From NCBI GenBank assembly GCA_030611415.1, contig JAUWPW010000002.1:19761-83760 (forward strand): a stretch of 64,000 nucleotides of DNA, in the 5' to 3' direction. Source of the stretch: Candidatus Bipolaricaulota bacterium (GTDB lineage: Bacteria > Bipolaricaulota > Bipolaricaulia > UBA7950 > UBA9294). Of the stretch, positions 1-64,000 are shown piece by piece. The number at the start of each line of letters is the position of its first letter. The stretch's first letter is position 1. Both the position numbers and the translations under genes were made by a program. The notes under the pieces were generated by a model. It worked only from the letters and a program-made list of their open reading frames with translations, was not told the DNA's origin and ran no database searches.

Positions 1-879
1 GTCAATGCCCTTACGGGAGCGGTTGGTCTTGGTTCCACTCTGGATAGCCTTCAACTTGGTCGCACCGTTGCTTTGGCAAACAAAGAAAGCCTGGTAATCG
101 GAGGAGAACTAATAGGTGAACTCTTGGCCAAATACAAAGGAAAGATCCTACCAATTGATAGCGAACATAATGCTCTTGTGCAGTGTTTGTGGGCAGGCAA
201 GCGGGCTGAGGTAGCCCGAGTGATCATTACTGCATCAGGTGGACCATTCTTAAATACACCTACAGAAGAACTCGTTCATGTTCGACCAGAGCAAGCCCTT
301 AGACACCCTAATTGGTTAATGGGCAAGCGAATCAGCGTCGATTCTGCGACGATGGTTAACAAGGGCTTTGAGGTAATCGAAGCTCATTACTTGTTTTCAC
401 TTCCCTACGAGAAAATCGATGTCATTATTCATCCGGGATCAGTAATACACTCATTTGTTGAATACTGCGATGGATCTATTCTTGCTGAGTTGGCAGCGCC
501 GGATATGCGTATCCCCATTCAGTATGCCTTGGTCTACCCTGCTCGTGTGGAGACAGGGCTTCCCCGACTTGATCTTGAGAAGATAGGAAGAATAGAGTTT
601 GAGGCACTGTCCCGAGAGCAGTTCCCTGCTTTTGCAACAGTTCTCAGCGCTGGCCAAATCGGAGGAACCGCTCCTGCTGCAATCAATGCAGCTGATGAGG
701 TACTTGTGGATCGATTTCTGAAAGGAAAAATTCCATTTACCGCACTTGCTGAAGGACTTGGGACAATTCTGTCTCGACACATGGATAAGAATACTGGCAC
801 CAAACAAAGAGTTGACTTTTCTGCAATCCTTGCTGCTGACAAGTGGGCACGCAAGGAGGCAAGGGATCTATTTCCTTAA
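1..879 (+). CDS. dxr: 1-deoxy-D-xylulose 5-phosphate reductoisomerase, C-terminal ~290 aa (5' end outside window)
   Basis: Frame 1 is open from nt 1 (VNALTGAVGLGSTL...ALANKESLV), continuous with the 73..879 ORF; matches the Dxr catalytic and C-terminal domains (NKGFEVIEAHYLF motif). Confidence 0.85.
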   Translation, partial: VNALTGAVGLGSTLDSLQLGRTVALANKESLVIGGELIGELLAKYKGKILPIDSEHNALVQCLWAGKRAEVARVIITASGGPFLNTPTEELVHVRPEQALRHPNWLMGKRISVDSATMVNKGFEVIEAHYLFSLPYEKIDVIIHPGSVIHSFVEYCDGSILAELAAPDMRIPIQYALVYPARVETGLPRLDLEKIGRIEFEALSREQFPAFATVLSAGQIGGTAPAAINAADEVLVDRFLKGKIPFTALAEGLGTILSRHMDKNTGTKQRVDFSAILAADKWARKEARDLFP

Positions 880-1027
880 TGAGGAATAGCTTTCCTGCAT
901 AATTGTCCCAATCTTGAGGTTAGCTTCGTATGGGATCCGCCATGGACCTTGGATCGAATGTCTGAGACGGCCAAGAAACATCTTAGCTATGATCGTTGAG
1001 AACAGCTTGGCGTAATCGTTATGGGAA

Positions 1028-2530
1028 CTAGTCTTTCCCACCCATCCACATAAGCTGCCACAATCCACTTAACCTGGCGTAGATCAAGTAAGAAACAACT
1101 GCAGCTGTCATTGGAATAATAACCTTCAACAGTTGTGAGGCCTCACCTGCCAGTGACCTGGCACACCAAGAAACAAGAAAAACCACTGTTGCTCCTCCTA
1201 TGATCTTTAGCAAGTGGGTAGCTAGTTCACTATCTGGATGAAACTTTCGCCAGAGGAATACTGCAAGTATGCTTGCGTTGACACAACCAGCAATTGAAGT
1301 GGCGAATGCTAATCCTGCTTCACGCATTGGCCCAACAAGCAGTAGATCAAAGGCAATGTTTGCCCCTACCGCACAAGCAGATGCAATTACTGGAACAAGC
1401 GTTTGACCGCTGGCGTAGAAAGCACGTGTGAAAATGGATACCAACCCATAGAAGAAGAGGCCAATTAGGTAAAAGGAAAGCACGTGTGCTGTGCGTATTG
1501 TTGCCGCTGGAGTGAAGCATCCGTGTTCAAACAAGAGGCGGATGACATCACCGCCAATCACGTACAAACCAACCATTGCCGGAAGCAGCATGAATGCCGT
1601 GGCACTTATTCCTTCACCAAGATATTTTGAGAACCTCTCATTGTCTCCATGGGCAAGAGCAGTTGAGAAGCGCGGCAATAAAGCAGCCGCAATACTTACC
1701 GCAAACATTCCAAGCGGGAGCTGAAATAGTCGCATTGCGTATTGGAGCGATGAAATTCCGCCCTCTCCCAAATGTGAGGCGAGCTTGTTGTCTACCAGTA
1801 GATTGATTTGAACAACAGCAAGCCCAAGAATAGCAGGTGCCATCAATCGCATCATCTTGCGAACGCCTGGATGCAATGGAAGCAAGGTGAAGTGAAATCG
1901 AAACCCCGCCCGGTAAAGAGCAGGAACCTGAATAAGGAGTTGTCCAGCGCCGCCAATTAGTACTCCGAATCCCAGCCCAAAAATCGGGTTAGGTAGGCGA
2001 GGAGAAAGGACAAGTGCCCCGGTGATCATCCCCAGGTTGAATAGAACTGGGGCAAGGGATGGGACGAAAAAACGACGATATCCATTGAGTATGCCCATGA
2101 AGACCGCCGAAAAACCAACAAGAGCAATGAATGGAAACAACAAACGGGAAAGACTTATGGCTAAATGAAGTTCTTCCTCAGCAAATCCGCTAGCTAAGAA
2201 AGACAGATAGGTCGGCGCAAACAGAATCCCTGCAGCAACAACTATTGGGAAAAGAAGTAGCAGGAGTGAAAGAACATTGCTGGCAAAACGGTTTGCGTCT
2301 TTGCCCACAACTAGTGAGTCAGTGAATACGGGAATAAATGCTGTGGATAGAGCGCCTTCTGCAAGGAGTCCGCGAAGAAAATGAGGGAGAAAGAACGCAA
2401 TTAGGAATGCATCATAAGTACTGCCGGCACCGAAACGATCCGCTATTGCTACATCACGAAACAGTCCAAATACACGTGAAATCCCGGTAGCCAGCGCCAT
2501 CAGCAGGACATCGCGTGCCAGGCGTTTCAT
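1028..2530 (-). CDS. murJ: lipid II flippase MurJ/MviN
   Basis: 500 aa polytopic membrane protein; N-terminus MKRLARDV...ISRVFGLFRDVAIADRFGAGSTYDAF is typical of MurJ. Confidence 0.85.
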   Translation of the reverse strand: MKRLARDVLLMALATGISRVFGLFRDVAIADRFGAGSTYDAFLIAFFLPHFLRGLLAEGALSTAFIPVFTDSLVVGKDANRFASNVLSLLLLLFPIVVAAGILFAPTYLSFLASGFAEEELHLAISLSRLLFPFIALVGFSAVFMGILNGYRRFFVPSLAPVLFNLGMITGALVLSPRLPNPIFGLGFGVLIGGAGQLLIQVPALYRAGFRFHFTLLPLHPGVRKMMRLMAPAILGLAVVQINLLVDNKLASHLGEGGISSLQYAMRLFQLPLGMFAVSIAAALLPRFSTALAHGDNERFSKYLGEGISATAFMLLPAMVGLYVIGGDVIRLLFEHGCFTPAATIRTAHVLSFYLIGLFFYGLVSIFTRAFYASGQTLVPVIASACAVGANIAFDLLLVGPMREAGLAFATSIAGCVNASILAVFLWRKFHPDSELATHLLKIIGGATVVFLVSWCARSLAGEASQLLKVIIPMTAAVVSYLIYARLSGLWQLMWMGGKD

Positions 2531-4230
2531 CGATTGTCAGGAATAAGAAGGAGGCCAGCGGCAACTTTTCCTCCTGTTCCAATTTCCCAGTAGATTGCGC
2601 CGTCCTTGAATACGAGGGAGCTCGAATGACCGCCATCGAACGCTATGGCGTTCTTTATCCTTACTGGCAGACTGTGAAGTATTGCGAGTAGATCAACAAA
2701 ATCCGCTCCAACCGATTCCGTACCCTTTACTACCGCAAGCAAGATCAATCCACCATACCAGTCAGTTGCAAGGACGCTGCGACTAGCAAGCCCACTAACC
2801 AGTGAAGAATTGAGACTAAAAGCTTCCTTTCCGGGATCGAGAACATCCTTACCGGCAACCATTAGAAGCGGCCCTGCGCTGACTGCATCAGTAATAAGTG
2901 GGCCGCCTTGATCGAGCACGTGTTCCACATTCACCTCATCGGAGATACCGATCATTGCCAATCTGGAACAAGCAACTCCGCTTGCCACAACAAGTGTTGC
3001 GGAGCTATCTCGTACTACGTACGGACTGTCTTCTGCTGCCACAACACGATTGGAGCGCACCTTGAGAATGCGGTATGACTTTAGAGATCCTCGGCTAATA
3101 GTACCTGTGTAACTTGGGGTATAAACGACTACCTCATCTGACTTGATCGGCCGATTTACATCATCAATGGTGATCTTCTCCCCGTTTACTCGTAGGAACA
3201 TCGTAATAGTAGGATTAAAAAACACCAGGTGTCCGAAGATATCAATGCCAAGGGCTCCTCGTCGCTCGTAGTTAGAACTCTGCACTTCACCGTTCACGAT
3301 TAGTAATCCCACCGGAATGTTTGTTGCGGTATCAAAGAAATTGGTGTTGATCGCCACAGGTGCGCCGTGGAATTGTGCTATGTCTCTTAGGTACGCAAGG
3401 CTGCCAACTCCGGTGTGGGGAATGGCTGGGGAAAGTCGGTAGTGGTCGCGCCAGCTATCAATGTACAAATAGTTGGTTCTTACTGTCCCATGGCCAAGAT
3501 CACTTTGGATCTGATTGTAGGTAATCCAGGGTAGGATTTCTTCTTTCTCTTTGGCCTGCAATTCATGGTCGAAAACAAGTGATAGTGAGTAGAAGCCTGC
3601 TGAGCTAAATCTCTTGAATTGGGGCAGGCAAGCACTGGAAAAACCGATTGTTAGCTCCACTGTTTGGTTCTTTCCTTCTCGCAACTCTACCGAGCTGATA
3701 GGGCCCTCGCTGAAGGCAAGCCATTGTGAGGCGGTAGCAAGAGAGCAGTGATAGAAACGAAGGCGGATCCTTCCACCGCCTGCTTCTATTGTTCTGCAGG
3801 GAACAAAGCCATCGAAGCGCGCTGTCACCTCATGAGATGTTGGATCGAAACAAGTAAGAGATGCTGGCTCAGTTTCTACATAGACTTCCTTGCCAATTGT
3901 ATGCATTCGCGCGCCAGTGAGCTCCGCAAGTTCTGTAAGTGAAACATAAGCAATTCTGTTGTGGATAAAGAAGTGTTCCACTGGAAACAGTTTCTTTCCC
4001 TTACTAGAACGTGTAAGAATAGATGCGTCTTGGTCGACATAAGATGCTTCTAGGCCAACAAAACGACCAAACTCAAGCAAGGGAACCATTACTCGCCCGG
4101 CATCTTGGAACGCTCGATGGAGAAGGATAACTTGATCGTTATTCACCCATAGAAGCACCCTATCACTAGCCGCAAGAACAGCGACAAAGACACACAACAA
4201 AGCAATCCCAGTTAGGCACCCGCTTCTCAT
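2527..4230 (-). CDS. secreted/membrane-anchored phosphodiester glycosidase family protein (NAGPA-like, DUF2233-type C-terminal domain)
   Basis: N-terminal signal/TM (GIALLCVFVAVLAAS). C-terminal region has VNTNFFD...VGLLIVNGE and AFDGGHSSSLVF motifs like NAGPA-family phosphodiester glycosidases. Stop/start overlaps murJ (2527-2530). Confidence 0.5.
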   Translation of the reverse strand: MRSGCLTGIALLCVFVAVLAASDRVLLWVNNDQVILLHRAFQDAGRVMVPLLEFGRFVGLEASYVDQDASILTRSSKGKKLFPVEHFFIHNRIAYVSLTELAELTGARMHTIGKEVYVETEPASLTCFDPTSHEVTARFDGFVPCRTIEAGGGRIRLRFYHCSLATASQWLAFSEGPISSVELREGKNQTVELTIGFSSACLPQFKRFSSAGFYSLSLVFDHELQAKEKEEILPWITYNQIQSDLGHGTVRTNYLYIDSWRDHYRLSPAIPHTGVGSLAYLRDIAQFHGAPVAINTNFFDTATNIPVGLLIVNGEVQSSNYERRGALGIDIFGHLVFFNPTITMFLRVNGEKITIDDVNRPIKSDEVVVYTPSYTGTISRGSLKSYRILKVRSNRVVAAEDSPYVVRDSSATLVVASGVACSRLAMIGISDEVNVEHVLDQGGPLITDAVSAGPLLMVAGKDVLDPGKEAFSLNSSLVSGLASRSVLATDWYGGLILLAVVKGTESVGADFVDLLAILHSLPVRIKNAIAFDGGHSSSLVFKDGAIYWEIGTGGKVAAGLLLIPDNR

Positions 4231-4236
4231 TGCGGG

Positions 4237-4710
4237 TTAATCCTCCCTTATCTCCTCCCTATCGACACGAATACGAAGCTCTACTGAAATATCCTTGTAC
4301 AAACTGATTAGCACCATGTGTGAGCCAAGGGTCTCAATAGGACGCTCCAACAGGACACGAGATGCCTCAATATGTTCTCCGAGCTCTTCTTCAATCTTAG
4401 AAACGATTTCCTCTGCTCGCACAGAGCCGTACAATTGATTATTGTCATGAGCTTTGCGAGCAAAGATGAAGTCACAGCCTCTAAGGGCGTTGCGCAGGCG
4501 AATGGCTTTTGCTTCTCGCTGTTCTATTTCCACCTCATGTACTAGTTTTGCTTTTGCATAGCGAGCAATGTTGTGCTCCGTTGGCGTAACAGCTAGCCCA
4601 CCAGGAAATAGGTAATTTCGTGCATAACCATTAGCAACATCTACTACTTCTCCTACATGCCCAAGCGAGGAAATAGTCTCCGTTAACAATATCTTAGTAA
4701 TGTTCATCAC
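4237..4710 (-). CDS. rplI: 50S ribosomal protein L9
   Basis: 157 aa; N-terminal MNITKILL...LGHVGEVVDVANGYARNYLFP is the L9 N-domain signature. Confidence 0.9.
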   Translation of the reverse strand: MMNITKILLTETISSLGHVGEVVDVANGYARNYLFPGGLAVTPTEHNIARYAKAKLVHEVEIEQREAKAIRLRNALRGCDFIFARKAHDNNQLYGSVRAEEIVSKIEEELGEHIEASRVLLERPIETLGSHMVLISLYKDISVELRIRVDREEIRED

Positions 4711-4809
4711 CTCTTTTCATTATTGGTACAAATTGTAGTCTGCACTTTGTGGGGCGTCAAATCGCTACTATATGGCTTTGCCTGTGTGTGGTATACTTGC
4801 AGTATTGAT

Positions 4810-5652
4810 ATGAACTGGTTAGAAAAATGGGAGGAGAAGAGGGATCGAGTACTAGTGATGGGGGTGTTGAATCTCACTCCGGACTCATTCTATGACGGAG
4901 GAAGCTATCCCACACAGAGGGCAGCGGTCAACCGTGCCCTGGAGATGGTGGATGAAGGAGCGGATATCATTGATATTGGCGGTGAGTCAAGCAGACCAGA
5001 CGCGGCGCCTGTCTCTGAACGTGAAGAGCTAGGCCGTGTTCTGCCAGTAATCAAGAGAATACGCAAGCAGAGCGAGATCATGTTATCCATTGATACTACC
5101 AAGGCAACGGTTGCCGCCGAGGCAATTGCGTGTGGTACAACAATCGTGAATGATATCAGTGCTCTTAGATCTGACCCTGGGATGGCTCGCGTGATAGCCA
5201 GAAACAAGGTCTTTCTCGTATTGATGCACATGCAAGGAACACCAAGGACAATGCAACACGACCCTATCTACGGTGATCCTGTTCGTGAGATTAGTGGCTT
5301 TCTGCAAGAACGAATCAAGGTTGCCCTAGGAGCTTCGATTCCTTGCCAGCGGATCATCGTTGATCCAGGAATTGGTTTCGGAAAGAAGCTTGAACATAAT
5401 CTAGTCATTCTACAAAACCTGAATAGATTTGCCACACTTGAGGTGCCAATACTTGTTGGGCTATCCCGTAAATCATTTATTGGACAGATCCTCGGCTCAG
5501 GTGCCGAGGATCGCTTGACTGCTACAATTGCCGCTAATGCGATCGCCGTAGCGAATGGAGCCAACATCATTCGCGTCCACGACGTAAAAGAAGGGAGAAG
5601 AACGGCTGACGTTGCTTGCCGTTTACGAAGAAGAAATGCTCAAGACAAATGA
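4810..5652 (+). CDS. folP: dihydropteroate synthase
   Basis: VMGVLNLTPDSFYDGG pterin-binding motif about 17 aa after the ATG at 4810. The ORF-track start 4723 adds a non-homologous N-terminus and is rejected. Confidence 0.85.
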   Translation: MNWLEKWEEKRDRVLVMGVLNLTPDSFYDGGSYPTQRAAVNRALEMVDEGADIIDIGGESSRPDAAPVSEREELGRVLPVIKRIRKQSEIMLSIDTTKATVAAEAIACGTTIVNDISALRSDPGMARVIARNKVFLVLMHMQGTPRTMQHDPIYGDPVREISGFLQERIKVALGASIPCQRIIVDPGIGFGKKLEHNLVILQNLNRFATLEVPILVGLSRKSFIGQILGSGAEDRLTATIAANAIAVANGANIIRVHDVKEGRRTADVACRLRRRNAQDK

Positions 5653-6085
5653 TTTCTTTGAACATCTTGGAAAAAAGCTCCCGGTAGAACTGTGTTTCAA
5701 AGGGATTTCAGCACCATCTCTGCAAGGATGCTTGCGAGAGGATATTGTTGCCGTCGGCCATGGCTTTGGGCAACTAGACAACATCTATTTGACACTCAGC
5801 ATTTCTACAACAATTGAGAGGCCTTGTTGCCGCTGCCTTGCTCCTGTCTACGCACGGATAAATCTGCGTGAGGTGTTCAAGATTAGAACTGAACCAACAG
5901 AGGACGAAATTGATCTATTGCCACATATTCTTGCGGCTATCCGCGCTTCACTTGATCCACATCCGCTTTGTCAACCCAATTGTCGGGGTCTGTGTCCAGT
6001 TTGCGGAATCAACCTTAATCAACACCCTGAACACAAACCACAATCGGCGGAAGTAGAGAAGCGAAAGCTGGCGGATTTCTTGTGA
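5612..6085 (+). CDS. DUF177 (YceD-like) protein with C-terminal Cys cluster
   Basis: About 150 aa with CCRC...C..C..C motif, placed like yceD. Start is ambiguous: TTG 5612 or ATG 5636. Both overlap the folP stop. Confidence 0.55.
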   Translation: MLAVYEEEMLKTNDFFEHLGKKLPVELCFKGISAPSLQGCLREDIVAVGHGFGQLDNIYLTLSISTTIERPCCRCLAPVYARINLREVFKIRTEPTEDEIDLLPHILAAIRASLDPHPLCQPNCRGLCPVCGINLNQHPEHKPQSAEVEKRKLADFL

Positions 6086-6588
6086 CTCAGAGAGTGATTG
6101 CCTTAGGTTTTGACCCGGGTCTTGCAACCACTGGATATGGGGTGGTACGAAAATCATCAAATGGCTGGGAAGTTGTGGCTGGAGGAACAATTGAGACACC
6201 GCCCGCCACTGCACGCGCCACTCGCTTTCAGAAGATTTATGAGGAAGCGCGTGCACTGATCCAGACCTACCATCCGGATGGTGTAGCAATTGAAGAGGTG
6301 TACATGGCTAAGAACACACTTACAGCAATGCTTACCGCAGAAACACGTGGCGTACTCCTTCTTGCCGCAGTAGATGTACCCATATACTGCTACACTCCGC
6401 TACAGGTAAAAAAACAGATCACCGGCTATGGTAGAGCAAACAAGAAACAGGTGCAATTGATGGTGAAAAGGCTCCTTCACCTTTCAGAGGTTCCACAACC
6501 AGATGACATGGCCGATGGCCTGGCTATTGCCCTTTGTTGTCTAATTGAGTTGAGCGGAGTGCAAATGGAGAAGCATGCTTACCTATAA
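6082..6588 (+). CDS. ruvC: crossover junction endodeoxyribonuclease RuvC
   Basis: RVIALGFDPGLATTGYGVV N-terminus of the RuvC RNase-H-fold resolvase. GTGA overlap with the upstream gene. Confidence 0.9.
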   Translation: MTQRVIALGFDPGLATTGYGVVRKSSNGWEVVAGGTIETPPATARATRFQKIYEEARALIQTYHPDGVAIEEVYMAKNTLTAMLTAETRGVLLLAAVDVPIYCYTPLQVKKQITGYGRANKKQVQLMVKRLLHLSEVPQPDDMADGLAIALCCLIELSGVQMEKHAYL

Positions 6589-9310
6589 GGAGCTACTAGG
6601 ACTGATAGAAGAACCCAGCAACAAAAGGATTCTACTGTTCGACGGGAATTACCTTGCCTACCGTTCCTTCTACGCCATCCGCGAACTTTCCACCAATGAC
6701 GGTCATCCGGTGAACGCAGTCTACGGGTTCTGGCGAATACTGATGAAAATGTTGCGTGAGTTTCCTTCTGCCTATGTCACGGTTGCCTTTGACTCTGGAG
6801 GGAAGACCTTTCGCCACGAGCTTTATCAAGCCTACAAGGCTACACGTAAAGAAACCCCGGCTGAACTTAGAGAGCAGTTTCCGGTTATCCGTAAACTGTT
6901 GCAACAATTAGGAATCAATGTGGTAATGCAACAAGGAGTGGAGGCAGATGACATTCTTGCCAGCATTGCTTGCCAGGCAGCAGAGAGTGCCCTTGATGTG
7001 CTTATCGTTTCTTCGGACAAAGACCTTGCGCAGCTTGTTAGTGACAAAATCTCGATCGTCCGTCCGTCTGCTCGTCGGACTAAAGATGTAGGGGAAATTC
7101 TAGATAGAGAAGGAGTACGCGCGCGCTTTAAGGTGCCACCAGAGAGGATTATTGATTTCCTTTCCCTTGCAGGGGACACCTCTGACAACATACCCGGTAT
7201 TCCGTCGGTGGGGAAAAAGCGGGCTTCACAACTTCTTGAACGGTTTGGCTCTCTGGATGCGATCTTGGAGCATCCAAATGAGATCAGAAGCGCAAGAGTA
7301 CGAGAGAACCTAATACAGCATGCCGACAAAGCCTTGCTCGCGCGCGAGCTTGTCACCCTCAGAAAAGATGTGGAAGTAGGGAGAATTCCTGAGGATTGCG
7401 CGCTGCAAGGAATAAGCACCGATGAACTGGTACAGCTACTGACAGAGCTTGAGTTCCGCTCTGTCGTCAGTGAGCTTGGTATCAAGAAGGAGGAACTTGG
7501 AAAACAAGACGAAGACAAGAAAGCTAGCTACCATACAATTTTGCTGCGTACTGAACTTGATTCACTGGTTACAAAGGTGGCGAAGCAAGAGATGTTTTCA
7601 ATTGATTTAGAGACAACCAGTCGTGACCCGATGCAAGCCGAGATCGTAGGAATCGCTATCTCGCCGCAGCCGTACGAAGGTTATTATATCCCGGTTGGCC
7701 ATGACTACCTCGGGGCTCCCGGCCAACTTACATGTAGTGAAGTTCTAGAAGCGCTACGCGGGCTGATTGAATCGACATGCCCACAGATCATTGGACAGAA
7801 TCTGAAATACGATCTGATCATCCTCTATAGATACGGACTGCATCCAAAAGGGATTTGCTTTGACACAATGCTTGCTTCGCATCTTGCCCAACCAGACGAA
7901 CCTCGGCACAACTTGGAGAAAATCGCAAGCTCATATCTAAACTACAAAATGCTCTCTTACGCCGAGCTTGCTGGCAAGGACGGCTCAATCGCCGCAGTTC
8001 CGATAGAACGCTCCACGTTCTATGCTGCGGAAGACGCGGAGATCGTCTTTCGCTTGAAAGCACCTCTGGAAAAGGCCCTCGACAAGGTGCGGGCAACCAA
8101 GCTCTTTCAAGAAGTGGAAATTCCTCTCATCTCAGTGTTGGCGAGAATGGAGCAGAATGGGATTCTTCTAGACAAGGAAATCCTGGCCATCCAAGGTGAG
8201 CAAATCAGAAAGAAGCTGACAGTTATCAAAGAGGACTTGTATGAAATTGCAGGTGAGCGCTTTAATCCCAGCTCCCCAAAACAGGTGGCCGAGGTGCTAT
8301 TTGATCACCTTGGTCTTCCAGTGATCGAGAGAACGAAGACGGGACCCTCGACAAGCGCGCGCGTATTAGCTAGGCTGGCGGCGGAACATCCGTTGCCTGG
8401 GGAGTTACTTACATATCGAGAGTTGGAAAAACTGATGAACACTTACATCAAGCGCCTACCTGCCGCGGTGAACCCACGAACCGGACGAATCCACACATCG
8501 TTTCATCAAACTTCTACTACCACCGGACGACTCTCTTCCTCTGACCCCAACCTACAAAACATTCCCATTCGCACCGAGGTAGGAGAGAGGATTCGCCGGG
8601 CGTTCATAGCTCCAAAAGGGTCGCTATTCATCGGAGCTGACTATTCGCAAATAGAACTACGATTACTGGCACACCTATCACAAGATAAAGGATTGATCGC
8701 AGCATTCGAGCATGGAGAGGACTTGCATCGCCTGACTGCGAGCCGCATCTTTGGGATTACCGAGGAAAAGGTAACTCACAGACTGCGCAACGCCGCCAAA
8801 CGGATCAACTTTGGGATCCTCTATGGGATTAGTCCGTACGGGCTGGCGCGAGAACTTTCCATTTCGCAGGTCGAAGCCAAGGCTTACATTGATCTGTTCT
8901 TCACTGCGTACCCAGAGGCAAAACATTGGATCGACAAGATGATAAAGCTTGCGGAAGAACGCGGTTACACAGAGACAATACTTGGCCGGCGCAGGCCACT
9001 TGTTCACATAAAATCGAGAAATATGGCAAGGCGGAATTTCGACAAGAGAAACGCGGTCAACACCCCCATTCAGGGAAGTGCTGCCGACCTGATCAAGCTC
9101 GCGATGCTTAGGATAGACCAGTTGATTGAGGAAGATGCAGTGAAGGCCAAGATGCTGCTACAAATCCATGACGAATTGGTCTTCGAGGTGAAGGAAGAGT
9201 ATTGTGAACAGGTGGCCAAACAAGTCAAACAGGAAATGGAACAGGTGATGGAATTACATCTCCCCTTGCAAGTTACAGTTAAGTGTGGTACAAAGTGGAG
9301 TGACATCTAA
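6575..9310 (+). CDS. polA: DNA polymerase I (5'-3' exonuclease + 3'-5' exo-like + polymerase domains)
   Basis: 911 aa. N-terminal FEN/5'-3' exo region, then polymerase motifs A (DYSQIELR), B (RRNAKRINFGILYG) and C (QIHDELVFE). Confidence 0.92.
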   Translation: MLTYKELLGLIEEPSNKRILLFDGNYLAYRSFYAIRELSTNDGHPVNAVYGFWRILMKMLREFPSAYVTVAFDSGGKTFRHELYQAYKATRKETPAELREQFPVIRKLLQQLGINVVMQQGVEADDILASIACQAAESALDVLIVSSDKDLAQLVSDKISIVRPSARRTKDVGEILDREGVRARFKVPPERIIDFLSLAGDTSDNIPGIPSVGKKRASQLLERFGSLDAILEHPNEIRSARVRENLIQHADKALLARELVTLRKDVEVGRIPEDCALQGISTDELVQLLTELEFRSVVSELGIKKEELGKQDEDKKASYHTILLRTELDSLVTKVAKQEMFSIDLETTSRDPMQAEIVGIAISPQPYEGYYIPVGHDYLGAPGQLTCSEVLEALRGLIESTCPQIIGQNLKYDLIILYRYGLHPKGICFDTMLASHLAQPDEPRHNLEKIASSYLNYKMLSYAELAGKDGSIAAVPIERSTFYAAEDAEIVFRLKAPLEKALDKVRATKLFQEVEIPLISVLARMEQNGILLDKEILAIQGEQIRKKLTVIKEDLYEIAGERFNPSSPKQVAEVLFDHLGLPVIERTKTGPSTSARVLARLAAEHPLPGELLTYRELEKLMNTYIKRLPAAVNPRTGRIHTSFHQTSTTTGRLSSSDPNLQNIPIRTEVGERIRRAFIAPKGSLFIGADYSQIELRLLAHLSQDKGLIAAFEHGEDLHRLTASRIFGITEEKVTHRLRNAAKRINFGILYGISPYGLARELSISQVEAKAYIDLFFTAYPEAKHWIDKMIKLAEERGYTETILGRRRPLVHIKSRNMARRNFDKRNAVNTPIQGSAADLIKLAMLRIDQLIEEDAVKAKMLLQIHDELVFEVKEEYCEQVAKQVKQEMEQVMELHLPLQVTVKCGTKWSDI

Positions 9311-9353
9311 GAGTAGATAGGGAGGAGAAATACTCAAGCTTGGCTACTGGCTA

Positions 9354-9569
9354 ATGATATTGGCGGGAGTACTTCTTGGAGGATATGTTAGCTACTTCTT
9401 GGTTCGCGCAATCATTACGGCCCCGGGAATCGGCAATTTCTTCAAAGTAGTAATCCTTGTTGGAACGGGTGGTCTTATCATTACTATCATTGGTTTAATC
9501 CGAGAACGAAGAAAGGAGGGTCATAATACTTCTGATAACGACCGAGACAATCAAGGGAAGAGAGATTAG
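9354..9569 (+). CDS. small 2-TM membrane protein (hypothetical)
   Basis: 71 aa with two hydrophobic helices and a charged tail. Its 3' end overlaps the homology-defined start of the ybjQ-like gene, so it is doubtful. Confidence 0.3.
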   Translation: MILAGVLLGGYVSYFLVRAIITAPGIGNFFKVVILVGTGGLIITIIGLIRERRKEGHNTSDNDRDNQGKRD

Positions 9570-9840
9570 CGAGGTACTTGGGCTTGTACGCGGGAACACA
9601 ATCCGGGCACGCCACATGGGACGAGATATCATGGCTGGCTTGCGCAATATTGTTGGTGGAGAAATCAAGGAGTACACACGGATGCTCTCTCAAGCACGCA
9701 ATCAAGCCGTTGAACGTATGGTGAAGGAAGCTGAGGAATTAGGAGCAGATGCTGTAATTGGAATGCGTTTTACTACTTCGCAGACCATGTCCGGTGCAGC
9801 AGAAATTCTTGCCTACGGAACAGCGGTTAAGTTGGTTTAA
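9532..9840 (+). CDS. YbjQ/UPF0145-family protein (heavy-metal-binding-like), non-canonical start
   Basis: Homology (ITTETIKGREISEVLGLVRG...GMRFTTSQ...AYGTAVKL) extends 28 codons upstream of the first ATG (9616). Only CTG (9532) or ATA (9523/9526) are available after a strong AAAGGAGGG SD. Confidence 0.55.
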   Translation: MITTETIKGREISEVLGLVRGNTIRARHMGRDIMAGLRNIVGGEIKEYTRMLSQARNQAVERMVKEAEELGADAVIGMRFTTSQTMSGAAEILAYGTAVKLV

Positions 9841-9853
9841 AGGAGGGGAACTC

Positions 9854-10855
9854 ATGGGTTTTGTGGATCGTGTACTGGAACAGAACGAGGATCAGGAAAA
9901 CCCAACTTGGCAAGATGGCATGCGCAAATTGCAGGGCTGGGTCGGTTGGTTGGTGATAGGTGCCATTATCATCATCTATTTCTTGACAGGAATCTATTCT
10001 ATTGGTCCATCGGAAGTGGGATTGTTGAAGCGGTTTGGGCGCTATGTGGAAACCGTTGATCCGGGTCTGCACTATCACCTTCCCGGCCCGATAGAAAGCG
10101 TGGTTATCGTAAATACACTGGGTATACGAAAGGAGGAAATCGGGTTTAGGACAATATCTCCTCCACCTAATCCACGATATCAAGAAATAGAGACAGAGGC
10201 ACTAATGCTCACTGGCGATGGAAATATCATACACATGGAAATGGTAGTTCAGTACAGAGTAAAGGATCCGGAGCAATTCGCGTTCAATCTGATTGACCCC
10301 AGAGTGATTACTAAGCAAGCCGCGGAGGCTGTGCTGCGAAAACAAGTAGCAACAAGAACGGTCGACGAGGCCTTAACCTCCGAGCGTGATCAAATCGGCA
10401 TGAACACACTTATTGCTTTACAGGCCCTCCTTGATAGCTATGGAGCAGGTATTGTAATAAGCAACGCGCAGTTGCAGGATGTAAAACCTCCACGCTCTGT
10501 TGTTTCCGCTTTTGATGATGTGAACAGCGCACGTCAGGACAAAGACAAGCTAATAAATCAAGGAGAGGAATACGCGCTTGATATCGTTCCACGTGCTCGT
10601 GGAAACGCACAAGAGATCTTAAATCAAGCGGCAGCGTACACACAAGAGAGGATCAAGCGGGCGGAAGGAGAAGTCTCCCGTTTTCTAGAAGTCCTTAAGA
10701 AGTACGAACTAGGAGAAGAGGTGACTAGAACACGCATATATATCGAGACAATGGAGAAGATCCTCCCAGGTATGGAGAAGATTATCTTGCCACAACAGGA
10801 TAACGGCATACTCAAGCTGCTCGATCTAAACAGGTTTCCAGAGGGAGGTGAGTAG
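9854..10855 (+). CDS. hflK: HflK, band-7/SPFH membrane protease modulator
   Basis: ATG with AAGGAGGGG SD; N-terminal TM followed by an SPFH domain. Directly followed by hflC. Confidence 0.85.
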   Translation: MGFVDRVLEQNEDQENPTWQDGMRKLQGWVGWLVIGAIIIIYFLTGIYSIGPSEVGLLKRFGRYVETVDPGLHYHLPGPIESVVIVNTLGIRKEEIGFRTISPPPNPRYQEIETEALMLTGDGNIIHMEMVVQYRVKDPEQFAFNLIDPRVITKQAAEAVLRKQVATRTVDEALTSERDQIGMNTLIALQALLDSYGAGIVISNAQLQDVKPPRSVVSAFDDVNSARQDKDKLINQGEEYALDIVPRARGNAQEILNQAAAYTQERIKRAEGEVSRFLEVLKKYELGEEVTRTRIYIETMEKILPGMEKIILPQQDNGILKLLDLNRFPEGGE

Positions 10856-10857
10856 AC

Positions 10858-11745
10858 ATGCGTAAGCTAGTAATCTTTGTTGGGATAGTAGTAGTAGCAT
10901 TGATTGCTTTCAACTTGTTTACCTTTACTGTAGATGAGACCAAAAAGGCTGCAGTTCTTCGCTTTGGAGAGATTATCCGAGTGGTTGAACAACCGGGCCT
11001 CCAACTTAAAATACCATTTATCAATAAGGTTGTATATCTTGACGACCGTGTCCTAAGTTATGACATTCAACCACGTGACATCCTCACCTCTGATCAGAAA
11101 CGATTAACCATCGATAACTATGCTATTTGGCGAGTAGGGGAACCGCAACTATTCATCGAAGCTAATGGGGGAAGGATTTCAACTGCACAGAGCCGCATCG
11201 ATGATATCGTTTACTCGGACTTGCGCGATGTCTTGGCCAAGCACAGCCTGGACGAAATCGTTTCAGAGAAACGGCTGGCGTACTTGCAGGAGGTAACGGC
11301 GACCAGTAGTGCTAAGTTGATAAAGTTTGGGATTAGGCTAATTGATGTGCGCATCAAACGCGCAGATTTGCCAACTGAAATTGAGCAAGCAGTGTTTGCC
11401 AGGATGCGTTCTGAGAGAGAGAGGATTGCTGCTCAGCTTAGAGCTGAGGGAGAGGAAGAAGCAAAGATAATCACCTCGCAAGCAGATAAGGAGCGACAGA
11501 TTATCTTGGCGGATGCACGCAAAGCAGCCGAAGAAGAAATGGGAATAGGGGATGCGCGGGCTTTGGAGATTTATGCCAACGCCTATAACCAAGACGCGGA
11601 TTTTTACCAATTCTGGCGTACCCTGGACTCCTATGAAACAGCGCTTAAGGGTAATACTTCTATCGTGCTCTCCACTGAGTCGGACTATCTCCGTTTCCTG
11701 GACAACTTAGCTGAAGAAAAGAAGGAAGAACAACCTAGCAACTGA
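10858..11745 (+). CDS. hflC: HflC, band-7/SPFH membrane protease modulator
   Basis: N-terminal TM (LVIFVGIVVVALIAF), SPFH domain, acidic coiled-coil tail; 2 nt after hflK. Confidence 0.85.
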   Translation: MRKLVIFVGIVVVALIAFNLFTFTVDETKKAAVLRFGEIIRVVEQPGLQLKIPFINKVVYLDDRVLSYDIQPRDILTSDQKRLTIDNYAIWRVGEPQLFIEANGGRISTAQSRIDDIVYSDLRDVLAKHSLDEIVSEKRLAYLQEVTATSSAKLIKFGIRLIDVRIKRADLPTEIEQAVFARMRSERERIAAQLRAEGEEEAKIITSQADKERQIILADARKAAEEEMGIGDARALEIYANAYNQDADFYQFWRTLDSYETALKGNTSIVLSTESDYLRFLDNLAEEKKEEQPSN

Positions 11746-11804
11746 CAGAGAGAATAAGGAGCGAGGCACAACCACATTTTGTGTGCCTCGCTCGGCCAAG
11801 GGTT

Positions 11805-12050
11805 CTATTCAAGTTCTTCGGGCGACGGAGAAGTGTTATCTTGTGGAGCAACATAACGTCGCCTGCCAAACATAGATCTAGCTATTGCCCCAGCAACAAA
11901 TCCTGCTATTGCGAGACCTGGATATAGCTGTTGTCGAGCAGCGCTAACCTTCCATCCAAGGAAAGTAATATCTACCTGACCGAAGTTCTCAACGATAAAG
12001 ATCGCTACAAGACCAGCAATGACCAAGACACTAAGAAGCTTTCCCTTCAT
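11805..12050 (-). CDS. small membrane protein, LapA/DUF1049-like
   Basis: About 82 aa MKGKLLSVLVIAGLVAIFIVENFGQVDITFLGW... with 2 TM; GGAGGG SD 4 nt upstream. The upstream 90 codons of the ORF-track call look non-coding. Confidence 0.45.
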   Translation of the reverse strand: MKGKLLSVLVIAGLVAIFIVENFGQVDITFLGWKVSAARQQLYPGLAIAGFVAGAIARSMFGRRRYVAPQDNTSPSPEELE

Positions 12051-12222
12051 TAGACCCTCCAATAACTGACAGGATACCATCTTTGCAGCGTTACGCCAAC
12101 TTATATGATCGAAGTCGCGGAAGGATACAGTTGTCCATTCCCTCTGCCTGAAACGCTCACTTGACCTGGGTGCGGTGTTCTGCCATACTTCTACCGGATG
12201 AGAGAGGTGAGGGGGGTACAAA

Positions 12223-12798
12223 GTGAAAAAACTTGTTGTCTTAATTGGCCATTCCGGGTCGGGAAAAACGATTTTTTGTGAGAGCCATCCAGACTGGGCA
12301 GTGGTATCGAAGGATCGCATTCGGCGAATGGTTTTCCATCGGGACTTCGACCTTTCCTATGAGGAAGCTGTGAATCGGATCTTCGCCGCCGTCCTTGTCG
12401 AGACAGTTGAATCCCCCGCGGAAGTTGTGTGTGTCGACAATACCAATCTAACACGTGAGCAGCGATGCTCCTTGGTTGAGGTGGCACTTGCCTCTGGACG
12501 CGAGCCGGTCGCACATGTCATGTCCCTCCTGCCCCTTGAACCCCTCTACAAACGGAAACAAGCCCAACTCCAGGAACTTGCTTCGGGATATCCGCAAGTC
12601 CGCGTGAGTGGGTTTGAACGGGTTCGCTACGAGCGCATCTATCTTTCTTATGAGGCGATCGGTAAAGATGAGGGGTTTGCTAGAGTCATCCAGGAGGCTC
12701 CGCTGCTTCAGCCACGACAGAGCAAACGAGTCCGTAAGGTGCGGCGTGCGCGTAGTAAAAGAGTCCCCGAGCTCAAGCCTCTTCCTCTCTTTACCTAG
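12223..12798 (+). CDS. P-loop kinase (AAA_33 / polynucleotide-kinase-like) with basic C-terminal tail
   Basis: GHSGSGKT Walker A after a GTG start with GAGGTGAGGGGGG SD; C-terminal RKVRRARSKR tail. Confidence 0.55.
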   Translation: MKKLVVLIGHSGSGKTIFCESHPDWAVVSKDRIRRMVFHRDFDLSYEEAVNRIFAAVLVETVESPAEVVCVDNTNLTREQRCSLVEVALASGREPVAHVMSLLPLEPLYKRKQAQLQELASGYPQVRVSGFERVRYERIYLSYEAIGKDEGFARVIQEAPLLQPRQSKRVRKVRRARSKRVPELKPLPLFT

Positions 12799-12972
12799 CC
12801 TCTCTCTATCCAAAGAGCTAATAGCACCCATTCGGCTTTCCACTCTATAAGAACCACGCCCTGCTACCGCAGTAACTTGAACAATACCTCATATCCCAGT
12901 CGTCCTTGCAGAGAGATGGAGGATGATATATGGTTTTGTACACATCTCTTGAAGCTGCAGGAGGAGACAGGA

Positions 12973-14013
12973 GTGAGAGAGCGGACAATACGGATCGTGC
13001 TCGTTGGCCTGGGAAATCTGGGCCGGCGTTTTGTACTGCTTCTCTCTAAGAAGGGCTCCACGCTTCGCGCATCCTATGGTCTCGATCTCCGCGTGGTTGG
13101 CGCGGCAGACTCCCGCGGTATCGCCGAGAACGCCAGTGGACTAGACCTTGAGAACCTCGTTCGGATCAAGGAGGCAGGCGGATCCGTGGGCGATTACCCA
13201 AAGGTAGGCAAGAGGGGCATTAGTGCATTGTCGCTTGTGGCCAAACTGGAGGCCGACATCCTCTGCGAGGCATCCCCTGTGCACCTGAATACCGGCGGCG
13301 AACCAGGAATCTCGTGCATCCGCACCGCTCTCTCGCGAGGTATGCACGTCGTGACACCGAACAAAGGGCCAATCGTTCTTGCCTACCGGGAACTAACCCA
13401 ACTCGCAGCAAAGCACGGCGTATGTCTTCGTTTCGGCGGGACGGTCGCTGGCGGCCTTCCCGTGCTCTATCTTGGAATGCGAGACCTACGCGGAGCCACG
13501 ATCGACTGCATCCAGGCGATTCCCAACCTTGTTACCGGGCTCATCCTTGACCTTCTTGGTGAGGGCATCACCTGGGAAGATGCGCTCACTCGCGCGCGGA
13601 CAGAAGGCGTACTTGAGGCAGACGAAAGTTGGGACATCGATGGCTGGGATGCGGCAGCGAAACTTGCGATCCTGGCTAATTCGGTCCTTGATTTTCCAGC
13701 TCGCCTGGAGGATGTCAAACGAAAGGGAATCAGGGAGATTGATCCCAACCTGGTAAGGCAAGAAGCTGAACATGGGCGAAAGATGCGGCTTCTTGCTGTC
13801 GCCACACGAACAGAGAAGGGAACGTACACACTTGTGGTCGAGCCACGCGCCCTTCCAGCCAAACACCCCTTGGGACGCCTTGGCGGGAAAGAGATGGGAA
13901 TCGTATATCACACCGACATTTACGGGACCATCACCGCAATTATTGAGGAGGCTACTCCGATGCCTTCCGCGGCGACAATGTTACGCGACATCCTGGATAT
14001 CACCATCTCATAG
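12973..14013 (+). CDS. hom: homoserine dehydrogenase
   Basis: IRIVLVGLGNLGRRF NAD-binding N-terminus and HSD catalytic domain. Start chosen at GTG 12973 after AGGAGGAG; alternative ATGs at 12916 and 12877. Confidence 0.75.
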   Translation: MRERTIRIVLVGLGNLGRRFVLLLSKKGSTLRASYGLDLRVVGAADSRGIAENASGLDLENLVRIKEAGGSVGDYPKVGKRGISALSLVAKLEADILCEASPVHLNTGGEPGISCIRTALSRGMHVVTPNKGPIVLAYRELTQLAAKHGVCLRFGGTVAGGLPVLYLGMRDLRGATIDCIQAIPNLVTGLILDLLGEGITWEDALTRARTEGVLEADESWDIDGWDAAAKLAILANSVLDFPARLEDVKRKGIREIDPNLVRQEAEHGRKMRLLAVATRTEKGTYTLVVEPRALPAKHPLGRLGGKEMGIVYHTDIYGTITAIIEEATPMPSAATMLRDILDITIS

Positions 14014-14050
14014 GCTGTTATGGCACCTGCGTAGTCTGTAGTATTATTGG

Positions 14051-15352
14051 CTAATCATCTGCTCTCGTGGCCTTTTCCTCTTTGACGAAATAGAGAGCAA
14101 ATAAAGCCATAGAGGCCAGGGCTGCCCAGAGAATAAAGGGTAAACTCAGATCGATATCAGCTAAGCTATTGCCAAAGAGAGGAGAAATAAGGCCACCTAG
14201 TTGGGAAAAGGCCATTACCAACCCCACCGCTGTTCCGGCACGAGTTACTCCAACCCCTTTTGTCTCTATGATCATGGTGATAAGGATTGCCATGAAGCCA
14301 TCGCGAACGATGCCAGCAACCGCCACTGAGACCCAAACCGCTGGGCCCCGAGCAATTGATAACAACCCCACTCCAATCGTAGTCATTAGCGTGGCTGCAA
14401 TGAGAACCACTTTCCTTGAGCCAAGCCTATCGGATAGTAAGGCCAGTGGGACAACGAAGACCGTGCTAATCCCGTGGAAAGCAGCCAATGCCCCATCAGC
14501 GCCAGTCGCCGGCCATCCAATCTCCCGCAAATACAGTGGCAGGTAGCCAAGCATCCCCTGGATACAGCCTCCTATGCCCAGCATGGCTAGTCCGAGAAGC
14601 CACACACTTCTGAGACGGACTACATGCAACAATGCCTGGCGTAGTGGCACTGCGCTTGCATTACTAGCTGATGGAGCCTTACCGGGTATGGGCCGTATGA
14701 AATGCCACAGGAAACTGATTGCAATCGAGATGAGACCGTAGAAAAACAGGACATTCCTCCAGCCACCAAGCCAGGGGGATAATACTGAAGCGCTAATCAT
14801 TGACCCGACCAGAAAACCAAGCGCCATGCCCATCGATACAATACTATTAGCCAGCCCCAAACGCCGTGCCGAAAACCAGGTGGCACAGGTTTTGTGAACG
14901 TTTGTTGGTATAGCTTGGATCAAGAAGCCAAACAGAAAGACAGTTACTGTCAAAGTAGCAAAGCTGCCCGAGAATCCCCTCAGTGCACCAACTACTCCAA
15001 CTAGTAAACAGGTTAGCTCCAGAGTGCGCTTTGCCCCAAACCGATCGCCGAGCGAGCCACCGATCAGTCCCGTGAGAATGCCGCTCGCAGAGCCTACACC
15101 CCATATCGCACCTATCTGAAGGAGGCTCAACCCCAAGTCCTCGGATATCTCCTTGAAGAGGACGGGCATGCACATCGTCGGCATGGCGACCGCAAAGGAG
15201 TGGGTTAGTGTCGCCAGGGCAAGTACACACCACTTGTATTTCGATTGGCTATTGCTGCTCTTCACATGAGCCTTTTGCAGAATGGCCTCGCAAGGTGTCG
15301 AGGTTGCTAGCACTGATAGTAGCCTAGTATCATCTGAAAAGCTATGATCCAA
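14051..15352 (-). CDS. MFS transporter
   Basis: 433 aa with about 12 predicted TM helices and an MFS-like D-R-x-G-R-R-type loop (LGDRFGAKR). Confidence 0.8.
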   Translation of the reverse strand: MDHSFSDDTRLLSVLATSTPCEAILQKAHVKSSNSQSKYKWCVLALATLTHSFAVAMPTMCMPVLFKEISEDLGLSLLQIGAIWGVGSASGILTGLIGGSLGDRFGAKRTLELTCLLVGVVGALRGFSGSFATLTVTVFLFGFLIQAIPTNVHKTCATWFSARRLGLANSIVSMGMALGFLVGSMISASVLSPWLGGWRNVLFFYGLISIAISFLWHFIRPIPGKAPSASNASAVPLRQALLHVVRLRSVWLLGLAMLGIGGCIQGMLGYLPLYLREIGWPATGADGALAAFHGISTVFVVPLALLSDRLGSRKVVLIAATLMTTIGVGLLSIARGPAVWVSVAVAGIVRDGFMAILITMIIETKGVGVTRAGTAVGLVMAFSQLGGLISPLFGNSLADIDLSLPFILWAALASMALFALYFVKEEKATRADD

Positions 15353-15394
15353 TACGACTATTCGCTTGATACTTGATCTGTCGGACGGCGTGCA

Positions 15395-15432
15395 AGAGTA
15401 CCTGTGTCAATATGCGTGAACGTAGGTACTCT
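15395..15432. promoter_or_regulatory. 9-bp inverted repeat AGAGTACCT-N20-AGGTACTCT in divergent intergenic region
   Basis: Perfect 9-bp arms read directly; lies between the MFS transporter (minus) and the 15478 gene (plus). Candidate operator. Confidence 0.35.
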
Positions 15433-15477
15433 CTTTCGTATACTTCATGAATACAGTGTGACGATCCTTGTAGTGAG

Positions 15478-16662
15478 GTGAAGAAAATGAGTAAATCGGC
15501 AGTAGAGCTTGCTCAGGATGCAATGTCAGCCTATGAACAGCTTGATAGCTTCGAGCTTACACAAAAGATCAATGCTGGAAAGATCAGTGTAGAGGCACAT
15601 ATCCGGTACAAGAAGCCGGGCAAGATGACGGTAGAGTATCGCACCTATCAGGATCCACTATCTGAATTTGAAGAAAGACTGGCAGGTGGAGTGGAGTTTG
15701 TGGGTAGTGAACTTATTGGGATGCAGCTCATATACGACGGACATGGCACGTGGATCTATGATGCTGGTAATAACGTAGCCTTACACAAGCCTGGAAAAAA
15801 GCTGTACTCACCACTTCGCGGGTCAAGTAGCCTGGGCGAGGTAGGCTTTTTGCGTGGGTTGACTCGTGATTTCCTACTACGAGATGAGAAGGCTCAGGCT
15901 ATCGCCGGCCGTAATGCACATTGTATAGGACTAAAACCAAAGGTGAGTCATCGCTCATTCTTACTGAAAGAAGAGAGCTTTCCGATAAAGAGGGCAACGT
16001 TAGTACTCGACGCAGAAACATCCTTTCCATTGAAAATCAGCTACTATCCGACACAGCTTTCCCCTACGGCTTATCTGGTAGCACCGGGTACGCCAATCGT
16101 AATAGAGTACGTCAACCCACAACTAAACAAGGTTGATGATCGAAGGTTTTCATTTACCCCACCTGAAGGGACGCGGGTGTTTCGTGAACAGGTAGTAGGA
16201 AAGGACAGGTTGGGCGAGCTGCTTCCGTTTGATCTGACATTAGAGGTGCTGGAGGGCGATGAAAAGTATGAGCTCTACAACGATAGGGCAATGCTAACAA
16301 TCAATGAAGAAGAGGATCGTGGTTATGCCTTGTTGACACTTGTGCCGCGACAGGAGAATGAAGAAGAGGAACGTGAGTCAGCCGTGCTTTCTTTGTGTGT
16401 TGGAAACTACCTGTCGCGAAATATGAACCGACGCCGAGCATTCCTCTCCGAGCAAGGAGAAAAACTGACACTAGGCAAGGTAACGGCACAGTTTCTCGAT
16501 CGCGGTGCATTGGTCGAAGACCAACTTCCTGCTGGAATGAAGCGAGAGATCATGGAGTTAGGATGGAAAAAGGGTGAAACTTACTGGTTTCTATTAGCGG
16601 AGGAACTCGATAAAGAATCCCTGGTGAAATATGCCAAAGCACTTGCTAAAACGGAAGAATGA
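15478..16662 (+). CDS. hypothetical protein (394 aa, no signal peptide, acidic C-terminal half)
   Basis: Long ORF with coding-like composition; no confident family assignment. Confidence 0.5.
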   Translation: MKKMSKSAVELAQDAMSAYEQLDSFELTQKINAGKISVEAHIRYKKPGKMTVEYRTYQDPLSEFEERLAGGVEFVGSELIGMQLIYDGHGTWIYDAGNNVALHKPGKKLYSPLRGSSSLGEVGFLRGLTRDFLLRDEKAQAIAGRNAHCIGLKPKVSHRSFLLKEESFPIKRATLVLDAETSFPLKISYYPTQLSPTAYLVAPGTPIVIEYVNPQLNKVDDRRFSFTPPEGTRVFREQVVGKDRLGELLPFDLTLEVLEGDEKYELYNDRAMLTINEEEDRGYALLTLVPRQENEEEERESAVLSLCVGNYLSRNMNRRRAFLSEQGEKLTLGKVTAQFLDRGALVEDQLPAGMKREIMELGWKKGETYWFLLAEELDKESLVKYAKALAKTEE

Positions 16663-16745
16663 CAGCGACAAACGACGAGAGACTTCAACCTGCGTAGAAA
16701 TATGCATGAGAAGCAGATTTAGCTAAGCTAAGGAGAGTAAGAACT

Positions 16746-18101
16746 ATGGCGAACAATCCTTCCTCGCACATTACCAAAGAGCAACTAGAAACCTTTGAAG
16801 ATGCATTCAATAGCAGCCCCAAGAACCGTCTTTCTCTTAATGCTGTAACAAAGAACTCCGTTCACTCCGTAGCATTAAACCGTTCAGTGGTGGCAGGCAC
16901 TAATCATACTTTCTCTCATGAGTTGCCGAGCAATGAAATCACCGAGCAAAAGAAGACTGGACGGTGTTGGTTATTCTCAGGGCTAAATGTGTTGCGAACT
17001 GAAGCGATAAGACACCTAAACGTAAAGAAGTTTGAGCTGTCACAAACCTACATGATGTTTTGGGATAAACTAGAGAAATCCAATTATTTCTTGGAAAGTG
17101 TAATCTCCACTGTTAGAGAGCCGATCAACGGACGCCTGTTCATGTTCTTACTCAAGAACCCGATTCAAGACGGTGGCCAGTGGGACATGTTCGTTAACTT
17201 GGTCAAGAAGTACGGCGTGGCGCCAAAGCAAGTAATGCCAGAAACGCAGAGCAGCAGTGACTCACGAGTGATGAATGCCATTATCACTGCAAAACTGCGT
17301 GAGTATGCGGCCGAGCTTCGTCGTGCGCATGAGCAAGGCGCGAATAGTGAGGTACTACAAGTGCGCAAGGTAGAAATGCTAAGCATCATCTACCGGATGC
17401 TCTCTATTCACCTGGGTCAACCACCTCGGCGATTCTTCTGGCAATGGCACGACAAAAAGGAGGAATTTCACCGTGCCGGTGAGATCACCCCGCTAGAATT
17501 CTTCGAGCGCTATGTGCAGTACGATCTTGACTCAATTGCATGCCTTATCAATTGCCCCACAGCCGACAAACCGTTCAATAAGCTGTACACAATAGAATAC
17601 TTGGGCAACGTCGTCGATGGCCGGATCATCCGCTATTTGAATGTAGAGATGTCCGTGTTTAAGCAGGCAGCTGTGAACATGATCAAGGCCAAACGACCTG
17701 TGTGGTTTGGGTGCGATGTAGGGAAAATGATGGAGCGTGACTTAGGGATTCTTGATCCAGGAATTTATGACTATGGGCTTGTTTATGGCTCCGAATTCAA
17801 GTTCGATAAGGCACAGCGTGTGGACTACGGGCAAAGCATGATGACACACGCAATGGTATTGACAGGAGTAGACCTCGACTCCTCAGATCTACCGACCAAG
17901 TGGCGGGTTGAGAACAGTTGGGGAGATAAACTCGGCGATAAGGGATTCTTCGTGATGAGTGATCGCTGGTTCAACGAGTACATATATGAGATCGCCCTAG
18001 AAAAGAAGTACCTACCCGATAAACTGCTTCCTATCCTAGAAACGGAGCCCGTTAGATTACCACCTTGGGATCCGATGGGAGCATTGGCGATTGCCCCCTA
18101 G
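16746..18101 (+). CDS. pepC: aminopeptidase C / bleomycin hydrolase (peptidase C1B)
   Basis: QKKTGRCWLFSGLN active-site Cys region; C1B length; AAGGAG SD. Confidence 0.85.
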   Translation: MANNPSSHITKEQLETFEDAFNSSPKNRLSLNAVTKNSVHSVALNRSVVAGTNHTFSHELPSNEITEQKKTGRCWLFSGLNVLRTEAIRHLNVKKFELSQTYMMFWDKLEKSNYFLESVISTVREPINGRLFMFLLKNPIQDGGQWDMFVNLVKKYGVAPKQVMPETQSSSDSRVMNAIITAKLREYAAELRRAHEQGANSEVLQVRKVEMLSIIYRMLSIHLGQPPRRFFWQWHDKKEEFHRAGEITPLEFFERYVQYDLDSIACLINCPTADKPFNKLYTIEYLGNVVDGRIIRYLNVEMSVFKQAAVNMIKAKRPVWFGCDVGKMMERDLGILDPGIYDYGLVYGSEFKFDKAQRVDYGQSMMTHAMVLTGVDLDSSDLPTKWRVENSWGDKLGDKGFFVMSDRWFNEYIYEIALEKKYLPDKLLPILETEPVRLPPWDPMGALAIAP

Positions 18102-18125
18102 CTCTCATTCTTCCGCATCCTGCAC

Positions 18126-19205
18126 TCAGGAAACGGGGAAAAGCAGCCCCGCACCAGGGGAAAAAGATAGTTTAACCTTACTCCCACTGCTGATGGTTTC
18201 GGCTTGGCGGGTATCCACCCGTGCACGGAGCAAACCAAACTGGGTTTTCAGGTGAACGATAGATGTCTCGCCACGGTATTGGCGTGAAGCCACCTGGGCA
18301 GAGATAGTGTTTTGTCCGCCTTCTCTGAGTTGCATGTGCTCCTCTTTGACAAACAGTGAAACGTGATCGCCTGGTGTTATCTGTGAAGTATCAAGGTCAT
18401 CCGGTAAACCTGCCTCACTGGTGACAAAGAAGAGGAACTCTCCCACTTTTACCGATATCAAGCCGTGTTTAATCACTGTTACCGTGCCCGAGAAACGGTT
18501 TGCTCGGCCAATAAATGAGGCGACAAACTCAGTTTGCGGATGCTCGTATACTTTCTGTGGTGTGCCGATTTGTTGGATCACTCCAGACTGCATTACCACG
18601 ATTCGATCGGCCAGAGATAATGCCTCTGCTTGATCATGGGTAACGTATACGGTGGATAAGGTTAACTCTTGTTGGATATTGCGAATTTGCATGCGTAGCG
18701 ACTCTCGCAAGCTGGCATCAAGTGCGGAGAGTGGTTCGTCTAAGAGAAGCAAGCGCGGACGTGGGGCAAGTGCACGTGCTAGTGCAACTCGTTGCTGTTG
18801 CCCAGAGGAAAGCTCGGCCGGGGTTCGTCGCTCGAATCCCCTAAGATCTACAAGATCTAGGAGTTCTCTTACACGACGTTTTGTGGGGATCCCCCGATTA
18901 AATCGAGTCCCGTAAGCAATATTTCTCGCCACGTTCATATGAGGAAACAGAGCATAGTTCTGAAAAACGAACCCAATCTGCCGATCTTCCGGTGGATCAT
19001 TCAAGATGCTGCGGCCATCGATTGTTATCCTGCCCCCATTTGGGCGATCAAATCCGGCGATAAGGCGCAAGGTGGTGGTCTTCCCACAACCCGATGGTCC
19101 AAGCAGAGTAAGGAATTCTCCTTGGCTAAGGGTAAAACTTATCCTGTACAGCGCATTTACTTTGCCAAATGACTTGGTGAGGTTCTCTACTACAAGCTCT
19201 GGCAC
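18126..19205 (-). CDS. ABC transporter ATP-binding protein with C-terminal TOBE domain (thiamine importer by context)
   Basis: GPSGCGKTT Walker A, LSGGQQQRVALARAL signature, TOBE-like C-terminus. Last gene of the riboswitch-controlled operon. Confidence 0.8.
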   Translation of the reverse strand: MPELVVENLTKSFGKVNALYRISFTLSQGEFLTLLGPSGCGKTTTLRLIAGFDRPNGGRITIDGRSILNDPPEDRQIGFVFQNYALFPHMNVARNIAYGTRFNRGIPTKRRVRELLDLVDLRGFERRTPAELSSGQQQRVALARALAPRPRLLLLDEPLSALDASLRESLRMQIRNIQQELTLSTVYVTHDQAEALSLADRIVVMQSGVIQQIGTPQKVYEHPQTEFVASFIGRANRFSGTVTVIKHGLISVKVGEFLFFVTSEAGLPDDLDTSQITPGDHVSLFVKEEHMQLREGGQNTISAQVASRQYRGETSIVHLKTQFGLLRARVDTRQAETISSGSKVKLSFSPGAGLLFPVS

Positions 19206-20890
19206 TTGGTACCCCTTTTTCCTAATCGGTCAATTGCCAGAAATGCAACGGCAGTGACCACAATAAGGATCATTCCCATGGCACTCGCTGCCCCAAATTG
19301 CCGTGCTGATAGGAGGCTATATACAGCAACGGGCATCGTACCAAGGCCAGGCCGCATGAGCATAATAGTTGCAGTCATCTCTCCAATACTGAGAGCAAAA
19401 GCAAATACTGCTGCCGCAAGCATTCCTGGGCCAATGAGCGGGAGTATCACCTCGAAGAATGCACGGTTTCGTGAGGCACCAAGTGACCTTGCTGCTTCTA
19501 CTAGTGACGGGTCGAGCCCCTCAAGAACAGGACGAATGACACGCACAACAAATGGGTAAGTAAGGATAGCATGTGCTAACGCGATTACGATCAGCGTTCC
19601 ACTAAGATGTAGTGGTGCCCCACCTAAGCCATACAAAACGGCAAACCCAATTGCCACTGATGAAACAGCAAGTGGAGCCATCAGGATGGCTTCTATTAAG
19701 CGACGACCAGGCAGGCGGCTGCGAACAGCAAACATTGCGATGAGTGTCCCCACCGGTAGAGAGATCGCAGTTGAGATTCCACCAATAAACAGACTGTTCA
19801 GTACAGTACGCAACGGAGAGACTCCTAGGAAAGGATTGTAGCTAAGCGCAAATATCTGCCGATAGCTTTCACAAGACCAGCGGCCAGCAACCCGCAAAGA
19901 ATCAACAAGAACAGAACTAATTGGTCCAAGAAAGAAAACACTGATAATAACGATGTATACTACAATAAGCACTCTCCCTATGCTCGCTTTCCGAACGAAT
20001 AATGGATATACCGCCAGTCTCCGCGAGCCCTGAGTCAGTACGGCAAAGCCCCCTTCTGCCTTTAGGTAAAGATAGGTGAAGCTTAACGAAAGAGCAGTCT
20101 CAACAAGGATAAGTGCCGAGCCCAATCTGTAGTCGAGCAGGGTACGAACTAGGGTGTAGATTCCCACCTCAATCGTGGCGTAACGTGCCCCGCCCAAAGT
20201 AAGCACGATGGGAAAGGAAAGAAAGCTGAAGATGAACACAAGAGCAGCGCTGCTTAACAGAGCCGGGGCAAGGAGCGGGAGGGTAATCCCAACAAAACGT
20301 CGTATCCCTCCAGCACCAAGAGATGATGCGGCCTCGTCAATCTCGGGATCGATTCCTTCCCAGGCAGCATTTACCACTCGTGTAACAATGGGAGCGTTGT
20401 AGAACGCATGGGCAAGAACGATGCCTGTTAGGGAGTACAAAATGTGAAGCGGTGGACTTGACAAATGAAACAACGACATCAGCCACTGGTTTACCCAACC
20501 ACTGTTTCCGAAAAACAGAATGAATCCCAAGGCAACAACAATAGCAGGTAGAACAAATGGGACGACAGTTAAGGAGCGAATCGCCGTTTTGCCAGGAAAG
20601 CTGTAGCGAGTAAGAAGGTACGCGCCAGGAAGCCCAATTCCTAAACTAAGTAAGGTACTCATAATGGCTTGTTTAAGAGAAAAAACGATTATGTGCAGGT
20701 AATAACCATCAGTTAATATGGTCCCCAAGGGGGAGAAGCTCCACTTCCCCCCCTCGGTCAATCCTCGCTGCAAGACACGAAACAATGGGTGATAGAAAAC
20801 CAATCCCAGAAAGGCAAGTAATCCAACAAAGAGGATAAACCCACCCTTTTTCACTTGGTCACGATCGCCCGCTCCCAGTCGTGCAGCCAC
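19190..20890 (-). CDS. ABC transporter permease, duplicated-domain type (ThiP/FbpB-like)
   Basis: 566 aa with two tandem permease modules. Confidence 0.8.
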   Translation of the reverse strand: MAARLGAGDRDQVKKGGFILFVGLLAFLGLVFYHPLFRVLQRGLTEGGKWSFSPLGTILTDGYYLHIIVFSLKQAIMSTLLSLGIGLPGAYLLTRYSFPGKTAIRSLTVVPFVLPAIVVALGFILFFGNSGWVNQWLMSLFHLSSPPLHILYSLTGIVLAHAFYNAPIVTRVVNAAWEGIDPEIDEAASSLGAGGIRRFVGITLPLLAPALLSSAALVFIFSFLSFPIVLTLGGARYATIEVGIYTLVRTLLDYRLGSALILVETALSLSFTYLYLKAEGGFAVLTQGSRRLAVYPLFVRKASIGRVLIVVYIVIISVFFLGPISSVLVDSLRVAGRWSCESYRQIFALSYNPFLGVSPLRTVLNSLFIGGISTAISLPVGTLIAMFAVRSRLPGRRLIEAILMAPLAVSSVAIGFAVLYGLGGAPLHLSGTLIVIALAHAILTYPFVVRVIRPVLEGLDPSLVEAARSLGASRNRAFFEVILPLIGPGMLAAAVFAFALSIGEMTATIMLMRPGLGTMPVAVYSLLSARQFGAASAMGMILIVVTAVAFLAIDRLGKRGTKCQSL

Positions 20891-21924
20891 CTCTCCATCC
20901 GCTCTCCTACCAAGTCAAGTGGAAGCATCAACGGGTCCTCAGGAATAACGAGGTATTCATCGTACTCTGGAGGAAGCTTTGCGTGTGAATTGGCAGGAAT
21001 CATGATCTCTGTCCCAGGAAGTTGCTCCTGAATCTCTATAGATAAGAGCAAATCAATGAATGCCTTTGCCAGTTCAGGCTTGGTTGTTTCTTTGACGATT
21101 CCTATACCGTATACTGTGCGGTATCCTTGGCCTCCTGGAGCAAAGGCGCGGTAGCGAATTGAATCTTCGTACATCGCCCCGTAAGCAGTGTCCGAGGAAA
21201 AACTTACAATAAGTGGCGCTTCTCCATGGCTAAGCATAGCCCATGCCTCGCTCCAGCCACTTGTAATAGTAAGAATTGTTGGATCGATCGCTTGCCAAAA
21301 GTCAAGATACCCCTCCTCGCCAAACCGAGCGATCGTCCACAATAAGAACGAGAATCCAGTAGATGAGGTACGTGGGTCCTCACAGACAAGCATCCGCGCG
21401 TAGCGGGGATCGCTCAACTGGTCAAGTGATCGAGGAAGCTCGTCCTCGGTTAAGACCTGCGAGTCATAGGTAAGAGTGATATACCCGTATTCATAAGGAA
21501 CAAATCCCCCACCAGGATCAAGGAGAAGTTCCTCGGGAACAAGTGCAAGATTGGGAATATCCTCCTTGGTTACAGGGAGAAACAGGTCATAGTTCATAAT
21601 CCGCGGGACCTCGTTCACCTCCGCCATGAACAGATCTGCCTTCGTCCCCGAAGCGTCACGCTCGGCAAGAAGACGAGAGAGTGTTGTCTTAGCTCCTCCG
21701 GCGGCTATAAATTGCAGATCACAGTCATGCTGCGATTCAAATACCTCCTCCAGGGCAGCGGCCGGACCCCACGATACGAAGCTGTCGTAGGTATAAACAA
21801 CAAGCCGTTCCTTACCCGTACCAATAACTACTGTTGCCAACAAAACAACCACAAAAAGAACCGTTAGTTTGTTGAACATTATCCACCTCCTGTTAGTGTT
21901 CATATCCTTTATCGGGAAGCTCAC
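20851..21924 (-). CDS. periplasmic substrate-binding protein (thiamine/TPP-binding, TbpA/ThiB-like)
   Basis: N-terminal signal/TM then SBP_bac_1-type fold; GTG start; sits between thiL and the permease. Confidence 0.7.
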   Translation of the reverse strand: MSFPIKDMNTNRRWIMFNKLTVLFVVVLLATVVIGTGKERLVVYTYDSFVSWGPAAALEEVFESQHDCDLQFIAAGGAKTTLSRLLAERDASGTKADLFMAEVNEVPRIMNYDLFLPVTKEDIPNLALVPEELLLDPGGGFVPYEYGYITLTYDSQVLTEDELPRSLDQLSDPRYARMLVCEDPRTSSTGFSFLLWTIARFGEEGYLDFWQAIDPTILTITSGWSEAWAMLSHGEAPLIVSFSSDTAYGAMYEDSIRYRAFAPGGQGYRTVYGIGIVKETTKPELAKAFIDLLLSIEIQEQLPGTEIMIPANSHAKLPPEYDEYLVIPEDPLMLPLDLVGERMERWLHDWERAIVTK

Positions 21925-22765
21925 AACCGTCTAGGAGAACCTCTCTCTTAATCACCCGCCCGATAACACTGCAGCAAACATGATTAGTACCACCTTTTAA
22001 CAAGTGTTGAGGAATTGTGAACAGAAGCTCGTAGTCCTCTCCACCGAAGAGGATCCTTTCTGAGCGTTCATGGGAAGGAAAAAGTTGATCCAGCTCTGAA
22101 AGAAATGGGAGTTTTCTTGCATCAATTGCAAATCCAACCCTTCCTTCTTGTGCCAATAAGTGTAACGAATGAGCAAGACCGTCAGAAATATCGATCATGC
22201 TGGTGGCAAGGCCTACGAGCTTCCTTCCCCAATAAACACGAGGAGAGAACTGGAAGAGCGCATTCGCTTGCTTAGTCTCTCCCTTTGCAAAGAGAGCGAG
22301 CGCTGCTTCGGTACGACCAAGTTCACCGGTTACACAGACAACTTCACCCGCATGCGCACCGGCTCGGCGAATCGGCTGCTTGGCTTCACCGATTCCCGTA
22401 CTTACCAGGGTCAACTCTTGATGGCGATCGATGTCTCCCCCAATAAGTGTGGTTCCTACCGACTTACAACAAGCCATCGCTCCTTCCAGCACTCCATTGA
22501 CGAATCCCTCTTCTAGCTTGGGATCACCCAAAGCGAGTAATATCCCCAACGGTTTGGCTCCCATTGCTGCCAGGTCGGAAAGGGAAACAGCAACGCTGCG
22601 CCAACCAATTGTGACCGGCGTCGCTCCAGCCGGAAAGTCACTTGTGCGATGGAGCATATCCGTAGTCAATATGAGGTGTGAATTGTGAAACGGGACGATT
22701 GCTGCGTCATCACCTGCAGCAGATACCTGACTACGAATAATCTCTAGAATCTTTGTTTCCCGCAT
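21893..22765 (-). CDS. thiL: thiamine-monophosphate kinase
   Basis: MRETKILEIIRS...AGDDAAIV N-terminus and AIRS-like fold. The ORF-track start (22828) lies inside the TPP riboswitch, so the internal ATG 22765 is chosen. Confidence 0.8.
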   Translation of the reverse strand: MRETKILEIIRSQVSAAGDDAAIVPFHNSHLILTTDMLHRTSDFPAGATPVTIGWRSVAVSLSDLAAMGAKPLGILLALGDPKLEEGFVNGVLEGAMACCKSVGTTLIGGDIDRHQELTLVSTGIGEAKQPIRRAGAHAGEVVCVTGELGRTEAALALFAKGETKQANALFQFSPRVYWGRKLVGLATSMIDISDGLAHSLHLLAQEGRVGFAIDARKLPFLSELDQLFPSHERSERILFGGEDYELLFTIPQHLLKGGTNHVCCSVIGRVIKREVLLDGCELPDKGYEH

Positions 22766-22809
22766 GAAGACCGACCCGAACCTTGGTCTTAGTTGCGTGG
22801 GATATACAA

Positions 22810-22897
22810 GATGTCCCTCCGCTGGCATTATCCAGATCAGGTTCCAAGGGTCGAGGTCTTACCTCCTCTCAGCCCAGAAATATGAGCTCCCCTGATA
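22810..22897 (-). promoter_or_regulatory. TPP (thiamine pyrophosphate) riboswitch aptamer
   Basis: Minus-strand reads cagGGGAGCucauauuucuGGGCUGAGAggagguaagaccucgACCCuugGAACCUGAUCUGGAUAAUGCCAGCGGAGGGA, the canonical THI-box core. Confidence 0.85.
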
Positions 22898-22902
22898 GAA
22901 TT

Positions 22903-22931
22903 ACTATACACCTACTAACGGCTCGAATCAA
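22903..22931 (-). promoter_or_regulatory. sigma70-like promoter for the riboswitch/thiL operon (TTGATT-17-TATAGT)
   Basis: Minus-strand -35 TTGATT (22931-22926), 17-nt spacer, -10 TATAGT (22908-22903). Predicted TSS falls at the riboswitch 5' end. Confidence 0.55.
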
Positions 22932-22949
22932 CTAACTAAGAACAAGAAG

Positions 22950-24017
22950 CTATGCGGGTATAAGGTTGGTCTCCTCATCGAGCCTTGCTACTGTATGAGC
23001 GATCAGCCTAGCGCTATTCTCAAGATCACCTGTATGTACAATCTCACATGGAGAATGCATGTAACGATTAGGAATGGAAATCAACCCCGTAGCCACACCA
23101 GCACGAGTAAGTTGGATTGCATTAGCATCGGTCCCGGTACCGCCTGGTGCACCCTCAATCTGGTAGGGGATATTCTCTTTTTGGGCTGTTTCTACAAACA
23201 ACTTAAACAAACCTGGATTGATATTCGGTCCACGAGCGATAACTGGGCCTTTTCCTATTGACAAGTCTCCAAGTTTCTTTTTCTCGGAGCTTAATCCTGG
23301 GGAATCAGTCGCATGGCAAACGTCGACAGCAATTCCCACCTGAGGGTCGATTCCAAAGGCGCTGGTCCGCGCTCCACGTAGGCCAATCTCCTCTTGCACG
23401 GTTGCTACTGCGTATACCGCGGTCTTCGGTTTCATCGCTGCCAGCAAGCGCGCCGCTTCTAGAACGACAAACGCCCCTACACGATCATCAAATCCACGTG
23501 CAACAACCAGATTGTTGCGCAACTTCGCAAACCCGTAATCAAGCACGGCAGGGTCGCCAATCTCTACGAGTGAGACTGCTTCGTCCTTGTCCTTTGCTCC
23601 GATATCTATCCATAGGTCCTCGACTTTTACTGGCTTCTTTCGCTGTTCTTCATCAAGCAGATGGATTGCTTTGCGACCAATTGCCCCAAGAATAGGTCCT
23701 TTCTTTCCTTGAATCCATACCCGTTGCCCGGGGAGGATCTGAGTATCCCAACCACCAATGCTGGCAAATGAAAGGAAACCATCTTTGTCGATGTAAGTAA
23801 TCATCAGTCCAATCTCATCGGCGTGCCCAGCCAGCATTACTCGAGGAATCCCACCCTCGTTTACAACGGCAAACGAATTACCGTGTATGTCAACCCAGGT
23901 GCGATCGGTAAACCGATCAGCCTCCGTCCGCCATACACAGGACATCTCTTCTTCAAAACCGGATGGGCAAACGGTTTCCATACATCGACGTAGAAACTCC
24001 AGCCGTTCCTCATTCAT
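22950..24017 (-). CDS. M42-family metallo-aminopeptidase (FrvX/YpdE/cellulase-M-like)
   Basis: 355 aa with M42 hallmark metal ligands (HxD...D...EE...D...H pattern). Confidence 0.8.
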   Translation of the reverse strand: MNEERLEFLRRCMETVCPSGFEEEMSCVWRTEADRFTDRTWVDIHGNSFAVVNEGGIPRVMLAGHADEIGLMITYIDKDGFLSFASIGGWDTQILPGQRVWIQGKKGPILGAIGRKAIHLLDEEQRKKPVKVEDLWIDIGAKDKDEAVSLVEIGDPAVLDYGFAKLRNNLVVARGFDDRVGAFVVLEAARLLAAMKPKTAVYAVATVQEEIGLRGARTSAFGIDPQVGIAVDVCHATDSPGLSSEKKKLGDLSIGKGPVIARGPNINPGLFKLFVETAQKENIPYQIEGAPGGTGTDANAIQLTRAGVATGLISIPNRYMHSPCEIVHTGDLENSARLIAHTVARLDEETNLIPA

Positions 24018-24094
24018 TTATCCTCCTCTGATCTGTTGCTCAAGAGTGTAACCACCTTTCGCAAAATGGTCTGAACCGACGAGACGAGCACAGC

Positions 24095-24442
24095 CTAACA
24101 GGTAAGATGCAAACAGGCAATTACATCTTCCCCTTGATCAATAAGCCTATTATATTCCTTAATCGCTGCTCCTGTCTTGAATCCGCGCAGGTTAATCCCC
24201 ATCTCATTTAGACATTTCACTACTTCCCTTGAAATATACAACCTTCCGAAAGCCCCCGTTCCCACGATGACAACCCTTGGATGAAGGGCAAGTGCCCAGG
24301 AAAGATCTTCAAGAAAGAGGCGATGTCCTTCCTTGCGCTCCCACGGTGACAGAACCTGCTCACCACAGACGATTACATCCCGCGAGTAAGTATGCCCGGC
24401 AACCTTGACACAGCCAAAGGAGTAATCAGTAATCCACGCCAT
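24095..24442 (-). CDS. Mth938-like domain protein (DUF498 family)
   Basis: 115 aa with RVVIVGTGAFGRL motif typical of Mth938-like proteins. Confidence 0.55.
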   Translation of the reverse strand: MAWITDYSFGCVKVAGHTYSRDVIVCGEQVLSPWERKEGHRLFLEDLSWALALHPRVVIVGTGAFGRLYISREVVKCLNEMGINLRGFKTGAAIKEYNRLIDQGEDVIACLHLTC

Positions 24443-24679
24443 ATTAGTATTTTACCCGCTTAACAACCCAAACCAAACAAACGCCTATACGATCTATTCT
24501 TCAAATAATCTACCCCAGTTGTCTCCAGCGATCTGCGCTTTGAGGTGGATGAGTGGGTAGATTACCGGAGCGCGGATTTGGTGTAAGGCTCATCCTATCT
24601 GCGGAGTCCCAGGGGTTGCCCTATCGTAAGATATGGAAGCTGCTGCTGCCAGGTACTTGAAAAGTGAAATTTTTCCGCT

Positions 24680-25264
24680 ATGCTAAAAGATATGAAACAC
24701 GAGGATGTAGTGGGTAAAGGGGTTCGTGCTTTGCGACAACACAAGGGATGGACGCTAGAGGAACTCTCCTCCCGTTGTCGTCTTTCGATAAGTTTCCTTT
24801 CCCAGATTGAACGGGGCCTTTCTTCTCTTTCGATCTCGTCGCTTCATTCGATCTGTGAAGCGCTGGAAGTGCCGATGACCCACTTTTTTGCTACTACTAC
24901 CGCAGAGGGGCCCCTTGTGGTGAGAGCAGGTAAACCCCGTAGCAGGCTACGGATCGAGGATTCACAGGTAACGTACAACTTCTTGTCTAGATTGACGCCC
25001 GAGCGGGTGCTCGAGGCGTTGATCGCGGAATATCCGCCTCACTACAACCCTCCGCTTGTCACGCACGAGGGCGAGGAGTTTGGCTACGTCCTTGAAGGAA
25101 AGGTTTTGCTACACGTCACCGATCAGGAAGAGATGCTCGTACCAGGCGATAGTTTCCACATCATTTCCTCACAGCTGCACACGGTTCAAAACACGTCGGA
25201 TAAGCCGGCAAGGATCTTGTGGGTACTCACAATGAAACTCTTAGAAAGAGGAGGACATCTGTAA
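24680..25264 (+). CDS. XRE-family HTH + C-terminal cupin transcriptional regulator
   Basis: N-terminal HTH_3 (LRQHKGWTLEELSSRCRLSISFLSQIERG) and C-terminal cupin (GEEFGYVLEGKVLL). First gene of the plus-strand supercluster; TAATG overlap with hyuA. Confidence 0.75.
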   Translation: MLKDMKHEDVVGKGVRALRQHKGWTLEELSSRCRLSISFLSQIERGLSSLSISSLHSICEALEVPMTHFFATTTAEGPLVVRAGKPRSRLRIEDSQVTYNFLSRLTPERVLEALIAEYPPHYNPPLVTHEGEEFGYVLEGKVLLHVTDQEEMLVPGDSFHIISSQLHTVQNTSDKPARILWVLTMKLLERGGHL

Positions 25265-27324
25265 TGGCAAAACGGGTAGCCATCGATATTGGCGGAACGT
25301 TTACCGATCTTGTTGCCATGGATGAGGTAACGGGTGAGGTCGTTTTGGAGAAGGATCTCACCACGCCAGAGAACTTCGCCAAGGGTGTTACTCATACCAT
25401 GCGAAAAAGCAAAATTGACCCAAAGGAGATTTCTCAATTTGTACATGGCACTACAGTAGTGGTAAACGCCTTGACCGAGCGAACGGGAGCGAAAACAGCT
25501 CTCGTTACCACGCATGGCTTTCGTGATGTTCTTGAAATTCAGCGAGCGAATAGGACAGACATGTACAATCTTTTCTATCAAAAACCTAAGCCATTTGTTC
25601 CACGCAGGTTTCGATTCGAGGTGCGAGAACGGCTCAATTACCGGGGTGAAGTACTGCAAGCGCTAGTAGAAGAAGATGTGGTTGCAGCAGTAAATGAATG
25701 CAAGAAGGCCGGCATAAGGGCAATAGCTGTTTGTTATATTCATGCATACGCCAATAATGAACACGAACAAAGAACACGAGAGATCATAAAGAAGATGTAT
25801 CCTGAGGCATCTGTAACTGTGTCGCATGAGATAACTCAGGAGTGGCGGGAATACGAGCGCACCAATACAACAGTATTTAACGCCTACGTTCAACCATCAT
25901 CACAGCTGTACCTCTCTACTTTAGATGAGGAGCTCTCTACGATGGGAGTAGTAAGTACAAGATACGCCATGCAGTCGAATGGAGGAACAGCAACCTTCCT
26001 ACAGGCCAAACAGGTTCCTATCCACTTGGTCGAATCAGGACCGGTTGGTGGAGTGATCGGGGCAAGTATTATTGCTGAAGTAGTAGACGCAAAGAGCGTT
26101 ATCTCATTTGATATGGGAGGGACCACTGCCAAGGTGAGCCTCATAGATAATGGACAATTGAAGATCAATACTTCCTATAATTTGGAGAAAACGGCTACGT
26201 CAGCAGGGTATCCGGTAAAGATCCCTGTGCTTGACATCGTCGAAGTAGGAGCAGGGGGCGGTTCAATCGCATGGATTGATCACGGGAATGCGTTGCATGT
26301 GGGACCGCGAAGTGCAGGTGCTGATCCCGGACCAGCGTGTTATAACCTTGGTGGGACCCAACCCACCGTTACCGACGCAAACCTTGTCACAGGCCGATTG
26401 AGCCCAGATTACTTTCTTGGCGGACAGATGAAACTGGACGTTGATCGTGCCAAACAAGCGGTTCAGAAGATTGCCAAGCCGTTTGGAATATCGGTGCTGG
26501 AAGCTGCTTTAGGGATTATCAGGCTTGCTAATGCTAACATGCAGGCGGCGTTGGAACGGGTGAGCATCGAGCGGGGATACGACCCACGGGAATTTGCTCT
26601 TGTCGCTTCGGGCGGTGCAGGTGCCCTGCATGGGGCAACACTCGCCCGGGATCTACATATGCGCAAGGTGATCGTTCCGCGTGCCCCGGGTCAGTTCTCC
26701 GCTTGGGGAATGCTGATGACCAACCTGCGTCACGACTTAATCCGGACTCGGTTAATGTCTTGTAACATCTCTACGTTGCCAGAGATCGCTCAATCTTTCT
26801 CTAAATTGGAAGAAGAGACTCGAGAGACATTCCGCCAGGAGAGATTTCCCTTGGAGCGAGTGTGGTTGGAGCGCTTCTTGGATCTTCGTTATGAGGGCCA
26901 AGAGCATACAGTGCGTACCCCAGTATATGAAGAAGACCTGCACGACAAAGATGGTTTTGCAGCTCTGATTGACAAGTTCCATGAGCTGCACGAACAGGCA
27001 TACTCGTTCCGCCAAGATGACCCAGTGGAGATTGTGAACTTCCACATGGTAGGCTGGGGGAAGGTGGACAAACCCTCCTTTAAACCATTAGATGAACAAG
27101 GGCGAGACTTCGACGGTGCGTTCAAGGGAGAAAGACCGCTACACTTCGAGGGGATAGGCACAGTACAAAGCAAGGTCTACGAAAGGGATTTGCTCCCACC
27201 CTTCTGTGTCATTGATGGCCCAGCTGTAGTTGAGGAAGCAGCGTGTACAACCATCGTCTGTCCGAAGCAACGCCTGACAGTGGACCGCTTCGGAAACCTG
27301 GTCATTACGGAGGTGACAAAGTGA
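25264..27324 (+). CDS. hyuA: hydantoinase/oxoprolinase family protein, A subunit (HyuA / N-methylhydantoinase A-like)
   Basis: About 686 aa; N-terminal VAIDIGGTFTDLV motif and full Hydantoinase_A architecture. Confidence 0.85.
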   Translation: MAKRVAIDIGGTFTDLVAMDEVTGEVVLEKDLTTPENFAKGVTHTMRKSKIDPKEISQFVHGTTVVVNALTERTGAKTALVTTHGFRDVLEIQRANRTDMYNLFYQKPKPFVPRRFRFEVRERLNYRGEVLQALVEEDVVAAVNECKKAGIRAIAVCYIHAYANNEHEQRTREIIKKMYPEASVTVSHEITQEWREYERTNTTVFNAYVQPSSQLYLSTLDEELSTMGVVSTRYAMQSNGGTATFLQAKQVPIHLVESGPVGGVIGASIIAEVVDAKSVISFDMGGTTAKVSLIDNGQLKINTSYNLEKTATSAGYPVKIPVLDIVEVGAGGGSIAWIDHGNALHVGPRSAGADPGPACYNLGGTQPTVTDANLVTGRLSPDYFLGGQMKLDVDRAKQAVQKIAKPFGISVLEAALGIIRLANANMQAALERVSIERGYDPREFALVASGGAGALHGATLARDLHMRKVIVPRAPGQFSAWGMLMTNLRHDLIRTRLMSCNISTLPEIAQSFSKLEEETRETFRQERFPLERVWLERFLDLRYEGQEHTVRTPVYEEDLHDKDGFAALIDKFHELHEQAYSFRQDDPVEIVNFHMVGWGKVDKPSFKPLDEQGRDFDGAFKGERPLHFEGIGTVQSKVYERDLLPPFCVIDGPAVVEEAACTTIVCPKQRLTVDRFGNLVITEVTK

Positions 27325-29054
27325 GAAAAAAAAGCGCTATTGACCCCTTTACAGTGGAAGTGATCAAGAGAGCGTTAATCTCTGCCGCAGAACAGATGTT
27401 TGTTGCTTTCGGCCGTACGAGCAAGAGCTCAGTCATCTACGAGGTGCTCGACTATGGTTGTGCAGTTACCGATGCGCGTGCACGCATGATTGCCCAAGCG
27501 AACGGGATACCTCCGTTCATTGGCGTACTTGGCGATGCAGTCAAAGAAGTGCTCGACAAGTTCGGCTTAGATGAGCTTGACGAAGGAGACGTAATCATCC
27601 TAAACGACCCCTACATGGGTGGAGCTACCCATCAGAATGATGTGGTATTGCTGATGCCTGTTTTCTACGAGGGGCACCCAGTCATGTTTGCGGCAAGTAA
27701 AGGTCACTGGAACGATATTGGTGGAAAGGATCCTGGCAGCTGGTCTCCCAATGCAACCGAGATTTACCAAGAGGGACTACAGTTTCCAGCTGTCAAACTA
27801 TTTGAGGGCGGCAAGGAAGTTCAGGGGATTGTGGACATCTTGACGCGCAACATCCGAATTCCAGAGATGATCCTGGGAGATATGCGGGCGCAGGCAGCCT
27901 CGTTGCAGGTTGCGGGGAACCGCATCACTCAGATTTGCGACAAGTACGGACTCGATACGGTCCTTGAGTCGATCGAGATCTATCTGGAACAGGGTAGACA
28001 AGAAGCGCTTGAGGAGCTGAAGTCTTTGCCCAAAGGGGAATTCATCGCAGAGGAATACATTGATGATGATGGACTGGGTGGCGATCCGGTGCTGGTCAAA
28101 GTGAAGGTAACAATCACTGATGACGAGTTTGTGGTCGATTACACCGGAACAGGGAAGACATGCCGTGGCCCGATCAACGCTCCCTTATCGGCATTAATCA
28201 GTACAGCGAAATTCGCCTACAAGGCTGTGGTTAGTCCGCACGGCTCCTCAAATGAAGGTTTGTTTGCCCCGTTGAAGGTGATCGTTCCCGAAGACACGGT
28301 CTTCAACCCTAAGCGTCCCGCTCCAGTCAGCACATATTGGGAATCGGATAGTTACGCAGGAGACGTAGTCTGGAAGGCGTTGGCTGATGCAATTCCGGAA
28401 CGGATTACAGCCGGACACTTTCTAAGCGTCTGTGGTACCACGGTAAGCGGTATTGATGATGAGTCAGGCGAATGGTTCTTCTCTGTTGAACCAAACGCTG
28501 GTGGTTGGGGGGCAGGCAAGGGCAAAGATGGAGAGAACGGTCTTGTTTGTTCCGGAGACGGCGAGACATACGTTCTATCGGTGGAAGTTGCAGAAACTCG
28601 ATATCCATTCATTGTTGACCAATTCTGTCTAAGTATAGCTAACGGCGGACACGGTAAATGGCGTGGTGGATATGGGCTAGTGAAGGACTATCGTATCACG
28701 AACTCCAAGACCTTTGTGACCGCAAGTTTCGGGCGGAACAAGTTCCCTCCGTGGGGACTCGCCAAGGGGATGCCCGGCACTCCGAACTCGGTCGAGGTTC
28801 GAACTGCAGCTGGCAACGTGGAACAGCGAGGACGCTTCTCCAAGGAAGAACTAGCGACCGGGGACGTGGTCCGGTTTATCACTGGTATGGGAGGTGGGTA
28901 CGGAGATCCCATGAAACGCGATCCTCAAGCCGTGCTCGATGACGTCCTCGATGGTTATATCACGCCCCAGATAGCTCGAAAGGTGTATGGAGTTGCTGTT
29001 GTTGGCGATCCAGTGGGGATCGATGAGGTCAAGACAAATCAACTAAGGGAGTGA
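27321..29054 (+). CDS. hyuB: hydantoinase B / oxoprolinase family protein (HyuB / N-methylhydantoinase B-like)
   Basis: About 577 aa; GTG start after GGAGGTG, GTGA overlap with hyuA; DPFTVEVIKRAL N-terminus typical of HyuB. Confidence 0.85.
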   Translation: MRKKSAIDPFTVEVIKRALISAAEQMFVAFGRTSKSSVIYEVLDYGCAVTDARARMIAQANGIPPFIGVLGDAVKEVLDKFGLDELDEGDVIILNDPYMGGATHQNDVVLLMPVFYEGHPVMFAASKGHWNDIGGKDPGSWSPNATEIYQEGLQFPAVKLFEGGKEVQGIVDILTRNIRIPEMILGDMRAQAASLQVAGNRITQICDKYGLDTVLESIEIYLEQGRQEALEELKSLPKGEFIAEEYIDDDGLGGDPVLVKVKVTITDDEFVVDYTGTGKTCRGPINAPLSALISTAKFAYKAVVSPHGSSNEGLFAPLKVIVPEDTVFNPKRPAPVSTYWESDSYAGDVVWKALADAIPERITAGHFLSVCGTTVSGIDDESGEWFFSVEPNAGGWGAGKGKDGENGLVCSGDGETYVLSVEVAETRYPFIVDQFCLSIANGGHGKWRGGYGLVKDYRITNSKTFVTASFGRNKFPPWGLAKGMPGTPNSVEVRTAAGNVEQRGRFSKEELATGDVVRFITGMGGGYGDPMKRDPQAVLDDVLDGYITPQIARKVYGVAVVGDPVGIDEVKTNQLRE

Positions 29055-29332
29055 ATGCTGCGGAGCGCTTTCGATTGATAGACACTACGAGTTGACTGAT
29101 CTCGATTGTAGAAGAGGAGAAAATATAGAGTGGCCGACTTGAAACGATACGAAAGAAAATTGACACCGGTAAGTACTCTATGATGGGCGATACCGCGCAG
29201 TTCGAGTCGTTCTCTGACTCTCTTGTCGATAGTGTTGTCGATCATGTAGGCTTTCAGGAGAGGAGGTGATCAGAAAAAGGAAAGGCAAGAAGTTGAAGGA
29301 AAACGTTTACTTTCTTTCTTAAGGAGGCTAAC

Positions 29333-30907
29333 ATGAAAGGAAAGATTGTTGTTGTTGTTGGTTTGGTGATTTTGAGTATCGGTTTGGTCGCATGGGGCGG
29401 AGGTCCTTTGCGAGCTACTTTTGCTTGGCCAACTTACATTGACCCAGCAGTAGGATCTGACTTCTCCAGTTCCTCATCGCTCGTTAATCTGTACGACTCC
29501 CTTGTCTACCCGGATGCAAAAGGGGATCCTCTGCCACATGTAGCCACTGCGTGGGAAACGTCCGATGATACACTGATCTGGACTTTCCATCTGCGTGACG
29601 ACGTTACGTTCCACGACGGAACTCCTCTCACGGCGGAGGATGTAAAGTACTCCATGGACCGTCTGACGACGATCGGGGAGGGATACGCGTTCCTGTTCTT
29701 GGGACGATTGGCAAGCACGGATGTGATTGATGATTACACTGTGCAGTTCAATCTAGCTCAACCGTTTGGACCTTTCCTCTCCACACTTTACCGATTGTAC
29801 ATCCTGAACAAGGATGTTGTGGAGGCTAATATCGAGACGCCTGGCCCCTATGGAGATAAGGGCGACTATGGAAAGGGATATCTCCTTGTCAACGATGCTG
29901 GCAGTGGCCCGTACGTGTTGAAGGAGTTCAGGCTCGAAGAAGAGCTGGTGATGACGAAGAATCCGAACTACTGGATTCCCATTGACGTCGACGCACCTGA
30001 CGAAGTCCGGTTCATAGGAACGACCGAGGCAGCGACGGTCCGTACGATGATGTCGCGCAAGGAACTGGAGATCGCCGATCAGTGGCAGTCTCAAGAAGCA
30101 CTGGTCGCTTTGGATGCGATGGAAGGTGTGGATATCGCTGCATTCTCACCGGGGACCGCGTTTTACCTGATGATGAATACGCGTATTCCACCCACAGACG
30201 ATATCCATTTCCGCAAGGCAATGGCCTGGGCGACCGACTACGCGACGGTGGTGGAGTACATCTTCCCAGGTGCGTTCCAAGCCTGCGGTCCCATTCCTCA
30301 GAACATTCCTGGGGCAGATCCGACCGTCTTCCAGTACTATCGAGACCTCGATAAGGCGCGCGAGGAGCTTGCACTCTCCAAGTACTCTGCTGATGAGTAC
30401 GAGATTGAGTTCCACTGGATTGCCGAAGTCCCGGACGAGGAGAAGGTCGCGCTCTCCTTCATGTCCAACATGGCCGATATCGGGATCAACATAAAGGTCG
30501 TCAAGGTTCCGTGGATGTCGGTTGTCGAGGAGATGGGGGCAGTTGAAACCAGCCCGCACATCGTCTCGATCTTCGATTCATCTCACTACCCTGAGGCGGG
30601 CTCCCTGCTTGAATCGCGCTACCACTCAAACTCGGCTCCTACATGGGAGCAGAACGAGTGGCTGCTCGACACTGGACTTGATGCCATGCTTGAGTCGGCG
30701 ATAAACACGGTCGACTGCGCAGAGCGATTCGCGAAGTACGCAGGATTACAGCACATGATCACCGCTCTGTGTCCGACCATCTTCCTCTTTGAGCAGGTGG
30801 AGAAGCATGCCTATCAGTCGGCTTATATAGATTGGCCGACGGCGGCTGGCGAGGTGAACCCAGTGATGGGCTACAACCTGGCGGCTCGCTTCATCAAGGT
30901 GGATTAG
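29333..30907 (+). CDS. ABC transporter substrate-binding protein, family 5 (peptide/opine/nickel type)
   Basis: Signal peptide plus SBP_bac_5 fold; TAAGGAGG SD. Confidence 0.85.
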   Translation: MKGKIVVVVGLVILSIGLVAWGGGPLRATFAWPTYIDPAVGSDFSSSSSLVNLYDSLVYPDAKGDPLPHVATAWETSDDTLIWTFHLRDDVTFHDGTPLTAEDVKYSMDRLTTIGEGYAFLFLGRLASTDVIDDYTVQFNLAQPFGPFLSTLYRLYILNKDVVEANIETPGPYGDKGDYGKGYLLVNDAGSGPYVLKEFRLEEELVMTKNPNYWIPIDVDAPDEVRFIGTTEAATVRTMMSRKELEIADQWQSQEALVALDAMEGVDIAAFSPGTAFYLMMNTRIPPTDDIHFRKAMAWATDYATVVEYIFPGAFQACGPIPQNIPGADPTVFQYYRDLDKAREELALSKYSADEYEIEFHWIAEVPDEEKVALSFMSNMADIGINIKVVKVPWMSVVEEMGAVETSPHIVSIFDSSHYPEAGSLLESRYHSNSAPTWEQNEWLLDTGLDAMLESAINTVDCAERFAKYAGLQHMITALCPTIFLFEQVEKHAYQSAYIDWPTAAGEVNPVMGYNLAARFIKVD

Positions 30908-31016
30908 TCGCAAAATAAGCAGATCCCTCTTATCGGGGATTCATGCGCCAATGGGTGGGAAAGGTTTATCTCTTTCCCACCCCTCCTTGGGACCCACAAG
31001 AGAAGGACGGCAATTG

Positions 31017-32045
31017 ATGAGTATGTTGAAGTTCTTGGGTAAACGGTTGGCGTTATCGCTCTTCGTCCTGTTTGGACTCTCTATCCTGATCTTTACAATC
31101 TCGCGGATCTTGCCTGGCGATCCGGTTCGCATGGCCTTGGGATCGCGAGCCCCCCAGTGGGCTGTTGATAACCTTCGCGAGCAGATGCACCTGAACGACC
31201 CTCTCTACGCGCAATATTACTACTGGCTCACCGGCGCAGTGCGTGGCGACTTAGGTCAATCTCTGTTTACCCGGCGGGCGGTGATCGAGGATGTGAGGGA
31301 ATTTCTCCCTGCAACGATGGAACTCGCTCTGTCCGCTGGGGTGATCATGGCGGTCTTCGGGATCCTTCTCGGTGCAGTCTCCGGTCGCTACAGCAACACG
31401 TGGATCGACAACAGCGTTCGCATCTTCTCGTATATCGGGATCGTTACACCATCTTTTGTCTTTGCTATCCTGTTCTTGTTGTTGTTCGGCTATGTGCTGA
31501 ACGTGCTGCCGACCATGGGACGGCTTAGTCCATGGATAGCGCGCCCTCCCGTGATAACAGGAATGGTCTCCCTGGATGCCCTGCTGAGTGGCAACTTCGC
31601 TGCTTTTGGTGATGCTATTAGACACCTGATTCTCCCGGCGGTCAGCTTGGCATTGGGAGGAATGGCCCAGGAGGCACGGATCACCCGTTCCACGATCAGT
31701 GACAATCTGCGCAAGGACTACATCGCATCGGCAAAGGGATTTGGGGTCCCTGAGCGCTTGGTTATGTTCAAATACCTCCTCAAGCCGTCTTTGATCCCAA
31801 CCGTCTCCATTCTGGGGTTAGATTTTGCCTCCCTCATCGGAAACGCTTTCTTAGTGGAACTCATATTCAACTGGCCCGGTTTTTCACGGTATGGGATCCA
31901 CGCCATGTTGAACAAGGATCTGAATGCCGTTTCCGCCGTGGTGATGGTCCTAGGAGTGATCTTTATCATCGTCAACATCCTCGTTGACTTGATAGTGGCA
32001 TGGCTTGATCCACGTATCCGGCTGGGCGCCGAAAGGGGCAAATAA
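31017..32045 (+). CDS. ABC transporter permease (DppB/OppB-like)
   Basis: MSMLKFLGKRLALSLFVLFGLSILIFTISRILPGDP N-terminus; the ORF-track start 30951 is rejected. Confidence 0.85.
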   Translation: MSMLKFLGKRLALSLFVLFGLSILIFTISRILPGDPVRMALGSRAPQWAVDNLREQMHLNDPLYAQYYYWLTGAVRGDLGQSLFTRRAVIEDVREFLPATMELALSAGVIMAVFGILLGAVSGRYSNTWIDNSVRIFSYIGIVTPSFVFAILFLLLFGYVLNVLPTMGRLSPWIARPPVITGMVSLDALLSGNFAAFGDAIRHLILPAVSLALGGMAQEARITRSTISDNLRKDYIASAKGFGVPERLVMFKYLLKPSLIPTVSILGLDFASLIGNAFLVELIFNWPGFSRYGIHAMLNKDLNAVSAVVMVLGVIFIIVNILVDLIVAWLDPRIRLGAERGK

Positions 32046-32047
32046 AC

Positions 32048-32932
32048 ATGAACTACTCGCGGAATACTTTGCTGAAACGTCGTGCGGAGGGGTTCAAGAA
32101 GGGTTGGTATAAATTCTCTCGAAATCCTGTCTCCGTACTGGGATTATTCTTCGTATTGACGGTCTCGTTTCTTGCGATCTTTGCCCCTTACGTGTCGCCG
32201 TACCCAACACACGCTAGCCGGTTCGTCAATTTTGCCGAGGCTGGTCAGCCCCCGAGCTTGAAACACCTGTTTGGAACGGATGTATTTGGGCGGGATATCC
32301 TGTCACGAGTCTTCTTTGGCTTCCGCTATTCGTTGATGATGGGGGTCGTCGTTCTGTCGCTTGTAGTTATTCCAGGAGTTGTATTAGGGTTGGTTGCCGG
32401 GTACTACCGTGGGACGTGGATCGATACAGTGATCATGCGGACTACCGATATCTTCCTTGCCGTTCCGCCACTTATCCTGGCTTTGGCCATCTGTTCGGTC
32501 CTTACCCCAAGCGTTTTCAACGCGATGATGGCCGTATCTTTGATGTGGTGGCCGTGGTATACCCGACTGGTCTACGGTCTTTCCTCGTCGTTGCGTACCG
32601 AGTTCTTCGTGCAGGCGGCCGAGGTTACCGGAGCGAGCCGTTCTCACATCCTATTCCGCGAGATCCTTCCCAACTGTGTCTCCAGTATCTTCACCAAGAT
32701 GAGCTTGGATATGGGGTGGGTGATCCTTATCGGTTCGGCTCTGAGTTTTGTTGGGTTGGGGGCTCAGCCTCCGATCCCGGACCTGGGCACTATGGTGGCC
32801 GATGGGGCCAAATACCTACCGGATCAGTGGTGGATTACGATCTTCCCTGCCTTCGCGATCATGATCACGGTCCTTGGCTTCAATCTGATTGGCGACGGGT
32901 TCCGCGATTTGTTCGCGCTTGAGGAGGTCTAG
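32048..32932 (+). CDS. ABC transporter permease (DppC/OppC-like)
   Basis: 294 aa BPD_transp_1 permease, 2 nt after the previous gene. Confidence 0.85.
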   Translation: MNYSRNTLLKRRAEGFKKGWYKFSRNPVSVLGLFFVLTVSFLAIFAPYVSPYPTHASRFVNFAEAGQPPSLKHLFGTDVFGRDILSRVFFGFRYSLMMGVVVLSLVVIPGVVLGLVAGYYRGTWIDTVIMRTTDIFLAVPPLILALAICSVLTPSVFNAMMAVSLMWWPWYTRLVYGLSSSLRTEFFVQAAEVTGASRSHILFREILPNCVSSIFTKMSLDMGWVILIGSALSFVGLGAQPPIPDLGTMVADGAKYLPDQWWITIFPAFAIMITVLGFNLIGDGFRDLFALEEV

Positions 32933-32933
32933 G

Positions 32934-33920
32934 ATGGGAGAAACTTTGCTGGAGATCGGGAACCTGCACGTCGAGTTCAAGGTCTACGAGGGACGTCTCC
33001 GAGTCCTGAACGGCGTCAACCTGTCGGTTCAAGTTGGAGAAAGGGTGGGTTTGGTCGGGGAGGCGGGTTGTGGGAAGACGACCACAATGAAGTGTGTGCT
33101 TAAGATCCTTACCTCTCCTCCAGGAAAGATCACGGAAGGGAAGATTCTACTTCACGATAAGGATGTCTTGACCATGGGATCACAGGAGATGCAGCGAGTT
33201 CGCGGACACGGGATCTCCATGATCTTCCAGGATCCGACCGCTGCGTTGAATCCCGTGTTCACCGTGGGTGATCAGTTGATGTCGGTCATTAAGTACGGAT
33301 CCAAGGGGTCCCTCTCGAAAAAGGAGATCAAAAAGCGGGCGATCGGAACGCTACGGGAGGTACGGCTCCCCGATCCGGAGCGAATATTCACCAACTATCC
33401 CGTGCAACTCTCCGGGGGGATGCGGCAGCGGGTCTGCATCGCGATGGCGCTTTCCACCGAACCAGAGCTGCTGCTCGCAGATGAACCAACTACCTCGCTC
33501 GATGTAACGATCCAGGATCAAGTCCTCCGTTTGTTGAATGAGCTTGTTGAGAGGCATGGAACTTCTGTTATCTTCATCACCCACAGTTTGGGGGTAGTGC
33601 GCGAGATGGCCGACCGTGTCTACGTAATGTACGCGGGAAACATCATCGAAGGGGCGCGTAAGGAGGAACTATTCGCCAACTGGTTGCATCCATATACCCT
33701 TGGTCTGATGAACGCCCTCCCCAAGCTAACCGGTGGCGGGATTGCAGAAGGAATCCCAGGGAGGATCCCGGAGTACCTCGATCCACCGTCCGGCTGTCGG
33801 TTCCATCCGCGTTGCCCACGGGCAATGCAGCAATGCAGTCAGTCAATCCCACCTGTTGTGCACGCAGCTGACGATCACGATGTAGCTTGTTTCCTGTACC
33901 GAGGTGAGACCGATGAATAG
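32934..33920 (+). CDS. ABC transporter ATP-binding protein (DppD/OppD-like, with oligopeptide C-terminal domain)
   Basis: GEAGCGKTT Walker A, LSGGMRQRVCIAMAL signature. Confidence 0.85.
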   Translation: MGETLLEIGNLHVEFKVYEGRLRVLNGVNLSVQVGERVGLVGEAGCGKTTTMKCVLKILTSPPGKITEGKILLHDKDVLTMGSQEMQRVRGHGISMIFQDPTAALNPVFTVGDQLMSVIKYGSKGSLSKKEIKKRAIGTLREVRLPDPERIFTNYPVQLSGGMRQRVCIAMALSTEPELLLADEPTTSLDVTIQDQVLRLLNELVERHGTSVIFITHSLGVVREMADRVYVMYAGNIIEGARKEELFANWLHPYTLGLMNALPKLTGGGIAEGIPGRIPEYLDPPSGCRFHPRCPRAMQQCSQSIPPVVHAADDHDVACFLYRGETDE

Positions 33921-34911
33921 CAAGATCCTTGAGGTCGAAAAGCTGCGCAAGTTCTTCATCACCTCTCGCGGAACGGTGCGTGCGGTCGATGAGGTCTCGT
34001 TCTCCGTGGAGGAAGGGGAGACGTTGGGACTGGTTGGGGAATCGGGCTCGGGTAAGAGTACGGTTGCGTACACCGTGGTCGGGCTCCACTCGCCAACTTC
34101 AGGACAGATCCGATTCAAGGGAGAGGATATCTCGCGGCCGGTATCGAAACGCCCCAAAGCACTGAAACAATCGATCCAGATCGTCTTTCAGGATCCAGGA
34201 ACATCGCTCAATTCACGGCGAACGATCCAACAGATCCTTGAGCTCCCGCTCAAGGTGCACCACTTGGGAAACTCACGCGACCGCAAGGAACGTGTAGTGG
34301 AGCTCTTGGAGCGCGTAGAGCTCCCGCCAGACTACATGTACAAGTCCCCAAACATGTTGGGCGGCGGAGAACGGCAGATGGTAGCGATCGCCCGCGCACT
34401 GGCGACAAACCCGAAGTTGGTTATTCTCGACGAACCAACTTCCGCATTGGATGTATCCATTCAGGCAAAGATCATCAACATGCTGCTCCGGTTTCAGGAA
34501 GAGATGAAACTCTCCTATCTCTTTATCACACATGATTTGAGCTTGATGAGGAATGTCTCTACACGGGTCGCCATCATGTACTTGGGAAAGATTTGTGAGG
34601 TGGCCCCAACGATGAAGTTCTTCTCAAATCCGTTTCATCCATATACAAAGATGCTCCTCTCCTCTATTCCTGTTGTGCTGCCAGAGGAAGAGGCGGTGAA
34701 GCCGGCGAAGATCACTTCGGAAGGGGAGATCCCCAGCCCGGTGAATGTCCCGCCCGGTTGCGGATTTCACACACGCTGCAGGGAGGTAAATGGGATCTGT
34801 TCACAGAAGATTCCTGAGATGATGGAGGTGGAACCTGGGCACTTTGTCTGGTGCCACCTGTTTCCCGTGGTCACGACCCCGACAAACTTAGAAAAAGGAG
34901 TGAGCGTATGA
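33913..34911 (+). CDS. ABC transporter ATP-binding protein (DppF/OppF-like)
   Basis: GESGSGKST Walker A, LGGGERQMVAIARAL signature; overlaps the previous gene by 8 nt. Confidence 0.85.
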   Translation: MNSKILEVEKLRKFFITSRGTVRAVDEVSFSVEEGETLGLVGESGSGKSTVAYTVVGLHSPTSGQIRFKGEDISRPVSKRPKALKQSIQIVFQDPGTSLNSRRTIQQILELPLKVHHLGNSRDRKERVVELLERVELPPDYMYKSPNMLGGGERQMVAIARALATNPKLVILDEPTSALDVSIQAKIINMLLRFQEEMKLSYLFITHDLSLMRNVSTRVAIMYLGKICEVAPTMKFFSNPFHPYTKMLLSSIPVVLPEEEAVKPAKITSEGEIPSPVNVPPGCGFHTRCREVNGICSQKIPEMMEVEPGHFVWCHLFPVVTTPTNLEKGVSV

Positions 34912-35678
34912 GCAAGATACTGTGGATCGATCCGGTGGGAACTGATCTTTTCGATCAGCCGATCAAGGAGTTCTTGGAGACGGCGAAGGGCCCGGAGACA
35001 AAGCTTGATGTTGTCTCTCTCGCGCGAGGACCGATGCACCTTGAGTATCATTACTACGAGGCTTTGATCCTAACCGATACGCTACATGCCGTGCGGAAGG
35101 CTGAGCTCGACGGATACGACGCTGCTGTAATCGGCTGCTTCTACGACCCCGGACTTCGCGAAGCCCGCGAGCTCAGCGAGCGACTTGTCGTGACCGCGCC
35201 GGCTGAGGCAGCGATGCACATCGCCACAACCCTGGGTCATACCTTCTCCATCCTCGTCGGGCGGAAGAAGTGGATCCCCAAGATGCATGAAAACGTAGTG
35301 AAGTACGGCTTCACCGATCAGCTTGCCTCGTTCAAATCGCTTGGAATGGGGGTCTACGAGTTCCAGAAGGATCCTGCGGAGACTGCACGCCGGATGCGTG
35401 CGGCGGCGAGGGAAGCGGTGGAGGTTGATGGAGCAGAGGTGATCATCCTTGGATGCACCATCGAGTTCGGCTTCTACAAGGAACTACAGGAAGAGTTAGG
35501 GGTTCCTGTTATCGATGCCGTTCTCGCACCGCTCAAGTTCGCGGAGTTCCTGACGGGGCTGAAGGATCAATTCAATTGGACACACAGCAAGATCTACGGG
35601 TATCAATCCCCTCCACGAGAGGAGATCGTTGAGTGGAAGCTGGAAGAACAGTACGGAACCTCGGGGTTGTGGGGGTAG
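34908..35678 (+). CDS. Asp/Glu/hydantoin racemase-family protein (hydantoin racemase HyuE-like)
   Basis: About 256 aa; two conserved Cys motifs (VIGCFYDPG and IILGCTIEFG) like the catalytic Cys pair of hydantoin racemases. ATGA overlap with the ATPase gene. Confidence 0.7.
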   Translation: MSKILWIDPVGTDLFDQPIKEFLETAKGPETKLDVVSLARGPMHLEYHYYEALILTDTLHAVRKAELDGYDAAVIGCFYDPGLREARELSERLVVTAPAEAAMHIATTLGHTFSILVGRKKWIPKMHENVVKYGFTDQLASFKSLGMGVYEFQKDPAETARRMRAAAREAVEVDGAEVIILGCTIEFGFYKELQEELGVPVIDAVLAPLKFAEFLTGLKDQFNWTHSKIYGYQSPPREEIVEWKLEEQYGTSGLWG

Positions 35679-35683
35679 GGAAT

Positions 35684-37285
35684 ATGGAGACGAAGAGAGA
35701 GTTGCGCGTTGGATTCGATGTTGGAGGGACCTTCACTGATGGGGTGCTCATGTGTGGGCGGGAGGTGTTGGCCAAGGCGAAATCACTGACGACCCCGGAC
35801 GTAACCGGAGGGATCGTTGAGGCCCTTGAGGCGGTGATGACAAAATCCGGGGCCAATCCGGCAGAAGTAGCCATGGTCTCGTTGGGTACTACCCATACGA
35901 CGAACGCCCTTATTGAGCGGAGGAACCTGAATCAGGTGGGGATCTTCCGGTTGGGAGCTCCAGCGACAACGGCCATCCCTCCGTTGACCGGCTGGCCGGA
36001 GAGCCTAAAGGAGGCGATCGGCGGACACGAACTCGTGCATATCATCCGCGGTGGATCGGAGTATGACGGGCGCGACATCGTTCCGCTCGACAAGAAAGCG
36101 ATCGAGGACGCCTGCAAATCGATGAAGGGAAAGGTCGATTCGGTGTCAATTACCGGGGTCTTCTCCCCGATCATCAACGACCACGAGGAGCAATCAGCGG
36201 AGATTGTGCGCAATGTGCTCGGGGAAGATATTCCCATTACGCTCTCCCACCGCATTGCCACCATCTCACTCCTGGAACGGGAGAACTCGACCATCCTCAA
36301 CGCTTCCGTCATTACGGTGATGCGGCGCGCGGTCAACTCCTTGAAAGCTGCTGTGCGCAAGCGAGGGATCGATGCTCCTCTATTCATCGTGCAGAACGAC
36401 GGAAGCGTGATGTCTGCCGACTACGCTATCGACTACCCGATATTCACCGTTGCTTCCGGGCCGGCGGCGAGCGTCCGCGGGTCGGTATACCTTTCGGGAA
36501 TCGAGGACGGGGTGGTGGTCGATATCGGAGGGACATCAACCGATGTAGCCTACATCGTCAAGGGGTTCCCACGGGAGTCGTCGATCACGGTGAACATCGG
36601 TGGGGTCAAGACGAACATCCGCTGCCCCGACCTGCTGTCCATTGCTCTTGGCGGCGGGACGATCGTTAAACACAAGGATGATGATGTAATCGAACTCGGA
36701 CCGGAGAGCGTCGGCTACAACCTAGTTCGACTAGGTAAGTCGTTCGGCGGGCCGCTGCTAACCGTGCATGACACAGCAGTCGCGTTGGGCAAGCTACAAC
36801 AGAAGCTCGATGTTTTTAAGACCGATTACGTCACCCACCCCGAGAAGATCAACGCTGTGCCGAAGGCGTTAATCAAGAACGCATGGGTTGCGATCAAGAC
36901 TACGATTGAGGAGGTCATCGACAAGATGAAGACGACACCCGAACCGGTCCCCGCCATCTTTATCGGTGGTGGAGCGTTGGTTGTCCCTAGGGAGAAGATC
37001 ATCGGTGTCAGTGAGGTCCTCATGCCAGATCACTTTGAAGTGGGAGGCGCCGTGGGAACAACGATTGCTGAGATCGGAGCCTATGCGGAAGGAGTCGTCG
37101 ATCTTGATATTGAAGACCGCGCCGAGGCAATCGTCGAGGTAACTGAACGCGCCAAGGATAACGCCGAGGCAGCCGGGGCGATTCGTAACACCGTAGAGGT
37201 GATTGACGTAGAAGAGATTCCCTTTACGTACATGCCTGGGAAGCGCGAGAAGATCCGGATTAGGGTGAAAGGGCAGGTGCTCTAA
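35684..37285 (+). CDS. hydantoinase/oxoprolinase-family protein, HyuA-like but about 150 aa shorter
   Basis: ELRVGFDVGGTFTDGVL N-terminus and Hydantoinase_A-type middle domain. Start is ATG 35684 or GTG 35633. Confidence 0.7.
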   Translation: METKRELRVGFDVGGTFTDGVLMCGREVLAKAKSLTTPDVTGGIVEALEAVMTKSGANPAEVAMVSLGTTHTTNALIERRNLNQVGIFRLGAPATTAIPPLTGWPESLKEAIGGHELVHIIRGGSEYDGRDIVPLDKKAIEDACKSMKGKVDSVSITGVFSPIINDHEEQSAEIVRNVLGEDIPITLSHRIATISLLERENSTILNASVITVMRRAVNSLKAAVRKRGIDAPLFIVQNDGSVMSADYAIDYPIFTVASGPAASVRGSVYLSGIEDGVVVDIGGTSTDVAYIVKGFPRESSITVNIGGVKTNIRCPDLLSIALGGGTIVKHKDDDVIELGPESVGYNLVRLGKSFGGPLLTVHDTAVALGKLQQKLDVFKTDYVTHPEKINAVPKALIKNAWVAIKTTIEEVIDKMKTTPEPVPAIFIGGGALVVPREKIIGVSEVLMPDHFEVGGAVGTTIAEIGAYAEGVVDLDIEDRAEAIVEVTERAKDNAEAAGAIRNTVEVIDVEEIPFTYMPGKREKIRIRVKGQVL

Positions 37286-38463
37286 TGAGCAATCCGCGAT
37301 CAAACGCACGTGCCATCCTTGAGAAGTGGGGGATCAAGAACTTCCGCGTTATCGATAAGGAGGCAATCAGCGAGATCACGCTGGGAGCCTCCATCCTCGC
37401 TACAGGTGGCGGAGGAGATCCGGAGATCGGTCTCCTATGGACCTACAAGGTGATCGATGAGGGGAAGGAGATCCTCATGGTCGATCCAATAGATGTTCCC
37501 GATGGTATCCAAACAGCGAGCACGGCCTGCCTGGGAGCGGCGATTGTCCTCACGGAGAAGCCGCCGAGTGGAGAGGTGTTAAACCTGGCGATGGGGCGCC
37601 TCGAACAGTACCTGGGAAGACCGATCCAGGCGACGATCCCACTCGAATGTGGAGGGGTCAACTCTCCTGTCGCCTACGCTGCTGCCGGAGAACTTGGTGT
37701 TCCCGTAATCGATGTTGATGGGATGAATCGCGCCTTCCCCGAACTACAAATGACATCGTGGGTGACACATGGTGTACACTCCTCTCCCACTGTCTCGGTG
37801 GATAACAGGAAGAACGTTACCGTGATCGATACCGGAGACGATGATGTGTTAGCGGAGACACTCGCCCGTCGGGTAGCGATGGCCTATGGTGGTATCTCGT
37901 GGATCGCCACCTACCCTCTGACTGGGAAGCAGGTGAAAGAGACCTCCATCCTCTACTCGCAGAGCATTGCCTGGGCGGTGGGACGTGCAGTTATGCGTGC
38001 CCGCAGGGAACACCTGGATCCGATTGGGGAGCTTCTGAAGAGCCTGAAGAAGGAGCGAAACGTGGAAGGGTTCCGCGTGTTTAGCGGAAAGATTGTGGAT
38101 ATCAACCGCGACTTCGGTTCGGAGACAAATAAGGGATTTACATTAGGATCGGTTACTGTAGATGGTATCGATACGTACAAGGGTCAGACAGCTACCCTCG
38201 ATTTTCAGAACGAGTGGCTAAACCTGCGCATCGATGGGAAGGTTCTCTGTTTGCCACCGGACCTTATCGCAATCCTCGACTCAGAGACCGGAGAACCGAT
38301 CCGCACCGACATCATGAAGTACGGCTATCGGGGAACCATTGTCCTCATCCCGGCGCACGAGCGGATGAGAACAGCAAAAGGGATCGAGATGTTCGGTCCG
38401 CGTCACTTCGGCTACGACCTGGATTATGTCCCTGTAGAAGAGCTTAACAGTGACAGGAGGTGA
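37285..38463 (+). CDS. DUF917-family protein, copy 1
   Basis: ASILATGGGGDPEIGLLW and PLECGGVN...GVPVIDVDGMNRAFPELQMT motifs as I recall for DUF917; TAATG overlap with the HyuA-like gene. Confidence 0.7.
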   Translation: MSNPRSNARAILEKWGIKNFRVIDKEAISEITLGASILATGGGGDPEIGLLWTYKVIDEGKEILMVDPIDVPDGIQTASTACLGAAIVLTEKPPSGEVLNLAMGRLEQYLGRPIQATIPLECGGVNSPVAYAAAGELGVPVIDVDGMNRAFPELQMTSWVTHGVHSSPTVSVDNRKNVTVIDTGDDDVLAETLARRVAMAYGGISWIATYPLTGKQVKETSILYSQSIAWAVGRAVMRARREHLDPIGELLKSLKKERNVEGFRVFSGKIVDINRDFGSETNKGFTLGSVTVDGIDTYKGQTATLDFQNEWLNLRIDGKVLCLPPDLIAILDSETGEPIRTDIMKYGYRGTIVLIPAHERMRTAKGIEMFGPRHFGYDLDYVPVEELNSDRR

Positions 38464-38472
38464 GAGAAAGAT

Positions 38473-38742
38473 ATGGATCTGAAAGCCATTATCGAATCTG
38501 ATGCAAGGTACCGCAACGTGCTTCAGGAGATTATCGATACCCCGTACATCGAACGGTCGACGTTGGAGGAGAAACTGAACCTCCCCCGAGCCGATCTAGA
38601 GTCGCTGTTGACGGTTCTTTCTGAGAAGATGTTGATCCTAGAGCTTGCTGGCCAGGCGGATTCAAGCGTTGAGTCACGTGTATTGAAAACAGTGTACCTG
38701 GTCAACCCTGAGGAAGAGAAGGGCATTCGTGAACACCTCTAA
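38473..38742 (+). CDS. small hypothetical protein (89 aa, acidic)
   Basis: AGGAGGTG SD about 11 nt upstream; overlaps the M24 start by 14 nt. Confidence 0.4.
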   Translation: MDLKAIIESDARYRNVLQEIIDTPYIERSTLEEKLNLPRADLESLLTVLSEKMLILELAGQADSSVESRVLKTVYLVNPEEEKGIREHL

Positions 38743-39847
38743 CTCTACGGAACACGCAAGGCGGCTTGACGCGCTGCTTGAACGGATGCGCGAGCATGAG
38801 TTGGGGCTCGTCCTTCTCTTCGATCGGGACAATATTCGCTACTTCACGGGTTTCCGGTTGAACCGGGTGGTCGCCTCCATCTTGGCGATCTCCCCTGAGG
38901 AAGGTCCGACTTACATCGTGGCGAAATTGGACCTAAACCGTGCGAAAAGGGATGGATGGATCGAGCGGGTCATCCCGTTTCCAGAGGACACCCCAAATTA
39001 CCTCGACGCTCTGCGTCCTCTGTTCGGCAATTCGGGCAAACGGATCGGCGTTGAAAAGGACTCGCTGACTCTGTCGCAGGCCGAGTATCTACGTGGTTTG
39101 AGTAGTGAGAAGAGTGAGTTCGTCGATGTGCGCGCTATCACATCCGAGTTGCGTGCAATCAAGTCTGATGAGGAGATCGCCTGCCTTCGGCGAGCGGCCG
39201 AGATTGCCAGTAATGTCATGGAACTGGTGCAGGGTGCTATTCGGCCGGGCGTTCGCGAGATCGAGCTCTCCTCCTGGACAGAGTACCTCATTGGACAGGA
39301 AGGCGCGGAAGGTGCCTCGTTTGAACCGTTCTTCATGTCGGGCGAGAACGCGTGGCTTCCGCAGCGAATCTCATCGCAGAAGGTGTTGGCTGAAGGGGAA
39401 CTGGCTCTGTTGGATATGGGCGCGATCTACGATGGTTATTGCTCAGATATCACACGGACTTTTGCCATTGGTGACATCTCACCGGAGCAAGAGCAAATCT
39501 TTCGGGTTGCACGAGAGGCGCAACAAGCGGGGATCGAAGCGATTCGTCCCGGTGTTCGTGCCTGTGATGTTGATGCCGCTGCACGAACTGTGATCGAGGA
39601 CGCTGGCTTCGGGGAGTACTTCCCGCACCTCACTGGGCATGGAATTGGGATCTCCTCGCATGAGATGCCGATTGCGGACCGCGGGGTAGAGACGATCCTC
39701 CAATCGAGTATGGTCCTGACCGTGGAACCGGGGATCTATCTTCCGGGGATAGGTGCAGCGCGCGTCGAGGACATGGTGGTCGTCACCCCACTCGGATGTG
39801 AGGTTCTGACCAGCGCTCCGCGTGGACTAACGGGGAAAAAGGAGTAA
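38729..39847 (+). CDS. M24-family Xaa-Pro peptidase/creatinase-fold hydrolase
   Basis: Creatinase_N-like N-domain (RLDALLERMREHELGLVLLFDRDNIRYFTGF) plus pita-bread metal-ligand region (D..D...H...E..E pattern). Confidence 0.8.
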   Translation: MNTSNSTEHARRLDALLERMREHELGLVLLFDRDNIRYFTGFRLNRVVASILAISPEEGPTYIVAKLDLNRAKRDGWIERVIPFPEDTPNYLDALRPLFGNSGKRIGVEKDSLTLSQAEYLRGLSSEKSEFVDVRAITSELRAIKSDEEIACLRRAAEIASNVMELVQGAIRPGVREIELSSWTEYLIGQEGAEGASFEPFFMSGENAWLPQRISSQKVLAEGELALLDMGAIYDGYCSDITRTFAIGDISPEQEQIFRVAREAQQAGIEAIRPGVRACDVDAAARTVIEDAGFGEYFPHLTGHGIGISSHEMPIADRGVETILQSSMVLTVEPGIYLPGIGAARVEDMVVVTPLGCEVLTSAPRGLTGKKE

Positions 39848-39849
39848 AA

Positions 39850-40995
39850 GTGGGTGTAAGAGAGATCCTTCGCAAGTGGGGAGTTACCGACTTCCAAGTG
39901 ATCGATAAGAAGGCGCTTTCGGAGATCACCTTAGGTGCGTCGATCCTGGCCACCGGAGGCGGGGGAGATCCTGAGATCGGCCTTCTGTGGGCGTATAACG
40001 TGGTCGATCAGGGAAAGGAGATCCTCCTTATTGACCCTGAGGCGATGCCCGATGAGGCTTTGGCGGCGATCGCCGGGTGCCTTGGAGCAGCGCTTGTTCT
40101 CACCGAGAAACCACCGAATGGTCAAGAGCTCTTCTGGTGTTATGACAGTCTGCGCCGTTACATGGGCAAGTCGATCGAGGCTGTTGTTCCCCCGGAGGCC
40201 GGTGGGGTCAATACGCCGGTCCCGATGGCCGTGGCTGGGGCAGTCGGGATTCCCGTCATCGACGCCGATGGTATGGGACGCGCCTTTCCCGAGCTGCAGA
40301 TGACCTCCTTCTACATCCACGGGGTCTCCCCGTCGCCAACGGCGGCGGCGGATGAGAAGGGACACGTGACTATCTGCGACGCATCAGATGCACTGCTGAC
40401 GGAGCGGATCATCCGCAACGCGGCGATGGCCTACGGGGGTATCTCATGGATCGCGGGGTATCCGATGACCGGGCGCCAGCTCAAGGATACGGCGATCTTG
40501 CGATCTATATCCATGGCCTGGGATCTGGGGAAGCGCGTATTCAACGCGCGGCGCAAGCACCTCGATCCTATTGCTGAGGCTATTAATCTCACCGGAGGAT
40601 ACCGTGCGTTTCAAGGGAAGATCGTCGACATCGATCGGGAATTCGGGGCGGAGAAGACTAAGGGTTTCTCCCTTGGGCGGATCACGGTGGAGGGGACCGA
40701 CGATTTCAAGGGACGGACCGTCGTCGTCGATTTCCAGAACGAGTGGTTGAACCTGGAGATCGATGGAGAAGTTCGCTGCATGCCGCCGGATCTGATCTGC
40801 ATCCTCGACCCGGCGACCGGGGAACCGATCCGCACAGACATCGTGCGCTACGGATATCGAGGGACTGTGCTTCTCATCCCCGCACACGAACGGATGCGGA
40901 CAGAACGGGGGATCGCCACGTTCGGTCCTCGCTACTTCGGTTACGATCGGGACTACATCCCTGTGGAGAGGCTCATGGAGAGCACAAGTGGATGA
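39850..40995 (+). CDS. DUF917-family protein, copy 2 (paralog of 37285..38463)
   Basis: Same motifs as copy 1 (ASILATGGGGDPEIGLLW, GGVNTP...GIPVIDADGMGRAFPELQMT), high identity by eye; GTG after AAGGAG. Confidence 0.7.
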   Translation: MGVREILRKWGVTDFQVIDKKALSEITLGASILATGGGGDPEIGLLWAYNVVDQGKEILLIDPEAMPDEALAAIAGCLGAALVLTEKPPNGQELFWCYDSLRRYMGKSIEAVVPPEAGGVNTPVPMAVAGAVGIPVIDADGMGRAFPELQMTSFYIHGVSPSPTAAADEKGHVTICDASDALLTERIIRNAAMAYGGISWIAGYPMTGRQLKDTAILRSISMAWDLGKRVFNARRKHLDPIAEAINLTGGYRAFQGKIVDIDREFGAEKTKGFSLGRITVEGTDDFKGRTVVVDFQNEWLNLEIDGEVRCMPPDLICILDPATGEPIRTDIVRYGYRGTVLLIPAHERMRTERGIATFGPRYFGYDRDYIPVERLMESTSG

Positions 40996-41975
40996 GGATT
41001 CAGCGTTTTGTCCAAGTCGTCGACACTCATACTGCTGGTGAACCGACGCGTGTGGTCCTTGACGGACTTCCTCCCATCCCCGGCAAAACGATGGCCGAGC
41101 GGCGTGCGTGGTTCGATGGACCGGGCAACGACCTGCGGCGGTTCCTCCTGCGGGAACCACGTGGACACACGGATATGTTCGGAGCAGTTATCACCCCGCC
41201 CATTAACCCGGCAGCAGATTATGGACTGATCTTCCTCGATAACGGCGGGACGCTTTCGATGTGCGGGCATGGAACGATCGGAGCAGTGACCGCCCTGGCT
41301 GAACTAGGACGAATCCACAAGAAAGAGGTTCTACTCGATACTCCATCCGGCCTTGTGACCTGTCACCTTCATTGGAAAGAGGGCGAGGTTCAGGATGTTA
41401 CCTTTCGTAATGTTCCTTCTTTCTTCCTAAGGACTGTGCAATGGAAAGGGGTCCCGCTTCACCTTTCCTACGGGGGGAATCTCTTTGCTCTAGTGGAGGC
41501 AAGTTCCCTGGGCGTTGAACTTAAGCGGCAGAATATACGTGAGATCGTGGATCTTGGAATGATGATCAGAAGCTGGACCAACCGGAACCTCACCTTTCAC
41601 CATCCCGCGACAGGGAATCCTTTGTTAGTAGATCTGGTGGAATTCTACGAGGAGACCGATCCTCCGAGGAATGTTGTCGTTTTCGGAAGGGGACAGGTCG
41701 ACCGGTCCCCTTGTGGAACGGGAACCTGCGCCAAGATGGCTTTTCTCCACGCGGAAGGGAAGCTCGCTGTGGGGGAGGAATACCGCTACCAAAGCATCTT
41801 GAAGACAGAGTTTACAGGAAAAATAATCTCTGAGACGAACGTAGGAGATACCCCAGGGATCATCCCCGAGGTGAGAGGATCTGCTTACGTAATGGCTCTT
41901 GGCTCCCTCGTTCTTACGAAGGACGATCCGTTTCCGGCAGGCTTTGATCTGGAAAATGAAGAGGTAAAGCACTAA
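40992..41975 (+). CDS. proline racemase / 4-hydroxyproline 2-epimerase family enzyme (Cys/Cys type)
   Basis: MRIQRFVQVVDTHTAGEPTRVV N-terminus; both catalytic Cys motifs (SMCGHGTIG and DRSPCGTGTCAKMA). ATGA overlap with DUF917 copy 2. Confidence 0.85.
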   Translation: MRIQRFVQVVDTHTAGEPTRVVLDGLPPIPGKTMAERRAWFDGPGNDLRRFLLREPRGHTDMFGAVITPPINPAADYGLIFLDNGGTLSMCGHGTIGAVTALAELGRIHKKEVLLDTPSGLVTCHLHWKEGEVQDVTFRNVPSFFLRTVQWKGVPLHLSYGGNLFALVEASSLGVELKRQNIREIVDLGMMIRSWTNRNLTFHHPATGNPLLVDLVEFYEETDPPRNVVVFGRGQVDRSPCGTGTCAKMAFLHAEGKLAVGEEYRYQSILKTEFTGKIISETNVGDTPGIIPEVRGSAYVMALGSLVLTKDDPFPAGFDLENEEVKH

Positions 41976-42053
41976 CATCGAGCGAAAAATGAGGGTGCCG
42001 TATTGTCGTCACGAGAGCCAAGCTGGTTTAGCAGAGGCACAATCAGGGAGAAC

Positions 42054-44150
42054 ATGACAGACTATCGAATCAAGAAACATCCTATTTTGTCGGTTGAATC
42101 AAGCAAGAACATCACCTTCTATTGGCAGGGACAACCGCTTATCGCCAAGGAAGGCGAGATGATTACTTCTGCTCTTTTTGCCAATGGAGTCAAGACCTTT
42201 GGACATCATTCCAAAGATGGTGCGCCGCAGGGTATCTTTTGTGCCAATGGTCAGTGCGCCCAATGCCTGGTAATTGCGGAGGGGGTACCGGTAAAGGCCT
42301 GTATGACGCCAGTTGAGGCAGGTATGCGCGTCGAGCCAAGTGCTGGCTTGCCTGATCTGCCCAAGGTAGAACAAGTTCCATCTATGAGCAAAACGGAAAG
42401 CATAGCCGTGCCTGTGCTCATTATCGGTGGCGGCCCGGCAGGAATGTCAGCAGCTGCCGAACTTGGAAGCCACGGGATCAGAGCGCTACTTGTAGATGAC
42501 AGGCATCGCCTGGGAGGGAAGCTTGTATTACAAACTCATCGCTTTTTTGGTTCTACCAATGCTGTTCACGCTGGAACACGGGGAATTGATATTGCTACAC
42601 AACTGGAGAACGAGACCAAGAAACATGACACAACCGATGTCTGGCTAAATAGCGTAGCTGTTGCAGTTTTCAGCGATCACAAAGTAGGTATTCTCCAGGA
42701 TAACAGAACCTATGTTCTTGTTCGACCACAGGTACTACTGGTAGCAACAGGAGCACGTGAACGGTCACTGGTCTTTAGGGGAAACACGCTGCCGGGTGTT
42801 TATGGTGCTGGGGCGTTTCAAACACTGGTCAATCGTGACTTGGTAAAACCTAGCAAACGGTTGTTTATCGTCGGTGGAGGGAATGTTGGATTAATTGCTG
42901 GCTATCACGCCCTTCAAGCCGGCATCCAAGTGGTAGGGTTAGTTGAGGCTTTGCCCGAGTGCGGCGGCTACAAAGTCCACAGGGATAAGTTGGTTCGCAT
43001 GGGCGTCCCTATTTACACTTCGCATACTGTTCTTAGTGCCAATGGTGAAACGCAAGTGAAATCTGTAACGATTGCTCGAGTTGACGAACATTTCCAAGCG
43101 ATTCGCGGAACGGAGAAATCATTTGCCTGTGACACAGTATTGATTGCCGTGGGATTGAATCCCGTGAATGAGTTCTACGAAAAGGCCCAGGAATACAAGA
43201 TGCAAGTATTTGCTGCGGGTGATGCACAAGAGATTGCCGAGGCATCCGCGGCAATGTTCACTGGTAAGATTGCGGGGCTAAAAGTAGCTAGAGCGCTTGG
43301 GGTAGATGTTGGGGAAATCCCTTCGGAATGGGCCCGGATGGCTGAGATCCTCAAGTCTGGTCATGGAAAAGTTGACCCGGAAGGAATTCCGACTCAGACG
43401 GAAGGTGTCTTTCCTATTCTTCACTGTTACCAAGAAATCCCGTGTGATCCTTGCGCATATGCTTGCCCATTAGGACTCATTGACATTGATGAAAGTGATA
43501 TCAGACATCGTCCCAAGTTTATCGGGCCTGAGATTGGCAAGAAGTGCATTGGCTGCGAGAATTGCATTACAGCTTGCCCGGGACTGGCAATCACATTGGT
43601 TGATTACCGGCAGGACAAACAGATGCCAACTGTGGCTCTTGCTTATGAGTTTCTTCAAGAGAGTATCAAGCAAGGGCAAACCGTTACCGTAGTCGACACT
43701 GAGGGAGAGGTGCTGGGTGAAGTAGAAGTGAAAAGCGTTCAACTCGCTGCAAAGAGAGATCATACTGCGGTTGTGAAAGTAGAGGCTCCCAAAGCTTATG
43801 CCAAACGCATTGCCGGAATCCGCGTACAGAAACCGTTGGTGTCTGCTCCGCTATCTGAGGTACCCGAGAACATGAAAGATGAGATGATCGTATGTCGCTG
43901 TGAACGGGTGACTGCAGGTGAAATCCGTCAACTGATTCGCGAGGGCTGCCGTGACATGAACGAGATCAAAGCGATAACACGAGCGGGAATGGGCGCATGC
44001 GGCGGTAAGACTTGCACTGAACTAATCAGACGAATCTTCCGTGAGGAAGGGATTTGTATAGAAGAGGTCAGCGAACTCGTTAAGCGTCCGTTGTTTGTTG
44101 AAGTTCCATTTGGGTCCTTCGCTGGCGTGAAGGAGGATAACGATGGATAG
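42054..44150 (+). CDS. Fe-S flavoprotein oxidoreductase alpha-like subunit (N-terminal 2Fe-2S, FAD/NAD(P) domain, 4Fe-4S, BFD-like 2Fe-2S)
   Basis: Cys clusters CANGQCAQC..C, CIGCENCITACP and CRCERVTAGEIR...ACGGKTC; GGGPAG and GGGNVG dinucleotide folds. Architecture like OoxA/HcnB/PdhA-type subunits. Start ATG 42054 or TTG 42003. Confidence 0.75.
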   Translation: MTDYRIKKHPILSVESSKNITFYWQGQPLIAKEGEMITSALFANGVKTFGHHSKDGAPQGIFCANGQCAQCLVIAEGVPVKACMTPVEAGMRVEPSAGLPDLPKVEQVPSMSKTESIAVPVLIIGGGPAGMSAAAELGSHGIRALLVDDRHRLGGKLVLQTHRFFGSTNAVHAGTRGIDIATQLENETKKHDTTDVWLNSVAVAVFSDHKVGILQDNRTYVLVRPQVLLVATGARERSLVFRGNTLPGVYGAGAFQTLVNRDLVKPSKRLFIVGGGNVGLIAGYHALQAGIQVVGLVEALPECGGYKVHRDKLVRMGVPIYTSHTVLSANGETQVKSVTIARVDEHFQAIRGTEKSFACDTVLIAVGLNPVNEFYEKAQEYKMQVFAAGDAQEIAEASAAMFTGKIAGLKVARALGVDVGEIPSEWARMAEILKSGHGKVDPEGIPTQTEGVFPILHCYQEIPCDPCAYACPLGLIDIDESDIRHRPKFIGPEIGKKCIGCENCITACPGLAITLVDYRQDKQMPTVALAYEFLQESIKQGQTVTVVDTEGEVLGEVEVKSVQLAAKRDHTAVVKVEAPKAYAKRIAGIRVQKPLVSAPLSEVPENMKDEMIVCRCERVTAGEIRQLIREGCRDMNEIKAITRAGMGACGGKTCTELIRRIFREEGICIEEVSELVKRPLFVEVPFGSFAGVKEDNDG

Positions 44151-45297
44151 TCATGACGTTATCATCATCGGTGCGGGAAGTGTGGGTATTCCTGCTGCCC
44201 TGGCAATGGCACGGGCCGGTCTCAAGATATTGGTGCTTGATAGGTTTGCCAGTGAGGGTCAAGGTTCAAGCAAATCTGCGATCGGCGGTGTCCGTGCCAC
44301 TCACTCTGACCCAACAAAGATCCGTTTGTGTAAGCGTTCCCTCGAAATCCTTTCTACATGGAAAGAAACTTATGGCCATGACATTGAATGGACTACAGGT
44401 GGCTATTCGTTTGTTGCCTACCGCGAGCAAGAGGAGAAAACACTTAAAGATTTGCTTAGAATACAACGCGCCTATGAGCTCAATATTGATTGGTGTGACA
44501 GGAATGAATTGCTCGATGTCATCCCCGATCTGAACCCAATCGATCTTATCGGCGGAACCTTCTCGCCCGATGATGGTCATTGCTCTACCCTGCTTGTTGC
44601 CCACGCTCTATACGAAGAGGCAAAGCGCACAGGAGCAGTCTTTCACTTTGGCGAGACGGTTGAAGCCATTCTCATCAACGGAGGACGTATACAGGGGGTA
44701 AGAACCAATAGGTGCGAATACCCCGCTAGGGTAGTACTAAATGCTGCCGGAGCGTGGGCAAAGCAAGTGGGAAGAATGGTGGGGTTTGAACACCCTGTGA
44801 ATCCCGATTCTCACGAAGCAGGAATTACTGAACCGGTTGCTCACTTTCTTGATCCAATGGTAGTTGATATCCGTCCCGCGCCAGGCTCACTAAACTACTA
44901 CTTCTACCAGCTTTCTACCGGACAGGTTGTATTCTGCATTACGCCAAGTCCAAGTATTTGGGGGTTTGACTGTTCAGAAACCAGCACATTCTTGCCAATG
45001 ATCTCCCATCGCATTGTTGACTTGATGCCACGACTGGCAAACATCCGCGTGCGTCGCAGTTGGCGTGGTCTTTACCCAATGACTCCGGATGGCTCACCAC
45101 TAGTTGGGTGGGCCAAGGAGATAGAGGGATATCTAATGGCAATTGGAATGTGTGGTCAGGGGCTCATGCTCGGGCCAGGTTTAGGCGAGCTTCTTGCTCG
45201 CATGGTCACACAAGACGAACTGTCTTCGAAAGATCAGGAAACCTTGGGATACCTGTCACCGTATCGAGATTTCTCTGCCGCGGAACAACTCAAATAG
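44143..45297 (+). CDS. FAD-dependent oxidoreductase beta-like subunit (DAO family; sarcosine-oxidase-beta / D-hydroxyproline dehydrogenase-like)
   Basis: DVIIIGAGSVGIPAALAMARAG FAD fold, 384 aa; AGGAGG SD; overlaps the alpha stop. Confidence 0.8.
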   Translation: MDSHDVIIIGAGSVGIPAALAMARAGLKILVLDRFASEGQGSSKSAIGGVRATHSDPTKIRLCKRSLEILSTWKETYGHDIEWTTGGYSFVAYREQEEKTLKDLLRIQRAYELNIDWCDRNELLDVIPDLNPIDLIGGTFSPDDGHCSTLLVAHALYEEAKRTGAVFHFGETVEAILINGGRIQGVRTNRCEYPARVVLNAAGAWAKQVGRMVGFEHPVNPDSHEAGITEPVAHFLDPMVVDIRPAPGSLNYYFYQLSTGQVVFCITPSPSIWGFDCSETSTFLPMISHRIVDLMPRLANIRVRRSWRGLYPMTPDGSPLVGWAKEIEGYLMAIGMCGQGLMLGPGLGELLARMVTQDELSSKDQETLGYLSPYRDFSAAEQLK

Positions 45298-45434
45298 CCT
45301 CGAACCCTAGAAAACAGCAAGTCTTTCTGTTGATACTCACCTAAATCTATCTACTTCTGACTAATTAATACAAGAAACGATTCTCTAAAAGCTAGTCACA
45401 ATCTGATAAATTCCCAACCTAACATGTTGTTCTC

Positions 45435-45463
45435 TTGACACAGGACATAATATATGATAAAAT
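45435..45463 (+). promoter_or_regulatory. sigma70-like promoter TTGACA-17-TAAAAT upstream of the glycine-zipper gene
   Basis: Read directly: TTGACA 45435-45440, 17-nt spacer, TAAAAT 45458-45463; sits in a 270-nt AT-rich intergenic region. Confidence 0.5.
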
Positions 45464-45563
45464 AGGAGTAGACCAGAGAAGAGAGTAAGAGGAGGTGTTA
45501 TATATGATGTTCTAGGTATTGATGGTTGTCTCTTTTGGATTATGACAATCTAGTGGACCTTTC

Positions 45564-45983
45564 ATGCCGTACACAAGGAGGCAAGAAGTGACGAAATTGA
45601 AGAGTGTTGTTAGCGTTATGCTGGTTCTATTGATGGTGACCGTACCGGTTTTCGGATCGTTTGCTCAAACTCCCGTCACAACAGCAAGTCAAGAACAAAG
45701 AGAGGATCAACTACTGGTTTGCCCCTTCCAACAGATAGAAAAACAAGGAGGTAAAGAAGTAGATGACGAGAAACTGGGAGAGGAAGAAGGGGAAGGATTC
45801 TTCACGTGGGCTGGAGCTACACTAGTGGGTGCAATCGGGGGAACAGTTACAGCAATTGGGGTCTACGGGGTAAGCAACTGGGGGCATTGGAGCACGCGTG
45901 GACTCGCTCATGCAGCACGAGTTGGCGCTGCGGCTGGTGCTGGCTGGGGTGCTACAGTGGGTTACTTCATCCCTTGGTTCTAA
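45564..45983 (+). CDS. secreted glycine-zipper protein (Sec signal, acidic linker, Gly/Ala-rich amphipathic C-terminus ending PWF)
   Basis: Signal peptide ...VVSVMLVLLMVTVPVFGSFA|QTP; C-terminal GATLVGAIGGTVTAIGVYGV and AAAGAGWGATVGYF GxxxG repeats. Alternative start GTG 45588 after AAGGAGG. Confidence 0.6.
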   Translation: MPYTRRQEVTKLKSVVSVMLVLLMVTVPVFGSFAQTPVTTASQEQREDQLLVCPFQQIEKQGGKEVDDEKLGEEEGEGFFTWAGATLVGAIGGTVTAIGVYGVSNWGHWSTRGLAHAARVGAAAGAGWGATVGYFIPWF

Positions 45984-46052
45984 TCAAATAGCACGTGATC
46001 ATGCCAGAGGCCAGATATCTACTGACCTCTGGCAAATAGAAGGAGTATGACA

Positions 46053-46361
46053 ATGCCATACTGGCTTACCTATCTAGAGCTAACAGCTTTAGGAGTGCTC
46101 TTGTTCTTTGTTATTGGCATAACGTGTGTTGCTTGCATTGTGTTCTTTCGATGCATAGTAATGCACAAGGGGCTTAACGATACAGTGCGGTACTGCAAGA
46201 TGTATAAATGGACAATTCTCTTGGTAGTAGCCATAACGGTACTGTTTTGGGGTCTGCATATGGGAATAAGGATACCGTGCTTCTCGATTATTGAGACTGG
46301 CCTTTTTGTTATAGGAACCATTTGGGTAGCTCGAGGAGTGCTTCCAGCACTGTTTACATGA
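46053..46361 (+). CDS. small 3-TM membrane protein (immunity-protein-like)
   Basis: About 102 aa, three hydrophobic helices; AGGAG SD 8 nt upstream; ATGA overlap with the next gene. Confidence 0.55.
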   Translation: MPYWLTYLELTALGVLLFFVIGITCVACIVFFRCIVMHKGLNDTVRYCKMYKWTILLVVAITVLFWGLHMGIRIPCFSIIETGLFVIGTIWVARGVLPALFT

Positions 46362-47053
46362 ATCCTGCCACGCACAACAACCCACCTAGTTTCCATCATA
46401 GCATAACAGGTTTGTTCCTGGCAGGCATTATCACGGCCACATTCTGGCTCTCAACCAACGGGTGGCCAGTGATCTCTTACAGGGAGCTCAGATACGAGAA
46501 CGTCGATCGACAAGAGGACTTTTACAGCTGTGGGCCAGCTGCACTTGCCACTATCTTCTCAGACTTCTTTGGAGTTCAGGTTAGTGAGAATGAATTTGCC
46601 AACTTCATTTCACATTATTCACGCCAGGATCCAGACAACAAATCAACCAAAGAGATTCCAGAGAACGGTGTTTCAATGCTCGATTTGAAACAGGCCAGTA
46701 TCAAGAAAGGGATCCCAGCTAAGGGATATGAAATACCCAAAGGTAACCTGGGCACAATCTTACACGAGCTCTCCCTACCCGTCCTAATTCACTTGGATAC
46801 ACCTGATGAACACTTTGTGGTCGCGGTAACTCAGGTTGGCCAGAGAATTGTGTTGGCTGATCCCTCATGGGGAATGAGGGTGATTTCTTTGGCAGAGCTT
46901 TGTCGGTGCTGGGACGGATTAGTCTTAGCATTCGCTCCAAACCAAAGAAGTGCGGATCGAGTCAAAGTGGTAATCCGACAGATTCAAGGAAAGATAGTGG
47001 AAGGAATGAAGACCCTTCAACTCTCCAAGATATTTCTATGGACACTGAGCTAA
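46358..47053 (+). CDS. membrane-anchored standalone papain-fold cysteine peptidase, C39-like domain
   Basis: N-terminal TM (GLFLAGIITATFWL), then DFYSCGPAALATIF (Cys), HFVVAV (His) and ADPSWG (Asp) in C39 order. Confidence 0.6.
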   Translation: MNPATHNNPPSFHHSITGLFLAGIITATFWLSTNGWPVISYRELRYENVDRQEDFYSCGPAALATIFSDFFGVQVSENEFANFISHYSRQDPDNKSTKEIPENGVSMLDLKQASIKKGIPAKGYEIPKGNLGTILHELSLPVLIHLDTPDEHFVVAVTQVGQRIVLADPSWGMRVISLAELCRCWDGLVLAFAPNQRSADRVKVVIRQIQGKIVEGMKTLQLSKIFLWTLS

Positions 47054-47793
47054 CTAAAAAGGTGTCGATTAGTATCATTTGCACACTAATAACACTTCTA
47101 CTCACTGCAACTACTGCCCAAGGGATAGATGCGCTCCAATTTCGGCAAGGAGAAAAGGCTTGGCAAATTACAGCACAAGTTTCAAGATACATCAATACCA
47201 TTCCGTACTATTCTGTAGATGATTGCGGCTTATGGCACAATGTTGACAAAACCGTTGGGCTCGTATTCAGCTTTGCCAGTTTCTTAGATATCACCAGCAA
47301 ATTGGCTGTTCAAGGCCAGTTCTCTCTTCATAGCGCCTCTGTATGGACTCGAAGGCTCAACCTTTACTACGGCACAGAACAGACCATAATGACTAAGACA
47401 AAAGAACTAGGACAAAGCTCTCTTAAGATAAGATACGTTTTTTACCAGACCCCAGACATAAAGGCCCATCTATCAATCCCCCTAATAGGGGACACTATCG
47501 GGATTGGATTCAGTTGGACGAGTGACCCTGTCATGGTTCTCCCAGAGATCAGGATTTCACCCACAGGCATTGAACTCCTGAGCGGGCTTACATTTGTCGC
47601 AAACACTAAGCTTGCACTAACGGCAAGAATACGCTTAGTAGAGCAAGCTGCTAGCTCAAAGATTGCCTTATCCATTGGCTTAGTTTACAGAAAAACAGAT
47701 TACGAAGGTGTTCAAGTTGTTGGAACAATAGTAAGGGGAGATTCCACTCAGGTAAATATCCAGCTAGGTGTATGTTATGGGAGAGAGCAGTAA
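47038..47793 (+). CDS. secreted beta-strand-rich protein (hypothetical)
   Basis: Signal peptide KKVSISIICTLITLLLTATTAQG followed by alternating hydrophobic/polar strands; overlaps the previous gene by 16 nt. Confidence 0.5.
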   Translation: MDTELTKKVSISIICTLITLLLTATTAQGIDALQFRQGEKAWQITAQVSRYINTIPYYSVDDCGLWHNVDKTVGLVFSFASFLDITSKLAVQGQFSLHSASVWTRRLNLYYGTEQTIMTKTKELGQSSLKIRYVFYQTPDIKAHLSIPLIGDTIGIGFSWTSDPVMVLPEIRISPTGIELLSGLTFVANTKLALTARIRLVEQAASSKIALSIGLVYRKTDYEGVQVVGTIVRGDSTQVNIQLGVCYGREQ

Positions 47794-47868
47794 CGACACC
47801 ACGCATTGACAACAACATGGCTTGACAGCGATCCATGATTGACTTATATTGCAACGTGGGATCTTATT

Positions 47869-47940
47869 GGGCCCATAGCTCAGCGGCAGAGCAACCGGCT
47901 CATAACCGGTCGGTCCCAGGTTCGAACCCTGGTGGGCCCA
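47869..47940 (+). tRNA. tRNA-Met (anticodon CAT; elongator type, could be tRNA-Ile2 if lysidinylated)
   Basis: Cloverleaf folds by hand: acceptor GGGCCCA/TGGGCCC, D stem GCTC/GAGC, anticodon stem ACCGG/CCGGT with loop CTCATAA, T stem CCAGG/CCTGG with TTCGAAC loop. The 1:72 pair is intact, so it is not an initiator. CCA not encoded. Confidence 0.85.
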
Positions 47941-47949
47941 CAGGAAACT

Positions 47950-48471
47950 ATGGAGAAACTATTTGTTTACGTGGCCGGTAAGGTACGAGGTAAGCCAGGA
48001 GCGGCTGCGATCGGGATTGCTATTACAGACAAACAGGGAAACGTCATAGAAGAGGTTTCCAGGCTCATTGGCAGGAGTATCCCACAAGCAGTTGTGTACC
48101 AAGCCCTGATAGAAGGATGCAAACGAACGCTTGCTTACTCGCCACAGTCAGTGATATTCTTCATCGACAACCAATCCGTAGTGAATCAACTGAATGGGAT
48201 CTTGGAAAGTCGACAACCCCACCTACAGCATCTGCTAGAAATAAGCAAGGGTTACCTGAACAAGTTCCCAGAATGGCGGGTTAATTTCATCGATAGCAAT
48301 GTTAATCGGAAGGCACCCCGTCTTGTCGAACGAGCGTTCCATAATCGTATCCAGGCAGAAATGACGCATGAACACCTCGATCTACGCTTACTGGCCTATA
48401 CAGCTTCGCTCAGTAATTCCGATATGGAGCAATTGATTGAGCACGCCAAGCACTTGCAGGATAAGAGGTAA
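47950..48471 (+). CDS. RNase H type-1-like domain protein
   Basis: LFVYVAGKVRGKPGAAAIGIAITD resembles the DGASRGNPGPAG motif of RNase HI-like proteins. Starts 10 nt after the tRNA; the ORF-track start 47839 overlaps the tRNA and is rejected. Confidence 0.6.
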   Translation: MEKLFVYVAGKVRGKPGAAAIGIAITDKQGNVIEEVSRLIGRSIPQAVVYQALIEGCKRTLAYSPQSVIFFIDNQSVVNQLNGILESRQPHLQHLLEISKGYLNKFPEWRVNFIDSNVNRKAPRLVERAFHNRIQAEMTHEHLDLRLLAYTASLSNSDMEQLIEHAKHLQDKR

Positions 48472-48476
48472 AGATC

Positions 48477-48917
48477 GTGCGTGTTGTGCTGCAGCGGGTC
48501 AGCCAAGCCTCAGTTAGTGTTGATAATGCGACTCCTATTACAATCGGGCAGGGAGTTCTCTTGCTGATTGGCATCGGCAGGAATGATAGTGATGTTGGTT
48601 TTTCCCGGCTGGCAAGAAAAGTCGTAAACCTTCGCGTTTTCGAAGATAGCCAAGGGAAGATGAATCTCTCTTTGCGTGATGTCGGCGGGGAGATCCTTGC
48701 TGTGTCCCAGTTCACTCTGTACGGAGATACACAAAGAGGGCGTCGTCCGAGTTTCTCTACAGCTGCCCCATCAACTGAAGCAAAAGCCCTCTTTTCGGCT
48801 TTTGTTTCAGCCCTTGTCGCAGAGGAGATCCCCGTAAAGACGGGAAAATTTGGCGCTAAAATGTCAGTGGAGCTTGTCAATGAAGGGCCGGTAACACTCC
48901 TTTTTGAAACCCCTTGA
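48477..48917 (+). CDS. dtd: D-aminoacyl-tRNA deacylase
   Basis: MRVVLQRV...SQFTLYGDTQRGRRPSF signature; GTG start with AAGAGG SD. Confidence 0.85.
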   Translation: MRVVLQRVSQASVSVDNATPITIGQGVLLLIGIGRNDSDVGFSRLARKVVNLRVFEDSQGKMNLSLRDVGGEILAVSQFTLYGDTQRGRRPSFSTAAPSTEAKALFSAFVSALVAEEIPVKTGKFGAKMSVELVNEGPVTLLFETP

Positions 48918-48991
48918 CCTTGTGCTTGTACAATAGCACGGTTAAACTGTTAAGGAAATTTGAAAGTCCATACACGTTAAGGAGAAAACAG

Positions 48992-49180
48992 ATGCCTGTA
49001 CCCAAGTATCGAACGTCACGATCAAAGGCACGAATGCGCCGCTCACATCAAGCAATGTCCGTACTGACAGTGAGCGAGTGCCCCCACTGCCATGAACCAA
49101 AACTTCCTCACCGTGTCTGTCCACACTGTGGCTACTACAACGGAATAGAGGTCATTGCGGTTTCCAAGAAAGAAAAGTAG
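48992..49180 (+). CDS. rpmF: 50S ribosomal protein L32
   Basis: MPVPKYRTSRSKARMRRSH N-terminus plus CPHC...CPHCG zinc ribbon; GGAG SD. Confidence 0.85.
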   Translation: MPVPKYRTSRSKARMRRSHQAMSVLTVSECPHCHEPKLPHRVCPHCGYYNGIEVIAVSKKEK

Positions 49181-49394
49181 ACACTGCCTCACCAACTTGT
49201 TTATCTTCCCGATCGATCTCGTACATCTTATTTCGTTTTCCGGCTGTTTCGTACTCCTTTCATGGCTTGGGCGGCTTGGTTCCTATAAAGGGATACCTGT
49301 ACTGTCGAGAAAAACCCATCTTCCTTGCCCACTGCATATACCCAGCCTATTGACTTTTCCCCTTTGCATACGGAGAATTGTCTAGAGACCAAAA

Positions 49395-50759
49395 ATGGCA
49401 AACAAAGAGCAGACCGACAACTTACACCCGGAGAGCAAGGTAGCTGATAATTGGCGAGCGGTGCTAGCAGCTATTGACGACCGCATCCTTCGAGTGTGCC
49501 TCCCCAAGGACCCTGAGCGTATCACACTTGACAAGGAGCAAATTATCATTGCAGTAGACAGCGAGTTCAAGAAGGAATACTGCCAGCGCAAACTTCCCAA
49601 GATAGAGGAAACGGTTGCCAAAGTATTTGGGCCACGGTGTGTCGTAATAGGCGAACCGCCGCTTGTTGAACGTGCTCGTCAAACACAACCCCACGCAAGG
49701 ATATCTGCGCACATTGCAGTCTTAGGAATTGGCGATGGTGGAATAAATGCCATCAACAGAATGCGTGAAGAAAACCTTCAGGGGGTAAAACTAATCGCAG
49801 TCGATACTGACAAGCAGATATTAGGGATTTCTCGTGCTCATGACACCCTTCAACTTGGTCTTGACATCACCGGTGGGCGCGGAACAGGTGGCGATGTAAC
49901 AAAGGGGCGAAAAGCGGCAATAGAATCCCATTGGGAAATTGCAAACCTACTAGAAGGCATGGATCTTGTGTTTGTTACTGCCGGGCTCGGCGGAGGAACT
50001 GGAACGGGAGCTGCTCCGATTATTGCTGAGATCGCCAAAGAGAACCACGCGCTGACAATCGGTGTCGTAACCAAACCCTTTTCCTTTGAAGGGATTGTGC
50101 GGGCAAAGCGGGCCGAGGACGGATTAGCTCAGCTGGCAGAAGCAACAGATGTCTCGATCACTATCTCCAACGATCGCCTACTTGAGACTGCCGCTAAGGG
50201 AATAGCGATGACGAAGGCGTTCGAACTAGCTGATAGAATCCTTTTTCAGGGGGTACAAGGAATATCAGATCTAATAACAATTCGTGGTTTAGTCAACCTT
50301 GATTTCGCTGACATTCGCAATGTTCTCATCAATGCAGGTACAGCAATGATGGGAATGGGGAAAGCACGTGGAGACCAACGAGCAATTGCTGCTGCCAAAT
50401 CAGCAAGCACGAATCCACTCCTGGAGGGAGGCTCAATCCGAGGAGCGCGAAAGATGATTATGAATGTCACTGGGGGACAAGATCTGACACTGCAAGAGGT
50501 AACACAAGCTGCAGATGTAATCCGCAAGATGGCAGCAATCGAGTGTGACCTTGTGTTTGGCGCAGTCATACGTGAAAACCTCGGAAACCAGACACAGATC
50601 ACCGTAATTGCTGCTGACTTTCAGGAGACATCGCAGGAAGGACTACTAAGCGAAGGCAAGCCCCGCCGTGAGCGAATCAACAAAGATACAGACCTTACTA
50701 TTCCTGCTTTTGTGCGAAGGAGGCGCGACACTGAAAGTAAGTCCGATTCAACCGGCTAA
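49395..50759 (+). CDS. ftsZ: cell division GTPase FtsZ with about 100-aa N-terminal extension
   Basis: Core GIGDGGINAINRM and GGGTGTGAAPIIA tubulin motifs start at about residue 105. No in-frame ATG/GTG/TTG separates the extension from the core. Confidence 0.8.
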   Translation: MANKEQTDNLHPESKVADNWRAVLAAIDDRILRVCLPKDPERITLDKEQIIIAVDSEFKKEYCQRKLPKIEETVAKVFGPRCVVIGEPPLVERARQTQPHARISAHIAVLGIGDGGINAINRMREENLQGVKLIAVDTDKQILGISRAHDTLQLGLDITGGRGTGGDVTKGRKAAIESHWEIANLLEGMDLVFVTAGLGGGTGTGAAPIIAEIAKENHALTIGVVTKPFSFEGIVRAKRAEDGLAQLAEATDVSITISNDRLLETAAKGIAMTKAFELADRILFQGVQGISDLITIRGLVNLDFADIRNVLINAGTAMMGMGKARGDQRAIAAAKSASTNPLLEGGSIRGARKMIMNVTGGQDLTLQEVTQAADVIRKMAAIECDLVFGAVIRENLGNQTQITVIAADFQETSQEGLLSEGKPRRERINKDTDLTIPAFVRRRRDTESKSDSTG

Positions 50760-50803
50760 TCTCTTGCCACAGAGCCGAACTGCTTCCCGGGAAGTAAGGT
50801 TAC

Positions 50804-51751
50804 TCAACAACAAGAACTCTTGCCTGCACGTTGGCTTTCATTCTCTTCATAGGCTTGTATGATTCGTGCCACAAGGGGATGGCGTACAACATCCCTCTTG
50901 TCAAGGATAACAAACGAAATATCATCAATCCCTTTCAGGATTCCCTGCACAGCAGCAAGACCGGACGCTCCTTCCTCAAGATCAATCTGGGTTATGTCAC
51001 CAGTGACAACAGCCTTGGAATGGAACCCCAAGCGTGTTAAGAACATCTTCATCTGGATCGATGTTGTGTTTTGCGCTTCATCGAGGATGACGAAGCTGTT
51101 GTTCAGCGTACGGCCACGCATAAATGCTAGCGGTGCCATCTCAATTCTGCCAAGCTCAACCAACTTCTCAAACTCTCCAGCTGGAATCATGTCATAGATT
51201 GCGTCATACAACGGACGTAGGTATGGGTTTACCTTAGCCTGAATATCACCAGGAAGAAACCCAAGTTCCTCGCCAGCCTCTACTGCAGGCCGTGTAAGAA
51301 TAATGCGTTTTACCTTTCCTTTCTTTAGCCAATCAATTGCCATTGCAATTGCGAGGTAGGTTTTCCCCGTTCCTGCTGGCCCAATGGAGAAGACAATATC
51401 CTTGTTACGAATAGCCTCAATGTAGAGATGCTGTCCAGCTGTCTTGGCACGAATCTCCTCACCCCAGTGAGTTACACGTACAACATCAGAAAGAACACCA
51501 TCAAGGCTTCTTCCTTCCTTGACTTGCGTGATTAAGTAGCGCAGCTCGTCCAAACTGGGAACGTGCTCACTCTTGACAACATCAATAAGTTTGTTGAACA
51601 GTGAACGAACTTGCTCAACCTCCTCACTTGTTCCTTCAATACGGATAATTTCTCCGCGGGCAACTACCGTTGCAGAGAATGACTTCTCGATCTCCTTCAC
51701 GTTGCAGTTGAACTTGCCAAGAAGAGCCGTTGGTTCCACAGTGTCACGCAA
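50804..51751 (-). CDS. phoH: PhoH-like ATPase
   Basis: GPAGTGKTYLAIAMA Walker A and PhoH domain, 315 aa. Confidence 0.85.
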   Translation of the reverse strand: MRDTVEPTALLGKFNCNVKEIEKSFSATVVARGEIIRIEGTSEEVEQVRSLFNKLIDVVKSEHVPSLDELRYLITQVKEGRSLDGVLSDVVRVTHWGEEIRAKTAGQHLYIEAIRNKDIVFSIGPAGTGKTYLAIAMAIDWLKKGKVKRIILTRPAVEAGEELGFLPGDIQAKVNPYLRPLYDAIYDMIPAGEFEKLVELGRIEMAPLAFMRGRTLNNSFVILDEAQNTTSIQMKMFLTRLGFHSKAVVTGDITQIDLEEGASGLAAVQGILKGIDDISFVILDKRDVVRHPLVARIIQAYEENESQRAGKSSCC

Positions 51752-51758
51752 CGTAATC

Positions 51759-53066
51759 TCAACGCTTGTCTGTTTTATTTTCTTTCACCCCCACTAAGCA
51801 ATTGTTGCTCACTTTCACAATCCGCACATCTACTTCATCCCCGGGTGCAACGCTTGGCTCACCCAATAGATGAGTGTCGAAATAATCCCGCGTATATCCC
51901 CGCCATTCCCCATCACTCTTGTTTTCGATCAGTACCTTCTTCCGCTTTCCCAGCAACCGTTCCGCTTCTATCGATCGAATTGCTTGTCCAAGAGACGCTA
52001 TGCTATGTGCGCGTTCTTTCTTCGTTTGCTCCATAACAAGGTTCAAGAAACCGGCTGCTATTGTCCCATATCTAGGAGAGTAGCGAAAGATGTGAAGGTT
52101 AGCAAATCTTACCTCCTTAATCAATAAACACGTTTGCAGGAAAGCAGACTCGGTTTCCCCAGGAAAGCCAACCATTATGTCAGTCCCAAATATTGCGTCT
52201 GGAATAACACTGCGAATCATACCCACACGGGAAAGGTAAAAAGCAGCGGTATATCCCCGCGCCATGTGGCGCAAAACAAGGTCGTCTCCACTCTGAAGTG
52301 GAAGATGGAAGTGCGGACAAGCGCGAGGATCACTAGCAAATACGTCCACTAGCTCTGCGCTGATTCCAGCTGGGTTAATCGAGGAAAGACGAAGACGACG
52401 CAACCCATCTATTGCCAAGATACCTCGTGCAAGTGACCCTAGATTACCATCAGGTGGCGCATACTGAGCTAAGTTGATCCCAGCAATGATAATTTCTGAA
52501 TAGCCGCGTGCAACAAGTTCACGTGCTTCGCAAAGCGCGGAAACAACCGGCTTGCTGCGTGAGCGACCACGAACTTGCGTAGTGCGACAAAATGTGCATG
52601 CCAGGTCGCATCCATCCTGGACCTTGAGAAAAGCACGTACACGACCAACATGTTCCTTAATATGCTCTTCCGCTAACGGGGACAGCTCAACTGCTGGGAG
52701 TAACCCCTGCTGGTTTCCAAGAGCACGCCTCACAACATCGCAAATCCTCATCTTCCAGGCATTTCCAGCCAGAAGATCAGCTCCTTCAATCTGCGTTAGT
52801 CCTTGAGATACGGAATCAGCAAGACAGCCAATTACCACAATCTTCGCGAGCGGATACTCGCGACGCAGTTTCCGCATTGCTTGGCGAGCCTTGCGTTCAG
52901 CAAGAGAGGTCACCGTACATGCATTCAGCAGGAAAAGATCTGCCTTGCCATCTACAATATCAAAACGAGGAATCAGTAGCGATCTCATCACTTCGCTTTC
53001 ATATTGATTCACTCGACAACCAAAGGTAATAATGCGTACACGTGGACGGTCATTGCGTCTGATCAT
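51759..53066 (-). CDS. radical-SAM methylthiotransferase, MtaB/MiaB family
   Basis: RVRIITFGCRVNQYESE MTTase N-domain, CDLACTFCRTT radical-SAM CxxxCxxC, C-terminal TRAM-like region. Start 53066 chosen from the typical N-terminus; alternative 53117. Confidence 0.75.
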   Translation of the reverse strand: MIRRNDRPRVRIITFGCRVNQYESEVMRSLLIPRFDIVDGKADLFLLNACTVTSLAERKARQAMRKLRREYPLAKIVVIGCLADSVSQGLTQIEGADLLAGNAWKMRICDVVRRALGNQQGLLPAVELSPLAEEHIKEHVGRVRAFLKVQDGCDLACTFCRTTQVRGRSRSKPVVSALCEARELVARGYSEIIIAGINLAQYAPPDGNLGSLARGILAIDGLRRLRLSSINPAGISAELVDVFASDPRACPHFHLPLQSGDDLVLRHMARGYTAAFYLSRVGMIRSVIPDAIFGTDIMVGFPGETESAFLQTCLLIKEVRFANLHIFRYSPRYGTIAAGFLNLVMEQTKKERAHSIASLGQAIRSIEAERLLGKRKKVLIENKSDGEWRGYTRDYFDTHLLGEPSVAPGDEVDVRIVKVSNNCLVGVKENKTDKR

Positions 53067-53207
53067 TCTAGTAATCTCTTTGCGCAAGAATCCATCATGG
53101 TTTCCTGGCAAGACCAAGGATATCCGTTCTTAGGGAACAAGTCGAGATACCTGTACAAGGTCAAGCATGCAGTTGACATTCCTTACTCCTTGTGATAGCG
53201 TCATAGG

Positions 53208-54407
53208 ATGAAGATGGGGGGAAGAATCATCCGTAGGCGTATCGCTGTTCTTGCCTGTGTTGCTGTTGTGATTATCGTCGCACTTGTTTCATACTACTTT
53301 TTGACACAACGCAATGTAGGGCCTCTGATCAGTGAAGGGAAACACACGAACATTCTGTTCTTAGGCTTGGACAATGCTGGGGACAGGAACCGGAGCGATA
53401 CTATGATGCTCGTAAGCCTGGCTCCGGGGGAGGACATTGCCCTACTCTCACTTCCCCGAGATTTGCGGGTCAAGTTCAATAACGGAGAGTTTCACAAACT
53501 TAACGCAAGCTATGCGATTGGTGGATCAAATCTTGCTTGTGAGACAGTTTCCAGCCTGCTTGGGGTTAGCGTTCCATTCTATCTCACGCTCGACTATGTG
53601 GGATTCGAACAACTAATAGATCACTTCGGCGGAGTAGATATCACGGTAAAGGAGCCAATGAAATATGATGACTACCGTGCCGATCCACCCTTGCACATTG
53701 ATATCCAAGCAGGCACACAGAGACTTGATGGGAAGACTGCCCTTGATTACATTCGTTATCGAGGAGGTGACTCCGGCGACATGGGTAGGATCGCACGTCA
53801 ACAGAAGTTGATTGGTGCTATACTGGAGAAAGGATTACAGAACCAAAATATCGGATCAATCAAGGACATCGTTAGAGCCATCTATCCTTACTTACATACT
53901 AATCTTTCCCTCATTGACCTATACGATTTGGCTAAGCTTCTGCATGGACTGGATCGCACACACCTGCAGATGGCCACTGTCCCAGGAGTACCCGTATCAA
54001 TCGATGAAATCAGCTACCTTGAACCTCAAGTAATAGAGATGGAGCAGCTTGTCGTCCGCTTGATCAAGGGGATCAACATACTTACTCCCGATCAGATTAG
54101 TGTAGCTGTATTCAATGGGAATGGACAGCCTTTGGTAGCAAGTAGTACAGCTACCTATCTACATGAGCGCGCGTTCAGAATTAGCAGGGTCGCCAACGCG
54201 GAAACCTTTGACTACGATCAGACCTATATTGTTGCCTTAACCGGCAAAGAGGCGGCACAAATCCTCGAAAGCACCCTTCCAAAGGCATCGACTATTGTCT
54301 TCCCCGAGGAGTTTGAACCCCACTATTCTGAACTCAAACCCCTAGTCCCTGCTGGAACCAACCTCATCTTGGTTACCGGCGCTGGTTTCAAGGTTGACAA
54401 TGGGTGA
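53208..54407 (+). CDS. LytR-CpsA-Psr (LCP) family protein
   Basis: N-terminal TM, then ILFLGLDNAGDRNRSDTMMLVSL LCP motif. Confidence 0.85.
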   Translation: MKMGGRIIRRRIAVLACVAVVIIVALVSYYFLTQRNVGPLISEGKHTNILFLGLDNAGDRNRSDTMMLVSLAPGEDIALLSLPRDLRVKFNNGEFHKLNASYAIGGSNLACETVSSLLGVSVPFYLTLDYVGFEQLIDHFGGVDITVKEPMKYDDYRADPPLHIDIQAGTQRLDGKTALDYIRYRGGDSGDMGRIARQQKLIGAILEKGLQNQNIGSIKDIVRAIYPYLHTNLSLIDLYDLAKLLHGLDRTHLQMATVPGVPVSIDEISYLEPQVIEMEQLVVRLIKGINILTPDQISVAVFNGNGQPLVASSTATYLHERAFRISRVANAETFDYDQTYIVALTGKEAAQILESTLPKASTIVFPEEFEPHYSELKPLVPAGTNLILVTGAGFKVDNG

Positions 54408-54759
54408 GACTGATCTCTTACGTACCGCGATCAAATTAATCGATGAGAAAAAAGGTGAAGAAACGGTCATAATCGACCTGCAAGAGGAATCTATTCCCAC
54501 TAGCTACTTTGTCATTACAGAAGCCGATAATCCAATTCACGTGAAGGCAATAATCTCTAACCTCAGCGAAAACCTGCCCGCCAAATTACTGCACCGCGAA
54601 GGCTTGCGCGAGCGGCGATGGGTCGTTCTAGATTATGGACAAATCGTAATTCATGTTCTCTTAAAGGAAGCACGTGCTTTCTATGATATTGACTCCTTGT
54701 GGAAAGATCGAATTATCGACAAAGACAGCCTGCTAGTCAGAAAAGAAACCTTTGTGTAG
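54400..54759 (+). CDS. rsfS: ribosomal silencing factor RsfS (Iojap)
   Basis: LLRTAIKLIDEKKGEETVIIDL...SYFVITEADNPIHVKAI...WVVLDYGQIVIHV matches RsfS; immediately upstream of the rRNA promoters. Confidence 0.8.
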   Translation: MGETDLLRTAIKLIDEKKGEETVIIDLQEESIPTSYFVITEADNPIHVKAIISNLSENLPAKLLHREGLRERRWVVLDYGQIVIHVLLKEARAFYDIDSLWKDRIIDKDSLLVRKETFV

Positions 54760-54823
54760 AGGCTTTCGCTGGTCTTCAATCACTCAATCCCGTAAGTCTT
54801 TCACCCCATAGGTAAGTTTTAGC

Positions 54824-54908
54824 TTGACAAAGCAAGACCTTTTGAGTAAAGTTCTCTCTGCAAGTCGTGCAGAATGACTTGACATGCAATATGGTAAGGC
54901 ATTAGTAT
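54824..54908 (+). promoter_or_regulatory. tandem rRNA promoters P1 (TTGACA-17-TAAAGT) and P2 (TTGACA-18-TAGTAT)
   Basis: Read directly: P1 -35 54824-54829 and -10 54847-54852; P2 -35 54879-54884 and -10 54903-54908; 60-140 nt upstream of the 23S 5' end. Confidence 0.6.
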
Positions 54909-54964
54909 ATGAGTTTGCATGTTTGATTTCTGCAAATGATCCTTGAAAAGTGAATAGAGTGTGT

Positions 54965-58072
<3,108 letters not shown>

Positions 58073-58105
58073 ACACCCTGTTTGCTTTTCAAGGAATGTT
58101 GAGAT

Positions 58106-58223
58106 TCCAGGTGATATATAGCAGAGGGGTCACACCCGTTACCATACCGAACACGGAAGTTAAGTCCTCTAGCGCCGATGGTACTAGCCTTGCGAGGGGC
58201 TGGGAGAGTAGGTCATTGCCTGG
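58106..58223 (+). rRNA. rrf: 5S ribosomal RNA
   Basis: CCGAACACGGAAGTTAAG...AGCGCCGATGGTACT...GAGAGTAGG conserved 5S blocks; terminal helix CCAGGUGAU / AUUGCCUGG. Confidence 0.85.
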
Positions 58224-58233
58224 TTTCTTTTTT
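58205..58233 (+). terminator. T-tract (TTTCTTTTTT) following the 5S terminal helix
   Basis: U-run directly after the 5S closing stem; end of the rRNA operon. Confidence 0.4.
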
Positions 58234-58328
58234 GTCACTTGTTATCCAAGTAACACGTGATACAAGGCGTAACAATGTGCAACAACTAGAACTAGAACTT
58301 CATAAGCCGATATACATAACCAGGCTAA

Positions 58329-58934
58329 CTAGAGATCAAGGCTGCCCTGTTCCAAAGCCAGGAGCCGCTCCTTTAGTGCGAGCCCACCACCAAACCCAAC
58401 AAGCTTACCATTTTTTCCGATGACCCTGTGGCAAGGAACGATAATAGGAAGTGGATTTGCGCTAACTGCCCCTCCTACCGCGCGAGCCGCGCACGGTCTT
58501 CCAATTGCTGCGGCAATACCGCTATAAGAGCAGGTTCTTCCATAAGGAATCTCTAATACTGCGTCCCACACTGACCGTTGAAATGGGGTCCCTTGCATGT
58601 ACGGCGGAGGACTAAAAGCTCTCCTTTGCCCTGCTAGATATTCACGAAGTTCGTGTAGAATGGAGAAATTGTGATAATCATCGGGCACAACCGTGCTGTG
58701 TAACTCGCGGCTTAGCTCTGTGAGAGGGGTTCCGCAAAGATCAATGTAACACGTGCCTTCTTGCGAAGAAACAACAACGAACTGCCATCCCTCCCAACAA
58801 ATCATGCTTGCATACAATCGTTCCTTCATAGTCACAATAGGCCAATGCCAAATTCGTTCTTGTTCCGATACTTCTTCCTCTCTGCCAGCTGACTGATAGC
58901 CCATTTCAGCGAGTACATCACAGGGATATGTCAC
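58329..58934 (-). CDS. ogt: methylated-DNA-protein-cysteine methyltransferase
   Basis: C-terminal IPYGRTCSYSGIA...PCHRVIGKNGKLVGFGGG active-site PCHRV motif. Confidence 0.85.
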   Translation of the reverse strand: MTYPCDVLAEMGYQSAGREEEVSEQERIWHWPIVTMKERLYASMICWEGWQFVVVSSQEGTCYIDLCGTPLTELSRELHSTVVPDDYHNFSILHELREYLAGQRRAFSPPPYMQGTPFQRSVWDAVLEIPYGRTCSYSGIAAAIGRPCAARAVGGAVSANPLPIIVPCHRVIGKNGKLVGFGGGLALKERLLALEQGSLDL

Positions 58935-59595
58935 CTTCTACAAAGTGAAATACATGATAGATTTCAACCCGTGGAAGTGGGCTAGTCTGCCAGCAATCAA
59001 TACAAGCTCCCTGTTTCTCACAGAGGGAAGACAGAAACTCTACCGGATCTGGAAGTTGCTCCCATACCTGGGGAAGGTACGTTGATGTCCCAGTAGTGGT
59101 AGTGAGAATCACTCCGTCTTTTCCTGGATTAAGTTTCTCGAGTAATTCCTCAGGGTCGTCAAACGCAAGCGGCCTGGGTATGTCGAGAATACTGATCCCA
59201 ATTCGGATTTTGTCGAGTTCATCAACTCTCACTGGCGAGAACCGCCGATCCACTGTTGCAGCGAGTACAACGTTCCGTAAGACGTTCTTGTACAGTGGCT
59301 CATGTGGGCGAAAGTCATCAATGATGCAACCGCGCAAAGCCTCATCCTTTGTCAAGGTAAGAAAACACGCTGCTCGTCTTTTCAGACTTGCAGAGAGGCT
59401 GCCTGCGTTGACTACAATCCCCGATTTTCCTGCCAGTTCCTCCTCTAGTTGCCGACGAGCAAGCTGGAGAAGCTGTAACTGCTCTGCATTAGAAAGAAGA
59501 ATCGATTCAGCCTTGCTATGCATTAGCCAACCTCTTCCAAGTAGTACGATCGGAACCAATCCAATAATGATCAAGATTACTAACCACTTTTGCAT
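58918..59595 (-). CDS. AMMECR1-domain protein with N-terminal TM anchor
   Basis: ACFLTLTKDEALRGCIIDDF...AATVDRRFSPV matches the AMMECR1 core (LRGCIG); MQKWLVILIIIGLVPIVLLG hydrophobic N-terminus. Start at 59595; the ORF-track 59643 adds 16 codons. Confidence 0.6.
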   Translation of the reverse strand: MQKWLVILIIIGLVPIVLLGRGWLMHSKAESILLSNAEQLQLLQLARRQLEEELAGKSGIVVNAGSLSASLKRRAACFLTLTKDEALRGCIIDDFRPHEPLYKNVLRNVVLAATVDRRFSPVRVDELDKIRIGISILDIPRPLAFDDPEELLEKLNPGKDGVILTTTTGTSTYLPQVWEQLPDPVEFLSSLCEKQGACIDCWQTSPLPRVEIYHVFHFVEGDISL

Positions 59596-59824
59596 CTCAC
59601 CCCTTTCACAACAAACAATAGAGCCTATCAAGCATGTTGTCAACTAGGGCTAAAGCAACTATGATGTTAGGAGTAAACTGTGCTAGACGCTTTTGGGAAC
59701 CTGATTGTTATCTCAAGATGATGACAAAACAAAGCAAGTTTATTCAGAGTACTCATAAAGAAAGCGGACGTCTCGCAGATTTAGCCTAAGGAGATTAAAC
59801 AACGAATCTCACAAGACAAAAGGA

Positions 59825-60370
59825 GTGATGATGAAGTCAAGTAAAGAGGAGATCATCCTTGAAGTTATCAAGGAGCGAAGGAGCATCCGGTCATATACCG
59901 ATGAGAAAGTATCTCGGGAGATGCTCATGAAGATCTTGGAAGCAGGGCAATGGGCTCCTACTCCTAGCAATGTACAGTCCTGGCGATTTATCGTGGTTCA
60001 GGGAGCCGAACAATTCAGGACGCTCAAGGCCCTTTCCCCTGGTTTTCCCAGAGAAGCCACAACTGCCATCGTGGTGTGTTCAGACCAAAGACGTACAAGA
60101 AGCTTTGGAGAGACATTGAGCCCGATCCTCGCCGCTGAAGAGGTAGCTATGGCAGTGCAAAACATGCTACTTATGGCCCATTCTCTGAATCTTGGCTCCT
60201 GTGCTGTAGCGTCCTTTTCTGAAGCTGGAATAAAGGAACTGTTGGAGCTAACTAATGGAATCTCACCTATCTTGCTCGTTGCGCTCGGTTTTCCGAACGA
60301 GCATCCTATCGCGCCACAGAGGGAAAACCTCTCACAGATAACATCTTGGGAAAGATATCAGGAGGTATAA
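59825..60370 (+). CDS. nitroreductase-family protein
   Basis: IKERRSIRSYTD...WAPTPSNVQSW nitroreductase fold; 181 aa. Confidence 0.8.
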   Translation: MMMKSSKEEIILEVIKERRSIRSYTDEKVSREMLMKILEAGQWAPTPSNVQSWRFIVVQGAEQFRTLKALSPGFPREATTAIVVCSDQRRTRSFGETLSPILAAEEVAMAVQNMLLMAHSLNLGSCAVASFSEAGIKELLELTNGISPILLVALGFPNEHPIAPQRENLSQITSWERYQEV

Positions 60371-60645
60371 TGGAAAAAGGTGAGTTATTTGGTATATGTA
60401 CTTATATAGCGGCAAGTGCAGAAAAACTAAAGGATGAACCGAAAGAGTATGGACCGTTACGTCTCCTTGAGGTGCTCAGCCAGCTAGCAACACTGGGGGC
60501 TACGGAATATGACGACAACTTCTTAAGAGAGGTTGCCCAACAGGTGAAAGAAAAACAAGGCCTTGTCATGACCGACAGAAAGGCGTTTTACGATTTCCTT
60601 ACCCAACTCGTCATCCAGTTCGCAAAGGAAGCAAAGAAGAGATAA
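60370..60645 (+). CDS. small hypothetical protein (about 91 aa)
   Basis: GGAGG SD 5 nt upstream of ATG 60370; TAATG overlap with the nitroreductase gene. Confidence 0.45.
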   Translation: MEKGELFGICTYIAASAEKLKDEPKEYGPLRLLEVLSQLATLGATEYDDNFLREVAQQVKEKQGLVMTDRKAFYDFLTQLVIQFAKEAKKR

Positions 60646-60662
60646 CGTAAAGGAGGCACTAC

Positions 60663-61736
60663 ATGGAACGCATCGCCAAACAGTTTTGTGACATGGTAAG
60701 AATCGACAGTGAGTCAGGTGAAGAGGCTCAGTTCATCGACTATTTGAAAGAGCTATTTGAGAAAGAGCTGGGGGCAGACTGCGCGCTAGATGCTTTTGGG
60801 AACCTGATTGCCCGGGTTGCGGCGAAAAACTCAGAAGAAACCGAACCAGTTCTATTGTGTTCGCATGCCGATACAGTAAAACCCGGAAAAGGCATTGAGC
60901 CGATCATCAAAGACGGCGTAATCAGTTCTGCGGGAGATACAGTCCTTGGGGCTGATGATAAAGCTGGAATTGCTGAGATCTTTGAAGCAGTACTTACAGC
61001 GAAGCGGCGACCACCGATAGAAATCCTTATCACCCGCAGTGAGGAAATTGGCTTGGTAGGAGCCAAGAACGTTGATTGCTCTATGCTGCAGGCCAAAATG
61101 GGGTTTGTCATTGATGGCGACGAGCCCGACACAATAACTATCGGTGGACCATCTCATATGTCAATTGATATCGAGATCATTGGGAAGGCTGCCCATGCCG
61201 GGATGGAGCCAGAGAATGGGATCTCTGCAATTCGCGTTGCTGCTAAGGCTATCACTTCAATGCCCGAAGGACGTATCGATGAAGAAACCACCGCCAATAT
61301 AGGGATCATCCAAGGGGGAATAATTCGAAACGGTGTACCGGAGAAGGCCACAATAAAAGCCGAATGTCGCAGTCTTAACCATGATAAGTGCATGCATCAG
61401 GCTGAGGTAATGAAACATGCATTCGAAGAAGCGGCAAATGAGTTTGGAGCAAAGGTTAAGGTAAATCTTGACCTAGAATATGAGGCCTTCCAGGTTTCGG
61501 ATACGGCGCCAGCGGTACAAGTTGCCAAGCAGGCAATAGCTTCTGCTGGCCTTCAGCCAAAAACCGTGGTAATCACTGGAGGAACGGACGCCCTTGTTCT
61601 AAGCAGGAGAGGAATCACCTCTGTTGTTCTTGGTTACGGCGGCAAAAAGGAACATTCCAACGAAGAATGGATTGCAATCACCAGTATGGAACAAGCGGCT
61701 ACAATCATCAGGCATCTCCTTCAAGCTCTTGCATAA
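60663..61736 (+). CDS. M20-family metallopeptidase (PepT/tripeptidase-like)
   Basis: CSHADTV...GADDKAGIA...EEIGLVGA M20 metal-ligand motifs; 357 aa; AAAGGAGG SD. Confidence 0.8.
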   Translation: MERIAKQFCDMVRIDSESGEEAQFIDYLKELFEKELGADCALDAFGNLIARVAAKNSEETEPVLLCSHADTVKPGKGIEPIIKDGVISSAGDTVLGADDKAGIAEIFEAVLTAKRRPPIEILITRSEEIGLVGAKNVDCSMLQAKMGFVIDGDEPDTITIGGPSHMSIDIEIIGKAAHAGMEPENGISAIRVAAKAITSMPEGRIDEETTANIGIIQGGIIRNGVPEKATIKAECRSLNHDKCMHQAEVMKHAFEEAANEFGAKVKVNLDLEYEAFQVSDTAPAVQVAKQAIASAGLQPKTVVITGGTDALVLSRRGITSVVLGYGGKKEHSNEEWIAITSMEQAATIIRHLLQALA

Positions 61737-61784
61737 GAGCTCTGGTTGACGCTAGTTAATTCAAGGTATAGAATAGGAGTATAT

Positions 61785-61860
61785 TCCTCGGTAGCTCAAT
61801 TGGCAGAGCGCTCGGCTGTTAACCGAATGGTTGTAGGTTCGAGTCCTACCCGGGGAGCCA
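61785..61860 (+). tRNA. tRNA-Asn (anticodon GTT), CCA encoded
   Basis: Acceptor TCCTCGG/CCGGGGA, D stem GCTC/GAGC, anticodon loop CTGTTAA, T arm GTAGG-TTCGAGT-CCTAC, 3' GCCA. Confidence 0.8.
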
Positions 61861-62091
61861 GGACGTAGACTAGAAGAAGGAAAGCGGATATTCCTCTCTT
61901 TCTCTCCTGTCAGATGAGAAAGAAAACGAAGGTAACAAGATCATTCTCTCAGACTCAGAGAGGAAATACCAAGGGCGGGGAACTCTAGTTTTCCACTTGG
62001 CGAACGGCTGAACGGCTGCCTGCAGCTGTCATCCTGGGCTAGATTGTGTATAAGTACCACTTGCTGCGAGGGTCAGAAGCCAACTTGTGGT

Positions 62092-62442
62092 CTATTCTTT
62101 CCGATTAGCTTTCAACTGTTCTTCGATTCTCTCCAGCGTTTTCTGTAAATCGCTACTCCTTGACGAAATGTCGTCCACAAGATTCTTCAGGCGGTACTGA
62201 ATATTGCCAAGGCCCTTTAAGTGCATAAAAACATCAGCAGCTGCAAGGACAAGCATCCCCGATATAATCCCTGCAAACAGCCACGTCAACGCTGGGGCAT
62301 ATGCTGAGAATAACAAACGGTACTGTAAGTCATCTACCCCTGGCAATAGCTTTGCACACAGTATAACCCCTCCGATGATCTGAAGAATCCCCATGATATA
62401 TAGGACTACTGTTAGTCTAGGAATTGCAGATTTGGCATTCAT
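62092..62442 (-). CDS. small 2-TM membrane protein with C-terminal coiled coil (hypothetical)
   Basis: MNAKSAIPRLTVVLYIMGILQIIGGVIL... 2 TM, then heptad-like LKNLVDDISSRSSDLQKTLERIEEQLK. Confidence 0.45.
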   Translation of the reverse strand: MNAKSAIPRLTVVLYIMGILQIIGGVILCAKLLPGVDDLQYRLLFSAYAPALTWLFAGIISGMLVLAAADVFMHLKGLGNIQYRLKNLVDDISSRSSDLQKTLERIEEQLKANRKE

Positions 62443-62466
62443 TTGTCCCCTCCTGTATTCTGGCAA

Positions 62467-62895
62467 TCATTCTGCATGTCTAAACGGCCACCACCACCGA
62501 CCCCTAGGCAATGCCAGCGGAGTAAGTTGGCTGACCTGGCCGCGGAGGAACAAGACTTCACCTTCCAGGCGCCGGATCTCCCTCTCCAGGGCATTGATCA
62601 ATTGATCCTTGACCCCTCTGCTATCAGGGTGATAATCGCTAGATAAACCATCTCCCTTGATCTTCCGTCCAACTTCCTTCACTGCGTCTAACAGTCGCAT
62701 GTTGTGGTTGCGCACAAGCGCCTCAACGTCTCTCAACATGTTGAGGACCGCCGGACTATATTCCAGTCTCCCTTTCAAGCCCTTGCGGACCTGACCCTCA
62801 AGCAGGCCATCCATGCTAGCAAGGGCCTCAAGCCGCTCCCTTAGCTGAGGATAGCTCAGCGCTAAGATCCGCATTAGATCGTGTCTAGTATTCAT
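62467..62895 (-). CDS. hypothetical coiled-coil protein (about 142 aa; ORF track extends to 63192)
   Basis: Coding-like from MNTRHDLMRILALSYPQLRERLEAL...; the upstream 100 codons of the long ORF are low-complexity with no RBS. Start uncertain. Confidence 0.35.
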   Translation of the reverse strand: MNTRHDLMRILALSYPQLRERLEALASMDGLLEGQVRKGLKGRLEYSPAVLNMLRDVEALVRNHNMRLLDAVKEVGRKIKGDGLSSDYHPDSRGVKDQLINALEREIRRLEGEVLFLRGQVSQLTPLALPRGRWWWPFRHAE

Positions 62896-63350
62896 AGTAA
62901 CGTTGATTATAGTTTGCGGGAAGGATAGCAGAGGATACACCGGACCCCTTTCAGGGTGATTTTCGAGAGATTCGTGAGGTATTCTTGAGCTCCTTTTGAG
63001 GCAATGTTGAGGTTCCTGAGAGATAAACTTGAGGAAGCCGAGAGAGGAGATCGCCAATGGGAAGCTGAAGCAGGTGCCTGCGCGAAGGGCGGGGTTCGTC
63101 TCCATCACAAATAGAAGGCAGTCCCTAGGATGGTCCTGGGTTTTCAGTACCTTCTTGGTCGCGGACACCGCGCGGGTCACGGATCGGTTCAACGGACTCC
63201 GTTAACTGCTCCAGAGATACGCAACATAGCATATAGTTATGCCATGTTTTGTTGTGTAGTTTGTCAAGTGGATAACTCTCTCTTTGGAGAGTTATGGAGT
63301 GAACCACCGTTTAGAAGGGCAATAAGATAGGTTGATGGTTCTGCGAACTC

Positions 63351-63378
63351 ATGCAACACAATAGGTATTGTGTTGCAT
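63351..63378. promoter_or_regulatory. perfect 13-bp-arm palindrome ATGCAACACAATA-GG-TATTGTGTTGCAT
   Basis: Read directly; intergenic, between the HD-GYP gene stop (63450) and the 62467-63192 gene. Confidence 0.45.
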
Positions 63379-63449
63379 AGCTTACTACCGTGTCTTTCGC
63401 TGCAAGAGAGTTCTTGTGGTGTGAGGTATTTGAGGAAGCCAGCTTGGGG

Positions 63450-64000
63450 CTAGCTTTCGAATGTGAACCGATCTTCAGCGAAAAGCTTCAGACAGGCGTC
63501 AACAACTTTGAGATCGTATAGTGTTCCCTTGTTCTTCTCGATCTCCTCCAGCGCCTTGTCAATCCCTAGTGCCGGACGATACGGACGGTGAGAAGACATC
63601 GCCTCCACGATATCAGCTACAGCGATAATCCGTGCCTCAAGCAGTATCTCCTCACCCTTAAGCCCTTGGGGATAACCTGAGCCATCCAGCCATTCGTGGT
63701 GCTCAAGCACTATCTTGGCCACCGGCCAGGGGAAGTTGATCTCCTTCAGGACGTTGTAGGCAGATTGAGGGTGCGCTTGAATCAGACCAAACTCGACGTC
63801 GGTCAACGGGCCAGGTTTGCTAAGGATCTCGGCAGGTACACTGATCTTGCCAATATCGTGAATTAGGCCGGCCATCCGGAGCCCCTTAGTCTGCTCTTGG
63901 GGAAGTCCCAGCTCCTTGGCGATGGCACAGGCAAGCGCGGTCACCCGTCGTTGATGACCAGCGGTATAGGGGTCCCGCAGCTCGACCACTGATGCCAGGG
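63450..64000 (-). CDS. HD-GYP domain phosphodiesterase, C-terminal part (5' end beyond window)
   Basis: HD motif (AGLIHDIGK) and HHEWLDGSGYP signature; frame stays open to the window edge. Confidence 0.8.
   Translation of the reverse strand, partial: LASVVELRDPYTAGHQRRVTALACAIAKELGLPQEQTKGLRMAGLIHDIGKISVPAEILSKPGPLTDVEFGLIQAHPQSAYNVLKEINFPWPVAKIVLEHHEWLDGSGYPQGLKGEEILLEARIIAVADIVEAMSSHRPYRPALGIDKALEEIEKNKGTLYDLKVVDACLKLFAEDRFTFES

Follow-up and report, generated by a model that had tools for sequence, protein, structure and literature searches.

A predicted DnaA-domain-I-like domain at the N-terminus of FtsZ in Bipolaricaulota

An ftsZ gene encoding a protein of 454 aa (positions 49395..50759, + strand) lies within a 64,000-nucleotide stretch of DNA from a Candidatus Bipolaricaulota bacterium (GCA_030611415.1, contig JAUWPW010000002.1), hereafter the window. 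FtsZ is among the most studied bacterial proteins. The product of the window gene scores 348 bits against the NCBIfam model TIGR00065 (cut-off 295.2) over residues 101–420 and contains both Pfam domains of the family, the Tubulin/FtsZ GTPase domain (PF00091, E 1.7e-43; residues 107–265, 49713..50189, + strand) and the FtsZ C-terminal domain (PF12327, FtsZ_C, E 2.4e-26; residues 315–410, 50337..50624, + strand). Signature motifs of FtsZ can be read in the translation, including GGGTGTG (197–203), the T7-loop NLDFAD (301–306), and DLTIPAFVRR (433–442). All three are invariant or conserved in an alignment of 38 sequences, in which the consensus of the C-terminal peptide is DLDVPTFLRR. In the window protein this peptide (DLTIPAFVRRR, 433–443) follows a disordered linker (413–432, with pLDDT <50 for 413–429), the two together occupying 50631..50723 (+ strand), and presumably represents the canonical FtsA/SepF/ZipA-binding peptide of FtsZ. 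An identical protein is encoded on four independent metagenome contigs. Searching with peptide patterns from this FtsZ, which a divergent paralogue could escape, retrieved 11 Bipolaricaulota ftsZ loci from 11 different MAGs, none of them represented twice.

The gene is flanked upstream by rpmF (ribosomal protein L32; 48992..49180, + strand; Pfam Ribosomal_L32p, E 4.2e-25) and downstream, in convergent orientation, by a gene for a PhoH-like ATPase (50804..51751, − strand; Pfam PhoH, E 7e-94). These neighbors belong to a longer series (RVT_3 gene, dtd, rpmF, ftsZ, phoH, MiaB-like gene, lytR, and rsfS) shared by the window and orthologues at 60–70% identity. rpmF keeps the same position in the orthologous locus L004, and phoH is located nearby in loci L001–L005. 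No dcw or ftsA gene was detected among the 20 neighboring and distal ORFs scanned, nor within ±10 kb of two distant orthologues. The phylum as a whole keeps the dtd-rpmF-ftsZ ... phoH order, outside any dcw cluster, and the original prediction that ftsZ sits between rpmF and phoH without ftsA or dcw genes agrees with the Pfam scan of the neighbors and with the orthologous loci. In the Poribacteria outgroup, ftsA is found upstream of ftsZ.

A consensus scan identified a promoter-like site, TTGACT-17 nt-GAGAAT, at 49350..49378 (+ strand), ending 16 nt upstream of the ftsZ ATG. Both hexamers are invariant in four orthologues (71–91% protein identity), in contrast to the remaining spacer, which has diverged. 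We infer that the site acts as a promoter; its location directly upstream of the ATG implies a short leader. ftsZ would have this conserved promoter-like site to itself for transcription and is not part of a dcw operon. In the 23S region, an Rfam E-value scan retrieved no intron or IVS family to account for extra length.

Because the Pfam Tubulin match begins at residue 107 and the TIGR00065 match at residue 101, about 105 residues precede the FtsZ core. This agrees with the ~100-residue extension (49395–49710) that had been proposed for the gene, and the residues quoted from it, WRAVLAAIDDRILRV...EFKKEYCQRK...GPRCVVI, are present in the translation as given. An extension of this kind could reflect an annotation or assembly artefact, with an internal true start or a fusion created by a frameshift or misassembly, such that no extended FtsZ occurs in the cell. 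Consistent with such an artefact, the ATG at 49395 is preceded by no clear Shine-Dalgarno sequence, only a weak AGAGA. However, AGGAGAG is present at Shine-Dalgarno distance in two orthologues, the ATG column is invariant in the upstream alignment of the four orthologues mentioned above, and the conserved promoter-like site lies directly ahead of it. A stop codon is located 3 codons 5′ of the ATG, and the first in-frame ATG or TTG after it is M123, already within the GTPase domain. The earlier claim that no alternative in-frame start precedes the core therefore stands for ATG and TTG but not for GTG, which occurs at V23 and V34. Both GTG codons lack a Shine-Dalgarno sequence and lie 3′ of the invariant W20; on these grounds, and given purifying selection on the segment, they were rejected as internal starts, and the choice of start codon cannot remove the extension.

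The extension comprises three parts. Residues 1–18 (49395..49448, + strand) form a variable tail that is predicted to be disordered, with a mean orthologue identity of 0.16, pLDDT <50 for residues 1–11, and dN/dS of 0.15–0.47. Residues 19–86 (49449..49652, + strand) make up a domain that resembles DnaA domain I in its predicted type II KH fold, as indicated by AF2, Foldseek, Pfam/NCBIfam, and hhalign analyses. A connector (residues 87–104; 49653..49706, + strand), delineated from the alignment and the AF2 model, consists of the motif (I)GEPPLVEQA followed by a flexible linker of ~10 residues. In the connector region, conservation reaches at least 90% at I85, G86, E87, P89, L90, and E92; the model places a short helix at 89–96, and pLDDT is <50 for 92–103. 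Across 36 orthologues, which display 48–67% identity in the segment, 13 positions of the extension are invariant, with W20, D29, L32, C35, L36, P37, S56, F58, K59, Y62, K66, and G79 located in the domain. Conservation within the domain peaks in a patch contributed by α2 and α3 (DDRILRACLP and DSEFKKEYC). Values of dN/dS are 0.08–0.21 for the domain, 0.11–0.12 for the core, and 0.4–0.7 for the tails. The 13 invariant positions and the dN/dS of the domain show that the extension did not arise as an ORF by chance.

The domain is present in all 120 of the closest FtsZ clusters listed, which are ~450 aa in length and align at 60–98% identity over 91–100% of the query; the named members among them are Candidatus Bipolaricaulota/Acetothermia. 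The 11 genome loci likewise align from residues 1–20 onward. The domain is thus conserved and under purifying selection in all Bipolaricaulota relatives found, and absence of the extension from orthologues, which would have spoken against the original prediction, was observed in none. The nearest outgroup FtsZ found (Poribacteria, 45% identity) aligns at residues 104–418 only and lacks the domain. Recurrence of the same architecture in independent assemblies, the selection on the domain, and its confident predicted fold make an artefact exceedingly improbable. Public annotation is silent on the domain, with the precomputed Pfam column giving Tubulin and FtsZ_C only.

An exhaustive profile search, covering 1.84 billion representatives, found the domain exclusively in FtsZ proteins and FtsZ fragments, which account for 13 of the 15 matches. 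The other two, P0132 and P0136, were rejected as spurious, being tandem repeats of artificial appearance whose match is to a short LRACL-like word. When the domain alone or its alignment served as query in word-indexed searches, FtsZ fragments were again the only return, with no other architecture. The restriction of profile matches to FtsZ speaks against both a free-standing form of the domain and its origin in a recent dnaX or dnaA duplication. No DnaX or DnaA protein was retrieved at E ≤0.001 in the same profile search, and the FtsZ domain is therefore not a recent copy from dnaX.

In the AF2 model of the full-length protein, the domain has a pLDDT of 83–90, with helices at 12–26, 30–35, and 57–78 and strands at 43–45, 49–53, and 82–86. 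The predicted topology, α1-α2-β1-β2-α3-β3, is that of a type II KH fold. The best PDB match of the model in Foldseek is domain I of B. subtilis DnaA (4TPS; probability 0.99, TM 0.61/0.67, rmsd 2.9 Å, Foldseek E-value 0.08), in keeping with the DnaA-like module originally proposed for this region. DciA (8A3V) and the DnaA N-domains 2E0G and 2JMP are the next matches. Structures of DnaA domain I, the DnaX C-terminal domain, and DciA constitute one type II KH fold group (PMC8216460). DciA carries its KH type II/DnaA-N-like fold in an N-terminal domain (DUF721), where a conserved Trp is functionally important (PMC5720831), but it functions in helicase loading and has a long helix at its N-terminus, its TM score is lower (0.42), and no sequence similarity to the FtsZ domain was detected. 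The pTM of the full-length model is 0.65 and the linker has pLDDT <50, which leaves the geometry between domain and core undefined by the model.

Weaker Foldseek matches include RbfA and ribosomal KH proteins, raising the question of whether this KH-type domain binds ssDNA or RNA and thereby governs where FtsZ lies with respect to the nucleoid, or inhibits it there. The type II KH fold itself would be compatible with such a role, as would the weak ssDNA binding reported for E. coli DnaA domain I (PMC5448010). However, a GxxG loop is found in 0 of 36 orthologues and the mean net charge is about −0.5, on which grounds canonical KH nucleic-acid binding was rejected, and the conserved residues fall on the protein-binding positions of DnaA and not on a basic surface. 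We regard nucleic-acid binding as very unlikely.

In sequence, as judged from profile comparisons, the FtsZ domain comes closest to the DnaA_N-like domain at the C-terminus of DnaX (tau), which belongs to the same fold group (PF20964; PRK14948, PRK14963; plant STICHEL, PF23007; PMC8216460). The three top Pfam families for the 36 orthologues are DnaX_C (PF20964), matched in 14 of 36 with a best E of 4.1e-5; DnaA_N (PF11638), matched below threshold in 14 of 36 with a best E of 3.4e-3; and DnaA_N-like_STI (PF23007), with a best E of 1e-3. The NCBIfam DnaX model PRK14948 yielded a local match in 30 of the 36 at model positions ~432–512 of 640. All Pfam matches of the domain lie below the curated cut-offs. 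The window protein itself reaches 15.2 bits (E 0.022) against DnaX_C, for which the gathering threshold is 26.2 bits, and has no match to PF11638 at E ≤10. The proposed relationship to DnaA_N thus appears as sub-threshold matches in orthologues but not in the window protein. A search of PDB sequences with the N-domain profile gave chance-level matches only (E ≥0.3), and sequence alone therefore does not reach solved structures.

A more direct comparison by hhalign with domain I of E. coli and B. subtilis DnaA, using these two sequences as the template, aligned 64 columns (E 1.3e-4, probability 54%). In E. coli DnaA numbering, W20 is equivalent to Trp6, S56 to Asn44, F58 to Phe46, and Y62 to Trp50, with S56 and Y62 representing substitutions. 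The position-by-position likeness to DnaA domain I that had been suggested from the sequence pattern is upheld by this alignment, by the Foldseek match to 4TPS, and by the sub-threshold DnaA_N matches in orthologues. The domain accordingly shares with DnaA_N the fold, in predicted structure, the Trp in α1, and the N-x-F...W positions at the start of α3, here (N/S)-x-F...(W/Y). Like DnaA domain I, it is N-terminal and joined by a flexible linker to the rest of the protein. The domain differs from both families in that it falls short of the gathering thresholds of DnaA_N and DnaX_C and occupies neither host-protein location. DnaA domain I sits on an AAA+ initiator and the DnaX tau domain is C-terminal on a clamp-loader ATPase, whereas the FtsZ domain is N-terminal on a tubulin-like GTPase, with no clamp-loader ATPase.

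In E. coli DnaA, Trp6 mediates dimerization, and Phe46, Asn44, and Trp50 mediate binding of DnaB and DiaA (PMC5448010). The FtsZ domain keeps a Trp in α1 and Ser-x-Phe...Tyr at the start of α3, the positions of these dimerization and partner-binding patches. The N-domain most likely mediates protein–protein interactions, whether with itself or with a partner that it docks. Taken jointly, the observations favor, with a probability of roughly 0.6, a housekeeping Bipolaricaulota FtsZ with an acquired DnaA-domain-I-like N-domain that serves as a built-in interaction module. The FtsZ of the phylum would have gained a folded domain (residues 19–86) of the DnaA-domain-I-like/type II KH superfamily, which the GEPPLVEQA segment and the ~10-residue flexible linker would tether to an otherwise canonical FtsZ. 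In E. coli FtsZ, the N- and C-termini are on opposite faces of the protofilament. The domain would then be displayed on the face opposite the membrane-tethering C-terminus, where the Trp patch most probably self-associates to cross-link protofilaments as an internal Zap-like bundler, and the Ser-x-Phe patch may also dock a lineage-specific partner. Domain I of H. pylori DnaA shows no self-association (PMC5448010), and the fold alone therefore does not predict dimerization.

The same α3 residues bear on a possible coupling of replication and division, in which the domain would have retained its ancestral specificity and would bind DnaB, Pol III alpha, DnaA, or a regulator of DnaA, so that assembly of the Z-ring would depend physically on replication status or on where the replisome is located. 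Among its relatives, DnaA domain I, DnaX tau, and DciA employ the fold for contacts with DnaB or Pol III alpha; F58, the equivalent of the DnaB/DiaA-binding Phe46, is invariant, and S56 and Y62 align with Asn44 and Trp50. Yet Glu21, the other residue with which E. coli DnaA binds DnaB, aligns in hhalign with an invariant Cys of the FtsZ domain, and proteins outside replication, among them FliK and RbfA-like KH domains, share the fold. Similarity to DnaX and DnaA is moreover remote, as neither was recovered at E ≤0.001 in the exhaustive profile search, which implies a long time for partner specificity to change. Such coupling appears unlikely, and binding of one of these replisome or initiation proteins, or of a regulator of any of them, specifically through the Ser56-x-Phe58/Tyr62 patch is somewhat more doubtful still.

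A domain that does not self-associate could alternatively recruit or respond to a lineage-specific divisome regulator or membrane anchor, such as a stand-in for a Zap, Min, or nucleoid-occlusion factor. The α2/α3 patch, where conservation in the domain is highest, corresponds to a hot spot for heterologous partners in DnaA (PMC5448010), and ftsZ is separated from ftsA and the dcw genes across the phylum. Against these points, no candidate partner is conserved beside ftsZ, whose neighbors are dtd, rpmF, phoH, and the MiaB-like gene, and the canonical anchor-recruiting C-terminal peptide is retained. Docking of this type without self-association is conceivable but on balance improbable.

The preferred reading, a built-in interaction module, has a partial parallel in heterocyst-forming cyanobacteria. 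In Anabaena, an N-terminal peptide of FtsZ (residues 2–51) is reported to be required for normal polymerization and division (PMC6175996), and, like the Bipolaricaulota domain, it is a conserved, lineage-specific N-terminal addition. It differs in being described as a peptide of ~50 residues, to which the abstract assigns no fold or relation to replication proteins. The Bipolaricaulota domain profile returned no cyanobacterial FtsZ among the 1.84 billion representatives, and the Anabaena peptide is therefore considered unrelated in sequence.

The domain is not described in the literature that we searched on Bipolaricaulota/Acetothermia FtsZ or on FtsZ with DnaA domain I, and the paper on the Ran1 genome says nothing of fts genes. 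The N-terminal additions of FtsZ known to us, short of a systematic survey, are short peptides, amphipathic helices, and transit peptides, and we know of no folded domain of the replication-protein type among them, in line with the FtsZ abstracts retrieved. The FtsZ of every phylum member sampled, by contrast, bears a folded domain whose superfamily is known chiefly from replication proteins (DnaA, DnaX, and DciA). If the domain bundles filaments, nature would here have joined a Zap-like activity to FtsZ itself. Binding to replisome proteins, if it occurs, would constitute a new kind of cell-cycle coupling, built directly into the division protein, with FtsZ hard-wired to sense chromosome replication or to position itself by it. 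Bipolaricaulota have been described as a deep-branching lineage, and strain J31, reported in 2025 as the first of the phylum to be grown in pure culture, multiplies by binary fission and forms its septum at mid-cell; with this culture in existence, the role of the domain is now open to experimental test.

All features tested assign the 454-residue protein encoded by the ORF at 49395–50759 (+) to the FtsZ family. Its Pfam matches are the Tubulin/FtsZ GTPase domain (residues 107–265) and FtsZ_C (residues 315–410), and the NCBIfam FtsZ equivalog TIGR00065 scores 348 bits over residues 101–420 (cut-off, 295.2). By these domain limits, about 105 residues precede the FtsZ core, in agreement with the extension originally predicted at 49395–49710. 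There is little latitude in the choice of start codon. A stop precedes the ATG by three codons, and the first in-frame ATG or TTG after it is M123, itself within the GTPase domain. The claim that no other in-frame start precedes the core thus held for ATG and TTG but not for GTG, as two such codons (V23 and V34) are present in the extension; neither is preceded by a Shine-Dalgarno sequence, and both lie downstream of a Trp invariant among FtsZ orthologues. Furthermore, a promoter-like TTGACT-17-GAGAAT at 49350–49378 and the ATG are invariant upstream of orthologues of 71–91% identity, among which the surrounding spacer has diverged. This conservation supports the annotated start and also a putative separate transcription unit for ftsZ, whose leader would be short.

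A neighbor-gene scan bore out the reported flanks of ftsZ: rpmF (L32), which ends at 49180, and the convergent phoH (50804–51751). Further upstream are dtd and an RVT_3/RNase H-like gene, and further downstream a MiaB-like radical-SAM gene, lytR, and rsfS. The order RVT_3-dtd-rpmF-ftsZ ... phoH-miaB-like, lytR-rsfS recurs in orthologues of 60–66% identity, and the position of ftsZ outside the division and cell wall (dcw) cluster is therefore the ancestral state in this lineage. The genes yceD and rpmF are neighbors in many bacteria; here, yceD (DUF177, 5612–6085) is about 43 kb away from rpmF (48992–49180), whose partners are dtd and ftsZ, a pairing kept across the phylum. A tRNA-Met (CAT) at 47869–47941 lies within the 5′ part of the longest RVT_3/RNase H-like ORF (47839–48471). 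This gene is called as a 173-residue version on identical metagenome contigs, which is probably the real one.

The N-terminal extension is present in all FtsZ orthologues found. The best 120 clusters listed (60–98% identity, mostly 445–470 residues) span 91–100% of the query, and their named sources are Candidatus Bipolaricaulota, Bipolaricaulia, or Acetothermia. All 120 display W-R-x-V-L-x-x-I-D-D-R-I-L-R-A-C-L-P ... V-D-S-E-F-K-K-E-Y-C-x-R-K ... G-P-R-x-V-V-I-G-E-P-P-L, and 13 extension positions are invariant in a nonredundant alignment of 36 sequences. Identity to the window protein averages 0.60 for the N-domain (residues 19–86), 0.72–0.73 for the core, and 0.16 and 0.14 for the terminal tails; the corresponding dN/dS values (Nei-Gojobori, against four orthologous loci) are 0.08–0.21, 0.11–0.12, and 0.4–0.7. 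Within the N-domain, Cys35 (49497–49499) is invariant and Cys63 (49581–49583) nearly so, with Val in its place in P0130, the orthologue that diverges most; if close in space, the two could form a redox or metal site. Directly after the domain, I-G-E-P-P-L-V-E-Q-A (residues 85–94, 49647–49676) has six positions at least 90% conserved; predicted at low confidence as a short helix plus linker, it may serve for docking or as a hinge.

With one genome scanned per species, 11 Bipolaricaulota MAG loci matched the window FtsZ from residues 1–20 on. Three of these (L013, L014, and L017; 65–66% FtsZ identity) have a Bipolaricaulota-type FtsZ with the N-domain in records titled "uncultured Thermotogae bacterium"; these labels are probably wrong, or else the N-domain reaches beyond the phylum as now labeled. 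The nearest outside match, a Poribacteria FtsZ (45% identity), is alignable only at residues 104–418; its core begins at about residue 15, and ftsA lies upstream. In this nearest outgroup locus (Poribacteria MAG L016, 6659–11275), an opposite-strand transposase-like ORF of 410 residues sits between ftsA and ftsZ.

The original prediction likened the extension to DnaA domain I. The window protein has no Pfam DnaA_N match at E ≤ 10 and matches the DnaX tau C-terminal domain weakly, in PF20964 (E 0.022) and NCBIfam PRK14948 (positions 432–512 of 640, E 1.5e-5). When 36 orthologues were scanned singly against Pfam and NCBIfam, DnaX_C was matched by 14 (best E 4.1e-5), DnaA_N by 14 (3.4e-3), and DnaA_N-like_STI by 12 (1.2e-3), with no other Pfam family matched by more than two; the DnaX model PRK14948 was matched by 30 and PRK14963 by 12. 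For DnaA_N, the window protein thus gave no match and 14 orthologues gave matches below threshold. By sequence, the nearest relatives are DnaX tau C-terminal domains and not DnaA itself. Alignment by hhalign of the N-domain profile with E. coli and B. subtilis domain I sequences (checked against 2E0G and 4TPS) covered 64 columns (E 1.3e-4, probability 54%) and reproduced the pattern first seen by eye, pairing W20/Trp6, S56/Asn44, F58/Phe46, Y62/Trp50, K66/Lys54, and G79/Gly68 (FtsZ/DnaA). Since all Pfam scores lie under curated thresholds and the defining protein contexts of DnaA_N and DnaX_C are absent, the N-domain is no formal member of either; it shares their fold group and their signature positions.

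Structural prediction supported the DnaA-domain-I-like reading. AlphaFold2 on the N-domain alignment yielded α1-α2-β1-β2-α3-β3 (mean pLDDT 75), and the full-length model gave residues 12–86 at pLDDT 83–90, followed by a short helix (89–96), a low-confidence linker (92–103), and the core. The top Foldseek PDB match was B. subtilis DnaA domain I (4TPS; probability 0.99, TM 0.61/0.67, rmsd 2.9 Å over 84 columns); others were V. cholerae DciA (8A3V), E. coli DnaA-N (2E0G), M. genitalium DnaA-N (2JMP), FliK (2RRL), and RbfA. A type II KH fold is common to DnaA domain I, DnaX tau domain V, and the DciA N-terminal domain, and HHpred with DciA also gave FliK (Marsin et al., PMC8216460).

Among 1.84 billion representative proteins searched with an N-domain profile, only 15 matched, 13 of them FtsZ or FtsZ fragments, including P0130, a more divergent full-length FtsZ (51% identity overall). 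The remaining two were spurious tandem-repeat proteins. Detectable sequence similarity thus does not extend past the FtsZ proteins of this lineage, in agreement with word-indexed searches. The profile search argues against a recent dnaX or dnaA copy.

Together, the N-domain is shown to be a translated, selected, and, in the models, confidently folded member of the DnaA-N-like group, with a flexible linker leading into a canonical FtsZ that keeps the standard C-terminal peptide (consensus DLDVPTFLRR). None of the 36 sequences has the GxxG loop typical of nucleic-acid-binding KH domains, and net charge is roughly neutral. Domain I of E. coli DnaA dimerizes head to head through Trp6 and helix α1; Glu21 and Phe46 contact DnaB, and Asn44, Phe46, and Trp50 contact DiaA on the face opposite the dimerization side (PMC5448010). 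The FtsZ N-domain retains the Trp and (S)-x-F...Y positions as invariant residues, which favors a putative protein–protein interaction module. Self-association, cross-linking protofilaments, would be the simplest mechanism. In the main alternatives, the module would dock a lineage-specific division factor or a replisome protein; a functional link to replication is an unlikely, minority hypothesis. In the "inside-out" Z-rings of Osawa and Erickson, the E. coli FtsZ termini reportedly lie on opposite protofilament faces, so the N-domain would project away from the membrane.

On FtsZ itself, the closest analogy in function is the N-terminal peptide of heterocyst-forming cyanobacteria, about 50 residues and, according to the abstract, required for normal polymerization; it is unrelated in sequence, and the abstract assigns it no fold (PMC6175996). 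No published description of the Bipolaricaulota N-domain was found in the literature searched, and public Pfam annotation of the orthologues lists Tubulin and FtsZ_C only. Experiments are feasible now that a Bipolaricaulota strain dividing by septation is in culture (bioRxiv 10.1101/2025.11.21.689855).

Elsewhere in the window, a 23S rRNA gene (54968–58069) directly follows rsfS and precedes 5S (58107–58224). No 16S gene lies upstream within the window, and the rRNA genes thus appear unlinked. At 3102 nt versus 2925 nt for the Rfam model, the 23S contains about 177 nt of insertion(s), with no intron or IVS family detected there by E-value scan. A TPP riboswitch at 22797–22903 (−; 71.9 bits) precedes a minus-strand operon that, judged by its ORF translations, seems to comprise a thiamine-related gene and then ABC-transporter components. 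Finally, a possible small secretion or bacteriocin-like module at 46322–47793 comprises a Peptidase_C39-domain protein (E 5.9e-20) and, after it, an ORF-overlapping 308-residue protein without a Pfam match, together with a 139-residue protein upstream, likewise unmatched.
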